This document shows, one piece after another, positions 1 through 64,000 of a stretch of DNA of 64,000 nt. How positions within the stretch are numbered: the first letter of the stretch is position 1; each line of letters opens with the position of its first letter. The notes beneath the pieces were generated by a model. It saw only the letters and a program-made list of their open reading frames with translations. It made no database searches and was not told the DNA's origin. The stretch comes from an uncultured Gemmatimonadaceae bacterium (lineage in GTDB: Bacteria; Gemmatimonadota; Gemmatimonadetes; Gemmatimonadales; Gemmatimonadaceae), in contig CAVXGK010000002.1 in NCBI GenBank assembly GCA_963761305.1, positions 3,072,001-3,136,000 on the forward strand, given 5' to 3'. A program made the position numbers and the translations under genes.

Positions 1-392
1 TTCACGTTGTGGAACGAGATCGAGTTCGTGAGCGACAGCGTCGGCATGAAGCAGAGCGCGTAGAGCAGCAGCAGCGGGTAGAACGTCGTCCACGACGTCT
101 GTTGCGACACGAACCACATCAACACGCCGCCGCCGATATGCAGAAACGCGAGCAGCTTCTCGCTCGAGAAGAACCGGTCGGCGACGATGCCCATGAAGAA
201 TGGCGACACGATCGCCGCGATCGCCATCGCGCCGTACGCCGCGCCGATCTGCGGATCGGTGAAGTGGCGCGTCTGGCCGAGATACGTGCCCATCGTCACG
301 AACCAGACGCCCCACACGAAGTACTGCAGGAACATCATGAGGGCGAGCTTCGTGCGCGCGCCGCCCGCCGCGACGCCGGCCTGCGCTGTCAT
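1..392 (-). CDS. MFS nucleoside:H+ symporter-family permease (NupG/XapB/YegT-like), 5' part only; runs off the window
   Basis: Not in the ORF track. Manual translation from ATG at 392 gives [38 protein letters not shown]...[19 protein letters not shown]...[13 protein letters not shown], the typical NHS-family N-terminus. ATGA overlap with the upstream stop at 389-391. Confidence 0.85.
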
Positions 393-1096
393 GGCAGTTC
401 CCGAATGCGAACGTTGCGGATGGAGAGCGTGCCGTTGTGGTCGCCCTGAATGCCGATGTAGCCGCGCTTCGCCATCCCGTAGTTCGGATAGACGTGGAAC
501 TTGCTCTTCGCGACCTTCGCGGTCCAATCAGGACTCCACAGCTCGTACTCGACAACCTTTTGTCCGTTGAGCCAGTGCTCGACGTGCGCGCCGTTCACGA
601 CGATCCGCGTCGTGTTCCATTCGTCGGCCGGCTTCACCACGCCGCGCGGCGGCGCGTACAGACCGTACGCCGACGCCGCCGACGTGAGCGGATTCTTGCC
701 GTCATCCGCGTTCGCGTCGTCGAGCAACTGATACTCGGGACCACTCCAGTAGATGTGGTCGTACTCCTTCGTCGCGCGGTAGAAAATGCCGCTGTTCCCC
801 GCTTTCCCGATCTTCCACTCCAGCTCCAGCTCGAAGTTCGCGTACTGATCCTTCGTCATGATGTCGCCGGTGCCGTGCGACTTCGTGATCTCGTTGCCGA
901 CCACGGTCCAGCCGGCCGGCACCGCGTCGCTCTCGTACCCGCGGAACGACGGCAACTCGAGCAGCCGCCAGCCGCCGGCGGCCGCCCGTCCGGCCATCTC
1001 GACGTGTTGCTGCGTGGACATCGCGCGGTGCACGCACGCCGACGCGAGCACCACCGACAGCACGCCAACGCTCCGCAGAATCGGTTTCGTTCGCAT
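389..1096 (-). CDS. DUF1080 / 3-keto-disaccharide hydrolase family protein, secreted or lipoprotein
   Basis: Motifs [41 protein letters not shown] and GYIGIQGDH. Signal-like VLASAC. Start taken at MRTKP (ATG 1096). Confidence 0.88.
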
Positions 1097-1098
1097 CG

Positions 1099-2694
1099 TC
1101 AAATCGCCCACCCCGCGCGATAGTCGCGCGTGAGATATTGGTTTGCGTCAGGCGCGTTCGTGAACTCCGCCTTGTCCGCGTCATAGAGGACCTTCTTGCC
1201 TTGTCCCGCATGCAGCGCGGCGACGCCGAGTAGCATCGTCTCCGTCAACTGCGCGGCGTACTCGATCGGTGAGCTCGATTTGCACTCGCCGCGAATGGCC
1301 TTCGCCCAATTCAGCTCGTGGCTCCACGTGATGCGCGGCATCGTCTTCGGAACCTTCGCCGCCGCTTCCATCAATCCGGCCGGATAGCAGCGCGGATTCG
1401 ATCCGTACGTGTCGTTGATCAAAATGCCTTTTTCGCCGATGAAGATCACCCCGCCTTCCGAGATGAGCGTCACGTCATCGGGCAGCACGTCGGGACGCGG
1501 CGGATAGAGGCCGCCGTCCGACCAGAACAACTTCACCGGCGGCATCGACCCGCGCGCCGCGAATTGATAGTGCACGTTCGTCGCGGCCGGATACGACACC
1601 GGTCGCTGTCGGACACGCGACGCCGGCGATCCCGGCGGCGCGGTCGGATCGGGGGGAATCGGCATCGTTGCCCACGGCGTCGACGTCGCTTCGATGCTCG
1701 TCGGATATGTCAGCCCGAGCGCCCAGAACGGATGGTCGATGAGATGCGCGCCCATGTCGCCGAGCGCACCCATGCCGAAATCCGTCCACCCTCTCCAGTT
1801 GAACGGATGGTAGATCGGGTGATACGGAATGTCCTCGGCGACCGGTCCGAGGTAAATGTCCCAGTGCAGCCCTTCGGGAATCGGATACGAGCCCGAGCCC
1901 ATTCCTTCGGCGAGCGTGCGATTCACTCGCCCCTGGCTCCACGACGTGCCGAACGACGTCGAACCTGCCTGCATGATCTGACTCGGCGCCAGCGGCCGCG
2001 GAACAGGCTGCGGCCAGTAGCCCAGCGGGCGGTTCGTCCAGACGTGAACCTCGTGCACCGGACCAATGACGCCGGCTTGAATCCACTCGTTGATCAGCCG
2101 CGCGCCTTCGCTCGAATGTCCCTGATTACCCATCTGCGTGACGAGCTTGGGATTGGCGAGCGCCGTCTGGCGAAGCACGCGCGCCTCGTGCACCGACCAC
2201 GTCAGCGGCTTCTGCACATAGACATGCTTGCCGAGGTCCATCGCCGCTTTGGCGACGACGGCGTGGTTGTGGTCGGGTGTCGCGACGATGATGCCGTCGA
2301 TGCCCTTTTCTTTCTCCAGCATCTGGCGGAAGTCGTAGTACTTCGCCGCCTTGTCGAACTGCTCCTGGAGCTTGATCGCCCCCGGGTTGACGACTCCGTC
2401 GCGATTCTGACGCAGTTTGCTCGTGACGTTCGACGTCGAGAAGTTCATGTCGACGTCGCACACGGCGCAGAGATTCTCGGTCTTCGCGAGCTCCTGCGCG
2501 TTGCCGGAACCCATGCCGCCGAATCCCACCACGGCGAAGTTCACGGTGTCGCTCGGCGCGCGATATCCGACGCCTCCGAGCACGTGCCGCGGCACGATCA
2601 TCGGTGCTTTGGCGGTGATGGCGGCGCCAATAACGGCCTTGCCGGCGTCGGCGACGAAGTCTCGGCGGCTGATCGAGTTGTCGGAATTCGACAT
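1099..2694 (-). CDS. Gfo/Idh/MocA family oxidoreductase with Tat signal
   Basis: SRRDF twin-arginine signal, VGFGGMG Rossmann motif, [25 protein letters not shown]. Start at MSNSD (ATG 2694). Confidence 0.9.
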
Positions 2695-2804
2695 TCGTAG
2701 TCCTGCGTTCGGGTTGCCCGCGCGCGGCTCGGTACCGCGCAGCCATTCATTATTGCATCGCGACACGCCCGTTCGTAAGAACCGGGCGCCGTTTCACACA
2801 CGCA

Positions 2805-4070
2805 TCAGGGCCGCCAGATTCCCTGCGCGACCGCCGGCATGAACGAGTCCAGCCCGAGCGGCGGGAACGCCAGCGTTCTGCGTTCCTCTGCGCTCTGGTA
2901 CGCCGCCATCAGGATCTTCACGACCTCAAGCCCGTCGTCGAAGGTCAGCTTCGGCTTTTCCTTGCCGAGGAAGACTCGCACGAAGTGGCGATCCTCGGCT
3001 TCGTAGCCGTACGCGGCGGCCTCGTTGGCGACGACGGGCATCTGCCCGATCTCGGCGTTCTGCTTCTCGACGAGATCCTCACCCTCTTTGCCCTGCACGG
3101 CGCGTGAGAAGAAGAGCTTGAGCCCGCTATCGAGCGTGTTCCACGCCATCGAGTACTCGGGGCCGAGCAGCTCCGCGGACAGCCGAAGTCCGGCGCCCAC
3201 AAAACTCCACGACGTCGAGGCTTCGCCGATCACCGTGTAGCCGTCGTCGGTTTCGAACTCGATCGTCGTGCTCGCGAAGTCCTCGGCGGGCGCCGACGTG
3301 TAGTTCACGTCGCGACCGAACGTCTTCGAGAGCTGTTTGATGTAGGCGGGCCGCGTCCATTTGAGACTCGCAATGTGCGCGGTCACTCGAATGGGTTTGA
3401 CCGACGACAGCGGCGCGCCAGGCTCGGTGAGCAGGTGTCGCACGACGAGCGCCGAGTGGCACATCATGTCGTTCAACACGCCGCCGCCTTGCAGCTCGCC
3501 GCGCCAGAACCAGGGCATGTGCGGACCGCTGTGCTCTTCCGCGGCCCGCGCGAGATACGGACGACCGGTCGTCGCCGCGCCGCGCGCCCAGAGCAGGGCG
3601 CGCCCGGCCTCGACCTGCGGCGCGAACACTTGATTCTCGAGATAGCCGTGCTGAATGCGCGCGCGTTTGACGAGATCGCGAACCGCGATCGCCTCGGCGA
3701 CGTTTCGCGCGAGCGGCTTCTCGCACGCGATGCCTGTCAGGGCACCGCGGCCGCGTTCCACCGCGTCGACGATCTCTTCGACGTTCTCGACGCGCGCGTG
3801 GTTCGGTCCCGTGAGCCAGATCGCGTCGATCGCCGGATCGGCGACCATGTCGGCGATCGACGCATACGGCTTCGCATGGCCGACGTCGAGCTCGCGCGCG
3901 AGCTGCGCGGCCGACGCGGCGTTCTTCTTGTTGGGGCTCCAGACACCGAGCACGTCCGCATCGCGCACGGCGCGAAACGCCTGCATGTGAAATCGCGCGT
4001 TGAATCCACTGCCGATGAATGCGACGCCGAGGCGCTTGCCGGGCTTGGGATCGGTTTTCTTCGGACTCAT
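2805..4070 (-). CDS. Gfo/Idh/MocA family oxidoreductase (cytoplasmic)
   Basis: IGSGFNARFH, CEKPLA, GGGVLNDMMCH. Confidence 0.88.
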   Translation of the reverse strand: MSPKKTDPKPGKRLGVAFIGSGFNARFHMQAFRAVRDADVLGVWSPNKKNAASAAQLARELDVGHAKPYASIADMVADPAIDAIWLTGPNHARVENVEEIVDAVERGRGALTGIACEKPLARNVAEAIAVRDLVKRARIQHGYLENQVFAPQVEAGRALLWARGAATTGRPYLARAAEEHSGPHMPWFWRGELQGGGVLNDMMCHSALVVRHLLTEPGAPLSSVKPIRVTAHIASLKWTRPAYIKQLSKTFGRDVNYTSAPAEDFASTTIEFETDDGYTVIGEASTSWSFVGAGLRLSAELLGPEYSMAWNTLDSGLKLFFSRAVQGKEGEDLVEKQNAEIGQMPVVANEAAAYGYEAEDRHFVRVFLGKEKPKLTFDDGLEVVKILMAAYQSAEERRTLAFPPLGLDSFMPAVAQGIWRP

Positions 4071-4750
4071 TTCTCTTGCGGACTCACACGGGTGGTCATG
4101 ACGTCATAGCTCACGCCGAGCTTCTCGAGCGCGGCTGGCGGACAGCCGTCGTAGTTGGGGTTGAACACGTTGCCGATGTATTGGACGTCTTTCCAACCCA
4201 TGGCGCTCGAGTAGAACCCGGAGGCCGTCATGTCGCGGAGGCGGTTGAAGAACGAGACGCCGTACGACATGCCGGGCGGCGCTTTCTGCGGATACGCGAT
4301 GTCGTCGAGAATCTGACGGCGCTGCGGGTCGCTCGCGTCGACGAAGTACTTGTCGAACCGCCGAAGCGATTCCGTGTCGAGCCACGCCAGACCGCCGCGC
4401 ATCGCGACCTGCGTCGCAGGATTGGCGTCCTTCTCGGCCAGCAGATAGTCCATGTACTCGGGGACTTTCGCATCGGTCGCGCTGCCGGAGATTTCGTCGC
4501 GCGGAATTATATAGTCCACGAGCACGTGGACGGTCTTCCACTCGTGCGCCGTGAAGAAGCGCGGTCCCGCTTGCGCGACCGGCGCAACGGCCTGCGACGT
4601 CGCCACCTGTTCGAGCGCGGTGGCGGGACTGAGGGCCGCGGCCACCGGCACGGCGCCGAGGACCTGCAGCATTCGGCGGCGGGAAATCGCCGCGTCGGCT
4701 GACGTCGCGCCGGCGCCTTTCGGCTCGCGATCGTCATTCATGGTACTCAT
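4067..4750 (-). CDS. Gluconate 2-dehydrogenase subunit 3 family protein (Tat-exported partner of the GMC flavoprotein)
   Basis: SRRRML Tat signal, IIPRDE.SGSATDA.VP.YMD, FF..LRDMTASGFYSS..GW..V.Y.GN. ATG at 4750 overlaps the GMC stop (ATGA). Confidence 0.85.
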   Translation of the reverse strand: MSTMNDDREPKGAGATSADAAISRRRMLQVLGAVPVAAALSPATALEQVATSQAVAPVAQAGPRFFTAHEWKTVHVLVDYIIPRDEISGSATDAKVPEYMDYLLAEKDANPATQVAMRGGLAWLDTESLRRFDKYFVDASDPQRRQILDDIAYPQKAPPGMSYGVSFFNRLRDMTASGFYSSAMGWKDVQYIGNVFNPNYDGCPPAALEKLGVSYDVMTTRVSPQEK

Positions 4751-6429
4751 AGCGCCCCCGCCGTTCGCTGCTGCGCGATGTAGTCGCTGGTCCGCCAGGA
4801 CAGCGCGAGAATCGTCCACGTCGGATTCTTGTCCGCTTGCGACACGAACGGACTGCCGTCGGCGACGAAGAGGTTTTTCACGTCGTGCGCCTGGCAGTTC
4901 GCGTTCACGACGGACCGCGTCGGATCCGCGCCCATTCGCACGCCGCCCAGTTCGTGGATGATCGTTCCGCCGGCGGCGAGGCCGTAGTTCTGCTCGCGCG
5001 TCGGCATCGGCGACGACGGCGTGCCGCCCATCGCGACGATGAGCGCGCGAAACGTCTCCTGCATGTGCTTCGCCTGGTTGTACTCGTAGTCGGTGAACTT
5101 CCAGTGGAAGCGAAGGACGGGAATTCCGAAGCGATCGACGGTCGTCGGATCGAGCTCGCAATACGAACCCTCGTTCGGGATCATCTCACCGCGTCCGTCG
5201 AATCCGATCGACGCGCCGTAGTACTTGCGATAGTCGGCCTTGAGTTGCGTGCCGTAGCCGCCGCCGTTTTGCCGCTGAATGCCGCCGCCGAATCCCGACG
5301 ACGGCTGCCCGGCTCCGCCGTACACTTCTATATGGTAGCCGCGCGGGAAATCGAGCTTCGCGTTGTCGAGCCACCACGGCATGTAGACGTGCATGCCGCC
5401 GACACCGTCGTGGTTGTGCGGCACGTGATCTTCGAGCGCCGGGATATGGCCCGACACGCCGGCGCCGGTCGTGTCCGTGAGATACTTGCCGACGATGCCG
5501 CTCGTGTTGGCTAATCCGTTCGGAAACTTCGTCGACCTGGAATTGAGCAGCAGTCGCGCGCTCTCCATCGCGCTCGCCGCCAGCACGACGATCTTCGCCC
5601 GCACGTGCTCGTCGGTATTCGTGTTCTTGTCGATGTACGACACGCCGTTCGCGAGGCCGTCCTGGCCGACCGTCACCTCGCGCGCCATCGCGTTCGTGAT
5701 GAGCGTGAGCTTCCCCGTCGCCAGTGCCGGCGCGATCAGCACGTCGCCGCTCGAGAAGTTGGCCTTCACCTGACAGCCGCGGTTGCACTGTCCGCAGTAG
5801 TGGCAGGCCATGCGTCCGTTGATCGGCTTCGTGATCACCGAGAGGCGGGCCGGAATGCAGGTGATGTTCAGCTTGTCGGACGCCTTCTTCACCAGCAGCT
5901 CGTGGCAGCGCGGCTTCGGCGGCGGTTGAAAAATTCCGTCCGGCGCGTTGCGGAGTCCTTCGTTCGATCCGTAGAGACCGATGAACTGGTCGACGTTGTC
6001 GTAGTACGGCTTCACGTCGTCGTAGCTGATCGGCCAGTCGTCGCCGAGTCCGTCGAGCGATTTGCGGCGAAAGTCGTCGGGGCCAAAGCGCAGGGAAATC
6101 CGCCCCCAATGATTCGTACGGCCGCCGAGCATCCGAGCACGCCACCAGCTGAACTGCGTGCCCGGCGCGCGCGTGTACGGTTCGCCGTCGATCTCCCACC
6201 CGCCGTCGCAGGCGTCGAACTCGCCGAACGGCCGTCCGTGAATCGACGCGCCGCGGTGCGGCGTCGCGTAACTCGGAACCATCATCTTCGAATCTTTCGA
6301 CGCGAACCATCGCGGTCCCGCCTCGAGCAGCACGACGCGCGCGCCGGCCTTTGTCAGCACGTACGCGGCCATGCCGCCGCCGGCGCCCGAGCCGATGATC
6401 GCGACGTCGTAGATGGGTCGTTGTGGCAT
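4747..6429 (-). CDS. GMC family FAD oxidoreductase (glycoside 3-dehydrogenase flavoprotein-like)
   Basis: IGSGAGG FAD motif, LGGRTNHWG, Cys cluster CHYCGQCNRGC, HELGGVRMG, NPTWTILAL. Start at MPQRP (6429). Confidence 0.9.
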   Translation of the reverse strand: MPQRPIYDVAIIGSGAGGGMAAYVLTKAGARVVLLEAGPRWFASKDSKMMVPSYATPHRGASIHGRPFGEFDACDGGWEIDGEPYTRAPGTQFSWWRARMLGGRTNHWGRISLRFGPDDFRRKSLDGLGDDWPISYDDVKPYYDNVDQFIGLYGSNEGLRNAPDGIFQPPPKPRCHELLVKKASDKLNITCIPARLSVITKPINGRMACHYCGQCNRGCQVKANFSSGDVLIAPALATGKLTLITNAMAREVTVGQDGLANGVSYIDKNTNTDEHVRAKIVVLAASAMESARLLLNSRSTKFPNGLANTSGIVGKYLTDTTGAGVSGHIPALEDHVPHNHDGVGGMHVYMPWWLDNAKLDFPRGYHIEVYGGAGQPSSGFGGGIQRQNGGGYGTQLKADYRKYYGASIGFDGRGEMIPNEGSYCELDPTTVDRFGIPVLRFHWKFTDYEYNQAKHMQETFRALIVAMGGTPSSPMPTREQNYGLAAGGTIIHELGGVRMGADPTRSVVNANCQAHDVKNLFVADGSPFVSQADKNPTWTILALSWRTSDYIAQQRTAGAL

Positions 6430-6430
6430 A

Positions 6431-8218
6431 CTATGGAGTGTCCTGTCTCGTCGCCTGTTTGACGGCTGTTGGATCATTGAACATCAGCCACTCGATGACC
6501 GACTGCGGCAGGCTCCCGTAGCTGATCACCTGGTCGTGGAACGCGCCGAGCCGGAAGTCGTTGGGGTGCGCGTCGCGATAGCGCCCAAGCAGCCGCATGA
6601 AGCCCAGCTTCCCGACGATGTACGTCATCTTCTGCGTCGGCTGCGACGCGGCGCCGGCCGCCTCGCCTTCGGCCGCTTCGCGATCGAGACCGCCTTCGTT
6701 CATGAAATACTGAACGGCCTGATCGAACGTCCACTTTCCTGTGTGCAGGTTCGCGTCGACGCCGACGCGCGCGGCGCGATAGCGCGACAGCCGCAGCACC
6801 TGTCCGTGGCCACCCGAGTTCTGCGCGATCAACCCTTCGTGGAGCACCACTTCTTCGAGATACAGCGCCCAGCCTTCCGTGAAGACGCCGTCTCCCTGCT
6901 GTCGGCGGATCTCATCCGGCAGGTGATTCGCGATGCTGAGCTGCACGAAGTGTCCAGGAAATCCTTCGTGTACAATGAGCGGCCGCGGGTCTTCGATTCC
7001 GGCTCTGATGTAGAAGTTGTTGCTCTTCGGATTGTACGTCGGGATGAAGTAGAAGCCGGACGGATCCTTGTCGTAGAGGCCGGGCGGATTCATGAAGCCG
7101 CCGGGACTCGTCGGCTTGAACGCCTCCGGCAGTTGTCGGATGTAGAACGGCCCGAGGTACGGCGGCAGTGTGACGAGCCGCTTGGCCTTGATGAAGTCGA
7201 TGACTTCCTTCTCGCGTGCTTGATACGTCTTGAGAAAATCCGCCTGATCCGTAGGGATGCGCGGCGCTCGCGCCGGATCCGGATTGGCGAGCCGCGGGTC
7301 GGGCAGCATCGCCTCCAGCGCTCGATATCGCGCCAACTCCGTCTGGCCGATCGTGTTGAGCTGGTCGGCGCTCATCGGCAGCAGATAGATGTGGTGCAGC
7401 ATGTACTCGTAGTTCGACGTGCCCATCGCCCGCCACGGCGGCATCGACTTCTCCCGCGCGGCCAGCCAGTCGGCGTACGAGTGAAGCGCTGCCACCGCCG
7501 AGTCGCGAGCCGCCACCAGCGCCCCACGCTCGGCCGGCGAGAGATCCTTGGCGAGCGTCATCAAGCTCGCGGTGTAGAGGTCGTCGCCGCCGCGCGCCGC
7601 GTCGATCGCGAGCGTCGCATAGAGTGACACCGGCTTCGTGAGATTCGCTTCGCCCTGGCGCAGCATCGCCGGCGTCGCGCGCAGACGCGCCGTCGCCGCC
7701 AGCGCGCGTTGACGCGTCGGCGCGTATTCCTTGGTCAGCAGCGAAAAGATGCCGTTCGTGATCTCGTTGACGTAGGTCTGCGGGTCGACGTGCTCGGCGT
7801 CCTGCACCCGGCTGAAGAACTCCGCCGATTCGAGCTGCGACCGGAACAGCACCCAATCCACCTGATCGTCTCGGCTCCACTTCGTTGTATCGATCGCGCG
7901 CACCTGCGCGAGCAGCCGTCGCACGTAGGCGCGGCGCGCCTCGATCCCCGCCGGGCGGTAGTCGGTGAGCCGGTCGTCCCACGTGTGCAGTCCCTGGCCG
8001 CTCGACGCGACCGGATAGCTCACCTTGACCGAGTCATAGTAGGCGGCGGCGATTCGTTTGAGGTCGGCCGGCGCGGTCGAGGCATGGCGAGCCCGCATCG
8101 AACCTCGCGCCGCGACAAGCGGCGGCACGCCGAGCGGCGCTACGAGTAACACCGCCAGCTCCGAGGCGACCAGCGCGCGCGCGACCGGCCCGATACGGGG
8201 TATGCGACGATCGAACAC
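6431..8218 (-). CDS. DUF885 family protein (zincin-like HExxPGH), secreted
   Basis: HEGFPGHFVQL, FTEGWALYLEE, RAARVGVD..LH, PTQKMTYIVG, FHDQVI..GSLP. GTG start overlaps the upstream TAG. Confidence 0.85.
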   Translation of the reverse strand: MFDRRIPRIGPVARALVASELAVLLVAPLGVPPLVAARGSMRARHASTAPADLKRIAAAYYDSVKVSYPVASSGQGLHTWDDRLTDYRPAGIEARRAYVRRLLAQVRAIDTTKWSRDDQVDWVLFRSQLESAEFFSRVQDAEHVDPQTYVNEITNGIFSLLTKEYAPTRQRALAATARLRATPAMLRQGEANLTKPVSLYATLAIDAARGGDDLYTASLMTLAKDLSPAERGALVAARDSAVAALHSYADWLAAREKSMPPWRAMGTSNYEYMLHHIYLLPMSADQLNTIGQTELARYRALEAMLPDPRLANPDPARAPRIPTDQADFLKTYQAREKEVIDFIKAKRLVTLPPYLGPFYIRQLPEAFKPTSPGGFMNPPGLYDKDPSGFYFIPTYNPKSNNFYIRAGIEDPRPLIVHEGFPGHFVQLSIANHLPDEIRRQQGDGVFTEGWALYLEEVVLHEGLIAQNSGGHGQVLRLSRYRAARVGVDANLHTGKWTFDQAVQYFMNEGGLDREAAEGEAAGAASQPTQKMTYIVGKLGFMRLLGRYRDAHPNDFRLGAFHDQVISYGSLPQSVIEWLMFNDPTAVKQATRQDTP

Positions 8219-9072
8219 TAGAATTCCAGCGTTGAGAGATACTTATAGCTCGCCGCCGCGCTCGCCATCGGGTCGGGCGGGTTGTCGTACTCGACGAACG
8301 TGTGCTCGACGCCTTTGCCGTGCGCCAAGATCGTCTTGAAGTCGATCACCCCAGCGCCGACGTCGGCCATCTTCTGATCCGGCGGCCCCATCGAGTCCTT
8401 GGCGTGGAACATCGAGAAACGGCCCGGATACGCGGCGAGCAGTTGCAGCGGATCGGCGCCGCCGTTCACCGCCCAGTAAATGTCCATCTCGTACGACACG
8501 AGCGAGGGATCCGTCTCCTTCATCAGGATGTCGATCGGCAATACGTCGCCCGTCTTGCGGACGATATCGTTGTGGTTGTGGAACGCGAATCGGAACCCGG
8601 CTCGCTTGCACGTGGCGCCCGCCGTGTTGAACCGCGCCGCCATCTGTTTCCAGTCGTCGGCCGTGGCCTTCGGGCCGCGCGGCAACGACGCCACCGTCAC
8701 GAACTCGTGGCCGATCGTCTTCGCGTCGCCGAATGTCTGCGCGCCGTTCGTTTCGATCGCCTCGATGGCCACGTGCACCGAAGGCGCGGTCAGGCCGTTC
8801 GCCTTGAGCATGTCGCGAATCTCGGCCGCCGGATGGTTGAAGTAGCCTGCGAATTCAACCTCCTTGTAGCCGATCTTCGCGATCGCCTCGAGCGTGCCGG
8901 CCGTGTCGGTGGCCATCTTGCTTCGAACCGTGTACAGCTCCATGCCGACGCGGGCGAGCTTGCTCGGCGTTTCGCCAACCAGGGGGACGGTCAGCTGACC
9001 GAGCGCCCGCCGCGCCCATGCTCCCAGCGCCGCGACGCCGAGCATCGCGAGAAAACTTCGTCGATTCTCCAT
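8218..9072 (-). CDS. Sugar phosphate isomerase/epimerase (AP endonuclease-2 / xylose-isomerase-like TIM barrel), Tat signal
   Basis: NRRSFL Tat signal, GMELYTVR, GYKEVEFAG, FHNHN, EMDIYW, HAKD, FVEYD. Confidence 0.88.
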   Translation of the reverse strand: MENRRSFLAMLGVAALGAWARRALGQLTVPLVGETPSKLARVGMELYTVRSKMATDTAGTLEAIAKIGYKEVEFAGYFNHPAAEIRDMLKANGLTAPSVHVAIEAIETNGAQTFGDAKTIGHEFVTVASLPRGPKATADDWKQMAARFNTAGATCKRAGFRFAFHNHNDIVRKTGDVLPIDILMKETDPSLVSYEMDIYWAVNGGADPLQLLAAYPGRFSMFHAKDSMGPPDQKMADVGAGVIDFKTILAHGKGVEHTFVEYDNPPDPMASAAASYKYLSTLEF

Positions 9073-9200
9073 GTCCGGATTGGCGACAGAGGTTGAGACA
9101 TCGGCAAACATGGCCGGGCGCATCGAGGGCGGCAATGGCGGCCGTGCCGCGGTCCGCGCGGCCCGTTCGCGTGGCGTCTGGCGGAGCTATCTTGACGCGC

Positions 9201-10862
9201 ATGAGACGCGCCCTCGCCCCACTCCCGCTGCTTTTGATGCTCGCCGGCGCGGCGTCACTCCCCGCGCAGTCGGCCGATCACGTGGACATCATTCCGCGTC
9301 CCGAGTCGGTCGTCACCGGAAACGGGACGTTCCTCTTGACCGCACGAACCATGCTGTGGGCGGATCGCGCCGACAGCGCCGTCGCCCGGCGATTCGCGCG
9401 GGACGTCGCCCCCGCGACGGGGTTCGACCTCGCGGTTCGCGTCGGCGACGCGACGCGCGGCAGCCGAATCGTCTTTCGTCGCGCCGCCGCGAACGACACG
9501 TCGCTTGGACCCGAAGGTTATCGCCTCGTCGTGACGCCCGCGGCGATCACCGTCACGTCGTCCGCGCCCGCCGGCGCGTTCTACGCGAAGCAGACGCTGC
9601 GCCAGCTCCTCCCCGCCGAGGTCTTCCGCGCCGCGCCGATCGACGGAGTGAAGTGGACGATTCCCGCCGTCACGATCGTCGACCGTCCCCGGTTCTCGTG
9701 GCGCGGCATGCACCTCGACGTCTCGCGCCATTTCATGCCCAAGGAGTTCGTGAAGAAGTACATCGACCTCCTGGCGCTCCACAAAATGAATTCCTTCCAC
9801 TGGCATCTCACCGATGACCAGGGCTGGCGTATCGAGATCAAGAAATATCCCCGGCTCACGTCGGTCGGTGCGTGGCGTTCGCAGACGCTCGTCGGCAAGG
9901 CGCAGCGCGATTCCACGCTCGACGTCTACGACCACAAGCCGCACGGCGGCTTCTACACCCATGACGACGTTCGAGAGATCGTCGAATACGCGCGCGAGCG
10001 CTTCGTGCGCATCGTGCCCGAGATCGAGATGCCCGGCCACTCGCAGGCCGCCATCGCCGCGTATCCGAGCCTCGGCAATTTCGGCGACACCGTGCCGGTG
10101 TGGACGAAGTGGGGCGTCACGCCGCACATCCTGAATCCGTCGGATACGACGATCGCGTTCATGCAGGACGTGCTCACCGAAGTGATGGGACTCTTCCCCG
10201 GCGAGTTCATTCACATAGGCGGCGACGAAGCGATCAAACCGGAATGGAAGGCGAGCCCTCGCACGCAAGCCAGGATCAAAGAGCTCGGCATCGCGCCGGA
10301 CGACTCGAGCAAGCCGCGCGACTTCCACGCCGAGGACGCGCTGCAAAGCTGGTTCACGACGCAGATGGACCACTTCCTCACCACCCACGGACGACGACTC
10401 GTCGGCTGGGATGAGATCCTCGAGGGCGGCCTCGCCCCCAACGCGGTCGTCATGTCGTGGCGTGGCACGGCCGGCGGTCTCGCCGCGGCGCGCGCCGGTC
10501 ACGACGTGATCATGACGCCGGGCGACTACACCTACTTCGATCACTATCAGTCGCGAAACACGGCGGCCGAACCGCTGGCGATCGGCGGATTTCTCCCGCT
10601 CGATTCGGTCTACGCCTACGAACCCGTACCCGCGGAGCTCGAGCCGCAGTTCGTCTCGCACATTCTCGGCGCGCAGGGGCAGGTCTGGACCGAGTACATC
10701 GAAGGACCCAAGAACGTCGAGTACATGGCATTCCCGCGCGAAGCCGCACTTGCGGAAGTCCTCTGGACGCCGAAGTCGCGCCGCGATTTCGCCGACTTCT
10801 CAGCGCGACTCCCCGCTGAATCGCGCCGGCTCGACGCGCTCGACGTGAACTATCGCCGCTGA
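9201..10862 (+). CDS. Beta-N-acetylhexosaminidase, GH20, secreted
   Basis: Signal peptide from ATG 9201. DRPRFSWRGMHLDVSRHF, FHWHLTDDQGWR, PEIEMPGH, catalytic HIGGDE, WTEYI. Confidence 0.93.
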   Translation: MRRALAPLPLLLMLAGAASLPAQSADHVDIIPRPESVVTGNGTFLLTARTMLWADRADSAVARRFARDVAPATGFDLAVRVGDATRGSRIVFRRAAANDTSLGPEGYRLVVTPAAITVTSSAPAGAFYAKQTLRQLLPAEVFRAAPIDGVKWTIPAVTIVDRPRFSWRGMHLDVSRHFMPKEFVKKYIDLLALHKMNSFHWHLTDDQGWRIEIKKYPRLTSVGAWRSQTLVGKAQRDSTLDVYDHKPHGGFYTHDDVREIVEYARERFVRIVPEIEMPGHSQAAIAAYPSLGNFGDTVPVWTKWGVTPHILNPSDTTIAFMQDVLTEVMGLFPGEFIHIGGDEAIKPEWKASPRTQARIKELGIAPDDSSKPRDFHAEDALQSWFTTQMDHFLTTHGRRLVGWDEILEGGLAPNAVVMSWRGTAGGLAAARAGHDVIMTPGDYTYFDHYQSRNTAAEPLAIGGFLPLDSVYAYEPVPAELEPQFVSHILGAQGQVWTEYIEGPKNVEYMAFPREAALAEVLWTPKSRRDFADFSARLPAESRRLDALDVNYRR

Positions 10863-10869
10863 CGGTGCC

Positions 10870-11379
10870 TCATCGGCACTTGGCGATCTTGCGCAGATGG
10901 TTCGGGTGCAGCGCCCACTCGAGCGTGCCGCTGCACTTTTTCGGCGCGCCCTTGAAGGACAGAAAGCACGCGCCTCCCTTCTTCAGCTCCAGATGCGACT
11001 CATCGATGCCGCTGATCAGCCACGTGACGAGCGCGCTCAACTGTGGCTCGTGGCCGACCACAGCCACGACCGGATGATCGTGCTCGGCGACCCATCCCAC
11101 GAAATCCTCGAACGGCGCCTTGGGTCGGAGCGCGTCGGTCGTCGAATGGATGTCAAGCCCATACTCTTCCGCGACGATTTCCGCCGTCTCGCGGGCCCGC
11201 GTCAGGGGACTGGTGGCGATCAGCGAGATCTTCGGTGCGATCGTGCGCAGACCTTCGGCGCACTGCACCATCTTGTACCGCCCTTCGGGGGTGAGCGGCC
11301 GGAGATCGTCTTCCTGGCCGGTCTTCGAGAATGAGTCACGGTCTTCCGCGATCGCGTGACGAATGACGAGCAAGTGCAT
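10870..11379 (-). CDS. sixA: Phosphohistidine phosphatase SixA
   Basis: LLVIRHAIAE, RPLT, SPLTRARETA, VGHEP, LKKGG. Confidence 0.85.
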   Translation of the reverse strand: MHLLVIRHAIAEDRDSFSKTGQEDDLRPLTPEGRYKMVQCAEGLRTIAPKISLIATSPLTRARETAEIVAEEYGLDIHSTTDALRPKAPFEDFVGWVAEHDHPVVAVVGHEPQLSALVTWLISGIDESHLELKKGGACFLSFKGAPKKCSGTLEWALHPNHLRKIAKCR

Positions 11380-11409
11380 AGGCGGCGGCATCCCTCCAGT
11401 GGAGATCAG

Positions 11410-12192
11410 ATGAGCACGATTCGACGAGTCACCCTGATGCTGGCAAGTCTCGCGCTACCGCTTCGCCTCGCCGCGCAAAAGCCCGAGCCCGCTAAGTCCG
11501 ACCAACCGTGGCCGACGGGCACCTTCTCCATTCTCGCCTACGACCCGGCGACCGGCGAGCTCGGGGGTGCGGTTCAGTCGCGCGTGTTCTCGGTAGGCAA
11601 CGGCGTTTTGTCCGCCGAAGCGAACGTCGGCGTCGTGGCGACACAGGCGATCGTGGACGTCGGCTACGGTCCGCAGGCGCTCGCGCTGCTCCGACAAGGC
11701 ATGGACGCCGAGCAGGTCGTGAAGACGGTGTGGGGCCAGGACCCGGATCCGCGTCCCACCGACTGGTCGAAGGAAGGAAGACAGTTCGCTGTCGTGGACG
11801 CGAAGGGCAACGTCTTCGCCTACACCGGACCCAAGGCGACCCCGTGGGCCGGCAACAAGGCGTGCACGGCGCCGAATACGCATTGTACCGCGCAGGGAAA
11901 CATCCTCGCCGGTTCGGCGGTGGTCGACAGCATGGTGGCCCTCTTCGAGCGCACGCCCGGCCATCTCGCGTACCGGCTCCTGGCGGCGCTCGAGGGCGGA
12001 CAGCTCGCCGGCGGCGACAAGCGCGGGCAGGAGTCGGCGGCGATGGTCATCGTGAAGAAGAACGGCGGCGTCTGGCTGCACAACGACACCGTGCTGCGGC
12101 TCCAGGTCGACGACAATCCGGAACCGATCAAGGAACTTCGCCGGCTCGTCGAGAAGGCCGCGGCCCAACACCAGATTCCGGCCGCGCCGTAG
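11410..12192 (+). CDS. DUF1028 family Ntn-hydrolase-like secreted protein
   Basis: Signal peptide, then TFSILAYDP.TGELG.AVQS, VATQA, RQFAVVD, AQGNILAG, GGDKRG.ESAA. Confidence 0.85.
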   Translation: MSTIRRVTLMLASLALPLRLAAQKPEPAKSDQPWPTGTFSILAYDPATGELGGAVQSRVFSVGNGVLSAEANVGVVATQAIVDVGYGPQALALLRQGMDAEQVVKTVWGQDPDPRPTDWSKEGRQFAVVDAKGNVFAYTGPKATPWAGNKACTAPNTHCTAQGNILAGSAVVDSMVALFERTPGHLAYRLLAALEGGQLAGGDKRGQESAAMVIVKKNGGVWLHNDTVLRLQVDDNPEPIKELRRLVEKAAAQHQIPAAP

Positions 12193-12198
12193 CTACGA

Positions 12199-13689
12199 CT
12201 ACGGCACCGTCCGCGCGCGCTTCTTCATCAGCGCCTCGATCTCGGCGATCTCGCGCGGTGCGGTGCTCAGTCGCTCGAGACCGGTGTCCGTGATCAGGTA
12301 GTCGTCTTCGATCCGGACGCCGGTACCTTCGTAGCGCGCGACCACCGGCTTCACCTTCGCGATGAACGCGCGGTTCTTCGGCGTATCGGGAAGCGCGTCA
12401 AGCATGCGCGCGCTCACGTAGATCCCCGGCTCGATGGTGAACACATCACCGGGCCGATAAACCCGATCGCCGTACGAGAACTGCGCGGGGTCGTGAACGG
12501 CGAGACCGAGGCCGTGGCTGATGCCATGGATCATCCACAGCATTCCCTGCCTGCACATCGCCGGCGTACGCTCGCAGTTGGCTTGCCACGGCGGATCGAA
12601 CGTCGCGTCCTCGCTCTCGATCAAGCCGAGCTTCGCGAGCCCGCGCGAGCGAACGGCGACGGACGAGTCCTGCGCCACTGCGGCCGATTTGCCGGGAACC
12701 GCGTTCCGTTCCGCCGCCGCCTGCGCGTCGCGCACGAGTTGGTACATCGCGCGCTGGTCCGCCGTGTACGTGCCGCTCACCGGAATCGTCCGCGTGATGT
12801 CGGCGGCGTAGCCTTCGTATTCCGTCGCCGCGTCGATGACGACCACGTCGCCCGGTTTCGTTTCGCCGCGGTCTTTCATGTAATGCAACTGCGTTCCGTT
12901 GAGCCCCGACCCGACGATCGATCCGTACGCCGGCCGCGCTCCCCCGAGGCGCATGAACGTGTACTCGAGCGCGGCTTGAAGCTCGTACTCGTGCGCCGGC
13001 ATCGGCGCGGTCATGGCCGCGCGATGGCCTTCCGAGCTGATCTCCGCCGCCTTTCTCAGCAGCGCGATCTCCGCCGCGCTCTTCTTGGCGCGCAGCTGAT
13101 CCACGAGCGGCGACGCATCCTTCGCGACGAGTCCGGGATGTCGCGACACGAGTCCGCGCACGAACGACCGCCCTCGCGTGAGCGAGTCGGCGCGCGAGAA
13201 GTCGGCGTCCTCGAAATCATCCAGCGTGAAGAGCGGCAGGCCGCTGGCCGCCAACGAGTCGGTCACCGCGCCGACCGCCGAGAATGAGCGGGCGCGAACC
13301 TGCTGCGTGCGGACGACGGCGGCCGAATCGGGCCGCCATCCATAGTAGAACGCCGAGCGCGGATCGGCCGGCGTGAGAAACAGCGTCGTCGTTCCGACGC
13401 CGTGGCGCACGACCATCACCATCGCCGCGTCGGCTTCGTCGAAATTGGTGAGGTAGTGAAACGCCGGCAGTTGATGGAACGGCCCGAAGTCGTTGATCGG
13501 CGTCCGTTCCCCGAACGCGACCACGAAGCCGCTGTCGATCTTCTTCGCCAACGCCTCCCGCCGCGCCGCGAACTCACGCTCGGTGATCTGCGCCCGCGCC
13601 ACCGGCGCCGCGCCGAGCACGAGCAACGAGAGCAACGAGAGCAACGAGAGCAACGAGAACATCGCCAACGAATGCGTTCGGAACGTCAT
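12199..13689 (-). CDS. Xaa-Pro aminopeptidase (M24B), secreted
   Basis: FHYLTNF.E, LHY, D.ATEY.GYAADITRT, HGISHGLGL.VHD, TIEPGIY, GVRIEDD. Confidence 0.9.
   Translation of the reverse strand: MTFRTHSLAMFSLLSLLSLLSLLVLGAAPVARAQITEREFAARREALAKKIDSGFVVAFGERTPINDFGPFHQLPAFHYLTNFDEADAAMVMVVRHGVGTTTLFLTPADPRSAFYYGWRPDSAAVVRTQQVRARSFSAVGAVTDSLAASGLPLFTLDDFEDADFSRADSLTRGRSFVRGLVSRHPGLVAKDASPLVDQLRAKKSAAEIALLRKAAEISSEGHRAAMTAPMPAHEYELQAALEYTFMRLGGARPAYGSIVGSGLNGTQLHYMKDRGETKPGDVVVIDAATEYEGYAADITRTIPVSGTYTADQRAMYQLVRDAQAAAERNAVPGKSAAVAQDSSVAVRSRGLAKLGLIESEDATFDPPWQANCERTPAMCRQGMLWMIHGISHGLGLAVHDPAQFSYGDRVYRPGDVFTIEPGIYVSARMLDALPDTPKNRAFIAKVKPVVARYEGTGVRIEDDYLITDTGLERLSTAPREIAEIEALMKKRARTVP
13621..13656. 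repeat. Four perfect tandem copies of the 9-mer GAGCAACGA, inside the M24 signal peptide (encodes SLL repeats)
   Basis: Read directly: gagcaacga x4. Confidence 0.95.
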
Positions 13690-13743
13690 CGTCCCTCTCA
13701 TCACAGGTTGTTGGCCGTCACGCCGTCCACCGGTCCACCCGCG

Positions 13744-16593
13744 CTACGGATTCGCCTTCCCATTCTCCGGCAGCAACACGAATCGCGCGTAGTTCTTCGT
13801 GTCGAAATACTTCCGAGCCGCGTCCTGAATCTGCGCCGCGGTGAGCCCGGCCAACATCTGATCGTACGGCTTGAGCAGGCCCGTGAGATCCTCGCCGGCC
13901 TGATGGCGCGCCATGATGTTCCCCAGCCAGTAGCCGTTCTGTTTGATCTCGACTTCGCGCGCCCGCGTGAGCTGCTCCTTCACCTTGCCGACGTCCGCCG
14001 CAGACGGCACGGTCGCCTTGAGCGAGTCGATCATCGCGAACACGGTCTTCGACAACATCTCGACGTTTTCCGGCGACGAGTTGAACTGAACGGTGATGTC
14101 GTACTCCGGACGCGGAATGCGACCGCAGCCGCCGCCGACGCTCGGGCTGTAGGTCCCGCCGAGCTTCTCGCGCAACTCTTCGTCGAGCTTGATCTGGAAA
14201 TACTCCATCAGCGCACGGAACGCAAAACGCGTTTCGGGCGAGTACGTGCACGCGCCCGTGAACTCGATGCGTGTGTCGGCCTTCGGCTCGACACCCTTGC
14301 GGACCACCTTCTCCACCACGCCCTTCGGCGGCTCCACACCGACGTCGCGGAACGTCTCTCCCTTGTGCGTCGACGGTAGCGATGCCAGGTACTCCTCCAC
14401 GAGCGGCTTGAGCGTCACGGTGTCGACGTTGCCAACGAACAGGAAGGTGAAGTTGCTCGCGTCGGCGAAGCGATCCCTGTAGAACGCCAACGCCTTCTGG
14501 GGATTCAGTTCGCCGAACACCGCGGCGGTGAGTGGACGCGCACGGAAGTGGTGCTGCGCCATCGTCCACGTCACCGTGTCGATGAACACCTGGTCGGGAT
14601 CGTTCCCCTTGTCGGCGAAGTACGCCGCCGCCTGATTCTTCCACGCGCCGAATGCCACCGAGTCGAACCGCGGCGCCGTGAAGTCGAGATACGCAAGTTG
14701 GAAAAGCGTCTCGATATCCTTTGGCGACGCGTGTCCGCTGAGCCCTTCGCTCGTTTCGCCGATCGTCGGAGCCGCCGCGGCGGCCTTGCCGGCCAGCTTC
14801 TTTCCGAGATCGATCGCGTTGAACGCGCCGATGCCGCTCACGTTGATGACTTCCGAGGCGAATCCCGCCGAGATGTAGTTGGAGTCCGGCGCGAGCGACG
14901 ACCCGCCCATCGCCGACGCGCTGAACAACACTTCGTCGTCCTTGAAGTCGGTCGGCTTCACCATCACGTGCGCGCCGTTCGACAACGTCCAGTCGGTCAC
15001 GCCTACCGCTGGAATCGTCTTCGACGCGACGATCTTGCCGGCCGCCGGTGCATTCGGCACCAGCTCGGCGCCCGACAACGTCTCGGTGTAGGCCACCACC
15101 GGCGTCTTCGCCGTTCGGTCGAACACCGCCTTGAGCTCGGCCGGTGTCGGCACCTTCACGCTGTCCTTCTGCGGCGATTCGGCGATGATCACGCGGTTCT
15201 CGTCCGTGATCCACGCGCTCGCCATCTTGTTCACTTCCGCCAGCGTGATCGTCGGCACGAGCTGCTGCACGATCCTGTACTCGTACTCGATGCCCGGGAA
15301 CGGCTCGCCGTTCAGATAGTTGTCCACGTATTCCTGCACGTACGACGCCGATTGCGTCTTGTCACGCTCGGCGTACGCGCGCTCATACCCGCGCAGCATG
15401 TTCTGCTTCGCGCGATCCAACTCGCTCTGCAGGAATCCGAACTGGTCTACGCGCTTCGCCTCGAGCAGAATCGCCTGGAGACCCGCGTCGATCGTGCCGT
15501 TCTTCACGCTGGCGGCGAGCGTGAACGCGTCGCTCTCCCGTCCGATGAACGACCCCTTCGACGCGTCGGCGCCGAGGAACGGCGCGTCCGGCTTCTGCGC
15601 GATCTCTTCGAGGCGTGCGTTCAGCATCGTGAGATACAGCCGCTCCATCAAGTCGCGCCGGTAGTCGCCGACCGTCTTGGTCTTCTCGATCGGCAGCTTG
15701 AAGAGCAAGCTCACGTCCGAACCCTGCGCTTCCTTGTCCGACGCGACGGCGATGAGCGGCTCCTTGTTCGGCGGCACGGTGATCGTCGGCCGTTTCGTGG
15801 GATTCACCGCCTTCGGAATTCCCCCGAAGTGCTTCTTGATTTGCGCCTCGATCACCGCCGGATCGAAGTCGCCGACGGCGATCACCGCCTGGAGGTCCGG
15901 CCGATACCACGTCTTATAGAAGGACCGCACGCGCGCCGGCGTCGCGGTCATGATGCTCTGCTCGTTGCCGATCGGCAGCCGCTCGGCATAGAGCGATCCG
16001 CGAAGCGCGATCGGCAGCCACTGATGCAGCATGCGATCGCCCGCGCCTTTCCCGAGCCGCCATTCTTCGCGCACGACGCCACGCTCGTTCGCGACTTCGG
16101 CGGAATCGAGCGTCTCGCCGTGCGCCCAATCCGCGAGGATCGTGAACGCCTGATCGACGATCCGCGCCGTGTCGGTTGGGATCGGGAGGATGTAGATGGT
16201 CTCGTCGAAATCCGTGGAGGCGTTGAGGTCCGCGCCGAATCGTACGCCTATGGACTGCAAGTACTTGACGAGATCGTTGTGATTGAAATGCGTCGTGCCG
16301 TTGAACGCCATGTGCTCGACGAAGTGCGCTAGTCCGAGCTGGTTCTCGTTCTCGAGCACCGAGCCCGCGTTTTCGACCAGCCGCAACTCGGCGCGCTTCT
16401 CCGGCTTGTGATTGACGCGGATGTAGTAGCGAAGCCCGTTCGGCAGCGTCCCGACGCGCACTTTCGGGTCGTTCGGCAACGGGGACGAGGCCGACGGCGC
16501 GGCGCTGGGCGGCGCTTTCTGCGCCGCGACCGGTGTGAGAGCCGCGAGGCAGAGAAGCGCGGCTCTCACATATCGAGTCAGAGAATTGGACAT
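13744..16593 (-). CDS. M16 family zinc protease (PqqL-like insulinase), secreted
   Basis: GLAHFVEHMAFNGT (HxxEH), LNASTDFDETIY, ERGVVREE, and a second half with WTLSNG and LREKLGGTY. Confidence 0.92.
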   Translation of the reverse strand: MSNSLTRYVRAALLCLAALTPVAAQKAPPSAAPSASSPLPNDPKVRVGTLPNGLRYYIRVNHKPEKRAELRLVENAGSVLENENQLGLAHFVEHMAFNGTTHFNHNDLVKYLQSIGVRFGADLNASTDFDETIYILPIPTDTARIVDQAFTILADWAHGETLDSAEVANERGVVREEWRLGKGAGDRMLHQWLPIALRGSLYAERLPIGNEQSIMTATPARVRSFYKTWYRPDLQAVIAVGDFDPAVIEAQIKKHFGGIPKAVNPTKRPTITVPPNKEPLIAVASDKEAQGSDVSLLFKLPIEKTKTVGDYRRDLMERLYLTMLNARLEEIAQKPDAPFLGADASKGSFIGRESDAFTLAASVKNGTIDAGLQAILLEAKRVDQFGFLQSELDRAKQNMLRGYERAYAERDKTQSASYVQEYVDNYLNGEPFPGIEYEYRIVQQLVPTITLAEVNKMASAWITDENRVIIAESPQKDSVKVPTPAELKAVFDRTAKTPVVAYTETLSGAELVPNAPAAGKIVASKTIPAVGVTDWTLSNGAHVMVKPTDFKDDEVLFSASAMGGSSLAPDSNYISAGFASEVINVSGIGAFNAIDLGKKLAGKAAAAAPTIGETSEGLSGHASPKDIETLFQLAYLDFTAPRFDSVAFGAWKNQAAAYFADKGNDPDQVFIDTVTWTMAQHHFRARPLTAAVFGELNPQKALAFYRDRFADASNFTFLFVGNVDTVTLKPLVEEYLASLPSTHKGETFRDVGVEPPKGVVEKVVRKGVEPKADTRIEFTGACTYSPETRFAFRALMEYFQIKLDEELREKLGGTYSPSVGGGCGRIPRPEYDITVQFNSSPENVEMLSKTVFAMIDSLKATVPSAADVGKVKEQLTRAREVEIKQNGYWLGNIMARHQAGEDLTGLLKPYDQMLAGLTAAQIQDAARKYFDTKNYARFVLLPENGKANP

Positions 16594-16744
16594 GGTCGAA
16601 TGTTACCCGGTCGAGGCGTTCTCGTTGCCGTCCGCGGTGTGTCGGACTCGGCTTTCAGTATAGGTTGACCGCCACTGGCCACGCCGAGTCGACGACGACT
16701 CGCGGCCGCGAACTCCCCGAATTCATATGAGGGTGGACGCCAAG

Positions 16745-19700
16745 ATGCGACGCCGATTCCCACGTCGTACAAGCGCTTTACTGTTTGCCATCACCGTTCT
16801 TTCATGCGTCGGCACCACGAGCCCGGATGCTCCGGCCAAGAAGGTCGGGCCGGCGGGGCTGGACATAACGTCGACGCGTCCGCCCGTCGTCATCAGCCAG
16901 GTTTACGGAGGCGGCGGCAACTCCGGCGCGCCGGTCTCGAACGACTTCATCGAGCTGTTCAACCCCGGCATCGCGGCGGTGTCGCTCGCTGGGTGGAGCG
17001 TTCAGTACGGGTCCACGACGAGTACCGCCGCGTGGCAGGTGACCGCACTGACGGGCTCGATTCCGCCGGGCGGCTACTACTTGGTGGAAGAAGCGATCGG
17101 CGCGAACAGCCCACCCGTGGCCTCGCTGCCCACCGCTGACGCAACCGGTGCGATCGCGATGGCCGCGGGGGCGGCGCGTGTTGCGCTCGTGAACACGACG
17201 ACCGCGATCGTCACGAATCCCGCCTCGTGCCCCACCGGCGTCGCCTCGGTGGTCGACCTCGTGTCGTACGGCTCGACATCGTGCGCGGGAACGTTGACCA
17301 CGGCGGCGCTGACCAACACCACGTCGGCTTCGCGCAACGACAGCGGATGCGCCTGGACGGGGGCCTCGCAGACCGACTTCACGATCGGGGCGCCCGCGCC
17401 GCGCAACAGCACGACGCCGAGCCACGCGTGCGGCAGCGGCACCACGGGCCCGCTCGATCACATCAAGCTCGGCGGACCGACGTCCGTCGTCCTCGGCTCG
17501 AGCATCCAGCTCACCGCCACGGGCTTCGACGCGTCGAACAATCAGCTCAACCCGCAGCCGACGATCACCTGGTCGTCTGACACGCCCACCAACGTCGACA
17601 TAAATCCGACGACGGGCAACGCGTCGGGCGTCGCCATCGGCACGGCCAACGTCACGGCGACGTCGGGCAGCGTGAGCGCGACCGTGCAGATCACCGTCAT
17701 CACACCGACGAACGGCGTGGTCATCAGCCAGGTCTACGGCGGCGGCGGCAATTCGGGCGCGACGTTCAAGAACGACTTCATCGAATTGTTCAATCGCGGC
17801 GGCGCGGCCGTCTCGGTCGACGGCTGGAGCGTGCAGTACATGTCGGCGAACGCGACCGGCACGTGGCAGGTGACGGCGCTCAGCGGTTCGATCCCGCCGA
17901 ACAGCTACTATCTCGTGCAGGAGGCGGCCGGCGCCGCAGGCACGACGAATTTGCCGACGCCGCAGACGATCGGCACGATCGCGATGTCGCAGAGCGACGC
18001 CCGCGTCGCCCTCGTGAACACCACGACGGCCCTCACCACGTCCGGCCAGGGCGCCTGCCCGACGGCGGCCGCCAGCGTCGTCGATCTCGTCGCGTACGGC
18101 ACCACGCAGTGTCCCGCGACCTTCGACGCGCCGACGCTCAGCGCCACGACCGCCGACCTCCGCATCAACGGCGGATGCGAGTATTCAGCAAATCCTAATG
18201 CCGATTTCGTGGTCGGCTCGCCGAATCCGCGCACCGCGGCCACGCCGGCGCGCTCGTGCACCCTCGGTCCGATCGACCACATCACCGTGACCGGCGCGGC
18301 CGCGGTCGGCGTCGGCGGTGTGACGACCCTCAAGGCGACGGCGTTCGACAATACGGCGAACAACAACATTCTCACCCACACCACGTTCACCTGGTCGTCC
18401 GACAGCCCGAACGCCACGGTCGACCAAACAGGGCGTGTGACGGGCGTGACGATCGGCCCGGCGAACGTCAGCGCCGCGAGCAACGGGAAGACGGGCACCC
18501 TCGCGATGAGCGTCGTCGACCCGAACGCGCCGGCGACGATCACCCTCACGTCCAAGTCGGCCATCCCGTATCCCGCCGGCTACGTCGACGTACTGCTCTC
18601 CGCCGTCACCAACGGCCTCGGCTCGACGGTCACGCCGACGCTCACGTGGACGACGAGCGACCCCAACGTCGCGACGGTCGACCAGCAGGGCAGCGTCCTC
18701 GGTGTGGGCGCGGGTCCGGTGACGATCACCGCGACGGCACCGAACAACGTGTCGGGCACCGAGCACCTCACGATCGAGCCGCACACCGCCGCGACGACGG
18801 CGATCTACCGCGATCACCTTGCGTTCGGCGCGCCCGTCGGCGCCGATCCGAGCGACATCGTGTTGAGCAAGACGCAGTACGTCGTGTCGTACAACCCCAA
18901 CCGCCTCGGCACGGACTGGGTGTCGTGGAATCTCAACGGATCGCAGTTCGGTCCGGCGCCTCGCTGCAACTGCTTCAGCCCCGATCCGGATCTCCCGGCG
19001 AACGTCTATCACGTCACCGACTTCGACTACACCGGCAGCGGCTACGACCGCGGCCACATGACGACGTCCGAGGAGCGCACGACGACCGATCAGGAAAACG
19101 CGACGACCTACATCCTCACCAACGTGCTCCCGCAGCTCGACGCGAACAACGCCGGGCCGTGGGAAGGGTTTGAGAATTTTCTAAATGCGCAGGCCCAGTC
19201 GGGGAAAGAGATCTACACCGTAGCCGGCCCGCAGTGGGGCCCGACCGTGCACACCCTGCACGGCAGCGGTGCGTCCCCGAACAAGGTGCAGATTCCCGAT
19301 TTCACGTGGAAAGTCGCCGTCATCCTGAACGGCGGTCAGGGCCTCGCCGACGTGCACTCGTCGCACGACCTGCAGGTGCTCGCCGTGAAGATGCCGAACC
19401 TGAGCGCCGCGGACGCGGCGACCGGTCTGCCCGGCTCGTCGGCCGCGAATCTCTCGGGCCTCGACTATACGCCGTTCCTCACCAGCGCGCGCGCGATCGA
19501 ACAGGCGACCGGCTTGAGCCTGCTCACGGCGCTGCCGGACAGCATTCGCAACATCGTCGAGACGATGGACCATCCGCCGACCGTCTCGTTCACCGGCACC
19601 GCGGCGCTGAACGAAGGGGGCACGGCGAGCTTTGACGCGAGCGCGTCGACCGATGCGGACGCCGGCGACGCCGTGGTCAAGTATGTGTGGAACTTCGGCG

Positions 19701-21022
19701 ACGGCACGCCGGCGGTGAGCGGCACGACGCCCACCGTCACGCACGTCTTCGCGGACAACGGCAACTTCACCGTCACGCTCGCGGCGTACGACCTCCAGGG
19801 CGCGAGCGGCGTGGCGACGAAAGTGGTCGCGGTCGCCAACGTTGCTCCGACCGCCACGTTCACGGCGCCAACCACCGGCGTCGAAGGCTCGCCGTTCGCG
19901 CTCAAGTTCACCGGCGGCACGGATGTGTCGTCGGTCGATGCCGCGACGCTCACCTATGCGTTCGATTGCGGCACCGGCACCTACGGCACCGCGTCGCCGG
20001 CGGCGACCGCGACGTGCACGCCGCCCGACAACGGTACCTTCACCGTTCGCGGCAAGGTGCTCGACAAGGACGGCGGCTCGACCGAATACACCGCGTCCGT
20101 CGTCGTCGCCAACGCGGCGCCCACCGCCGTGCTCAACGCGCCTGCGACCGCGACGCAGGGCACGCCGTTCACGCTGTCGCTCTCCAACGTCGTCGACCCG
20201 TCGTCCGCCGACGTCGCGGCAGGACTTCAGGTGCGGTTCAACTGCGGCACCGGCTTCGGCGCCGCGTCCACCGCGACCAGCGTGAGCTGTCCCGCGAACA
20301 CCAACACCACGCTCACCGTCGGCGCGACGATCACCGACAAGGACGGCGGCACGAGCAGCTACACGGGCGCCGTCGTCGTGCAGCAGGTGCTCGCCGGCAA
20401 CACGAACAGCTGCTCCGGCAATTGCGTCATCCCGTCCGGCGCGACGCTCGGCACGGACCTCACGATCAACGCCGGTGGCGTCGTCGTCGCGCAGGGCACG
20501 TTGAACGGCAACGTCACCATCGGCGCGGGCGGAAAGCTCCAGCTCGCCGGCGGCTCGGCGTCGAAGAATCTCGACCTGCGGTCGGGTGCCACGCTCGTCG
20601 CGCAGGGTGGTACCATCGGCGGCAACGTGCAGGGCGCCGGCGCAGTGAGTCTCGACGCCGGCACCAGCGTCGTCGGCAATCTCCAATTGGTCGGCGCGAC
20701 GAGCATCTCCGTCGCCGCGACGGTCAAGGGCGGCTTTCAGATCACCAACCTGACGGGCGCCGGCGCGATCTGCGGCGCGCGAATCCAGGGCGATCTCCAG
20801 CTCGTGGGCGGCGGCGCCCAGAGCGCGTTGACACTCGGCGACGGATCCGAGTGCGGCGGCAACACTGTCGGCGGGAACATGATGGTCACCGCGAACCGCG
20901 GCACCGTGTCGGTCGTCGGCAACGTCATCACCGGCAACCTGCAGTGCCAGTCCAACACGACAATCACGTCGAGCGGCAACACGACGATCAACGGCAAGAA
21001 GCAAGGCCAGTGCACGCAGTGA
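16745..21022 (+). CDS. Giant secreted/lipoprotein DNA/RNA non-specific endonuclease: 2x lamin-tail domain, Ig-like (Big_2) repeats, NucA/EndoG-type nuclease, PKD repeats, C-terminal beta-helix
   Basis: Lipobox-like TVLSC. Two VVISQVYGGGGNSGA..NDFIELFN units. TWSSD/TWTTSDPNVATVD Ig repeats. YVVSYN..WVSW, GYDRGH (19046-19057), TNVLPQ..N.GPW. WNFGDG PKD motif. GN/GG-rich beta-solenoid tail. Confidence 0.88.
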   Translation: MRRRFPRRTSALLFAITVLSCVGTTSPDAPAKKVGPAGLDITSTRPPVVISQVYGGGGNSGAPVSNDFIELFNPGIAAVSLAGWSVQYGSTTSTAAWQVTALTGSIPPGGYYLVEEAIGANSPPVASLPTADATGAIAMAAGAARVALVNTTTAIVTNPASCPTGVASVVDLVSYGSTSCAGTLTTAALTNTTSASRNDSGCAWTGASQTDFTIGAPAPRNSTTPSHACGSGTTGPLDHIKLGGPTSVVLGSSIQLTATGFDASNNQLNPQPTITWSSDTPTNVDINPTTGNASGVAIGTANVTATSGSVSATVQITVITPTNGVVISQVYGGGGNSGATFKNDFIELFNRGGAAVSVDGWSVQYMSANATGTWQVTALSGSIPPNSYYLVQEAAGAAGTTNLPTPQTIGTIAMSQSDARVALVNTTTALTTSGQGACPTAAASVVDLVAYGTTQCPATFDAPTLSATTADLRINGGCEYSANPNADFVVGSPNPRTAATPARSCTLGPIDHITVTGAAAVGVGGVTTLKATAFDNTANNNILTHTTFTWSSDSPNATVDQTGRVTGVTIGPANVSAASNGKTGTLAMSVVDPNAPATITLTSKSAIPYPAGYVDVLLSAVTNGLGSTVTPTLTWTTSDPNVATVDQQGSVLGVGAGPVTITATAPNNVSGTEHLTIEPHTAATTAIYRDHLAFGAPVGADPSDIVLSKTQYVVSYNPNRLGTDWVSWNLNGSQFGPAPRCNCFSPDPDLPANVYHVTDFDYTGSGYDRGHMTTSEERTTTDQENATTYILTNVLPQLDANNAGPWEGFENFLNAQAQSGKEIYTVAGPQWGPTVHTLHGSGASPNKVQIPDFTWKVAVILNGGQGLADVHSSHDLQVLAVKMPNLSAADAATGLPGSSAANLSGLDYTPFLTSARAIEQATGLSLLTALPDSIRNIVETMDHPPTVSFTGTAALNEGGTASFDASASTDADAGDAVVKYVWNFGDGTPAVSGTTPTVTHVFADNGNFTVTLAAYDLQGASGVATKVVAVANVAPTATFTAPTTGVEGSPFALKFTGGTDVSSVDAATLTYAFDCGTGTYGTASPAATATCTPPDNGTFTVRGKVLDKDGGSTEYTASVVVANAAPTAVLNAPATATQGTPFTLSLSNVVDPSSADVAAGLQVRFNCGTGFGAASTATSVSCPANTNTTLTVGATITDKDGGTSSYTGAVVVQQVLAGNTNSCSGNCVIPSGATLGTDLTINAGGVVVAQGTLNGNVTIGAGGKLQLAGGSASKNLDLRSGATLVAQGGTIGGNVQGAGAVSLDAGTSVVGNLQLVGATSISVAATVKGGFQITNLTGAGAICGARIQGDLQLVGGGAQSALTLGDGSECGGNTVGGNMMVTANRGTVSVVGNVITGNLQCQSNTTITSSGNTTINGKKQGQCTQ

Positions 21023-21052
21023 TCGCGCGGCCAGCGCGATGAACGGCCCCCC

Positions 21053-21092
21053 CCGCGGCGGAGCTCGAGCTCCGTCGCGGTTTTGTTTGTTC
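21053..21092 (+). terminator. Intrinsic terminator after the nuclease gene
   Basis: ccgcggcggagc-tcga-gctccgtcgcgg followed by ttttgtttgtt. Confidence 0.8.
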
Positions 21093-21237
21093 GGGTTCTC
21101 TCGCTCCCCCTCCCCGGAGACAACTCCACATGCGCTCGTAGCCAACAGCGCGCGCGGCGCGCAGATTACCGCCCGAGTCCCGGTGCCGCCCATGATGAGG
21201 CACGGACGCGAAATGGCCGTAATCCGAGAGGAACTGC

Positions 21238-23493
21238 ATGCGACTTCGTTCTCGATTCGCCGCGTCCGCGGCGTTGCTGTTGTGCGCGACCGCTGGTGCC
21301 GCGACGCTCACCGCGCAAGCCTCGTCGAAGATCGGCGCCGCCGACTACGCGCGAGCGGAACGGGCCATGAGCTACAACGTGACGCCGCTCGTCTTCGGAA
21401 CCTCGGTCCGTCCGACCTGGCTCCCGGACGAGCGGTTCTGGTTTCGCGACCTGACTCCGACGGGAAGCGAGACGATTCTCGTCGACCCCGCCAAGGGCAC
21501 GCGCACGCGTTGCGACAACGAGCCCAACCACTGCGGCATCGACTTTCCGCCGGACAGTGGCGCCGGCCGCGGAGGACGCGGCGGCGGTGGCGGGCGAGGA
21601 GGGCGCGGCGGCGGACGCGCGCCGGAGACGATGTCGCCCGACGGAACCAAGGGCGCCTTCATCCGCGATTGGAACCTCTGGGTTCGCGACGTCGCTACCG
21701 GGCGCGAAACGCAGCTCACCACCGACGGCGTGAAAGACTTCGGCTACGCGACCGACAACGCCGGCTGGCAGAACAGCGAACGCGCGATTCTCCTCTGGTC
21801 GCCCGACTCCAAGAAGATCGCCACGTTCCAGCAGGATCAGCGCAACGTCGGCGAGCTGTACCTGGTCAGCACCAAAGTCGGTCATCCCGAGCTGCACACC
21901 TACAAGTATCCGCTGCCCGGCGACAGCGTCGTCACGATGATCCACCGCGTGATCATCGACCTGAGTGGCGCGACGCCGCGCATGATCCGCCTCCAGATGC
22001 CCGCCGACCAGCACCGCTCCACGCTGTGCGACGACATCGCCTGCCGCGGCTCGTGGTCCGACGTCGAGTGGTACCCGGACGGCGCACACGTCGCGTTCGT
22101 CTCGACGTCGCGCGACCACAAGCACGAGGTCCTGCGCGTCGCCGACGCCATTACCGGCGCGATTCGCGACGTGCTCGAGGAGACGTCGAAGACGCAATTC
22201 GAATCCGGCAACGGCCGCGTGAACTGGCACGTGCTCCCGGCGTCGAACGAAGTGATCTGGTTCTCCGAGCGCGACGACTGGGGCCAGCTCTATCTGTACG
22301 ATCTCACGACGGGCAAGCTCGTTCGCCAGATCACGAGCGGCGTCGGCAACGTGACGCAGCTCGTCCACATCGATCAACCGAAGCGCGAACTCTATTTCAT
22401 CGGCGTCGGCAAGGAGGCGGGGCGCGATCCGTACTTCCGCCACTTCTATAAGATCGGAATGGACGGCAAGGGGCTCACGCTCCTCACGCCCGAGAACGCC
22501 GACCACGACGCATCGCTCTCGCCGAACAACAAATACCTGTTCGACACGCACTCCACACCAACGACGCCGCAGACGACCGTGGTGCGCGATCTCGACGGCA
22601 AGCTGCTCGTCACCGTCGAGAAAGCCGACATCTCGCGCCTGGTCGCCACGGGATGGAAGCCGCCCACGCCGATCACCGTCAAAGCGCGCGACGGCAAGAC
22701 GGACCTCTACGGTCTCATGTTCGTCCCGACGCCGCTCGACTCGAGCAAGAAGTACCCGATCATCAACCACATCTATCCGGGGCCGCAGACGGGCTCCGTC
22801 GGCGGCAGGACCTTCAATCCCGCGCGCGGCGACGCGCAAGGACTCGCCGACCTCGGGTTTGTCGTCGTCGAGATCGATGGCATGGGGACGCCGTGGCGGT
22901 CCAAGGCCTTTCACGACGCGTACTACGCCAACATGGGCGACAACACGCTCCCCGATCAGGTGGCCGCGATGCGCGAGCTCGCCCAGCGCTACCGATGGAT
23001 CGACATCGACAAAGCCGGCATCTACGGCCACTCGGGCGGCGGCTTCGCCACTGCCGACGCGATGTTCCGCTATCCCGACTTTTTCAAAGTTGGTATCTCG
23101 GAATCAGGAAACCACGACAACCGCGTGTACGAGGACGACTGGGGCGAGCGGTACGAGGGACTCGACGACGGCCACAACTACGACGCCGCGGCGAATCAGA
23201 CCGTCGCCAAGAATCTCAAAGGGAAGCTGCTCCTCGCGCACGGCACGCTTGACAACAACGTCCCGCCGAACAACACGCTGCTCGTCGTCGACGCGCTCAT
23301 CAAAGCGAACAAGGATTTCGATCTGCTCATGCTCCCCAACCAGCCGCACGGGTACGGCGCCGAATCCAACTATATGACGCGCCGCCGTTGGGACTACTTC
23401 GTCAAGAACCTCCTCGGCGCGGAACCCCCGAAGGAGTACGAGCTGGGACCGAAACAGGCCGGAAGCCCGCGCGTGACACCCGAGGCCCCGTAG
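21238..23493 (+). CDS. S9B dipeptidyl-peptidase IV family protein, secreted
   Basis: WSPDSKKIA propeller motif, YPGPQ, nucleophile GHSGGG, HGTLDNNV, PHG. SD GAGAGGA upstream. Confidence 0.9.
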   Translation: MRLRSRFAASAALLLCATAGAATLTAQASSKIGAADYARAERAMSYNVTPLVFGTSVRPTWLPDERFWFRDLTPTGSETILVDPAKGTRTRCDNEPNHCGIDFPPDSGAGRGGRGGGGGRGGRGGGRAPETMSPDGTKGAFIRDWNLWVRDVATGRETQLTTDGVKDFGYATDNAGWQNSERAILLWSPDSKKIATFQQDQRNVGELYLVSTKVGHPELHTYKYPLPGDSVVTMIHRVIIDLSGATPRMIRLQMPADQHRSTLCDDIACRGSWSDVEWYPDGAHVAFVSTSRDHKHEVLRVADAITGAIRDVLEETSKTQFESGNGRVNWHVLPASNEVIWFSERDDWGQLYLYDLTTGKLVRQITSGVGNVTQLVHIDQPKRELYFIGVGKEAGRDPYFRHFYKIGMDGKGLTLLTPENADHDASLSPNNKYLFDTHSTPTTPQTTVVRDLDGKLLVTVEKADISRLVATGWKPPTPITVKARDGKTDLYGLMFVPTPLDSSKKYPIINHIYPGPQTGSVGGRTFNPARGDAQGLADLGFVVVEIDGMGTPWRSKAFHDAYYANMGDNTLPDQVAAMRELAQRYRWIDIDKAGIYGHSGGGFATADAMFRYPDFFKVGISESGNHDNRVYEDDWGERYEGLDDGHNYDAAANQTVAKNLKGKLLLAHGTLDNNVPPNNTLLVVDALIKANKDFDLLMLPNQPHGYGAESNYMTRRRWDYFVKNLLGAEPPKEYELGPKQAGSPRVTPEAP

Positions 23494-23535
23494 GCGCGGA
23501 CCTGCCGCGCGATTTCGCCCTGAACAAGAGCCTCG

Positions 23536-25599
23536 ATGATTCCCCGCGCGTTCGCCGCCTTCGCGGCGCTGGCCGTCTGTAGCCCCACACTCTCGCTCCG
23601 CGCGCAGAGCACGCCGCGCGCGCCCGAGCGCGCGATCCGTCGCGACATCCCGCTCACCAACATGATTCGCCACGCCTTCGCCGAAGGCACGCGCGATTCG
23701 ACCGGCCGGCCTGGGCGCAACTATTGGCAGACGTGGATGGACTACACCATCACGGCACGCCTCGACCCGGCGACGTCGACGCTCTCCGGCCGCGAGACGA
23801 TCAAGCTGCACAACGCGAGCGACTCCTCGCTCTCGTCGATCCAGATGCGTCTCGACCAGAACATCTTCCGCGGCGACGTCCCACGCGGCGCGTCCGTGCC
23901 CGCCGAGAACACCGAGGGATTTGTCATCACGAAACTGGCGGTGAACGGCCAGTCCGTCGACCTCAACGCGCCCGCCTTCGGCCGGGGAGGACGCGGCGGT
24001 CGCGGTGGCGGGCCGGCGCCCGCCGAGCCGGTTGCCATCGGCATTCATACGACGTCGGCGCGCATCGTCCTTCCCTCGCCGATCGCGCCCAAGTCCGATG
24101 CGACGCTCGACGTCGAGTGGCATTACAAGCTCGCCGGCGGTCCCGGCCAGGGGCACCGCATGACGTTTCGCTGGGACGACACGCTCTACCAGGTCGCGCA
24201 GTGGTATCCGCGCGTCGCCGTCTACGACGACTTGCGCGGCTGGGACACCGACCCTTATCTGGGTCCGTCAGAATTTTATAACAATTTCGGCCGCTTCGAC
24301 GTGACCGTCGACGTGCCGGCGGGCTGGATCGTCGGCGCTACAGGCGTGCTGAAGAATCCCGACCAGGTGCTCACCCCGGCGGCGCGCGAGCGGCTGTCGC
24401 ACGTGCTCGAGTCCGATTCCACACGGACCATCGTCGGGCCGACCGAGATCGGACCGGGTCAGGCGACTGCCGCCGGCGACCGGCTCACCTGGCACTTCGT
24501 CGCCGACACGGTGAACGATTTCGCCTGGGCCACCGCCAAGCAGTTCGTCTGGCAGGCGACGCGCGCCACGATCCCCGGGCGCGACGCGATTCCCGTCAAC
24601 TTCTACTACCTTCCCGGCCACGCCGCCTCGTACGCCGACGCCGGGGCGATCCTGCGCCATGCGCTGGAGTTTTATTCGAAGTTGTGGATGCCGGATCCCT
24701 TCCCGCAGCACACAATGGTCGATGGCCCCGACAACGGCATGGAGTACCCCATGCTCGTCATGTCGAACGACGGCCCCGCCGACCACGAGACCGGCCACCA
24801 ATGGTGGCCGATGACCGTGAGCAGCAACGAAACGTGGTACGGCTGGATGGACGAGGGATTCAATCAGTACATGAACGTGCTCTCGGCCGCCGACAACCAG
24901 CATCGTCCGCCTGATCTCGACGGGTACGGGCAATCGTACGGCCGCACGAGCGGCGACGAGCACGAGGCGCCGCTGATGTGGGACGCCAACTACGGCGGTC
25001 CGATGTACTCCTTCCAGGCGTACAGCAAAACGCCGCTCATGCTCTCCATGCTCGGCGGGATCGTCGGCGACAGCGCCGTCTGGCGCGCGCACAGCGAATA
25101 CGCGAAAACATGGCGCTTCAAGCATCCGTCGCCATGGGACTACGCGTTCTTCATGAGCAACGCGCTGCGCCGGGACCTCGGCTGGTTCTGGTACTACTGG
25201 CTCTTCACCACCGAGTCGGTCGACGAATCGATTCAGCGCGTGACGACGAATGGTTCGCGCACCGCGGTGACCGTTCGACAAGACGGGCAGATGCCCGCCC
25301 CGGTGATTCTCAGAGTCGAGTTCGCGCCCGGCGCCGGCGCGATTCACAAGATGAGCAACGCCGTCGTGACCGGCGATACGGCCGTCGTGACCTATCCGGT
25401 CGACGTGTGGTTCAACGGCAGCAAAACGTTCAACGCCGAGCTCGACCTCGGCCCTCGCAAGATCACCAAGATCGTGCTCGATCCCCACTGTCGCTTCCCC
25501 GACCGCGATCCGAGCGACAACGTCTGGCCGCGCGGCGCCCCGCCCTCGCAGCCCACGACCGGCGGCCGCGGCGGTCGGGGCCCCGTGTGTTCGAATTAG
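23536..25599 (+). CDS. M1 family metallo-aminopeptidase, secreted
   Basis: PGRNYWQ, AQWYPR, GMEYPM, HETGHQWW, WMDEGFN, WRFKHP. Confidence 0.9.
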   Translation: MIPRAFAAFAALAVCSPTLSLRAQSTPRAPERAIRRDIPLTNMIRHAFAEGTRDSTGRPGRNYWQTWMDYTITARLDPATSTLSGRETIKLHNASDSSLSSIQMRLDQNIFRGDVPRGASVPAENTEGFVITKLAVNGQSVDLNAPAFGRGGRGGRGGGPAPAEPVAIGIHTTSARIVLPSPIAPKSDATLDVEWHYKLAGGPGQGHRMTFRWDDTLYQVAQWYPRVAVYDDLRGWDTDPYLGPSEFYNNFGRFDVTVDVPAGWIVGATGVLKNPDQVLTPAARERLSHVLESDSTRTIVGPTEIGPGQATAAGDRLTWHFVADTVNDFAWATAKQFVWQATRATIPGRDAIPVNFYYLPGHAASYADAGAILRHALEFYSKLWMPDPFPQHTMVDGPDNGMEYPMLVMSNDGPADHETGHQWWPMTVSSNETWYGWMDEGFNQYMNVLSAADNQHRPPDLDGYGQSYGRTSGDEHEAPLMWDANYGGPMYSFQAYSKTPLMLSMLGGIVGDSAVWRAHSEYAKTWRFKHPSPWDYAFFMSNALRRDLGWFWYYWLFTTESVDESIQRVTTNGSRTAVTVRQDGQMPAPVILRVEFAPGAGAIHKMSNAVVTGDTAVVTYPVDVWFNGSKTFNAELDLGPRKITKIVLDPHCRFPDRDPSDNVWPRGAPPSQPTTGGRGGRGPVCSN

Positions 25600-25699
25600 C
25601 GAGCGTCGGCGACCAGTGCTCGGCTCGTTTTGAAGAACGCGGCGCGCCTGGCACGAATTGATCTACAGTCTCGACGTTACGCAACGACAGAATCCGTGA

Positions 25700-27529
25700 A
25701 TGTCCGCTCGAATTGAGGATTACGCGCTCATCGGCGATTGTGAGACCGCCGCGCTCGTCGCGCGCGACGGCTCCATAGATTGGCTGTGCTGGCCGCGCTT
25801 CGATTCGCACGCGTGCTTCGCGGCGCTCCTCGGAGGTCCCGAACAGGGACGCTGGCTTCTCGCTCCCGCTGACGACAAGGCGAAGGTCAGTCGCCAATAC
25901 CGCGACTCGACGATGATTCTCGAGACGACGTTCGAGACCGCGGAGGGCGCGGTGACGGTGATCGACTTCATGCCGCCGCGCGACGGCGAGTCGAACGTCG
26001 TGCGCACCGTGGTTGGACTCCGCGGCTCGGTGGCGATGAAGACCCAGATCATCCTCCGGTTCGGCTACGGATCCATCGTGCCGTGGGTGAGTCGTCTTGC
26101 CGATGACGCGCTTCGAGCCATCGCCGGCCCCGACATGATCGTGATCAAGGCTGACGTTCCCGTGCGAGGCGAGGGTCTCACCACCGTCGCGGACTTCACC
26201 GTCTCGGAGGGCGACCGCGTTTCGTTCGTCATGACGTGGGGCCCGTCGCATCTCGCGCCGCCCAAGCCGATCGATGCGAACCACGCGCTCGAATTCACCG
26301 ACCGGTTTTGGAGAGCGTGGGCCAGTCAGTGCCAGTACACCGGCGAGTGGCGCGACGCGGTGATACGCTCCGTCCTCACGCTGAAGGCGCTCACGTATCG
26401 TCCAACGGGCGGAATCGTCGCCGCGCCGACGACGTCGTTGCCCGAGCAGATCGGCGGCGTGCGCAACTGGGACTACCGTTTCTGCTGGCTGCGCGACGCG
26501 ACGCTCACGCTGCTCGCGTTGATGGACGCCGGCTACTTCCGCGAGGCCGCCGCCTGGCGGGACTGGCTGCTGCGCGCGGCGGCGGGCAGTCCCGACCGCG
26601 TGCAGATCATGTACGGGCTCGGCGGCGAGCGGATGCTGCACGAGTGGGAAGTCCCGTGGCTGCCCGGATATGAGAATTCGAAACCGGTCCGCGTCGGGAA
26701 CGCCGCGCATCTGCAGCTCCAGCTCGACGTGTACGGCGAGGTGATGGACGCGCTCCACCAGGCTCGCCGCGGCGGCTTGCCCGAGATCCCCGAAGCATGG
26801 GCCTTCGAGAAGGCGCTGCTCGGCCAGCTCGAGACGATCTGGGAGAAGCCGGACCAGGGCATCTGGGAAGTGCGCGGCGCGCCGCAGGATTTCACCCACT
26901 CGAAGGTCATGGCGTGGGTCGCCTTCGATCGCGCGATCAAGAGCGCCGAGCAGTTCAACCTCGACGGGCCGCTCGACCGATGGCGTTCGTTGCGCGACGG
27001 CATCCACGAGGAAGTCTGTCGTCGCGGCTACGACGAGTCCGTCGGCGCATTCGTCCAGTCGTATCAATCCCGATTGGCCGACGCGGCCACGCTGCTCATT
27101 CCACTCGTCGGGTTCCTGCCCGCGGACGATCCGCGCGTGGTCGGGACCGTCGCGTACGTCGAGAAGCACCTGCTCGTCGACGGGCTCGTGCTGCGCTACA
27201 ACAGCGAGCACACCGACGATGGGCTCCCCGCCGGCGAAGGCGCGTTCCTCGCCTGCAGCTTCTGGCTCGCCGACACCTACGTGGTGCTCGGCCGTCGCGA
27301 CGACGCGACCCGGCTCTTCGAGCGGTTGCTCGCGCTCCGCAACGACCTCGGTCTGCTCTCCGAAGAATACGACCCGCGGCTCGGGCGACAGGTGAGCAAC
27401 TTCCCGCAAGCGTTCTCACACATCGCGCTGCTCAGCACCGCGTTCAACCTTGGCCACGCCGAGCATCAGCACGCGCCGCGGCCGGCCGAGCAGCGGCCGA
27501 ACCACGCGACCCATCCCACGCCGGCCTGA
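25700..27529 (+). CDS. Glycoside hydrolase family 15 (trehalase/glucoamylase-like)
   Basis: IEDYALIGDC.TAALV, APTTSLPE..GG.RNWDYRFCWLRD, QLDVYGE, GIWEVR, LLSEEYD, NFPQAFSH. Confidence 0.92.
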   Translation: MSARIEDYALIGDCETAALVARDGSIDWLCWPRFDSHACFAALLGGPEQGRWLLAPADDKAKVSRQYRDSTMILETTFETAEGAVTVIDFMPPRDGESNVVRTVVGLRGSVAMKTQIILRFGYGSIVPWVSRLADDALRAIAGPDMIVIKADVPVRGEGLTTVADFTVSEGDRVSFVMTWGPSHLAPPKPIDANHALEFTDRFWRAWASQCQYTGEWRDAVIRSVLTLKALTYRPTGGIVAAPTTSLPEQIGGVRNWDYRFCWLRDATLTLLALMDAGYFREAAAWRDWLLRAAAGSPDRVQIMYGLGGERMLHEWEVPWLPGYENSKPVRVGNAAHLQLQLDVYGEVMDALHQARRGGLPEIPEAWAFEKALLGQLETIWEKPDQGIWEVRGAPQDFTHSKVMAWVAFDRAIKSAEQFNLDGPLDRWRSLRDGIHEEVCRRGYDESVGAFVQSYQSRLADAATLLIPLVGFLPADDPRVVGTVAYVEKHLLVDGLVLRYNSEHTDDGLPAGEGAFLACSFWLADTYVVLGRRDDATRLFERLLALRNDLGLLSEEYDPRLGRQVSNFPQAFSHIALLSTAFNLGHAEHQHAPRPAEQRPNHATHPTPA

Positions 27530-27538
27530 AATCCGGCG

Positions 27539-28381
27539 TCAGTGAATGAACGCGACGCCGTTGCCCGGCGTCGGAAACCGCACGAACACTTCCGGGTCGT
27601 GACCCGGCACGATGAGCCGCGGATTCGACGCGAGGCTCAGCATGCGCGCTTGCGCGCGTAGGTTGGAGGCCGAGTCGAGCGTCTGGGCGATCGGGATGTG
27701 CTTCTCGAGATTCTCGTAGAGGTAGGCGTTGTCCGACGCGAGGACGACGGTTCCGGCGGCCGTCGTCACGGTCGCGAACTCCGAAGCGAACGTGTGTTTG
27801 CCGCCCGTGTACACCGTGATGCCGGGCATGATTTCCTTCGCGTCGCCGTCCACGAGCATCACGCGCCCTTCGCGCGCGATGCCGGCCAGCAGCTTCGCGT
27901 CGCCGGCGTCGATCGCGCGATCGCGCACGGCACCGGTGGAGTCGAGGTGGTGGTCGAACTCCTCGCGCTGCATCCAGACGCGCGCGCGCGGGAAGAGGTC
28001 GATGCCGTCGAGGTGATCCCAGTGCACGTGACTGATGATCACGTCCGTCACGTCCTCGGGCTTGATCCCGAGGCGACCGATCGCTTCGCTCGGCGGAACG
28101 AATCCCGTCGGGTGCCATCGCTTGACGAAATCGTCGCGATGAAAGCCGGCGTCCACGAGAATCGTGCGACCGCCGCCCTTGATCACCCACACCATCATCG
28201 CGAGGTCCATCCGTCGGCTCGTGTCCGCGCCGGCGAGCAACCCCGAGACTCGAAACCCCGGCACCGTCGCGTAGCGAACCGCGTACACCTCGTACATCGG
28301 CGGAGCGTGATCGACGTTCCCCAACCCGCCGACCGCGGCCAGCGCGGCGACGAACGAAATGCGAGAGATCGCGCTGATCAC
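27539..28381 (-). CDS. N-acyl homoserine lactonase-family MBL-fold hydrolase with signal peptide
   Basis: ILVDAG, HVHWDH (HxHxDH), GGKHT, LASD, PGHD. Hydrophobic N-terminus. Confidence 0.78.
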   Translation of the reverse strand: MISAISRISFVAALAAVGGLGNVDHAPPMYEVYAVRYATVPGFRVSGLLAGADTSRRMDLAMMVWVIKGGGRTILVDAGFHRDDFVKRWHPTGFVPPSEAIGRLGIKPEDVTDVIISHVHWDHLDGIDLFPRARVWMQREEFDHHLDSTGAVRDRAIDAGDAKLLAGIAREGRVMLVDGDAKEIMPGITVYTGGKHTFASEFATVTTAAGTVVLASDNAYLYENLEKHIPIAQTLDSASNLRAQARMLSLASNPRLIVPGHDPEVFVRFPTPGNGVAFIH

Positions 28382-28399
28382 GAGTACCTCCCCCTCCGC

Positions 28400-28867
28400 C
28401 TACTCGAAGTCTTTGCCGTAGCGACGCCCCGTGTGATGATAGCCGATTCGCTCGTAGAACGCGTGCGCCGCGACTCGGTGCAGCGCCGTCGTCACGACGA
28501 TGCGCTGGGAGCCCTGCGCGCGCGACCAGCGCTCCGCCTCGGCGACGAGCGCGCGCCCGATGCCGCGCGACCGCTGCGCCTCGTCGACGACGAGCAGCGT
28601 GAGCTGCGCGATCGGCGCTTCGTGATTCATCGTGTGTCGGAGATGGACCGTGGCCAAGCCGATCGGTCCACTCTCCGATTCGGCGATCAGCACGCGCGCG
28701 TTCGGGTCCCGCTGCACGCGCGCCAGCCGCGGCGCCATCGCCGTCGCCCCCGCCGGCGGGTAGCCGAGTTGGGCGCACAATCGCGACATCGCCTCGGCGT
28801 CGTCGGGCCGGGCGTCGCGCACAGGCGTTTCTACTTTTCCCGCCCCGACAGCATCAGTCTTCCGCAT
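28400..28867 (-). CDS. GNAT family N-acetyltransferase
   Basis: LCAQLGYP, LVVDEAQRSRGIGRALV acetyl-CoA motif, AHAFYERIGY. Start position uncertain. Confidence 0.85.
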   Translation of the reverse strand: MRKTDAVGAGKVETPVRDARPDDAEAMSRLCAQLGYPPAGATAMAPRLARVQRDPNARVLIAESESGPIGLATVHLRHTMNHEAPIAQLTLLVVDEAQRSRGIGRALVAEAERWSRAQGSQRIVVTTALHRVAAHAFYERIGYHHTGRRYGKDFE

Positions 28868-28903
28868 TCGCCTGAGTTGAATTGCACGCCGCCGCCACCC
28901 GGC

Positions 28904-30268
28904 TCAATACTTCGCCAAATAGCTCTCCAGTTCCCACGCGCTCACCTGGGTGATGTACTCGCGCCACTCCTGCCGCTTCGCTGCCACGAAGTGCGAGGCA
29001 ATGTGCTTGCCCAGCGCTTCCGTGATCACGTCGTCCTTCTCCAGCTCGTCGAGCGCCTCGTTGAGATCGTGCGGCAGATCGTCGATGCGCAGCCGGCGCT
29101 TCTCTCGAAAGCTCATCTCCCAGATGTTTTCGTTCACCGGCTCGCGATGGTCGGCTTGCGTCTCGATCCCATCGAGCCCTGCCGCCAACATCACGGCGAG
29201 CGCCAGATATGGATTGGCGGATGGATCCGGCATCCGCAGCTCGACCCGCGTGCCCGACTCGCGGCGCTCCGGCACGCGAATCAACGGGGATCGGTTGCGC
29301 ATCGACCACGCCACGTTCACCGGCGCTTCGTAACCCGGTACGAGCCGCTTGTACGAATTCACCAGGGGATTCGTGATCGCGCACATGCCCCGCGCGTGTC
29401 GCAGCAGTCCGCCGATGTACTGGAGCGCCGTGCTCGAGAGCTCCCATTCCGCGTCCTCGTCCCAGAACGCGTTGACGTTTCCGCGGAACAGCGACTGGTG
29501 CGTGTGCATGCCGCTGCCGTTCTGTCCGAAGATCGGCTTCGGCATGAATGACGCGAGCAGTCCGAATTGCGTCGCCACGTGCTTCACCACGAAACGGAAC
29601 GTCGCGATGCTGTCGGCCGTCTTGAGCGCGTCGGCGTAGCGGAAGTCGATTTCGTGCTGCCCATGCGCCACCTCGTGGTGCGCCGCTTCGACCTCGAATC
29701 CCATCTGCTCGAGCGTGTCCACCATCGCCCGCCGCGCGTCCTCGCCGAGGTCGGTCGGCGCGAGGTCGAAGTAGCCGCCCACGTCGTGCGTCGCCGTCGT
29801 TGCGCCTCCGGACGCGTCCGGCCGGAAGAGAAAAAATTCGGCCTCCATCCCCGCGTTCATCGTGAATCCCATCGCCTGTGCCTTGCGAAGCACGGCCTTG
29901 AGACGCCCGCGGGGATCGCCGGCGAACGGCGCGCCGCTCGGGCTGTGGATGTCGCAGATCAACCGGCAGATCCGCTTGTCCTTTTCGCCCCACGGGTACA
30001 CGAGGAACGTGTCGAGGTCCGGCGCGAGGAGCATGTCCGACTCCTCGATCCGCACGAACCCTTCGATCGACGACCCGTCGAACATGATGTCGCCCGCCAG
30101 CGCCTTCTCGAACTGCGACGACGGAATCTCGACGTTCTTGTTGATGCCGAGGATGTCCGTGAACTGGAGGCGCATGAAGCGCACGCCCAGCTTTTCCGTC
30201 AGCTCCAGAATGTCGTTGATCGACGCGCCGGCGGTGTCCGGAGTGAGGGAACGGGAGTGCGGCGGCAG
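28904..30268 (-). CDS. glnA: Glutamine synthetase type I; probable non-canonical CTG start at 30268
   Basis: RLQFTDILG, FDGSSIEGF, EAEFFLF, HHEVA.GQHEI, FMPKP, GSGMHTHQS, NSYKRLVPGYEAP, NRSPLIR, ELRMPDP. The frame stays open 28 codons upstream of the GTG at 30184, up to a CTG preceded by GAGGA. Confidence 0.93.
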   Translation of the reverse strand: MPPHSRSLTPDTAGASINDILELTEKLGVRFMRLQFTDILGINKNVEIPSSQFEKALAGDIMFDGSSIEGFVRIEESDMLLAPDLDTFLVYPWGEKDKRICRLICDIHSPSGAPFAGDPRGRLKAVLRKAQAMGFTMNAGMEAEFFLFRPDASGGATTATHDVGGYFDLAPTDLGEDARRAMVDTLEQMGFEVEAAHHEVAHGQHEIDFRYADALKTADSIATFRFVVKHVATQFGLLASFMPKPIFGQNGSGMHTHQSLFRGNVNAFWDEDAEWELSSTALQYIGGLLRHARGMCAITNPLVNSYKRLVPGYEAPVNVAWSMRNRSPLIRVPERRESGTRVELRMPDPSANPYLALAVMLAAGLDGIETQADHREPVNENIWEMSFREKRRLRIDDLPHDLNEALDELEKDDVITEALGKHIASHFVAAKRQEWREYITQVSAWELESYLAKY

Positions 30269-30344
30269 ATCGTCCTCGCGACGACGGCAGTGGGAAAGGC
30301 TGGCGGACCGCGGGTGTGCTCAACGCTAAGCCAACTCGGGCGCG

Positions 30345-30374
30345 ATTATAAGCCGGAATCGCGAGCGAGGCGAA
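30345..30374 (-). promoter_or_regulatory. Sigma70-type promoter for glnA
   Basis: Perfect TATAAT on the minus strand (30345-30350) with a weak TTCGCC -35 at 18 bp spacing. Confidence 0.6.
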
Positions 30375-30396
30375 CAGTCGTGTAGCTTTACCCGCT

Positions 30397-31194
30397 ATGG
30401 ATCAACCCTCCCCGTCCGCCTCAGCCCCGCAGACGTGCCCCGCCTGCGGGGCAGCGGCGAACGGCCGGTTTTGTTCGACCTGCGGCGCGGCACTTGTCGG
30501 CGTCACGTGCGCCGCATGCGGCGCGGACCTGAGCGCCGGCGCCAAGTTCTGTCATCGCTGCGGAACGCCGGCGGGGCAGTCGGCCGTCCCCGGAGACGCG
30601 CGAAGCTTTTCCAGTGCGTTGCCTTGGAGTGTCGCCGCCATCGCGCTGGTCGCGCTCGTTGCACTCGTCGCCGGCCAGCGCTTCGGCAAATCTTCGAGCG
30701 ACGCGACGGCGCCCCCGCCAAGCGGCGCGGTGGCTGACGACCGGCCGGGTCAACCGCCGGACCTCTCTACGATGACCCCGGCCGACGCGGCGGCTCGTCT
30801 CTACGATCGCCTGATGAGTCTGCACGAACGCGGCGTCACCGACAGCGTTCGCCTCTTCGCTCCGATGGCCATCCAGGCCTACGAGATGCTCGGCACTCTC
30901 AATCTCGACCAGCGTTACGACGTGGGTCGCATCGCGGCGGTCGCCGGCGATCAAGCGACCGCGCGGGCCCAGGCAGACACGATTCTCGCGCAGCATCCGA
31001 ATCACCTGCTGGGTCTCATCCTCGCCGGCAACGCCGCCCGCATGAGACAGGACACGGCCGCCGAGCGCGGTTACCACGAGAAGCTGGTCGCCGCTGCGCC
31101 CGCCGAACGCGCAAAACAGCTCGCCGAGTACACCGAGCACGAGAACGACATCGCCATCGCGCTCGACGCCAAACGCCCCCCGACCCCGCAATGA
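30397..31194 (+). CDS. Double zinc-ribbon membrane protein with a helical C-terminal domain
   Basis: CPAC..FCSTCG..CAACG..FCHRCG, then one TM (WSVAAIALVALVALVAG). ATGA overlap with mqnD. Confidence 0.8.
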   Translation: MDQPSPSASAPQTCPACGAAANGRFCSTCGAALVGVTCAACGADLSAGAKFCHRCGTPAGQSAVPGDARSFSSALPWSVAAIALVALVALVAGQRFGKSSSDATAPPPSGAVADDRPGQPPDLSTMTPADAAARLYDRLMSLHERGVTDSVRLFAPMAIQAYEMLGTLNLDQRYDVGRIAAVAGDQATARAQADTILAQHPNHLLGLILAGNAARMRQDTAAERGYHEKLVAAAPAERAKQLAEYTEHENDIAIALDAKRPPTPQ

Positions 31195-32024
31195 CGACCA
31201 CCATCCACGTCGCCCACAGTCCGGATTCCGACGACGCGTTCATGTTCTACGCCCTCGCGTCGGGGAAGATCGACACCGAAGGCCTCACGTACGTGCACCA
31301 ACTCCAGGACATCGAGACGCTCAACCAGCGCGCCCTACGTCGCGAGCTCGAGGTGACCGCCGTTTCGATTCACGCGTACGCGTATCTCGCCGATTCGTAC
31401 GCGCTGTTGCCGCACGGCGCCTCGATGGGCGACCGCTACGGACCGCGTCTCGTCGCTCGCACGCCGGTGACCAAGGCCGATGTCCGCGGCAAACGCGTGG
31501 CCGTGCCGGGACTCATGACCAGCGCCTACCTCGCGCTCCGCCTGTTCGAGCCGGTGTTCGAGCCCGTCGTCACACCCTTCGACCAGATCGAGGACGCGGT
31601 GGTGAACGGCGACGTGGACCTTGGCCTGTTGATTCATGAAGGGCAGCTCACCTTCGCCGACCGGGGGCTTCACCTCATCCAGGACTTGGGTGAGTGGTGG
31701 TTTGGCGAGACCGGCCTGCCTCTTCCACTCGGCGGGAACGTCATCAGAAAGGACCTTGGACCGGACCTTACGCGGAAGATTTCACGGCATCTTCGCGACA
31801 GCATCGCGTATGGACTGAAGCATCGAGCGGCGGCGCTAGACCACTCGATGCAGTACGCTCGCGGCCTCGAGCGCTCCAAGGCCGACACCTTCGTGGGGAT
31901 GTACGTGAACGACTGGACGCTGGACTACGGCGACGCCGGCCGGCTGGCCGTCCGCCAGTTTCTCGCCCGCGGGGTCGACGCGGGGATCATCGAGAAGCCG
32001 GTGTCCGTCGAATTCGTCGACTAA
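31191..32024 (+). CDS. mqnD: 1,4-dihydroxy-6-naphthoate synthase (futalosine menaquinone pathway, MqnA/MqnD family)
   Basis: AHSPDSDDAFMFY, DIETLN, LLIHEGQLT, DLGEWW..TGLPLPLG, MYVN. Confidence 0.82.
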   Translation: MTTTIHVAHSPDSDDAFMFYALASGKIDTEGLTYVHQLQDIETLNQRALRRELEVTAVSIHAYAYLADSYALLPHGASMGDRYGPRLVARTPVTKADVRGKRVAVPGLMTSAYLALRLFEPVFEPVVTPFDQIEDAVVNGDVDLGLLIHEGQLTFADRGLHLIQDLGEWWFGETGLPLPLGGNVIRKDLGPDLTRKISRHLRDSIAYGLKHRAAALDHSMQYARGLERSKADTFVGMYVNDWTLDYGDAGRLAVRQFLARGVDAGIIEKPVSVEFVD

Positions 32025-32084
32025 CCCGGCTCCTCGGGCGCGACGCAGCTCGCCGAGACGCCGCCGCGCCGCGGCGCCGTCTCC

Positions 32085-32111
32085 TTGACGCCACCGCCGG
32101 CCAGGTATACT
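32085..32111 (+). promoter_or_regulatory. Sigma70-like promoter upstream of the H1-like gene
   Basis: TTGACG (32085-32090) and TATACT (32106-32111). The spacer is only 15 bp, so this is tentative. Confidence 0.45.
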
Positions 32112-32246
32112 AGAGGCGTTGCAGCGAGCCGATTCGCGCACGCGATCGCGCGCATCGGAGTCGATGCGGGCGCCACACGGCCGTCGCCGATGTTGTAGGC
32201 CGATCATTCAAATTATCTGATCACAACAACCTCTCAGGAGGCGTGC

Positions 32247-32834
32247 ATGCCGTTGGATGATGAGGTGCGCGGGCAGTACCGGTTCTCCGATCGCGATGAC
32301 GACGTCGACGATCTGGGATATGGCGGCGGCGGTGGTGGCGGCGGCAGTGCGTCGTACGACGACGACGAAGAGGAAGACGGCGGCTGGATGACCCACAAGG
32401 ACGAAAGCGACGATTTGTGGGACAGCACCGATGACGTCGACGACGACGACGACGAACCGGCGGTCGAGACGGTCGAGGAGGAAGAGGAGATCGAGGTCTT
32501 CGGCACCGCGAAACCGCCGCGCACGCGCTCCGCTCCCGCGAGCGCGCCCGCCGCGACCGTTGCCGCGGAGAAAGCCGGCGCCAAGAAGGCGGCCGGCGCC
32601 AAGCCGGCGGTGAAAGCGGTCGCGAAAGTGGCCGTCGCAAAACCGGCAGTGAAGCCGGCCGCGAAGCCGGCCGCGAAGCCCGCCGCAAAAGCGGTCAAAA
32701 CGGTCGCGAAGAAAGCAGCCGCCAAGAAACCCGTTGTAACGAAGAGCGCCAAGAAAGCCGCCAAGAAGAGCGCGAAAAAGGCGGCCAAGACGGCGAAGCC
32801 GGCCAAGAAGGGCGGCAAGAAAAAGAAGCGCTGA
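32247..32834 (+). CDS. Intrinsically disordered histone-H1-like protein: acidic N-half, Lys/Ala-rich (KPAA/KKAA) C-half
   Basis: SD AGGAGG before the ATG. D/E tracts in aa 1-86 and AKPAAKPAAK...KKAAKK repeats after. Terminator follows. Confidence 0.8.
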   Translation: MPLDDEVRGQYRFSDRDDDVDDLGYGGGGGGGGSASYDDDEEEDGGWMTHKDESDDLWDSTDDVDDDDDEPAVETVEEEEEIEVFGTAKPPRTRSAPASAPAATVAAEKAGAKKAAGAKPAVKAVAKVAVAKPAVKPAAKPAAKPAAKAVKTVAKKAAAKKPVVTKSAKKAAKKSAKKAAKTAKPAKKGGKKKKR

Positions 32835-32851
32835 GCGTCTGATCACGCGGG

Positions 32852-32899
32852 GCGCGGCAGCGGGGCGGCGGCATGCACGCCCTGCTGCCGCGCTTTTTT
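32852..32899 (+). terminator. Intrinsic terminator
   Basis: gcgcggcagcggggcg ... cgccctgctgccgcgc followed by tttttt. Confidence 0.85.
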
Positions 32900-33006
32900 G
32901 CTCCCCGCCGCCGTCCCCTCAACGCCCGCCGCCACTTCGGTTATTGTACGATGTCGCTCGACCGTCAGTCGCGCGTTATCGTCTCTTGCATCCCCGCGCT
33001 CCCGCC

Positions 33007-33555
33007 ATGGCCGATTCGCCGATCCTGCTTCTGCGCGCGCACGCACGCCATGCCCCGTGGAATGCACGCGGGCTTGCGGCGCACGTGACTGCGCTGGTCG
33101 ATGCGGCCGGCGTTCGGCCCACGAACGCGTCGGCACGAGCCGCGCCGAGCGCTCGCTCGATTCGCTTCTACATCGCGAATGGGCTGTTGTCGCGACCCGA
33201 AGGCGCCGGGACGTCGGCCACGTACAACTACCGGCACTTTCTCCAATTGGTCGCGATCAAGGTTCGGCAGCGCGAAGGCGCGACGCTCGACGCGATCAAG
33301 AAGGAAATGGGAGACGCCACGGGCGATGCCCTCGAGCGACGCGTCGCCACGTCGCTCGCCGCGGCGCTTGGTGCCACCGTCGAAACACGCAAGACCGTTG
33401 GCGAAGGAGACTTTCCCGCCAGTTGGCGGCGAATGCCCGTCGCCGACGGTGTCGAGCTGCACGTTCGAGACAACTCCCCGGCGTCGCGCGACGAGGCGCT
33501 CGTCGCGATGCGCGAGGCTGTTCGCGCGGCGTTGGGCCGCGAGGACATCCGCTAG
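33007..33555 (+). CDS. MerR-family HTH transcriptional regulator
   Basis: ARSIRFYIANGLLSRP....ATY...HFLQLVAIK.RQ.EG.TLDAI, and a C-terminal WRR.PV.DGVELHV module. Confidence 0.8.
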   Translation: MADSPILLLRAHARHAPWNARGLAAHVTALVDAAGVRPTNASARAAPSARSIRFYIANGLLSRPEGAGTSATYNYRHFLQLVAIKVRQREGATLDAIKKEMGDATGDALERRVATSLAAALGATVETRKTVGEGDFPASWRRMPVADGVELHVRDNSPASRDEALVAMREAVRAALGREDIR

Positions 33556-33588
33556 CCGCGCCGTACGGTCTTTTTCCGAGGACGCGCC

Positions 33589-34317
33589 ATGCCCGACCCC
33601 GCCAGCGCGACGTTCAGCGGATCGACCGTTCTATTGACCGGCGTCGGCACCGACGGACAGGTCGGGCAGGCCGTGGCTCGTGCGTTCGCCGAAGCGGGCG
33701 CCTCGCTTCTCCTCGTCGATCGCACGAAGGAACACATCGACGCGCGCGCCGCCGAGCTGACCCGCGACGGCTACCGCGCGACCGGGTTCGCCTGCGACCT
33801 CACCGACGGCTCGGCGGTGAAGTCGCTCGCCGGTCAGATCCGCGACGCACACGGCGCAGCCATTCACGCACTGGTGCACATGGCCGGCGGGTTCGCCATG
33901 AGCGGACCGGTTGCCGAGAGCACCGACGACGTGTGGAATCGCCAGATCGCAATCAACCTCACGACGGCGTTCACGACGTCGCGCGCCTTCCTGCCCATGC
34001 TGCGCGCTGGCAAGGGCTCGATCGTGTTCTTCGCGTCGGAGGCGGTGCTCCCGGGGTCCACCGGCGCTCGGATGTCCGCGTACTCAGTCGCCAAGGCCGG
34101 AGTCGTGGCGCTCATGCGCGCGATCGCCGCCGAAGAGCGACCCAGCGGCGTGCGTGCGAACGCCGTCGCGCCGTCGGCGATCCGCACGGCGACGAACGTT
34201 CGCGACATGGGCGACGGCGCCAAGTACGTCGAGCGCGAGCAGGTCGCCGACGTCGTTCTCTTTCTTTGTTCCCACCGCGCGAGTGCGATCTCCGGCCTCG
34301 TGGTGCCTGTCGCGTGA
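33589..34317 (+). CDS. SDR family oxidoreductase
   Basis: TGVGTDGQVG, CDLTD, YSVAK (YxxxK), VRANAVAP. Confidence 0.88.
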   Translation: MPDPASATFSGSTVLLTGVGTDGQVGQAVARAFAEAGASLLLVDRTKEHIDARAAELTRDGYRATGFACDLTDGSAVKSLAGQIRDAHGAAIHALVHMAGGFAMSGPVAESTDDVWNRQIAINLTTAFTTSRAFLPMLRAGKGSIVFFASEAVLPGSTGARMSAYSVAKAGVVALMRAIAAEERPSGVRANAVAPSAIRTATNVRDMGDGAKYVEREQVADVVLFLCSHRASAISGLVVPVA

Positions 34318-34330
34318 CGACTCGCGCCTC

Positions 34331-35191
34331 ATGACGCTGCCGGCGAAGCGCCGCACTCCCGCGCGAACGGCGCTCCTGGACCGTTCGCTCGAGGAGTTTC
34401 CGGTCTTTCGCCTGAGCGACACACCGGACGAGCCGTCGCTCTCTTACACAACTGAAGAAGGCGGCCGGTGGCGCGTGCTGGCGTCACCGGGCGACCGCCT
34501 GCCCGGCACGTTCGATCAGGACGTGTACGTGGAGCTCATGCACCGCTTTCAGGAGGCGGGCGAACCCGCCGACGGTGCGCTCACCTTTACGCTCCACGCG
34601 TTTCTTCGCTCGATGGGACGTCAGGCGGACGGCCGTACGTACGAGCAACTGCGCGGCGCGCTCGCCCGTCTCGAACGAACCACGCTCCAGTCGGAGCGAA
34701 GCTACTTCGACGCGACCGGACCCGGCCTCACCGACGTCAGCTTCACGCTCCTCACGTCGGTCGCCGTCGAACGGCGCCGGACGCGCGAGCGCGAACAGCT
34801 GGTTCTGTTCCCCGGATCGCCGACTGCCGAACCGGGTGAGGCCCGCGTCGTCATCTCCCCCATCGTGCGGCAGAACCTGGTCGCGAGGCACGTCATCCCC
34901 TTGGCAATCGGCCGATACTTGGCGCTCGCGTCTCCCGTGGCGAGACGTCTCTACCGGCTCATCGAGCTGGCCCGCGCCAGCGACATCCTCACCTGGCGGG
35001 TTTCATTGGACCGTCTGCGCGACCAACTCCCCCTCACCCAGCGCTATCCGTCCCATCTCCAGAGAGTGTTGCAACCCGCCCACGACCTCCTCCGAGAGAC
35101 CGGAGTGATTCGGGAGGCCGTCATTCGTCAACAACAGAGGGACTGGTTCGTGGATTACATGTTGGCCGGCCGGAGGGCCGAGTCCGGCTAA
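34331..35191 (+). CDS. Plasmid-type replication initiator-like protein (RPA/RepA winged-helix family)
   Basis: LEEFPVFRLS, LPGTFDQDVYVEL, FTLHAFLRSMGR..DGRTYEQLRGALARL..TT, YLALASPVARRLYRLI. Start ATG 34331. Confidence 0.68.
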   Translation: MTLPAKRRTPARTALLDRSLEEFPVFRLSDTPDEPSLSYTTEEGGRWRVLASPGDRLPGTFDQDVYVELMHRFQEAGEPADGALTFTLHAFLRSMGRQADGRTYEQLRGALARLERTTLQSERSYFDATGPGLTDVSFTLLTSVAVERRRTREREQLVLFPGSPTAEPGEARVVISPIVRQNLVARHVIPLAIGRYLALASPVARRLYRLIELARASDILTWRVSLDRLRDQLPLTQRYPSHLQRVLQPAHDLLRETGVIREAVIRQQQRDWFVDYMLAGRRAESG

Positions 35192-35255
35192 TCTCCACGC
35201 AACGCTCGAAAGCGAACGAATCCGTTGTTTGTCGTGTACCATTTCCAAAAGCACT

Positions 35256-35456
35256 ATGGCCACCAAGCTCGACAAGACGATCCGGCGCGAGATCGAAATC
35301 GACGGCGAGGCATACACCGTCGCCATTTCGCCCGACGGATTTCGGCTCACGAAGAAGCGGTTTCGCTCCGGCGTGGCACTATCCTGGAAGACGGTTTGGA
35401 CCCGTCATGGCGGAAATGCCGCCGAGCAGCCGGAAGAGCCCGCCGTCGAGCAGTAG
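35256..35456 (+). CDS. Small basic hypothetical protein (66 aa)
   Basis: MATKLDKTIRREIEIDGEAYTVAISPDGFRLTKKRFRSGVALSW. Fills the intergenic gap with normal codon style. Confidence 0.7.
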   Translation: MATKLDKTIRREIEIDGEAYTVAISPDGFRLTKKRFRSGVALSWKTVWTRHGGNAAEQPEEPAVEQ

Positions 35457-35546
35457 CGCACTCGCGCGCACTCGCGCGCAACTTGCGCACAACGGCTAGT
35501 TGCCGGTCGCAGTATACCTTCCTAGACCCTAAGCTGGACTCGACGC

Positions 35547-37163
35547 ATGCCTCGTATTCGGAAAGCCGCCTTCATTGGTGCGTTGTTGGTCCCTGTCGTC
35601 GCAGGTGGATTCCTGCTGCAAGCCCGCTCGCAGCGCGAAGGCGCTGAGCTGCTTGATCAAGTGATGCAGTTGGTGAACGACCGCTTCGTCGACACGCTTC
35701 CGCTGTCCGACGTCTACGCGAAGGCGGCAACCGGACTCGTCAAGGAGCTGAACGACCCGTATAGTGAGCTCCTCACCCCGAAAGATCTCAAACAGTTCAG
35801 CAGCCGAACCGGCGGTCGGTACGGCGGACTCGGCATGCTGATCGAGCCGGACAACGAGACGAAGACAGTTCGCGTCGTGACCGTCTATCCGAATACGCCG
35901 GCCGAGGCCGGCGGCGTGCGGGAGGGCGACCTGATCATCAGAGTCGACACGCTCTCGACGCGCGGCTGGACGATCAACCAAGTTTCCGATTCTCTGACCG
36001 GCACGCCGGGAACGAAGGTCAAGGTTTCGTTCGCGCGTCCGGGCGTCGCCGTGCCGATCACCGCGTCGTTCACACGCGCGATCATCAACGTGCCGGCGGT
36101 TCCCTACGTCATCACGTTCGCCAACAAGATCGGCTACATCCCGCTCCAGCAGTTCAACGAGAACGCCGCGGACAACATCCAGGCCGCGGTCAAGCGGCTC
36201 GAGGACCAGGGTGCGCGCGGCATCATTCTCGACATGCGCGGCGACCCGGGCGGCATTCTCGATCAGAGTCTGCGCGTCGCGAACACGTTCCTGCCGCAAG
36301 GTCAGTTGCTCGCCACGGTGAAAGGACGCGAGGGCCCGATCCAGGTCGAGACGGCGAAGTCCACTCCGATCGCGCCGACAGTTCCGCTCGTCGTGATGAC
36401 GGATGACCGCACCGCCTCGGCGTCGGAGATCGTCGCCGGCGCGTTGCAGGACCACGACCGCGCGCTCGTCGTCGGCCAGACGAGCTTTGGCAAGGGTCTG
36501 GTGCAGGGTGTGTACGATCACCTCGATGGTGGGTACGCCCTCAAGCTGACCACCGGCAAATGGTTCACGCCGAGCGGCCGCTCGATTCAGCGTCCGCGCA
36601 AGTTCGTGAACGGCCAGTTCGTCGAGGAGACGCCGGATTCGAACGAGACGAACGCGACGAAGAAGAACCGCCCGGCATTCAAGTCGGACGCCGGTCGCAC
36701 GGTGTATGGCGGCGGCGGCATCACGCCCGACGTGATCGTGCAGGACGACACGCTGACGACGGCGGAGCAGACGTTCGCCAAGACCATCGCGCCCAAGGGA
36801 CAGGATTTCCTCACCGTGCTCGCCGACTACAGCATGGAGTTGGCGAAGACGGCGTCGCCGACGTTCACGGTTCAGCCGACGTGGGACAACGAGTTCTACA
36901 CCCGGCTCCAGGCGAAGGGTGTCGTGGTGGATCGCAAGACGTTCGACGGCGCGAGCCGCTACGTGAACCGCATGCTCGATCAGCGCATCGCACACTTTGC
37001 ACTCGGCGATTCGGCGGCCAAGCGACGCGATCTCCCGTACGACGCGCCGCTTCGCAAGGCGATCGACCTGCTCGACAAGGGCGGATCGCAACGCGAGCTG
37101 TTCGCCGCCGCCGGCGAGCCGTTGACCTCGACCCACTCTGTCCCGCCCGCGCGAAAGCCGTAA
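35547..37163 (+). CDS. S41A carboxyl-terminal processing protease (CtpA/Prc) with PDZ domain
   Basis: LNDPYS, YGGLGM, DMRGDPGG, TASASEIVAGALQD, SFGKG, WFTPSGRSI. Confidence 0.92.
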   Translation: MPRIRKAAFIGALLVPVVAGGFLLQARSQREGAELLDQVMQLVNDRFVDTLPLSDVYAKAATGLVKELNDPYSELLTPKDLKQFSSRTGGRYGGLGMLIEPDNETKTVRVVTVYPNTPAEAGGVREGDLIIRVDTLSTRGWTINQVSDSLTGTPGTKVKVSFARPGVAVPITASFTRAIINVPAVPYVITFANKIGYIPLQQFNENAADNIQAAVKRLEDQGARGIILDMRGDPGGILDQSLRVANTFLPQGQLLATVKGREGPIQVETAKSTPIAPTVPLVVMTDDRTASASEIVAGALQDHDRALVVGQTSFGKGLVQGVYDHLDGGYALKLTTGKWFTPSGRSIQRPRKFVNGQFVEETPDSNETNATKKNRPAFKSDAGRTVYGGGGITPDVIVQDDTLTTAEQTFAKTIAPKGQDFLTVLADYSMELAKTASPTFTVQPTWDNEFYTRLQAKGVVVDRKTFDGASRYVNRMLDQRIAHFALGDSAAKRRDLPYDAPLRKAIDLLDKGGSQRELFAAAGEPLTSTHSVPPARKP

Positions 37164-37172
37164 GTTTCGCGC

Positions 37173-38249
37173 ATGCGAATCGAGACCCTCACCGCCGCCG
37201 CGATTGTCGCGGCGGCGGTTTCTTCTTGTGCCCATCGCGCGGCCGGTAATCCGGCCACGGCAAGCACGACGAGCAACTCGGCGGGTCCGTCGCCCGAACC
37301 CGGCGAGCGGCACTTCGCCAAGATTCGTCAGCTCACGTTCGGCGGCGAGAATGCCGAAGCGTATTTCAGTCGCGACGGCAAGCGCCTGATCTTCCAGTCC
37401 ACGCGCGGCGGCCGAACGTGCGACCAGCAATACGTGATGAACGTCGACGGCAGCGGCGTGCGTCGCGTCTCCACCGGATTCGGCAAGACGACCTGCGGAT
37501 ATTTCTTCGACGCCGACCGGCGGATCTTCTTCGCGTCGACGCACGCGGCCGACACGGCGTGTCCGCCCAGACCCGATCCTTCCAAGGGCTATGTGTGGGG
37601 GCTCGACCCGTACGACATCTACGTCGCCAACCCCGACGGCTCGGCGCTTCGGCGCCTGACGAACTATGGCGTCTACACCGCGGAGGGCACGCTCTCGCCC
37701 GACGGTCAGACGATCGTGTTCACGTCGCTCAAGGACGGCGATCTCGACATCTACACGATGCGGGTCGACGGGAGCAATCTCAAACGACTCACCTTCCAAC
37801 CCGGCTACGACGGCGGCCCGTTTTTCTCGCCCGACGGGAAGAAGATCGTCTACCGCGCGTGGCATCCGAGCGACACGGCGCTCGTGTCGTACCGCGAGCT
37901 GCTCCGCCAGCGGCTGGTGCGACCCAACCGCATGGAGATCTGGGTCATGAACGCCGACGGCTCGGACCAGCACCAGATCACCAACCTCGGCGGGGCCAAC
38001 TTCGCGCCGTATTTCACGCCGGACGGTCGCCGGATCATCTTCTCGTCCAACTACAAGAATCCGAAGAGCCGAGATTTCGAATTGTATCTTGTGAACCCGG
38101 ACGGGTCGGGACTGGAGCAGGTGACGCACCACGTCGAGTTCGACGGGTTTCCGATGTTCAGTCCGGATGGTACGAAGCTCGTCTGGGCGTCGGGGCGATC
38201 GTCGCGCGAGGGAGAGCTGAACCTCTTCCTCGCCGACTGGGTCCCCTAG
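37173..38249 (+). CDS. TolB-like PD40 beta-propeller lipoprotein
   Basis: Lipobox AVSSC. ENAEAYFS and repeated FSPDG units (YDGGPFFSPDG, FDGFPMFSPDG). Confidence 0.85.
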   Translation: MRIETLTAAAIVAAAVSSCAHRAAGNPATASTTSNSAGPSPEPGERHFAKIRQLTFGGENAEAYFSRDGKRLIFQSTRGGRTCDQQYVMNVDGSGVRRVSTGFGKTTCGYFFDADRRIFFASTHAADTACPPRPDPSKGYVWGLDPYDIYVANPDGSALRRLTNYGVYTAEGTLSPDGQTIVFTSLKDGDLDIYTMRVDGSNLKRLTFQPGYDGGPFFSPDGKKIVYRAWHPSDTALVSYRELLRQRLVRPNRMEIWVMNADGSDQHQITNLGGANFAPYFTPDGRRIIFSSNYKNPKSRDFELYLVNPDGSGLEQVTHHVEFDGFPMFSPDGTKLVWASGRSSREGELNLFLADWVP

Positions 38250-39376
38250 CGCAGCGCGGCGCGCAGATTCTCGTCGACGTGCTCGACGCGCTTCATGCCG
38301 ACGAGCGCCGTCGTGACGCCGGGGGCCGACCGCGCGAACGCGATCGCGCGCTGCGCGTCGTTGTCGAACGACGGGAACGCCTCGGCCAGCGCCGGCGGAA
38401 GTCCGGACGACAATTTGCCCTGCATCAGCGTCGCGCTGCCGACCACCATCACGTCGAGCGCGGCGGCCGCTTCGGCCGCCGGCAGCAGTTGCCCGCGCAC
38501 GCTTTGCGTCGGCGTGCGGATCGCTTCGGGCATCGCGAGGTTGATCGGCATCTGAACGGCCCGGAAGTGGTGGTCCTTCCCGGCGAGGTCGCGCGCCAGT
38601 CCGACCAGTCCTTCGATCTCGAGGTGATCCGGCGCGTCCGGTGTCGAGCGCAAACCGTTCCAGGTCGCGCAACCGTACACGCCGATCTCTCCGCGCGACG
38701 CCGCGTCTTCGAGGATCACGAACGCCGAGCGAATGCGTGCCATGAGCTCGTCGCGGCCCACCGCGCTCGCCTGCTGTTCCGGATTGTGCAAGTAGTAGAC
38801 GTCGATGCGCCGCACGCCGAGGTTCTGCCGGCTCTTGGCGAGGCAAAACCGGATGAATCGGGGAGCCAGGCTGTGTCCGCCGCCGACGATCTCGGTCTGC
38901 TGCAGAATCTCCGTGTCGATGAACTCCCGCTTCACGTACGCGCGGTACTCGTCGCGCGACGCTGGCGGCTGGGCATCCAGCGGGATATATCCGCCCTTCG
39001 AGCACACCACTAGTTCGTCGCGCGTCAGGTCGCCCGAGGTCGTCAGGCGGCGCAGGGCCGCGCCCACGGCGCGCTCCGACCGCTGCCCGCGATAGTTCAG
39101 GGCGGTGTCGATCAGATTGATCCCGGAGCGAGCAGCATGCTCGATCGAAGCAGCGTACGCCGCATCGTCGCCCGCCGTGGACTCGCCCAGATACGTCCCG
39201 ATGCCGATCGACGAGACGCTGGCGCCGAGCGGTCCCGCTCGGAAATAGTCCGAGACGAACCGGGGCGCGAGACGATCCCGATACCGCGCCGTGCCGGCGC
39301 CGTTCGCGCGCGGCGCCGGAGCGGCGTCGCTCGTCAGCTCGACGGTCTCGCGCGTACGGGGGGTCCTGCTGGTCAT
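38246..39376 (-). CDS. Aldo/keto reductase
   Basis: IGIGTY, INLIDTALNY, SER, CSKGG, IDVYYLHNPE. Start at MTSRT (39376). Confidence 0.87.
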   Translation of the reverse strand: MTSRTPRTRETVELTSDAAPAPRANGAGTARYRDRLAPRFVSDYFRAGPLGASVSSIGIGTYLGESTAGDDAAYAASIEHAARSGINLIDTALNYRGQRSERAVGAALRRLTTSGDLTRDELVVCSKGGYIPLDAQPPASRDEYRAYVKREFIDTEILQQTEIVGGGHSLAPRFIRFCLAKSRQNLGVRRIDVYYLHNPEQQASAVGRDELMARIRSAFVILEDAASRGEIGVYGCATWNGLRSTPDAPDHLEIEGLVGLARDLAGKDHHFRAVQMPINLAMPEAIRTPTQSVRGQLLPAAEAAAALDVMVVGSATLMQGKLSSGLPPALAEAFPSFDNDAQRAIAFARSAPGVTTALVGMKRVEHVDENLRAALR

Positions 39377-39477
39377 CGGTGTCTCAGAGCTACTCCCGCT
39401 CGGGAATCGACGCAAGTTACGTCGGTCGCCGCCGGGTGCGCATTGCCGTCCCTCGTCGCCGCACGGAGGAAAGCCGC

Positions 39478-41529
39478 GTGCAACGCGTGATCGCGTTCGT
39501 CGTCCTGGTCGGTTCGGCATCGTGTATTGGCCGCGGCGCACCGGTCCTCGTACCGGTGCGCATCGATTCGCTGCGCGAGCTGGCGACCGAACTGGTCGCC
39601 ACGCCGACGCGCCCGATCGTCACCGTGGACGCCGACCCGTTCCGTCGGCTGGGCCGGATGGACTGGCCGGGCCCGAACGAGTATCGCGGCGCCGACGGCG
39701 CGCCGGGTCCGGCATACTGGCAGCAACGCGCGGATTACACGATCGTCGCCACCCTCGACACAGCCGCGAAGAGGATCCGGGGCTCGGTGAGCATTCAGTA
39801 CACCAATAACTCGCCGGACACGCTTCGCTACGTCTGGATCCAGCTCGACCAGAATCTTTATCGTCCGGCGAGCAAAGGCGCCGCGATCTTTCCGCCGGAC
39901 TCGCGAGTTGCCGCGCGAGGTTTTCGAGGCGGCTACGAAGTCACGGGCGTCGAGGTGAACGGCCGCATCGCGGTCGGCCGCGAAGACGATACGATGATGG
40001 AGATCGAGCTCGAGTCGCCGCTCATGCCGCGCGGCGGCGTCGCGACCGTCGGCTTGCAGTACTCGTTCGAGGTGCCGGTGCTCGGCTCCGATCGCATGGG
40101 CCGCGACAGCGCGCTGTACGAGATCGCCCAGTGGTACCCGCGCATGGTCGTGTACGACGACGTGCGCGGCTGGAACACCGATCCCTACCTCGGGCAAGGC
40201 GAGTTCTACCTGGAGTACGGCAACATCGACTATTCGGTCACGGTACCTGCCGGGTTCGTCGTGGCCGGGAGCGGCGTGCTGCAGAATCGCACCGCGGTGC
40301 TGACGGCGACGCAGATCGATCGGCTCGACCGTGCGGCGCGATCGCCGACGGTCGTGCAGGTCATCAACGCCGACGAAGCCGCCGCCGCGCGGCGTCAGGC
40401 CGTGCCGGGAACGAAAACCTGGTGGTTCCACGCCGAGCACGTGCGCGACGTCGCCTGGGCCGCGGCGCCGGACTTTCGCTGGGACGCCGCCGGCTGGAAC
40501 GGTATCATCACACAAGCGCTATATCAGTTTCCGAAAGCCGGACGCGCCTGGGAGTCCGCCGCCGAGCAGACGCAGTGGTCCATTCGCACGTATTCCGGTC
40601 TCTGGATGCGCTATCCGTATCCACAGGCGACGACGGTGGCCGGCCCTGTCCATGGCATGGAGTATCCGATGTTCATCATGGCCGGGTACGGCGCCGCCGA
40701 CCCGGCGTCGATCTTCCCCACCGTCGATCACGAACAGGGCCACGAGTGGTTCCCGATGATCGTGGGTTCGAACGAGCGTCGCTACGCGTGGATGGACGAA
40801 GGCATCAACACCTATCAGAACGCGTTCTCCACCGAGCGGCGCTCGCCGGGCACCGACGCGTTTCCGGGCTACATGGCGAGTTGGCGCGCGGCGGTCGACA
40901 ACGGACGACAAGTGCCGCTCATGACACCGCCCGACCGCATCGACATCGACGGCCTCGGCGCCATCGGCTATCGCAAACCGGGAGCGGTGCTTCTGGCGTT
41001 GCGCGACGACGTCATCGGCCGCGAAACGATGGATCGCGCGATGCGCGAGTACGTGCGCCGCTGGGCGTTCAAGCATCCGACGCCCGGCGATTTTTTTCGC
41101 ACCGTGGAGAACGTGTCGGGCCAGGATCTCTCGTGGTTCTGGAACTCGTTCTTCTACGCGACCGACGTGCTCGACATCGCCGTCGATGCCGTCACCATGC
41201 GACAGGCCAATGAGCAGAACGTCGCTGAGATCCATCTGCGCCGCGTGACGAGCGTGCCGTTTCCCGTGACCATGCGGCTCAAGTTCAACGACATGACGAC
41301 GCAAGACGTGCGGTTGCCGGTCGAGATCTGGTCGCGCGGCGACCGTTACATGGCCAGCATCATCGTGCAACGACCCGTCGTCGGTGTGCGCTTGTGGCCC
41401 GACCAGAGCGTGCCCGATTTCAACGCGGCGAACGACGTCTGGGGCGACGCCCCGCCGGCCGATGTCCGGCCCGCGTCCACCGCCGGCGGCATCGTGCCCC
41501 CTATTCCGCCGCCGCCCGATCGACGCTAG
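39478..41529 (+). CDS. M1 family metallo-aminopeptidase (second paralog), probable lipoprotein
   Basis: GTG start after GGAGGA. GSASC lipobox-like, PGPAYWQQ, AQWYPR, GMEYPM, HEQGHEWF, WMDEG, WAFKHP. Confidence 0.88.
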   Translation: MQRVIAFVVLVGSASCIGRGAPVLVPVRIDSLRELATELVATPTRPIVTVDADPFRRLGRMDWPGPNEYRGADGAPGPAYWQQRADYTIVATLDTAAKRIRGSVSIQYTNNSPDTLRYVWIQLDQNLYRPASKGAAIFPPDSRVAARGFRGGYEVTGVEVNGRIAVGREDDTMMEIELESPLMPRGGVATVGLQYSFEVPVLGSDRMGRDSALYEIAQWYPRMVVYDDVRGWNTDPYLGQGEFYLEYGNIDYSVTVPAGFVVAGSGVLQNRTAVLTATQIDRLDRAARSPTVVQVINADEAAAARRQAVPGTKTWWFHAEHVRDVAWAAAPDFRWDAAGWNGIITQALYQFPKAGRAWESAAEQTQWSIRTYSGLWMRYPYPQATTVAGPVHGMEYPMFIMAGYGAADPASIFPTVDHEQGHEWFPMIVGSNERRYAWMDEGINTYQNAFSTERRSPGTDAFPGYMASWRAAVDNGRQVPLMTPPDRIDIDGLGAIGYRKPGAVLLALRDDVIGRETMDRAMREYVRRWAFKHPTPGDFFRTVENVSGQDLSWFWNSFFYATDVLDIAVDAVTMRQANEQNVAEIHLRRVTSVPFPVTMRLKFNDMTTQDVRLPVEIWSRGDRYMASIIVQRPVVGVRLWPDQSVPDFNAANDVWGDAPPADVRPASTAGGIVPPIPPPPDRR

Positions 41530-41630
41530 TGTCGAGAGCGTCAGGTGGTCGTCATTGATGGCAGCGACCCAGGTTACGGCTTAAATTATCTATCTTGGTC
41601 GTTCCCGCCTTCTCAGAATTCGGAGTCGCA

Positions 41631-42380
41631 ATGCCCGGTTTCGGCGTGTGGGCCGCGCGTTGGTGGATGCCTGTGGTATTCATCCTCGTCGCCGGACACC
41701 TCACGAACGTGTGTGTCACGCTCTTCTTGCATCGGTCGCAGACCCATCGCGGCGTGCGTCTGCACTACTTCGCGGCGCTCCCGATGCGCCTCTGGCTCTG
41801 GCTCACCACGGCGATCGTCACCAAGGAGTGGGTCGCCTGTCATCGTAAGCACCACGCTTTTGCCGATCGCGAAGGCGACCCGCACAGTCCGCTCCTCGAG
41901 GGACTTCGGAACATCGTCTTCAAGGGCGCTTTCTATTACCGGCGCGCGATCCGCCAGCCCGGCATGCTCGAGAAGTACGGCAAGGGCACCCCGAACGACT
42001 GGATCGAGCGGGCTCTCCTCAGCCGCCTGAACTGGCTCGGCATCGTCATCATGCTAGTGCTCGACGTCTATCTGTTCGGCTTCTTCGTCGGACCGCTCGT
42101 CTGGGGCGTGCAGATGATGTGGATTCCGTTCTGGGCCGCGGGCATCGTGAACGGCGTCGGCCACGCGCTCGGTTATCGCAACTTCCCGGTGAAGGACGAA
42201 AGCCGGAACATTACGCCGATCGCGATCTGGCTTGGCGGCGAAGAGCTCCACAACAACCATCACGCCGATCCCAAGTCCGCGCGCTTTGCCGCGCGCTGGT
42301 TCGAATTCGACATCGGCTGGGTCTACATCCGGCTTCTGCAGTTCTTCCGGCTGGCGAAGGTCGACTACGCTCGCGAGTAG
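41631..42380 (+). CDS. Acyl-CoA (delta-9-type) fatty acid desaturase
   Basis: His boxes LHRSQTH, HRKHH and LHNNHH; GDPHSP; FDIGW. Confidence 0.9.
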   Translation: MPGFGVWAARWWMPVVFILVAGHLTNVCVTLFLHRSQTHRGVRLHYFAALPMRLWLWLTTAIVTKEWVACHRKHHAFADREGDPHSPLLEGLRNIVFKGAFYYRRAIRQPGMLEKYGKGTPNDWIERALLSRLNWLGIVIMLVLDVYLFGFFVGPLVWGVQMMWIPFWAAGIVNGVGHALGYRNFPVKDESRNITPIAIWLGGEELHNNHHADPKSARFAARWFEFDIGWVYIRLLQFFRLAKVDYARE

Positions 42381-42517
42381 ACGCTCGCGAGCAGTCGCTC
42401 GAGCTGGGGCCTAAGAGACGATGGTGAAGCTGCGGGCGGCCTTTGCGGGCCGCCCGTTGTGTTTGGCGCGCGGCCTGGTACGACGGCGCGCTTAGATTTT
42501 CGAAAATCAGGAGACCT

Positions 42518-42796
42518 ATGTCCGAAATCACGTGTGCGCACTGCGGACAGGTGAAGACCGCGTTCGAGCGGCCTCCCTTCCCCGGTGCGATCGGCCAGCG
42601 CATCGTCGAACACATCTGCCAGGATTGTTGGGCACTGTGGCTGCGGCAGCAGACGATGCTGATCAATCACTACGGGTTGAACGTCATGGACCCGCAGGCG
42701 CGGAACTTTCTCAAGCAGAACATGCAGGCGTTCCTCTTCAAATCGGGCGCGGAAGAAGAGGTCGATACGTCCAAGAAAGGCACGATTCAGTGGTGA
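42518..42796 (+). CDS. yggX: Fe(II)-trafficking / oxidative damage protection protein
   Basis: PPFPG..GQRI.EHIC..CW..W...QTMLIN. SD AGGAG. Confidence 0.88.
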   Translation: MSEITCAHCGQVKTAFERPPFPGAIGQRIVEHICQDCWALWLRQQTMLINHYGLNVMDPQARNFLKQNMQAFLFKSGAEEEVDTSKKGTIQW

Positions 42797-44691
42797 GGTT
42801 GCTCGACCGTGTGCGATGCGGGCGACGCGGCGCGACTGTCGCCGCCCTCGCGGCGGCGATCGCGTGCGCTCCGTCCGCCGCGAACGGCCCGGCGCCGGCG
42901 AGCGGCGCAACGCCGGCCAGCCATTCCGCGTGGGCGGACTCGGTCCTCTCGACGATGACGCCGCGCGACAAAGCGGCGCAGCTCGTCTGGCCGCAGCTCC
43001 TCGGTGATTACACGCCGACGTCGAGCAGCGCCTGGACGCGCGTCGAACAGTTGATCGCACACGAACACGTCGGTGGTTTCATCATGTCGATCGGCTCGCC
43101 GATCGAGACGGCGGTCAAGCTCAACGCCATGCAACGGCTCAGCCAACTGCCGCTCGTCATCGGCGCGGACTACGAGACGGGTGTCGCGTTCCGACAGCGC
43201 GGCGGCTATTTCCTGCCGAACGACATCTATCTCGGCGGCGGGACCATGTTCCCGTACCAGATGGGGATCGGCGCGACGCGCGACACGTCGCTCGCGTACG
43301 ACGAAGGCCGCATCACCGCGCTCGAGGGCCGCGCGCTCGGTGTGCACATCGCGTTCGCGCCCGTGCTCGACGTCAACAACAATCCGGCGAATCCCGTCAT
43401 CGGGATGCGCTCGTTCGGTGAGGATCCGCACCTCGTCGCGGCGATGGGCGCGTCGTTCATTCACGGCGTGCAGGAACACGGAATGCTCGCCACCGGCAAG
43501 CACTTTCCGGGACACGGCGACACCGACGAGAATTCGCATCTGACGATCACCACGGTTCACGCGAGCCGCGCCCGGATCGATTCGGTGGAGCTCGTCCCGT
43601 TCGAGCGCGCGATCGCGGCCGGCGTGCAGGGCATCATGACGTTTCACGGCATCATCCCGGCGCTCGACACCGCGTCGGTGCCGGCGACGCTGAACCCCGC
43701 GATCATGACGGGGCTGCTGCGAAAGCGGCTCGGCTTCAAGGGGCTGCTCGTGACCGACGCGATGGACATGAGCGGTGTGCTCGCGCGCGTCACCGTGCCC
43801 GGCGCTCCCGCAGGACAGGCGACGAGCGGCAACTACGGCGGCACGCTTCGAAACGCACTGAGCATCGGCGAAGCGTGCAAGCTCGCCCTCGCCGCCGGCG
43901 CGGATATCCTGCTCATGCCGAGCGACGTTCCAGGAGCGATCGATGCCGTCGTCGACGGCGTGAAGGAAGGTCGATTCACGCAGGCGCGCGTCGACTCGTC
44001 GGTGCGACGTGTGCTGGAGATCAAAGAAGAGCTGGGGCTCCAGCGGCAGCGCTTCGTGAGCCTCGACAGCGTGCGGGCGATCGTCGGCGACAGCGCGCAT
44101 CTCGCCGTCGCGGCGGCCGCGGCTCAGCGTTCGATCACGCTCGCCAAGGATTCGCTGTCGCTCGTTCCGCTCGCACGCTCGGGCGACTCGGCGACGCGTC
44201 GGATCTTGTCCATCACGATTGCAGCGCGAACCGATCTGCCGGCGGGCGCCACGTTCAATGGAGAGCTCCGCCGATCACTGAACGTCCGCGCCGAGTTGGT
44301 GAATCCCGACGATCCGTCGACGAATTTCGATCGGCTGTTGGCGGCCGCCGACTCGTCGGACGTCACGATCGTGAGCTCCTATCTGTCGACCGGCACGAAC
44401 GTTTCAAATCCAAACGCGCCGGAGCCGATCGCGCAGTTCATGCGAGCGATGGTCGAACGCCATCCGCGCACGATCGTCGTCGCTTTCGGAAATCCATATC
44501 TGCTTCAACAGGTGCCGTCGTCGTCGACATACGTCGTCGGCTGGGGCGGATTCCCGGTATCACAGGCAGCCGCTGCGCGAGCGCTGCTTGGCGTCACACC
44601 GATCACCGGCCGACTGCCCATCAGCATTCCGCCGCTACTGCGGTTTGGTGCCGGACAAGACCGATCAGTTTCGGCGCGCACGTCGCCCTGA
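42793..44691 (+). CDS. GH3 beta-N-acetylglucosaminidase (NagZ-type, two-domain), probable lipoprotein
   Basis: ADYETG, FAPVLDV, RSFGED, KHFPGHGDT..NSH, TDAMDM. GTGA overlap with the yggX stop. Confidence 0.88.
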   Translation: MRLLDRVRCGRRGATVAALAAAIACAPSAANGPAPASGATPASHSAWADSVLSTMTPRDKAAQLVWPQLLGDYTPTSSSAWTRVEQLIAHEHVGGFIMSIGSPIETAVKLNAMQRLSQLPLVIGADYETGVAFRQRGGYFLPNDIYLGGGTMFPYQMGIGATRDTSLAYDEGRITALEGRALGVHIAFAPVLDVNNNPANPVIGMRSFGEDPHLVAAMGASFIHGVQEHGMLATGKHFPGHGDTDENSHLTITTVHASRARIDSVELVPFERAIAAGVQGIMTFHGIIPALDTASVPATLNPAIMTGLLRKRLGFKGLLVTDAMDMSGVLARVTVPGAPAGQATSGNYGGTLRNALSIGEACKLALAAGADILLMPSDVPGAIDAVVDGVKEGRFTQARVDSSVRRVLEIKEELGLQRQRFVSLDSVRAIVGDSAHLAVAAAAAQRSITLAKDSLSLVPLARSGDSATRRILSITIAARTDLPAGATFNGELRRSLNVRAELVNPDDPSTNFDRLLAAADSSDVTIVSSYLSTGTNVSNPNAPEPIAQFMRAMVERHPRTIVVAFGNPYLLQQVPSSSTYVVGWGGFPVSQAAAARALLGVTPITGRLPISIPPLLRFGAGQDRSVSARTSP

Positions 44692-44737
44692 CGCGACCGC
44701 CGCCGGTTCCCCCTCGGATCCGACACCAAGAAAGCAC

Positions 44738-44774
44738 AAAAAAGGAAGCGCCTCGACGCACGCCGAGGCGCTTC
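44738..44774 (-). terminator. Intrinsic terminator for csp (between convergent genes)
   Basis: gaagcgcctcg/cgaggcgcttc stem with an A-tract on its + strand 5' side, which is a U-tract on the minus strand. Confidence 0.8.
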
Positions 44775-44799
44775 GACTTTCGACTGTCGCCGTTCTCGG

Positions 44800-45009
44800 C
44801 TAGGACGCCTTGGTAACGTCAGCCGCCTGCGGCCCTTTTTGGCCCTGGACGATCTCGAACTCAACGCGATCTCCTTCCGCGAGCGACTTGAAACCGGCGC
44901 CCTGGATCGCGCTGAAGTGCACGAAGACATCCGGCCCGCCTTCGCGCGAGATGAAGCCGTACCCCTTTGCGTCGTTGAACCACTTCACGGTGCCTGTCAG
45001 ACGTGGCAT
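44800..45009 (-). CDS. Cold-shock protein (CspA family)
   Basis: [30 protein letters not shown]. Confidence 0.95.
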
Positions 45010-45208
45010 TGCAACGTTCCCCTTTCAAAAACTGGTAGTCGTGAACCCGGGCGTCCTGAGACGAACAGCGTCGTTCGGACCGGCAGGGCCCGATGCTGCC
45101 GCGGACCTCGGCCGTTCCATGGAACGCGCGCAAGTTTTGTGCACGCCGCAACCTCCGTTGTCTCCGTTGCGCTTGGTGCGGGCGCATCGAGAGCGGAAAC
45201 GAAACGGT

Positions 45209-45224
45209 TGTGATCGAGCTTACA
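45209..45224. promoter_or_regulatory. CRP/FNR-family box
   Basis: TGTGA-tcgagc-TTACA, one mismatch to TGTGA-N6-TCACA, intergenic and upstream of csp. Confidence 0.55.
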
Positions 45225-45254
45225 GTTGGATCTTGAAGTGCGCGGCGAGGGAGA

Positions 45255-45464
45255 TCAGGCCGCGCCCGCGATATAACGCGCAATCCTGCCGCACGTCTGG
45301 CAGCGAAGCGTGACCTGGGAACGCGGTGCCGGCGGGAACTGGCGCGGAGTTCGCTCGATTGGGCCCGAGCATGACGGGCAGCTGAGCGGTGAACCGGTAC
45401 GGTCGTTCGCGATCAAATTCAAAGCTTGCGCGGGATTGTACGTCGCTGGACGCGGCTTACGCAT
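45255..45464 (-). CDS. Zinc-ribbon microprotein (69 aa)
   Basis: CPSC...CQTC pair. Strong SD GAGGAG before the ATG. Confidence 0.7.
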   Translation of the reverse strand: MRKPRPATYNPAQALNLIANDRTGSPLSCPSCSGPIERTPRQFPPAPRSQVTLRCQTCGRIARYIAGAA

Positions 45465-45688
45465 TCGCCCCTCCTCAACAGCTAACAGCCCGGGAACAGC
45501 GGCGCCGGTTCGCCGAGTGCAGGTAACTCTCTACAACTGTAACGCTATAATTAGATGGAATTTATAGCGTGCCCCGTGGTCGGCGCGCGGAGCCGGATCA
45601 CATCCGGAGCGGCGGCTTCTTAGATACCACCGAAGGGCCGCAGGAGTTTCCTGACCCCCCATGGACAACGCGCACCAACCCGTCACTG

Positions 45689-46636
45689 TTATACCCCTGA
45701 AGCGCCAGTTTGGTCCCCTTGTTTCGGCGCCGAGCTGGGCAAGTGGGCCGTCAGCCAGTCTGAAACCAGGTCAAAAACCCGGTCTCGGCCGTAGTCCACG
45801 GTGATGATGTGCGCGGCCTCGGTCACCCACTCGAGTCGTTTTTCTCTCGCGCCGATCGCCGCGAATGCGCGCTCGGCGTCGCTCGTAGAGATGCGGTTGT
45901 CCTCGCGGGACTGCACCATCAGCGTCGGCGCCGCGACGCGTGACAACGCCTCGTTGGCCCGCTGAACTGTCTGTCGCAGAGCGCGCAGAGCGGCGGGGGT
46001 GAAGACCCCGTAGGCCAGACTCTTCGCACGTTCGACGGGATCGAGCACCGAGAACCCTTCGCTCGATTCGAACACCGGGATGATCGGGCCCCACAAACGC
46101 GACAGTCGCGCGGCTCGGTTCGCGCCGGGCCGCAACGCGAGATATGGCGCAAGCAGGCAGAGCGCGGGGAGCTGTGGCGCTTCGGCGGCGAGGCGGACCG
46201 CGATCGCTCCTCCCATCGACAGCCCAATGACCGCGACCCATTCGTGTTGCTGTTGCATCTCGCGATAGCTCGATCGAGCCGCGTTCATCCAGCCCGTCGC
46301 GCTCGTTCGCTTGAACGCTTCGAGCGATCTGCCATGTCCTGGCAGCAGCGGAGCTTCCACGTGGAACCCACGCGTGAAGAGCGCCTCGCCGAGATATCGC
46401 AGGGTCTGCGGAGTGTCGCCGGCTCCATGAATCAGCAGCACGGCCGGGGCGTCGGCGCGCGTGAGCGTGAATGGCTCCGCCCCGACGACGACTCCGTCCG
46501 CGCCGAGCGGGAGGTGGTCGGTAGACAGTCGCTCGATCGATCGAAGGTGCCACGCGCGAAAGGCGAGCCCGACGACGAGAGCGACGGCGACCGACGCGGC
46601 AAGGTAGACCATGCGCGAGTGTGAATGTGCGCGCAC
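45689..46636 (-). CDS. Alpha/beta-hydrolase (carboxylesterase / monoacylglycerol lipase-like) with N-terminal TM
   Basis: LLIHG, LPGHG, nucleophile GLSMGG, EDNRI, AAHII. The start could instead be 46612. Confidence 0.85.
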   Translation of the reverse strand: MRAHSHSRMVYLAASVAVALVVGLAFRAWHLRSIERLSTDHLPLGADGVVVGAEPFTLTRADAPAVLLIHGAGDTPQTLRYLGEALFTRGFHVEAPLLPGHGRSLEAFKRTSATGWMNAARSSYREMQQQHEWVAVIGLSMGGAIAVRLAAEAPQLPALCLLAPYLALRPGANRAARLSRLWGPIIPVFESSEGFSVLDPVERAKSLAYGVFTPAALRALRQTVQRANEALSRVAAPTLMVQSREDNRISTSDAERAFAAIGAREKRLEWVTEAAHIITVDYGRDRVFDLVSDWLTAHLPSSAPKQGDQTGASGV

Positions 46637-46715
46637 GCGTCGCGTGCGCCGGGACAGCGAGCGCGTCGAATATACATCCGGCGGCTACCGACCTACCCCG
46701 GCACTCTTCGTCGAA

Positions 46716-47456
46716 CTACTGCAGCGTCGCCTGCTCTTGCTCCTCGGGCACCGCCGCCAATGGCAGTTCCGCGTCCATGCCGCTGTCCAACCGCTCGGCG
46801 AGCTGCTCCGCCGGTGAGACGAGCAACATCTGCCCGCGACGCTCCACGAGCCCCCCGTGAATCAAGCGGCCAAGCACGAGCGAAACAGACTCGCGCGTCG
46901 CACCGACGAGCTCACACAGCAGGCGATAGCGCGCCGGGCACAGAACGATGCGCCCTTCCTCTCGCTCGAATGTTTCGTCACGCGCCATTCGGACGAGCGT
47001 CGCTACCACACGCTGCTCGACGCTGAGCGTGGTCAGCTCGCGCAGTCGATCCAGCAGCGATGCGCGTTCCGCCAATAGCTGGCTGATCAGCGCGAGTGAA
47101 TGCTGTGGCTGCTCGCGCACGAACGCGCGAAACCGAGCGGTGCTCAGAAAGAGCGTCTCGGCTTCCTCGTCTGCCCGAGCATCCGTCGCATATCGACGAG
47201 TCGACGAGAGTCCTTCAGAACCGAAGGTCTCGCCGGGTCCCGCGACACACGGCACGAACCCGCGTGACGCGCGAACGCGACTGCGCAACACCACCCGCCC
47301 CCGGGCCACGACGAACAGCCCATCCGCCGGCGCACCGCGCTGATAGATGCCGAATCCCGCTGGCCACGACGCATGCGCCGCATACTCACTGAGGGCGTCG
47401 CGATTCTCCTTCTCGAGACGCGCGCGACCGTAATCCATATCCGACAACTCCACCAT
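46716..47456 (-). CDS. Crp/Fnr family transcriptional regulator
   Basis: IYQRG..ADGLFVV.RGRV, GPGETFG, SVEQRV, HTH LCELVGATRESVS. Confidence 0.88.
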   Translation of the reverse strand: MVELSDMDYGRARLEKENRDALSEYAAHASWPAGFGIYQRGAPADGLFVVARGRVVLRSRVRASRGFVPCVAGPGETFGSEGLSSTRRYATDARADEEAETLFLSTARFRAFVREQPQHSLALISQLLAERASLLDRLRELTTLSVEQRVVATLVRMARDETFEREEGRIVLCPARYRLLCELVGATRESVSLVLGRLIHGGLVERRGQMLLVSPAEQLAERLDSGMDAELPLAAVPEEQEQATLQ

Positions 47457-47485
47457 CCTCTCAGCTTGCAACGATTTGTGGGGGG

Positions 47486-47501
47486 TGCAATGTCTGGGCC
47501 G
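47486..47501 (-). promoter_or_regulatory. Candidate sigma54 (-24/-12) promoter for the Crp/Fnr gene
   Basis: Minus strand CGGCCC-AGACA-TTGCA gives GG-N10-GC, about 30 nt upstream of the ATG. Confidence 0.5.
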
Positions 47502-47605
47502 CTCTTGACAGGCTCCGCTTTTCGACCTTCGTTCTGAAGTTTGATTCAAGGGAGGTCGGCACCTCCATTTCTTTCGGCTGAACCGGCTACGGAACAACGC
47601 ATTTC

Positions 47606-49336
47606 ATGAACTTGGCGGCGGCCGCACCAGAGCAGACCGAATCCACCGTTTCGCAAACCGTGCCCGTGGTCGTTCTCGGGACGGATGCGTTGCTCGCCGC
47701 CGCGCCCTACACCGCCGTGCAACTCGCCCACGCGTGCTTGCAAGCGGGATACGCGAACGTCGTTCCCGCGAGTTGGGGCGATGAGTTGGTCGCCGCCGCG
47801 GTGATTCGACGATTGCCGACGTTCGGTCCCGGTCCGGCGATTCAGTGCAGTTGTCCGATCGTCGCTCATCGTTTGCTCACGACGGGCGGCGATTTGCGGC
47901 CGGTGATGTTGCCGCTCGTATCGCCGCCGGTGGCGCTCGCACGATATCTTCGCGCGGTGTCGCACCCCGCGCGCATGCGCATCACCTACGTCGGTGGTTG
48001 CCCCGGCGCGGTCGACGACTCGATCGACATCCGCATGTCGCCGGGAACACTGATCGGAATGCTCGCCGAACGACAGATCGTCCTCGATGACCAGCCACGC
48101 GTTTTCGAGTCGATCATTCCGCCTGACCGGCGCCGCTATTTCTCACAGCCCGGCGGCGTCCCGTCCGCGGAGCGACTGTGGACCGACCTCGGCGCGCGCG
48201 CGCTCGTCGACGTCGAGTCGGACGATTTCGTGAGCGAGATCGCCGACCATCTTCTCGCCGGCGAGCACGTGTTGATGGACGTCGCACCGCGACTCGGCTG
48301 CGTGTGCAGCGGCGCGATCGCCGGCACTCCGGCGCGCGAAGCGCGCGCGAGCGTTGTCGCGCTCGAGCCGCCGCGCTCCAGCGCGCCGGTGGTCGAAGAG
48401 CAGACACCGCTCAATCTGGATCTGCCGATTCCCGCCGTTCCGCGCACGCCGGTGGACGTCGTGCTTGGGTCGTCGCGCACGCCGTCGTCTCCGCTCGGAC
48501 TGCCGAACCCGCCAGGGGCGCATCGCAATACGCCGACCGTCACCGAACCACGCATTTCACGAACGCCGCCTCCGCCGCCGGCTCGGCCGATTACCGGCGG
48601 CGTGGTTCCCACGGCGAGGCACGCCGACGGGAAGTCACTCCCGCGGGCGTATGTGGCGCGTCGCCGTCACTCGGCACCAAAAGGAAATCCGTCAGTTCCT
48701 CCGCCCGCGTCGAACGAACAGGCGCCCGGCGCGTCGATCGCGCCCGAGACGGCGGATGTCGCGCTCGCAGCGTCGATCGAGATGCCGCCGCCGGCCGCGA
48801 CGGAGACGAGCGTGGCGGAGCCGCAAGTCGAAGCGACGAACGTTTCGACGGTCGAGGTGCCGAGCACCAAAGCACCGAGCGCGGAAGCGCCGAGCGTCGA
48901 AGGGCCGACAACCGAAGCGAGAATCGTCGGACCGTCACCCGACGAAACGTCTTCGGTCGTCGCCGTCACGGATGCCGACAGTGAGAAACTGATCGCGGCA
49001 ACGGACGAACCGGAGTCTTCGGCGGCCGCTGACGCCTATACGGATCTGAATCAGTTGAACTTCGAAGGACTGGTGCCGCCGCCGGAGCGGCTCCCGATTT
49101 TTACGCCGACGCCTCCTTCCACAATCGCGGTGTCGACGAGGCCATCAGACCCAACGCCATCAAACCCAACGCCGTCAAACCCGACACCAACGACCGTTGC
49201 GGCACCGCGCGTACAATCGCGTATCGCGATGTACGTCATCGCCGTCGCCATTGTGATCCTGGTCGTCGCCGGCGTTGCGTACGTGATGGGGCGGTCGGCG
49301 CAGACACCGAACGCGCCGACCGAGCAGCTCCCCTGA
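47606..49336 (+). CDS. Tail-anchored protein: N-terminal degenerate [FeFe]-hydrogenase H-domain / Nar1-like domain, Pro/Ser/Thr-rich linker, C-terminal TM helix
   Basis: QLAHACLQAGY..V.PASWGDELV, IQCSCPIV, LVSPPVALAR, ITYVGGCPG, YFSQPGG and MDVAPRLGCVC appear in H-domain order. TM IAMYVIAVAIVILVVAGVAYVM. Confidence 0.65.
   Translation: MNLAAAAPEQTESTVSQTVPVVVLGTDALLAAAPYTAVQLAHACLQAGYANVVPASWGDELVAAAVIRRLPTFGPGPAIQCSCPIVAHRLLTTGGDLRPVMLPLVSPPVALARYLRAVSHPARMRITYVGGCPGAVDDSIDIRMSPGTLIGMLAERQIVLDDQPRVFESIIPPDRRRYFSQPGGVPSAERLWTDLGARALVDVESDDFVSEIADHLLAGEHVLMDVAPRLGCVCSGAIAGTPAREARASVVALEPPRSSAPVVEEQTPLNLDLPIPAVPRTPVDVVLGSSRTPSSPLGLPNPPGAHRNTPTVTEPRISRTPPPPPARPITGGVVPTARHADGKSLPRAYVARRRHSAPKGNPSVPPPASNEQAPGASIAPETADVALAASIEMPPPAATETSVAEPQVEATNVSTVEVPSTKAPSAEAPSVEGPTTEARIVGPSPDETSSVVAVTDADSEKLIAATDEPESSAAADAYTDLNQLNFEGLVPPPERLPIFTPTPPSTIAVSTRPSDPTPSNPTPSNPTPTTVAAPRVQSRIAMYVIAVAIVILVVAGVAYVMGRSAQTPNAPTEQLP
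49142..49186 (+). repeat. Three degenerate 15-bp tandem repeats (PS[D/N]PT) in the linker
   Basis: ccatcagacccaacg / ccatcaaacccaacg / ccgtcaaacccgaca. Confidence 0.8.
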
Positions 49337-49351
49337 GTCGCTAGGCTCGCC

Positions 49352-51451
49352 TCACGGCGATCGCGGCCGAAGCGACTCTCTCGCGTCGGCGACGGCCTGC
49401 GCCGCGCGCTCGAACCGCGCGGCGAGATCGTCCACTTCAGATTTCGTCAATCGTTCGTCGTTTGTGCGGATCGCTTCGTTCACCGATGGAAGCGGCATGT
49501 TGGCGTAGCCGTTGTTTTCGTCGGCCACGTAAACCAGGCTTCGGAACCAAGGCCGAGTGCGAAGACCCTCCGGCCGCGTGAGCGCTCGTTCCACGCGCAT
49601 GAGCGCCTGGTTCGTGCGCTCGAGCATCGCATTCGACGGCGTCGTCGCGAGCACGGAGTCGCGCACGAGCGCGAACGACGACCCTTCCCGCTCGAGGTGA
49701 TCGATCGCTCCCCGCAGCGCCGTCGTCGGCACGCTCCAGCGGTGATCGGCCACGGCTTTGTCGATCGGCGCGAGATAGCGACGCATCGTCCGCGCGAATT
49801 CCACATAGTCGTACGGCAAGACGTCGGCGTTCGCCACGCGCAGCACCATCGCCGCGGCAACCCGGCCGGCCGCGGCGTGATACAGAAAACCGGGATCACC
49901 GAACTTCGTCATCCACGTGTAGTCATCGTACTGTGAGTGATAGACGCCACCCTGGCCGCCGAAGCCCCACTCGGCGATCGGAATTCCAAGGTGATTGGCG
50001 AAGCCCGCGAAGTCCGATCCACCGCCCGGATCACCCATCGCAGGCTCTGCCGTGTCGGGAACAGCCGACGCTCGCCGCCATTCCGCGTACACGCTTCCCT
50101 TCCCGTTCGGGTCCGGCACGCTGCGCGCGACGTCGCGCAGCATCGGACGGAGCGACGGCGATCCGCCGCCGCTGAAGCGCGGCCCTTGCGCGGCTACATC
50201 CTGATTGAAGTACGCGACGGCCTCGCGCGATAGACGAAGCGAATCATCTTCCACGAACTCCGTCGAGCCAAGCAGTCCCCATTCCTCGGCGTCCCATGTC
50301 GCAAAGACGATCGTGCGTTTCGGACGGGCGCCGGCTTTCACTTCTTCCGCCACGGCGCGCGCTGCCTCGAGCACGCTCACGGTGCCGCTCACGTTGTCCG
50401 CCGTTCCAGGACCCCAGCCGTCGCGATGGCCGCCGATGATCACGAGCTCGTTCGGAAACTCGCTGCCACGAATCACTCCGAACGTGTCGAAGATCGGCTT
50501 GAGAGGTTTGGTCGCTCGGTCGTCGCTCACCTGAACGCGCGCGCGCACCGGCCCGGGACCAACGTGATAGTGGAACGACAGTCCGCCTTGCCACCCGCGG
50601 GGAACGCCCGGCCCTTTCACGTACTTTAACAATTCTCCCGCGTTACCGTAGCTGATCGGAACGACAGGAATGTGAGAGATCTCCATCCGATCCGGCGTGA
50701 GGCGCGGAACGCCCGGCGTGCTTCCGTATCCGGGCGTCGACGGATCGCCGTCGGGATTCAGAATGCTGCCGCGCTGGACGCCGTTGCTGTTGCGCATCGG
50801 GCCGTCGGGATACACGTCGCCGACGACGAAGCCGTCGTCTTGCGGATCGCTGTAGATGAGCAGCGCCACCGCGCCGTGCTTTTCGGCTTCTCGCGCCTTG
50901 ATGCCGCGATACGACCGTCCGTAGCGCGCGATGGCGATCTTTCCTTTCACGGAAACGCCCATCGAATCGAGTTGCGCGTAGTCCTCGATGAGACCGTAGT
51001 TCACGTAGACGACGTCCGCGGTCGCGTCGCCCTGCCCGCTGTATCCGTTCACCGTGGGATACTGCGGCAGCGCCGACGTGGGATCGCCTTTCACGGGCGG
51101 CTCGGCCAGCGCGAATTGCTTCGCGTCGGGAGACACGCGCGCGACGTGGACAGACGTCGGGTGCGGCATCCACACGTCGTACGCTCGCACCTCCGTCTCG
51201 ATCCCCCACGACTTCATCTGCGCGATGACATAGTCGCGAGTGCGCGCCTGCGCCGGCGTTCCGGCAACGTGCGTTTCACGCGAGAGCTCCTTCGAGTTCG
51301 CGGCCGCGGTGGTCGGTGAGGGGCGTTTGATCGCATCGGCCTCGAGATCGCGCTCACGAGCCGCACCCGCGGCCGTGTACCCGACGAGCGGTTGCTGTGC
51401 GGTCAGTGTCGCCGCGGAACACAGGGTCAAGAACGCGATGGAGATTTTCAC
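49352..51451 (-). CDS. M28B glutamate carboxypeptidase II-like peptidase (PA and transferrin-receptor dimerisation domains), secreted
   Basis: VYVNYG..EDY, RYG..YRG.K, VQRGS, GGHRDGW, DNVSG, WDAEEWGL.GSTE, GSDF, YHSQYD. Confidence 0.9.
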   Translation of the reverse strand: MKISIAFLTLCSAATLTAQQPLVGYTAAGAARERDLEADAIKRPSPTTAAANSKELSRETHVAGTPAQARTRDYVIAQMKSWGIETEVRAYDVWMPHPTSVHVARVSPDAKQFALAEPPVKGDPTSALPQYPTVNGYSGQGDATADVVYVNYGLIEDYAQLDSMGVSVKGKIAIARYGRSYRGIKAREAEKHGAVALLIYSDPQDDGFVVGDVYPDGPMRNSNGVQRGSILNPDGDPSTPGYGSTPGVPRLTPDRMEISHIPVVPISYGNAGELLKYVKGPGVPRGWQGGLSFHYHVGPGPVRARVQVSDDRATKPLKPIFDTFGVIRGSEFPNELVIIGGHRDGWGPGTADNVSGTVSVLEAARAVAEEVKAGARPKRTIVFATWDAEEWGLLGSTEFVEDDSLRLSREAVAYFNQDVAAQGPRFSGGGSPSLRPMLRDVARSVPDPNGKGSVYAEWRRASAVPDTAEPAMGDPGGGSDFAGFANHLGIPIAEWGFGGQGGVYHSQYDDYTWMTKFGDPGFLYHAAAGRVAAAMVLRVANADVLPYDYVEFARTMRRYLAPIDKAVADHRWSVPTTALRGAIDHLEREGSSFALVRDSVLATTPSNAMLERTNQALMRVERALTRPEGLRTRPWFRSLVYVADENNGYANMPLPSVNEAIRTNDERLTKSEVDDLAARFERAAQAVADARESLRPRSP

Positions 51452-51516
51452 GTGAGCGATTGTCAGGGGTGGACAGGCGCCTCGCGCGCCGGAAAGATTC
51501 TACGGACTCTACGATC

Positions 51517-52134
51517 TCACTCGTACTGCTCGAGCGCTACCCGAACCGCGCGCCGAAGCCGTTCGTCGCGGCCGGGGGCGTCGCCGACGCTCGCCGCGAT
51601 CGCGCCAAACTGCCGTAGCATCTCGCCTTGCACGAAGGCCTCGGTGTCCTTTACGCCGAGGGCCTCGAGTGCACGAATGGCGAGGTGTCGGAGCGACGTG
51701 CGGGTATCCGGATCGAGCGACTCGAGCGATGGCGGTGTCGGTCGTATCGGAGCCACGACGCCCCGACCGCGGTTTCGCTTCGGCGACTCCCACAGCGACG
51801 ACACCGGCGCCATCTCGACGACGAACGAGCCGGGACTGTGCTCGCGGTGCGTGACGACTACCCCGCGCCGGCGAAGCGCATACAGCAAGCGCTCCACCGC
51901 GGCGCGGACCGGTGAAACGCCGTCCTCACTCTGATTGCCGCGGCCCGTGATGATGAGCACCTCGCCGGCCCGGTCAACCTGCTGTTGCCGCAGCCAGGCC
52001 TCGGCGCGCGACGTCGCCTCGCCGACCGACGGCAACAACTCGCGAAGGTTGAGCGTGCGCCGTTCGCCGAATCGCGCTTCGTCGAACGCGCGATGCAGAT
52101 TCGACAACCCCAAGCGCCGGGGTGAGCCCTTCAT
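51517..52134 (-). CDS. Stand-alone Smr-domain protein with C-terminal helical extension
   Basis: TLNLRE...EA..RAEAWL, VLIITGRGNQS, GSFVV. Confidence 0.72.
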   Translation of the reverse strand: MKGSPRRLGLSNLHRAFDEARFGERRTLNLRELLPSVGEATSRAEAWLRQQQVDRAGEVLIITGRGNQSEDGVSPVRAAVERLLYALRRRGVVVTHREHSPGSFVVEMAPVSSLWESPKRNRGRGVVAPIRPTPPSLESLDPDTRTSLRHLAIRALEALGVKDTEAFVQGEMLRQFGAIAASVGDAPGRDERLRRAVRVALEQYE

Positions 52135-52169
52135 GATGAAACAAATGTACCGGCGGGTCGCCGCGGTGT

Positions 52170-52748
52170 TTAGGCCACCTGGCGACGGATACGCTCGCGC
52201 GGCGCGATCGCGATGCCCGGTCCCGGCTGCGCGAGACCGCCCTCGCGCCGGCCCTGGCCTCCGGCCAGCGCATCGACCTGCAGGTTTTTCGCGAAACAGT
52301 GCTCGTCGCAGGCGAAACGCCGCGCGCAGGCCAGACAATCCCGGCCAATCTTTTCCGGATAGCGGGCGCGATCGACGCGTTGGTAGCCGATGGCCGAGAA
52401 AAACGCCGGCTGGAGCGTGAGCGCGAAAACGTCGTACGTGCCCCGCTTGATCGCCAACTCCTCAACCGCGGCGACGATCGCGCGGCCGACGCCCCGCCCG
52501 TGCGCGTCGCGCGACACGGCGATCGCCGCGATCTCGGCGACCGACGGCGAATACTCCTTGAGCGCGCCGCATGCGACCACACGGTCCCACGCGTCGACGC
52601 CGACGACGTAGTCGTCGATGGTCAATTCGACCATCTCCGGGGTGCGCCGGAGCATGAGCGCGTCAGCGGCGAACGCGCCGATCAACCGGACGATCGGTTC
52701 GACGTCCTCGAGGCGCGCGCGCCGCACGACCACTCCGAGCGGTTTCAC
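52170..52748 (-). CDS. argA: Short GNAT-type N-acetylglutamate synthase
   Basis: MLRR, EIAAIAV...GRGVGR, VFALTL..FF...GY, PEKI..DC..C.....CDE. GTGA overlap with argD, last gene of the arg operon. Confidence 0.75.
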   Translation of the reverse strand: MKPLGVVVRRARLEDVEPIVRLIGAFAADALMLRRTPEMVELTIDDYVVGVDAWDRVVACGALKEYSPSVAEIAAIAVSRDAHGRGVGRAIVAAVEELAIKRGTYDVFALTLQPAFFSAIGYQRVDRARYPEKIGRDCLACARRFACDEHCFAKNLQVDALAGGQGRREGGLAQPGPGIAIAPRERIRRQVA

Positions 52749-53917
52749 AAGACCTCTTCGAGAATACGCAGGCCGTCGGCGAGGTCGTCGCGCGTCGCGA
52801 CGAGCGGCGGCAGGAGGCGCACGGTGTACTCGCCTGCCGTGCACGCGAGCAATCCGGCCTCGAACGCCTCGTTCACGACGTGCGCCGCGGAGCCCATTAC
52901 GTCCAGGCCCCACATGTAGCCGAGGCCGCGCACCGCACGAATTCGCCCGCTGCGTTGGGCAAGGTCGTTGAGCTGCTTGCCGAACCACGCGCCGGTCTGC
53001 GAGACGTGCTTGAGCATCGCCGGGTCGGACAGACGATCGAGCACGTGGTTGGCGACGCTCGCCACGAACGGTCCGCCGCCGAACGTGGTGCCGTGATCGC
53101 CGGGCTGAATCGTCGCCGCAACGTCGTCGGTCATCAGCACGACGCCCATCGGTAATCCGCCGGCGATCGGTTTGGCCAATGTGAGAAGATCCGGCTCGAC
53201 GCCGAACTGCTCGTAGGCGAACAGCGTCCCCGTGCGAGCAAGGCCGCACTGAATCTCGTCGAAGATGAGCAGGACATCGCGCTCGCGAGTGAGCGCGCGC
53301 ACCTCGCGCACGAACCCGGCATCGAGCACTCGCACGCCGCCCTCGCCCTGAATCGGCTCGAGGATCACCGCCGCCGTCGTCTCTGAATCGATCGCAACAC
53401 GAAGGTCCTCGATGTCGCGCTCGACGATCGAGATGCCGGGCGCGAGCGGTCGGAACGGAAGCCGGTAGCTCGGCCGGTCGGTGGCCGCGAGCGTGCCGAA
53501 CAGCCGTCCATGAAATGCGCCTCGCAGCGCGAGGATCTCGTGTTTCGCCTCTCCCCTGCTCCGCGCCCAGCGTCGCGCGAACTTGAACGCGCCTTCGTTC
53601 GCTTCCGCGCCCGAGTTGCAGAGAAACGCCTTGCCCGCGAACGACTTCTCGACCAACGCGGCCGCCAAGCGTTCGCCGGGCGCGGTCGAATAGAGGTTCG
53701 AGACGTGAATGAGTCCGTCGGCCGCCTCGAGCATCGCTTGGCGGAGCGCCGGGTCGCCGTACCCGAGGGCGTTGACGGCGATCCCGCTCACGAAGTCCAG
53801 GTATCGCTTTCCGTCGGCGTCGATCAGGTACACGCCTTGGCCATCCACGAACAGAGCAGGCGCACGCTTGTAGTTCGCCAACAGCGCGCTGGTCGTCGGT
53901 TCCATCGAAATCGTCAT
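52745..53917 (-). CDS. argD: Acetylornithine aminotransferase
   Basis: YLDFVSGIAVNALG, NSGAEANE, FHGR, EPIQGEGG, FDEIQCG, LAKPIAGG, HGTTFGG. Confidence 0.92.
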   Translation of the reverse strand: MTISMEPTTSALLANYKRAPALFVDGQGVYLIDADGKRYLDFVSGIAVNALGYGDPALRQAMLEAADGLIHVSNLYSTAPGERLAAALVEKSFAGKAFLCNSGAEANEGAFKFARRWARSRGEAKHEILALRGAFHGRLFGTLAATDRPSYRLPFRPLAPGISIVERDIEDLRVAIDSETTAAVILEPIQGEGGVRVLDAGFVREVRALTRERDVLLIFDEIQCGLARTGTLFAYEQFGVEPDLLTLAKPIAGGLPMGVVLMTDDVAATIQPGDHGTTFGGGPFVASVANHVLDRLSDPAMLKHVSQTGAWFGKQLNDLAQRSGRIRAVRGLGYMWGLDVMGSAAHVVNEAFEAGLLACTAGEYTVRLLPPLVATRDDLADGLRILEEVL

Positions 53918-54678
53918 GAGAGCTCTCCACATCGGCGCAACACGGTTCCACGGTCCGGATCGTCGATTGCGACGAGATCGGAAATCCGCACTTGAGGGAC
54001 GCCGCCGGCGAGCGCATTGAGCGCCGCCTGCAGCTTGGCTTGCATGCCGCCGGCCGCGACGCCGTCGGCGATCAACGCCCGGGCCATGTCCGGCGTCAGC
54101 GATGTAATCACCGCACCATCGCGCATCACACCCGGCACGTCGGCGACGAGCAACAACTCCGCGGCCCCGAGCGCGGCGGCGATCGCCGCGGCGGCATCGT
54201 CGCCGTTCACGTTGAGCGCTGCGCCGAGCGTTCCGCTCGCATCGCGGCTCACCGGCGAGATGACCGGCATGTAGCCGCCGGATAAGAGATGCTTCAGGAA
54301 CGCCACGTTCACCGTTCGGGGAACACCGACGTGTCCGAGGCGCTGCGCGTCCATCGGCGAGGCGGCGATGAGACCCGCGTCTTCGCCGGAGAGGCCGACC
54401 GCTTCGATGCCGCATTCAACGAGCGTCGCGACGAGCCGCTTGTTGGCGCTGCCCGACAGCGCCATGCGGACGAGGTCGATGTCCTTCGCGGTCGTCACCC
54501 GACGCCCCTCGACGAACGTCGACGTGGATCCGAGCGCGGCCTGCAACGCCGACACTTCGTCACCGCCGCCGTGCACCAGTACCACGTTTCCCGCGTCGCG
54601 CGTCCAGCACGACGCAACGATCCCCGCGAGCCGCGGGTCCGATTGCGGCCGTCCTCCGACCTTCACGACGCGCGTCAC
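53914..54678 (-). CDS. argB: Acetylglutamate kinase
   Basis: VVKVGG, VHGGG, GRRVT, NVNGD, DVPGV, GGMQAK. Confidence 0.92.
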   Translation of the reverse strand: MTRVVKVGGRPQSDPRLAGIVASCWTRDAGNVVLVHGGGDEVSALQAALGSTSTFVEGRRVTTAKDIDLVRMALSGSANKRLVATLVECGIEAVGLSGEDAGLIAASPMDAQRLGHVGVPRTVNVAFLKHLLSGGYMPVISPVSRDASGTLGAALNVNGDDAAAAIAAALGAAELLLVADVPGVMRDGAVITSLTPDMARALIADGVAAGGMQAKLQAALNALAGGVPQVRISDLVAIDDPDRGTVLRRCGELS

Positions 54679-55634
54679 GCGACGAGCCCCGCGGTTTCGG
54701 CCAGGCCGAGCATGAGGTTCGCGTTCTGAACCGCCTGCCCCGCCGCGCCTTTCACGAGATTGTCGATCGCCGACGTGACGAGCAGCATCGGCGATCGCGT
54801 GTTCGCGACGTGCGTCGCCGAGATCCGAACGACGTTCCGGTGGAGGACATCGCGCAGGGACGGCGACGTCGCGGCGATCTCGATGAACGGCTCGCCCGCG
54901 TAGGCGCTCTTCCATGGCGAAAGCGGATCGTCCAAGCGCCGCGTGAGCGGCACGGTGATCGTCGAGAGAATGCCACGGGCCACCGGAAGCAGATGCGGCG
55001 TGAAGACGAGCTCCGCGTCGGTGTTCCACGACTCGAGCGTGGCGCGCATCTCCTTCGTATGACGGTGCTCGTTGCCAATGCCGTACGCGCGATAGTCCTC
55101 GGCAATCTCGGCGAACAGCAGCTCGCGCTTCGCCGAATTCCCTGCCCCGGTCACGCCGCTCGCCGAATTCGCGATGACCGTCGCGCCGCGGGCGACGAGG
55201 CCTTGCGCGAACAGCGGCGCGAGCGCGATCAGGATCGACGTCGGATAGCAACCGGGATTCGCGACCAACTCGGCGTTCTTGACGAGCGGGCGATTCAGCT
55301 CCGTGAGACCATAGGCGATTCCCTCGCACCCGTTGCCAGGACGCAGGTCCGCCGATAGATCAACCACACGCGCGCCGGCGCTTCGGGCGCGCTCCACCAT
55401 TTCCTTCGAGGCGCCGTGCGGGAGCGCGCTGAACACGAGCTCAGTGTCGGTCAGCGGCGCGTCGTCGTTGCTGCAGTACGTGATCTCTCGGCCGCGCACG
55501 CGCACACTCGAACCGCGCTGCTCGTTCGCGGTCGCGAACGTCAGTGCCAGGTCTGGGTGACGTTCAATGAGTGCGCAGAGCTCGCGCCCCGCGTAACCGC
55601 TGGCGCCGAGGACGCCGACTGGAATCTTGTGCAC
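54675..55634 (-). CDS. argC: N-acetyl-gamma-glutamyl-phosphate reductase
   Basis: GASGYAG, ALPHG, DLSADLR, YGLTE, ANPGCYPT, SGVTGAG, DNLVKGAAGQAVQN. GTG start at 55634. Confidence 0.93.
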   Translation of the reverse strand: MHKIPVGVLGASGYAGRELCALIERHPDLALTFATANEQRGSSVRVRGREITYCSNDDAPLTDTELVFSALPHGASKEMVERARSAGARVVDLSADLRPGNGCEGIAYGLTELNRPLVKNAELVANPGCYPTSILIALAPLFAQGLVARGATVIANSASGVTGAGNSAKRELLFAEIAEDYRAYGIGNEHRHTKEMRATLESWNTDAELVFTPHLLPVARGILSTITVPLTRRLDDPLSPWKSAYAGEPFIEIAATSPSLRDVLHRNVVRISATHVANTRSPMLLVTSAIDNLVKGAAGQAVQNANLMLGLAETAGLVA

Positions 55635-55638
55635 GCAG

Positions 55639-55656
55639 AATGCATAATAATGCAAA
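55639..55656. promoter_or_regulatory. ARG box (ArgR operator) between argC and argR
   Basis: AA-TGCAT-AATA-ATGCA-AA matches the 18-bp WNTGNATWWWWATNCANW consensus. Confidence 0.85.
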
Positions 55657-55729
55657 TGCAACCCGTCAACTCGTTGGCCAAATGTCGGGAAGGGAGGGGC
55701 TCGCGACCCTCGATCCAGCGCATCGCGGT

Positions 55730-56188
55730 ATGACGAAGAAACGCGAACGCCACGGATCCGTGGTCCGGCTGATCGGCAGCCATCGGATCGCAAGCCAGGA
55801 GGAGCTCAGGCGCCTTCTGGTCGCCGAAGGCTGGGACGTCACACAGGCGACACTATCGCGAGACCTGCGAGATCTGGGTGTCGTCCGGGCTCCCGGCGAC
55901 GACGGTGCTCGCTACATGCTCCCCGAGATGGTCTCGGATGAAGCTAAACCCTCTCTGGATGGTCTCTTACCGCAGCTCTTCTCGAGGATCGATGGAGTGG
56001 GGGAGTTGATCGTCCTTCACACACTCCCGAGCGGCGCCCAGCCGATCGCCGAGGCTGTCGATGCGCAGGGCTGGCCCGAGATCATCGGAACGCTCGCCGG
56101 CGAAAACACGATCCTCATCGTTTGCCGGTCCGCTGCCGCCCGGACGATCCTCACCCAGCGCCTCGTCGCCTTGGCCGGCAGGAAATAG
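55730..56188 (+). CDS. argR: Arginine repressor
   Basis: SQEEL, VTQATLSRDL, GTLAGENTILI. Confidence 0.93.
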   Translation: MTKKRERHGSVVRLIGSHRIASQEELRRLLVAEGWDVTQATLSRDLRDLGVVRAPGDDGARYMLPEMVSDEAKPSLDGLLPQLFSRIDGVGELIVLHTLPSGAQPIAEAVDAQGWPEIIGTLAGENTILIVCRSAAARTILTQRLVALAGRK

Positions 56189-56209
56189 CGCGCAACGCGG
56201 TTCCGCCCA

Positions 56210-56265
56210 TTGACGGTCGGGACACCAATGAATTAATATGCTGTCTGACTGCATAACATCGCACA
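56210..56265 (+). promoter_or_regulatory. argG promoter overlapped by tandem ARG boxes
   Basis: TTGACG-18bp-TAATAT. Boxes AATGAATTAATATGCTGT (56227-56244) and ACTGCATAACATCGCACA (56248-56265) are separated by 3 bp. Confidence 0.8.
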
Positions 56266-56281
56266 GACAGGAGCGGCGTCA

Positions 56282-57547
56282 ATGCCCCGGACAATCGTTC
56301 TCGCATACTCGGGTGGCCTCGATACATCCATCATCGTTCCCTGGCTCAAGGAGCACTACGCCGGCGCCAGGGTCATCTGTGTGGCAGCCGACATCGGACA
56401 AGGGAGCGACGAGCTCGCCGGCGTACGCGCCAAGGCGCTCGCCTCGGGCGCCGACGCTTGCTACGTCGAGGACCTGCGCGAGGAATTCGTGGAGTCCTTC
56501 ATTTTCCCGACCCTTCGCGCCGGCGCCATCTACAATCGCAAGTACCTCCTCGGCACGTCGATGGCGCGGCCGCTCATCGCGCGGCGTCAGGTCGAAGTCG
56601 CGCGTCAGGTCGGCGCGGACGCGCTCGCGCATGGATGCACAGGGAAGGGCAATGACCAGGTTCGCTTCGAGCTGACGTACGCGGCGTTCGCACCCGATCT
56701 GCCGGTGATCGCGCCTTGGCGCGAATGGAACATCCGGAGCCGCGAAGACGCCATCGCATACGCCGAGTCACGCGGCATTCCGGTCGCGGCGACGCGGCAA
56801 AAGATCTATTCGCGCGACGCCAACCTCTGGCACCTCTCGCACGAAGGCGGTGTGCTCGAGGACCCGAACGCCGCGCCGCCTGACGATCTGTTGATGCTCA
56901 CACAGAACGTGATGAACGCGCCCGACACGCCGGAGACCGTGACGATCGGTTTCGATGCCGGCACGCCCGTTTCGGTAAACGGCGTATGCCTCGGCGCGGT
57001 GGATCTCATCGCCGAGCTCAATGCGATCGGCGGCAAGCACGGATGCGGCGTCGTCGATCTCGTCGAGGATCGCCTCGTGGGCATGAAGTCGCGCGGCGTC
57101 TACGAGACGCCCGGTGGCTCGCTTCTCTACACGGCGCACTCGGAGCTCGAGCAGCTCGTGCTCGATCGCCGCACACTCGCCGCGAAGGATCTCATCGCCC
57201 CGCGCTACGCGGATCTCGTCTACGAGGGCCGTTGGTGGACGACCGAGCGCGAAGCGTACGACGCGTTCGTGGGCGTGACGCAGGAGCGCGTCAGCGGAAC
57301 AGTGACGCTCCGCCTGTACAAGGGCTCGACCGCCGTCGTCGGCCGAGAAAGCGAGCATGCGCTGTACGACGAGCGCTTCGTCACCTTCGGCGAAGACGAC
57401 GTCTACCAGCAGAGTGACGCGGCAGGATTCATTCGATTGTTCGCGTTGCCGGCGCGCGTCCGTGCGCTCAAGGATCAGGAGATGGGCCTCACGCCGGCCC
57501 CAGTGCCCGTCGAGGCGCCGGCCGAGGCGGAGTTGCAGATCGCGTGA
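56282..57547 (+). CDS. argG: Argininosuccinate synthase
   Basis: [45 protein letters not shown]. Confidence 0.96.
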
Positions 57548-58944
57548 CCGCCACGTCGCCTGCCGGCGAGTCCGGCGTCGCTCACAAGCTCTGGGGCGGC
57601 CGCTTTTCCGCGGACGTCGCAACCGAATTCGACGCGCTCAACTCGTCGATCGCCGTCGATTTCCGGCTGTGGCCGCATGACGTGCGTCTGTCGAAGGCGT
57701 GGGCGGTGGCGCTGTACCACGCCGCCGTCTTGTCGCTCGAGGAAAGCAACGAGATCGAGCAGGGACTCGACCGAGTCGCCGCGCGATTGCAGGGCGGGGA
57801 AGCGCCGGCGCCGACCGATGAAGACGTCCACACGGTCATCGACCGGCTGTTGCATCAGGAGATCGGCGAGACCGCCTCGAAGCTCCACACGGGTCGAAGC
57901 CGCAACGATCAGGTGGCGACCGCGACGCGGCTGTGGGCGATGGACGCCGCCAAGGCGCTCGACCTCGCCGTGAAGCGTCTTCAGCAAACGATGATCGACC
58001 AGGCACACGGCTTGGAAACGGCGCTCATGCCGTCGTACACGCACATGCAACGCGCCATTCCCGTATCGGCTGCACATTGGATGTTGTCGCACTTCTGGCC
58101 GCTGCATCGCGATCGGGGCCGCGTACGCGCCGCCGCTCGCGCGGCGTCGGTGTTGCCGCTCGGATCGGGTGCGGCGGCCGGCAGCGCATACCCCGTGTCG
58201 CGCGTGCTGTTGAAAGGCAGCCTCGGGTTCAGCGCCATCTCGCAAAATTCGATCGACGCGGTGAGCGATCGCGACTTCGTCGCCGAGCTGCTGTTCGCCA
58301 CGACGATGATCGGGACGCACCTCTCTCGCCTCGCCGAAGATCTGATCATTTACGGGACGAGCGAATTCGGCTTCGTGCAGTTCGGCGATCGGTTTACGTC
58401 TGGATCGAGCATGATGCCGCAGAAGCGGAATCCCGATGCGCTTGAGCTCGCGCGCGGATCGGCGGCGCGCATACTCGGCGATCTCACGACGTTGCTCGCC
58501 ACATTGAAGGGCCTTCCGAGCAGCTACAACAAGGATCTGCAAGACGACAAGCGCGTGCTGTTCGACGCGGTCGACACGCTGCTGCTCGTCCTGCCGGCGG
58601 TGGCCGGCGCGCTCGAGGAGTGCGAGTTCAACACGCAACGCATGCGCGGCGCGCTGTCGACGACCATGATGGCGACGGATCTCGCGGACTACCTGGTGCG
58701 CAAAGGTGTGACGTTCCGCGACGCGCACCGCGCGGTCGGTCGCCTGGTTCGTCATGCCGAAGAGCAACGCGTCGGGCTGGACACGCTGCCGCTGTCCGCG
58801 TTCCTGGAAGCGCATGCCTCCTTCGACGCCGACGTGTTTGACGCCTTGTCGCCCGCGCGTTCAGTGGAGTGGCGCGAAGTAGACGGGGGTACAGGACCCG
58901 CCGCCGTTCGCGGCCAGCTCGAGGCGGCGCAGCGTTCGCTCTGA
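57544..58944 (+). CDS. argH: Argininosuccinate lyase
   Basis: [47 protein letters not shown]. Confidence 0.96.
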
Positions 58945-59027
58945 TGTCGCGGTTGTATTTATACTCAGAAATGAGTTAAATACGGCACGGACGGCCAGTA
59001 AAAGATCCTCTGCCAAGAGTAGGTATT

Positions 59028-59411
59028 GTGTCTCGGTCGTATCACGTTGATGTGGCTAGACATGTCGCCGCCGCGGAAGCCCGCTGGGTAGACAATCTGC
59101 TCGCGAGATTCGCCCTGCCAGGCATCGAGAGCATCGGCCAGGGATCGACCAGGCGAATCTCGAATCTGGGCATCTACCACGTCGCTTTGGTGTCTCGCCT
59201 CGTAGTGACTTTGGGTGTCCCCCTCGAGGCGGCCACCGCGCTGGCGGTCAAGCTCCTCGACGCCGGCACCGGCGAGCGGCTCGGCGTGTTCGAAGAGCTC
59301 GAGTTGCGGTTCGATCGACAGGCCTTCGTCGAGTCAGTGGATGCGCGAATCGGTGAAGCGGTGGAGTCGGTCGTGCCGCCACGCCGCGGCAGGCCGCCGC
59401 GACAAGCCTAG
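59028..59411 (+). CDS. Hypothetical protein, possibly a MerR-like HTH with a basic RRGRP tail
   Basis: 127-aa GTG-start ORF: RWVDNLL...GQG..RRI...helical hairpin, ending PRRGRPPR (AT-hook-like). Confidence 0.55.
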   Translation: MSRSYHVDVARHVAAAEARWVDNLLARFALPGIESIGQGSTRRISNLGIYHVALVSRLVVTLGVPLEAATALAVKLLDAGTGERLGVFEELELRFDRQAFVESVDARIGEAVESVVPPRRGRPPRQA

Positions 59412-59480
59412 CCCAGCGGCCGGCGTCGCCCGCCACGGCGCCTTCGCGGCGGTGCGCTGCCGATGCAGCCGGAACGACAA

Positions 59481-59510
59481 CGGGGCACTCCTCTCTCGAG
59501 AAGTGCCCCG
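59481..59510. terminator. Hairpin between convergent genes (likely terminator)
   Basis: cggggcact ... agtgccccg stem. Confidence 0.65.
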
Positions 59511-59529
59511 TGATCGTCTTTCGATTTTT

Positions 59530-59745
59530 CTAACGCGCTACAACTTTGCTGACGTTCTCCGCGGCGGGTCCCTTCTGGCCCTGCACGAGGTCAAACTCGA
59601 CGGGCTCGCCTTCGGCAAGCGTCTTGAACCCGTTTCCCTGGATGGAGCTGTAGTGGACGAAGCAGTCCTTGTCTCCGCCATCCGGCGTGATGAACCCGAA
59701 CCCCTTGGCGTCGTTGAACCACTTCACCTTTCCCGTCGTGCGCAT
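59530..59745 (-). CDS. Cold-shock protein (CspA family), second paralog
   Basis: [30 protein letters not shown]. Confidence 0.95.
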
Positions 59746-59848
59746 GATCTACTCCTGAGGTGCGTCCGCTACAACACCGTGTTGCGCGGGTCGTGGAGCC
59801 CAAACCCGCCATCCGACACCCGCGGACGCTTCGGTTTCAGGCCGGGCG

Positions 59849-59877
59849 AAAGTAGTAGCCCGGGGAAGCGTGGTCAA
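59849..59877 (-). promoter_or_regulatory. Sigma70 promoter for the second csp, implying a 5' UTR of about 95 nt
   Basis: Minus strand TTGACC-17bp-TACTTT. Confidence 0.65.
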
Positions 59878-59956
59878 GAATCCAACTTGCAGCCGGCGCC
59901 CTAGTAGTCGAGCGCGGCGTATCTTTCGACGTTTCGCGCGAACGGAGGCGACGATC

Positions 59957-61183
59957 GTGGCTCAGCCGAATCGGCGACGGACAGTCAGCACCTGGATCGA
60001 CGGCGTACAGGTCGGATCGGCCTCGCCCATCGTAGTGCAATCCATGACCAACACGGACACAGCCGACGCCGTGTCCACGGCCGCACAGGTCGTCGCGCTC
60101 GCCGGCGCCGGGTCACAGCTCGTTCGAGTCACCGTCAACAACGAACCGGCGGCCGCGGCGGTGCCGGAGATCGCGCGGCGCGTGGCCGGCGAAGGCGTGA
60201 CGGTCCCGATCGTCGGGGATTTCCACTACAACGGCCATCTGTTGCTCGTGAAATACCCGGAGTGCGCGTCGACGCTGGCCAAGTATCGCATCAACCCGGG
60301 AAACGTCGGCGGAAAACGGCGCGACGAACACTTCCGCACCATCGTCAAGATCGCCGTCGACAACGGGAAACCGGTTCGCATCGGCGTCAACTGGGGGTCG
60401 CTGGACCAGGATCTTCTCACGACGATGATGGACGAGAACGCGCACGCCGACTCGCCTCGTGATGCGCACGACGTCTACATCGAGGCCATGCTCGCGAGCG
60501 CGCTGCGCTCGGCCGAATTGGCCGAGGACGTCGGCCTGGGCCATGACCGCATCATCATTTCGGCCAAGGTGTCTGGCGTGCAGGAGCTCGTCGACGTGTA
60601 TCGTCGGCTCGCCGCACGCTGCGACTACCCGCTGCATCTCGGGCTCACCGAAGCCGGGATGGGCACCAAGGGCGTCGTCGCCAGCACGGCGGGCTTGTCC
60701 ATTTTGTTGGCGGAAGGCATTGGCGACACCATTCGCGTGTCGCTTACGCCGCGACCGAACGGCGACCGCACCGAGGAGGTGCTCGTCGCGCAGCAGATCC
60801 TCCAGTCGCTTGGCCTGCGGAGCTTCGCGCCGCAGGTGACGGCTTGTCCTGGCTGCGGCCGAACGACGTCCACGTTCTTTCAGCAGATGGCCGAGGACAT
60901 TCAGATGTACATTCGCGACCAGATGCCGGCGTGGCGCGAACGCCACAAGGGCGTCGAGGAGTTGCGCGTGGCCGTCATGGGCTGCGTCGTGAACGGACCC
61001 GGCGAATCGAAGCACGCGAACATCGGGATCTCGCTGCCGGGATCGTTCGAGGAACCGAAGGCGCCGGTGTACGTCGACGGCCAGCTGTTCACGACGCTCA
61101 AGGGCGACGCGATTGTTCAGGAGTTTCTAAAAATTCTCGACGACTACGTCGCCGCGCGCTATCGCGAGACCGCGGCAGTCTGA
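59957..61183 (+). CDS. ispG: (E)-4-hydroxy-3-methylbut-2-enyl-diphosphate synthase
   Basis: [64 protein letters not shown] start after GGAGG. Confidence 0.96.
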
Positions 61184-61193
61184 GCGGCGACGC

Positions 61194-61823
61194 TCAGGGC
61201 GCGACCGGCTGATCGCTTTGCGCCGCCGCCTCGAGCGCGGCGACCACCATCTCGAGCTCGGCCATGATCTCGGCGCGAAACCCCACCACGCGTAGCCGGT
61301 CGACGGCGCGCCGGTAGGCACGGACCGTCTCCGCCGGGCCAGCGGCAAAGCGCGTCCAGACCGTACCCGGATCGATTGTCCGGCGAAGGTCGGCGAGCAG
61401 CGTGCCGGCGTTGTGCAACACGTGCGCGGCGGAGACCCAACGCGCGGACTCGCTCGCATCGGCGAGTCGCGCCAGCGCGTCCTCGCGGCGCTCGTCCGGC
61501 GCCAGCTCGATCCCGTCGTCGTCGAAACGACGCTCGATCACTTCCAGCGCCAGCGCGAGCGATGGCTCGCCGAACTTTCCGGCGATACGCTGGTCCAACG
61601 TCTCGCGTGACTGTCCTTGCTGGACGGAATCCTCGACGACCTCGAAGAGAATCCCGGCGACGACGTCAGTGTCGTCTCGCTGATAGCGCGTCAGGATGAT
61701 CGCGACATTCGCGGGGTGCGTAGAGTACGGCGCACGCGTTCCTCGACGCACCTGCTGATCGTGGTGCTTGGCGGCAAACGCCAGCGCATGGTTCACGCGA
61801 TCAGAGTAGCCGGGTGCGGTCAT
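61194..61823 (-). CDS. RelA/SpoT-hydrolase (Mesh1/SAH)-like HD-fold protein with the HD motif substituted
   Basis: AL.FAA..H..Q.R.G...PY..HP..VA is intact, but AGILFEVVED replaces A.LLHDVVED. Confidence 0.75.
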   Translation of the reverse strand: MTAPGYSDRVNHALAFAAKHHDQQVRRGTRAPYSTHPANVAIILTRYQRDDTDVVAGILFEVVEDSVQQGQSRETLDQRIAGKFGEPSLALALEVIERRFDDDGIELAPDERREDALARLADASESARWVSAAHVLHNAGTLLADLRRTIDPGTVWTRFAAGPAETVRAYRRAVDRLRVVGFRAEIMAELEMVVAALEAAAQSDQPVAP

Positions 61824-61857
61824 GGCCAGATCAGCCTACTCACCGTGTACGGGTGCG

Positions 61858-62352
61858 TCAACCACGACCTTCTCCCGCGAACCACCGGACGATGCGCTCG
61901 AGACCGTCGGCGTCGGCTTGGTCGAACGCGGCGCGACGCTCCGAATCGATGTCGAGCACGGCGATCAGCGACGCCGAACGGTCGAACACCGGGACGACGA
62001 TTTCCGATTTCGCGCGCGCGTCGCACGCGATATGGCCCGGAAACCGTGAAACGTCCGGTACGATCACGGTGCGGCGTTCGGCCGCAGCCGTTCCGCATAC
62101 GCCGCGGCCAAACGCGATCTCCAGACAGCCGAGCGTGCCCTGATAGGGACCCACGCGCAGCAGTTGCGGCCCCACGACGCGATAGAATCCCGTCCACAGA
62201 TGGCCGAACGAGTGTTGGAGCAGCGAAGCGAGCGTCGCCATCGCGGTGACCTCGTCGTCGACGCCCGTGAGGACGGCGATCAACTGCGCATGGAGAAGAC
62301 CGTAGGCGCGATCGCGAGGTTCCCGCCGCAAGTCCATCATCGTCTCACTCAT
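61858..62352 (-). CDS. msrC: GAF-domain free methionine-(R)-sulfoxide reductase-like protein
   Basis: WTGFY, VGPYQG..GC..I.FGRGVCGTA, V.DV..FPGHIACD..AKSEIVVP, VLDIDS. Confidence 0.85.
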   Translation of the reverse strand: MSETMMDLRREPRDRAYGLLHAQLIAVLTGVDDEVTAMATLASLLQHSFGHLWTGFYRVVGPQLLRVGPYQGTLGCLEIAFGRGVCGTAAAERRTVIVPDVSRFPGHIACDARAKSEIVVPVFDRSASLIAVLDIDSERRAAFDQADADGLERIVRWFAGEGRG

Positions 62353-62358
62353 CGCTGG

Positions 62359-62787
62359 TCACCTCGAGATCGCGGCCGCAAGCTGGAGGTCGAGGATGAG
62401 CAGCGCAGCGCCCTGCAGGGCGAGTCCAGCGCCCGCGCCCATCCCCGCCAGACTGCGCCCGAGGATTCGCGACGCGCTCGCCAGCACGACTCCCATTCCC
62501 ACGATGCCGGCGTCGAAACCGGCCCGCGCCCACGTCGCGCGCTCGAAGCGCGTCGCGCTCGCCAGGTCACGCAGGTGAAGGCCCTGCCACCTCAGCGTTG
62601 CAATCACACCCAACACCAGGCCCCAACCGCCGAGCTGCAGGGCGAACTGCGCAAGGATCGGCGATTTGAGCCGTCGCACAGCAAGAGAAGCCGCGATCGC
62701 CGTCGCGGCAACGACCGACAGCGCAGCCCAGGCGAGTGTGCGCGCGACGTACTGCCGCTCGGCGTTCAGAATGGTGTCGGCCCACAC
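62359..62787 (-). CDS. Small multi-pass membrane protein of unknown function
   Basis: About four hydrophobic segments; FALQ..GWG, G.D.G.V, QGA.LL..D pattern. Confidence 0.65.
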   Translation of the reverse strand: MWADTILNAERQYVARTLAWAALSVVAATAIAASLAVRRLKSPILAQFALQLGGWGLVLGVIATLRWQGLHLRDLASATRFERATWARAGFDAGIVGMGVVLASASRILGRSLAGMGAGAGLALQGAALLILDLQLAAAISR

Positions 62788-62839
62788 GCCTCGGATGGTA
62801 GTCGCGCGTCTCCCGGGCAGGAAGCGCGCGACTCTCGGC

Positions 62840-64000
62840 TCAGTGGTTTCGCGTCAGCGCTCGCATCTCTGCCGTCTGCAGCGGGCGCCGACTGACTCCC
62901 ACTCGCTCCGGCGCCAACGGCGGCGGCGGAATGCCGTCCCACAGCACCACGCCGAGCGGCGTGCCGCCGCCCTGGCGCACGCCGTCGAGTGCTCGCTTGA
63001 GATCAGCGAGCCTCGTGTGACCGATGCGCGCGCAGACGACGACATCCGGAACGGGGAGCGCACCGGCAAGACCAGCGGCCGCTTGTTCCAGCGTCGAAAC
63101 CAGCACGATCGCCTCGTAGTGACGCGCGAGGCGAATCGCCTCCTGTCGAAACAGTTCCGACAACGCCGCCACGTCGAGCGGCGTGGGAGATGTGCCGCTC
63201 GGGATGACGTCGATGGTCCGATCGCGACCAGCCATTGTTTGCGTTGTCACTTCCGCCCAGTCGATGTTTGACCGAAGAACGTCGGCGACTCCAGGCTCGG
63301 CGTGACAGCGAAGCGCCGCGGCGAGCGGCAACGATTGCGCGTCGGTGTCGATGAGAATGGTGCTGCGTGCCTCGTCCGCCGCGATGGCGGCGACGTTCAT
63401 GCCGACCACGGCCGCGATGCTCGTCTCCGCGCCGGTGACGGTCAAGGACAGCCGCGTCGCCCCGGGGCGGACGACATGCAAGTAGGTCAGCTGATAACTC
63501 GGCGCACGCGGGTCGAAGTAGGGAGGTGCAATCCGATCGGCGAGCCGGCGGTCGCGGTTTGGGTCGCGGGGACGCCGCGACGCCGTAGCGAGCACTCTGA
63601 CGCCGGTCACGCGCTCGACCTCGTGTTCATCGCTGATGCGCGGGTGGCTCATCTCGCCAAAGAACGCGGTCCCGAACCCGAGAACCACGCCGATGACGAG
63701 CGCCGCGCCGAGCAGGGCGACTGGCGGCGCGCTCACCTGGGACGTCGCGCGTTCGCGCGCGCTCTCGCGATCGTAGTCCTCCGCTCTTCGGCGCGCCCCG
63801 ACGAGCGCCGTGTCCGCGTCGACGACCAATGATTGCGCCGAGTCCCGCTCAGCGGCCCAACCGGCAGTATCGGTGATTTGCGCGACCGGTGTCAGCTGTG
63901 GTTCGCCTGCCACGCCGATGGCGGCGGCTGATTGACGAAGCGAGTCCCGCGTCGCACGACCGATCGCTTGGATCGCCTGGCCGACGGCGGTCACCCGGGC
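62840..64000 (-). CDS. C-terminal part of a Wzc/GumC-like polysaccharide co-polymerase with a degenerate P-loop domain; the 5' end lies beyond the window
   Basis: TM (LLGAALVIGVVLGFG), RI....VERVTGVRVL, NVA..AA...STILIDTD, PG.ADVL, VIPSG, L.GVVL. Confidence 0.7.
   Translation of the reverse strand, partial: ARVTAVGQAIQAIGRATRDSLRQSAAAIGVAGEPQLTPVAQITDTAGWAAERDSAQSLVVDADTALVGARRRAEDYDRESARERATSQVSAPPVALLGAALVIGVVLGFGTAFFGEMSHPRISDEHEVERVTGVRVLATASRRPRDPNRDRRLADRIAPPYFDPRAPSYQLTYLHVVRPGATRLSLTVTGAETSIAAVVGMNVAAIAADEARSTILIDTDAQSLPLAAALRCHAEPGVADVLRSNIDWAEVTTQTMAGRDRTIDVIPSGTSPTPLDVAALSELFRQEAIRLARHYEAIVLVSTLEQAAAGLAGALPVPDVVVCARIGHTRLADLKRALDGVRQGGGTPLGVVLWDGIPPPPLAPERVGVSRRPLQTAEMRALTRNH

Follow-up and report, generated by a model that had tools for sequence, protein, structure and literature searches.

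Introduction

In the [FeFe]-hydrogenase CpI, whose residue numbering is used throughout, we take C300, C355, C499 and C503 to be the ligands of the H-cluster, and K358 presumably holds a cyanide. Lys358 and Glu361 belong to the di-iron pocket. C299, the proton-transfer cysteine, and its replacement in group C and D enzymes are treated in the accessible text of PMC8163306 and PMC10407848. According to the available part of PMC11216029, archaeal enzymes from hosts mostly lacking maturases are active after heterologous production. In the accessible sections of PMC12621388, the clusters bound by yeast Nar1 are of the [4Fe-4S] and [2Fe-2S] types, and two are O2-labile. The HydDB classification excludes NARF-type homologues and, in the portion available, names no family of the kind described here (PMC5037454).

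Here, we describe a gene from an uncultured Gemmatimonadaceae bacterium, located in a 64,000-nucleotide stretch of DNA (the window), whose product we call the H-like protein. A preliminary description had read it as a Nar1-like Fe-S sensor or scaffold held at the membrane, and had missed its probable hydrogenase-GGDEF origin, a second new cysteine (C81), a conserved linker motif and the size of the family. We found no description of this family in the full-text literature, most subscription papers lying outside the scope of that search, and its members are named in databases either 'hypothetical protein' or by automatic Fe_hyd_lg_C labels. The family is real and well conserved, and represents an apparently undescribed way in which aerobic bacteria have remodelled the H-domain.

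Results

The head of the H-like protein is an H-domain

The gene and its conserved domain are as follows.

47606..49336, + strand: the whole H-like gene, 576 aa, comprising an H-domain-like head, a probably disordered linker and a single C-terminal transmembrane (TM) helix
47645..48391, + strand: H-domain-like fold, aa 14-262, without ferredoxin and without a C-terminal Cx2Cx4Cx16C module

The head is an H-domain by fold. This compact region of approximately 250 residues folds confidently, and it scores 21.8 bits (E 1.7e-4) against Pfam Fe_hyd_lg_C, just under the cut-off of 22.1, as the sole match to that family in the host genome. A PDB sequence search with the single domain gave no match at E<=10, and one with the family profile gave three matches only, all low-complexity; the family is tied to the solved hydrogenases through its structure and the group C intermediates. 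The profile of the H-like family matches group C HydS with Prob 98.1. Fold searches returned no Nar1, TmHydS or TamHydS structure, which says nothing about likeness to them. The protein contains six cysteines (44, 81, 83, 132, 232 and 234) and has no Fer4 Pfam match. The preliminary description had been right in proposing H-domain homology, the absence of an N-terminal ferredoxin and, probably, closest kinship with group C, and the sequence blocks that it quoted all occur, in the order given, in the 576-aa open reading frame.

The dN/dS ratio of the domain was 0.06-0.07 among six close relatives and 0.15-0.28 among five more distant ones. In one RNA run, of which a small share (0.07) was examined, contigs lay over parts of the neighbouring CRP gene and not over the H-domain.

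The cluster site is remodelled around conserved cysteines

Residues were mapped by alignment to group A and group C proteins.

47846..47854, + strand: P1, C81-S82-C83; C83 corresponds to CpI C300 (kept), S82 to C299, and C81 lies at S298 (new Cys)
47999..48001, + strand: P2, C132, corresponding to CpI C355
48125..48136, + strand: D174-R-R-R177, in place of the small residues before CpI F417; ERRR in the GGDEF sister form
48290..48307, + strand: P3; R229 lies at CpI C499 (ligand lost), C232 corresponds to C503 (kept), and C234 lies at N505 (new Cys)

Conservation was counted in the best 150 of 479 representatives (50% clustering), which are 45-94% identical. Within these best 150, cysteine occupies the C83 position in 148 of 148 aligned proteins, the C81 position in 143 of 148, the C132 position in 150 of 150, the C232 position in 147 of 149 and the C234 position in 148 of 149, so that C83, C132, C232 and C234, whose conservation had been put forward as a check, are near-invariant. 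The residues of the DRRR motif are kept in 150, 150, 148 and 150 of the same 150. C44, which looks structural, is Cys in 134 of 148 and L, V or I in 13 of 148. The position of CpI C299 holds Ala, Ser, Val or Thr in all 148 proteins, and a cysteine at the position of residue 229 was seen in only 3 of 268 proteins examined. In P2, the following helix with K358 and E361 (about eight residues) is deleted; that the P2 Lys/Glu and the first cysteine of P3 are missing had likewise been noted beforehand.

Because no cysteine occurs at the C81 or C234 positions in any of 12 aligned group A, group C or GGDEF-form rows, both are gains. The H-like family keeps three ancestral cluster cysteines and two new ones at 97-100%. 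This strict retention and gain, in a family whose GGDEF sister often loses the P1 cysteine, argues for a selected thiolate site. Against a predicted Fe-S site counts the absence of one of the four ancestral ligands. Two CxC pairs suit Zn or [2Fe-2S] as well as [4Fe-4S].

Hydrogen chemistry and the host genome

A search of the host genome (93% complete) returned nothing for HydG and, for HydE and HydF, matches below the cut-off only; the preliminary description had seen no hydEFG in the window and had suggested such a search. HydG was above the cut-off in 0 of 70 Gemmatimonadaceae genomes, 0 of 125 genomes of the sister family and 3 of 301 genomes of the phylum, all three from one distant family; two more genomes (G057, G163) gave partial matches. 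The partial match in G163 (C53:12299-13204) carries an internal TAG stop, and the only Fe_hyd_lg_C match of that genome is a GGDEF form without H-site cluster cysteines. Neither a NiFe hydrogenase nor a second FeFe hydrogenase was found in the host genome, in which COX1 and SufB are present.

The absence of maturases alone does not exclude activity, because of the archaeal precedent in the available part of PMC11216029; what speaks against H2 chemistry is that an H-cluster ligand and residues of the pocket are gone. The H-like protein is almost certainly not an H2 enzyme, as had been proposed.

Family distribution and the GGDEF sister form

All 24 other genomes of the genus have the H-like gene, as do 116 of 201 Gemmatimonadaceae genomes, some of which carry two or three copies; since it was not found in 85 of the 201, it appears dispensable in aerobic relatives. 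Homologues carry Gemmatimonadaceae as source name, and an Atlas search with the family returned its own Gemmatimonadota clusters only. The unpublished genomes G088, G209, G341 and G184 contribute one row each to the genome tallies, and the conclusions are independent of them. In L102, L107 and L108 a more divergent second paralogue lies beside an apparent lysine/diaminopimelate biosynthesis cluster, by our reading of the sequences.

Relatives of approximately 30% identity were found in a sister family, where 114 of 125 genomes have one, and in nine genomes belonging to two further families. All 12 sister-family proteins that were translated are Fer4-H-FeS-GGDEF cyclases (Pfam was run on six). 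Five proteins of the two further families likewise have a C-terminal GGDEF domain, and two of these five lack the ferredoxin and FeS modules. The GGDEF form was not found in the 201 Gemmatimonadaceae genomes, the five matches at E<=1e-28 all being the H-like form. The P1 cysteine is lost in 10 of 17 sampled GGDEF-form proteins; around one member that keeps it, 119 of the 120 nearest relatives do so as well. Two GGDEF-form proteins (L089:301-2217 and L090:295-2268) retain the H-domain but neither ferredoxin nor FeS module nor any H-site cysteine, which suggests a metal-free role for the domain. Because the GGDEF sister often keeps the domain without any cysteine, the core job of the H-domain may not need metal. 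This loss cuts both ways: the domain can persist without metal, yet the H-like family has fixed and extended its thiolates.

In seven sister loci the gene order is gcvT, mogA-like, sigma-54 activator, cyclase and a 248-aa ORF, the third gene being uncalled in one, and in most a MASE9-HD-GYP gene lies further along the module (L021-L027). The labels gcvT and mogA are our presumptive reading of the sequences, and the 248-aa ORF matched no known family in the Atlas. At C1:425881-434146 of the host genome (G000) the order of the module is kept without the cyclase, with about 300 bp at its slot.

In a quick IQ-TREE analysis of 58 H-domains, the H-like family formed one branch (SH-aLRT 99) on a long stem of 1.72 and joined the GGDEF form (SH-aLRT 98) apart from groups A and C. 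This placement is provisional: the references were six group C and seven group A rows, with no Nar1, and long branches meet. Because the GGDEF sister keeps the group C architecture, the direction of change would be loss of accessory domains. The sister cyclase was probably built on a group C scaffold, and the H-like family would derive from such a hydrogenase-GGDEF cyclase.

A constant head on exchangeable anchors

The remainder of the protein comprises the following features.

48392..49228, + strand: linker, aa 263-541, Pro/Ala/Thr/Ser-rich, low-complexity, poorly conserved
48608..48667, + strand: conserved linker motif of 20 residues, aa 335-354, core LPRAY..RR
49223..49291, + strand: single TM helix, about aa 540-562, preceded by basic residues and followed by a 14-residue tail

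Judged by its composition (47% Pro, Ser, Thr and Glu over aa 263-541), the linker is probably disordered. Of the best 150 of 479 representatives, 122 carry its motif, and nothing below E 0.16 resembles this motif elsewhere in the host genome. The only hydrophobic segment of the protein peaks at residue 540. A TM helix occurs in 109 of the best 150 of 479 representatives, many of the others being fragments; K/R residues before it equal or exceed those after it in 88 of the 109, and the topology is probably N-in. The outer tail exceeds 60 residues in 39 of the 109, mostly with a coiled-coil-like end. Long outer tails (P0028, P0034, P0054, P0066 and others) are rich in D-S-A/L/I triplets, which we take to resemble the Bacteroidota O-glycosylation motif.

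Among 55 genome-derived loci the protein ends in a TM helix in 38, in a helical domain with the terminal residues FRDP in three, and in neither in 14. The membrane tether foreseen in the preliminary description is thus present in this protein and is no fixed trait of the family, since 17 of the 55 loci lack a TM helix. Of 13 TM-less loci that were checked, one has a frameshift and three encode an almost bare domain; assembly error was rejected as a general explanation, 12 of the 13 having no displaced TM segment (hydropathy >=1.9). The frameshifted one is the orthologue L003:1438-2625, whose TM-coding part lies in another frame, by frameshift or assembly error.

The FRDP domain, seen in 7 of 150 representatives, has a match at E 2e-25 in the host genome, in the middle part of a tandem DnaA-like ATPase (L091:9905-11827; G000:C2:1254904-1256856, - strand). 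This ATPase has no DNA-binding domain match, and its neighbours are CheW, CheB, CheD, CheR, DUF4388-TPR, roadblock and small-GTPase genes. Some H-like family members have as their tail the middle domain of this ATPase and a motif from its C-terminus. Because the tails vary among TM helix, FRDP domain and none, the anchor is exchangeable and the head constant.

A divergent CRP-family gene and its promoter

Upstream of the H-like gene lie three features.

46716..47456, - strand: CRP/FNR-family regulator, divergent (Pfam cNMP_binding, HTH_Crp_2)
47487..47501, - strand: GG-N10-GC motif, sigma-54-type (-24/-12), in the CRP promoter, conserved
47505..47533, + strand: TTGACA-17 nt-TTCGTT, putative weak sigma-70 promoter of the H-like gene

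The CRP gene likely starts at the ATG at 47456 rather than at the TTG at 47597, and its product lacks the N-terminal Cys cluster of FNR. With CRP scored at E<=1e-35, 75 of the 201 family genomes have both genes, 41 the H-like gene only, 33 the CRP gene only and 52 neither, a distribution that rules out an obligate pair; the Fisher p of 3e-4 for the association is an overstatement, since kin are not independent. Of the 75 genomes with both, 73 have the two genes side by side and head-to-head. Synteny also extends to the hydrolase, M28 peptidase, Smr and arg genes around the H-like gene, and because the whole region is conserved in this way the adjacency is weak evidence of function.

We take the GG-N10-GC motif to be a sigma-54 consensus match on the CRP strand. 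It is present at 33 of 35 loci with an adjacent CRP gene and at 0 of 20 loci without one, and on the latter count it was rejected as a promoter of the H-like gene. The host genome contains rpoN, and two similar sigma-54 motifs elsewhere in it gave no lead. A sigma-54-driven CRP regulator recalls, we believe, mrpC of Myxococcus. The TTGACA element occurs in 22 of 23 genus loci and was not called by a strict promoter scan; it may serve the H-like gene as a weak sigma-70 promoter.

Two other genes of the window deserve mention. A YggX-family Fe(II)-trafficking gene (PF04362; 42443-42796, + strand) lies 4.8 kb from the H-like gene and is also nearby in L034 and L060; the synteny may be incidental. 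An ORF at 41595-42380 (+ strand) with three histidine boxes has no Pfam match at E<=1 and, as we read it, resembles a membrane fatty-acid desaturase.

Discussion

A hydrogenase domain reused as a candidate Fe-S sensor

We favour, at a probability of roughly 0.55, the view that the H-like protein is a non-catalytic cytoplasmic Fe-S sensor or adaptor that descends from the input domain of a diguanylate cyclase, itself hydrogenase-derived. Its head, an H-domain, has lost an H-cluster ligand and pocket residues, in a host where maturases were not found. From the tree, the architecture and the synteny, an ancestor of the Gemmatimonadaceae would have lost the GGDEF domain together with the ferredoxin and C-terminal Fe-S modules, and its H-domain would have moved to a new locus. 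In the former [4Fe-4S]H site, C83, C132 and C232 would be joined by C234 and/or C81 as substitutes for C499, and the rebuilt site may bind one Suf-made cluster, [4Fe-4S] or [2Fe-2S], whose occupancy or oxidation state would track O2, redox or iron. Because the protein has no electron relay and no output domain, the state of the cluster would be read out through a partner protein or the conserved linker motif. The long linker and the exchangeable C-terminal anchor, here a TM helix, may set the place of the sensor in the cell. The Fe-S reading has a precedent in the O2-labile clusters reported for the maturase-free H-domain of yeast Nar1 in the accessible text of PMC12621388.

The main rival is a scaffold with structural metal: the rebuilt cysteines would hold Zn, or else a cluster with a structural role only, and the head would bind other proteins as part of a bitopic factor for localisation or polarity. 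We regard this as somewhat unlikely. ZitP and RodZ share such a general layout: cytoplasmic head, linker, TM helix and optional periplasmic coiled coil. The two CxC pairs would fit this role, as would the coiled-coil-like ends of most long outer tails (39 of 109 TM members), the survival of the sister domain without any H-site cysteine, and the use, instead of the usual anchor, of the inter-AAA domain from a tandem DnaA-like ATPase that sits among Che, roadblock and small-GTPase genes, seen in 7 of 150 representatives and at 3 of 55 loci. However, the three retained cysteines are exactly the ancestral cluster ligands, the gene lies away from polarity and division genes, and near-bare, tether-free domains occur.

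The Fe-S sensor-adaptor may also be put in a bolder form, as a second, bacterial invention of the Nar1 trick. A sensory-hydrogenase H-domain freed from its cyclase would act as a new kind of two-CxC, O2-labile Fe-S switch on interchangeable anchors (a TM helix with or without a periplasmic coiled coil, or else a module taken from the DnaA-like ATPase encoded at the Che/roadblock/GTPase locus), coupling O2 or redox state to motility or polarity. We consider this specific version unlikely; if true, it would provide such a coupling in a major phylum of soil aerobes.

It is improbable that the two divergent genes form a split FNR, with a membrane-held Fe-S domain that sequesters or releases the Cys-less CRP regulator. 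Their head-to-head arrangement in 73 of 75 genomes with both, the back-to-back promoter elements and the lack of an FNR-type Cys cluster in the CRP protein would fit such a pair. Yet of 201 genomes 41 carry the H-like gene and lack this CRP, 33 carry this CRP and lack the H-like gene, the conserved promoter motif goes with CRP and not with the H-like gene, and in a region syntenic throughout (hydrolase, M28 peptidase, Smr, arg) the adjacency may be inherited order.

A carrier or repair scaffold, a functional counterpart of Nar1 passing clusters to clients near the membrane, would account for the fold and the maturase-free state, one changed ligand could make the site labile, and a YggX-family gene lies 4.8 kb off. 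We judge it quite improbable: the suf genes are distant (C2:2.82 Mb versus 3.12 Mb), a search of 201 family genomes failed to find the gene in 85, the ancestry is that of a signalling input domain, and the second site and targeting tryptophan of Nar1 are missing. Finally, an ultra-minimal H2-reactive or H2-sensing [FeFe]-hydrogenase with a maturation route not known is hardly credible, for although the full H-domain fold and the bridging cysteine are kept, archaeal group E enzymes of about 286 aa, most from hosts without maturases, are active heterologously (available part of PMC11216029) and C299 loss is tolerated by group C/D enzymes (accessible text of PMC8163306), C499 is lost, the K358/E361 helix is deleted, the bulky DRRR stands where small residues line the site, no electron-relay cluster is present, and the aerobic host has no other FeFe or NiFe hydrogenase that was found for it to regulate.

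The family places an [FeFe]-hydrogenase H-domain under strong purifying selection in aerobes where maturases were not found, and offers a traceable path from a group C-type scaffold, through a hydrogenase-GGDEF cyclase, to a free tethered domain with a rebuilt ligand set. It is thus a natural test case for the rise of Nar1/CIAO3-like proteins and for use of the H-domain without a di-iron site, and the compact head should express easily. Some members bear the label '[Fe-Fe] hydrogenase large subunit C-terminal domain-containing protein', and FeFe hydrogenases can be overcounted in soil Gemmatimonadota as a result. For marine Gemmatimonadota, a survey gives few FeFe hydrogenases in the part of the paper available (PMC11316326), and its Supplementary Fig. 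16 may include H-like proteins.

Comparison with known systems

With [FeFe]-hydrogenases of any group the H-like protein has the H-domain fold in common. It differs in its incomplete set of the four H-cluster cysteines (C300, C355, C499 and C503), R229 standing for C499, in the deletion of the P2 Lys358/Glu361 helix, and in the lack, over the cut-off in the host genome, of the usual but not universal HydE, HydF and HydG. Closer are group C HydS (M2f; the kinase-linked L081 and L082) and group D TamHydS (M2e), whose H-domains are likewise compact and insert-free with C299 replaced; the kinase-linked group C proteins also have the P3 spacing one residue shorter. The N-terminal pair of [4Fe-4S] clusters of these proteins, described in the accessible text of PMC8163306, is absent here, where there are six cysteines and no Fer4 Pfam match. 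Their C-terminal Cx2Cx4Cx16C, found in the GGDEF sister as PF04060, is absent as well, no cysteine following residue 234. The H-like protein has no PAS or kinase output and no HydEFG, and it further differs in the loss of C499 and K358/E361, the two new cysteines, the linker with its TM helix, and the aerobic host. Archaeal group E [FeFe]-hydrogenases approach it in their H-domain-only size (about 286 aa versus about 250), but they are catalytically active and come from anaerobes, whereas the H-like protein is without H-cluster ligand and pocket residues.

Nar1/NARF/CIAO3 (IOP1) proteins share with it an H-domain without maturases, and at site 1 of Nar1, homologous to the [4Fe-4S]H site, it keeps three of the four Cys positions. 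Fe-S binding and O2 sensitivity have been demonstrated for Nar1 and are predicted for the H-like protein, which lacks the N-terminal four-Cys site 2 of Nar1 (accessible text of PMC12621388). Nar1 is eukaryotic and soluble and has a C-terminal Trp for the CIA targeting complex; the H-like protein is bacterial and TM-anchored, without that Trp, and ends in a TM helix and a Pro-terminated tail. Its origin was probably independent of Nar1, by a tree that held no Nar1. The proposed relation to Nar1 thus holds as an analogy and fails as membership, three Nar1 features having failed. Bitopic scaffolds of the ZitP/RodZ type share the cytoplasmic head, linker and single TM helix (38 of 55 loci), with a zinc-ribbon or HTH head in place of the H-domain.

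The ferredoxin-H-FeS-GGDEF cyclases of other Gemmatimonadota families, known as database entries, form a sister clade at approximately 30% identity and share with the H-like family GDEL, (D/E)RRR..S..GG.P, EPPR and the P2 deletion. The sister form keeps the ferredoxin, FeS and GGDEF modules, whereas the H-like family has dropped these, gained C81 and C234, and occupies a different locus.
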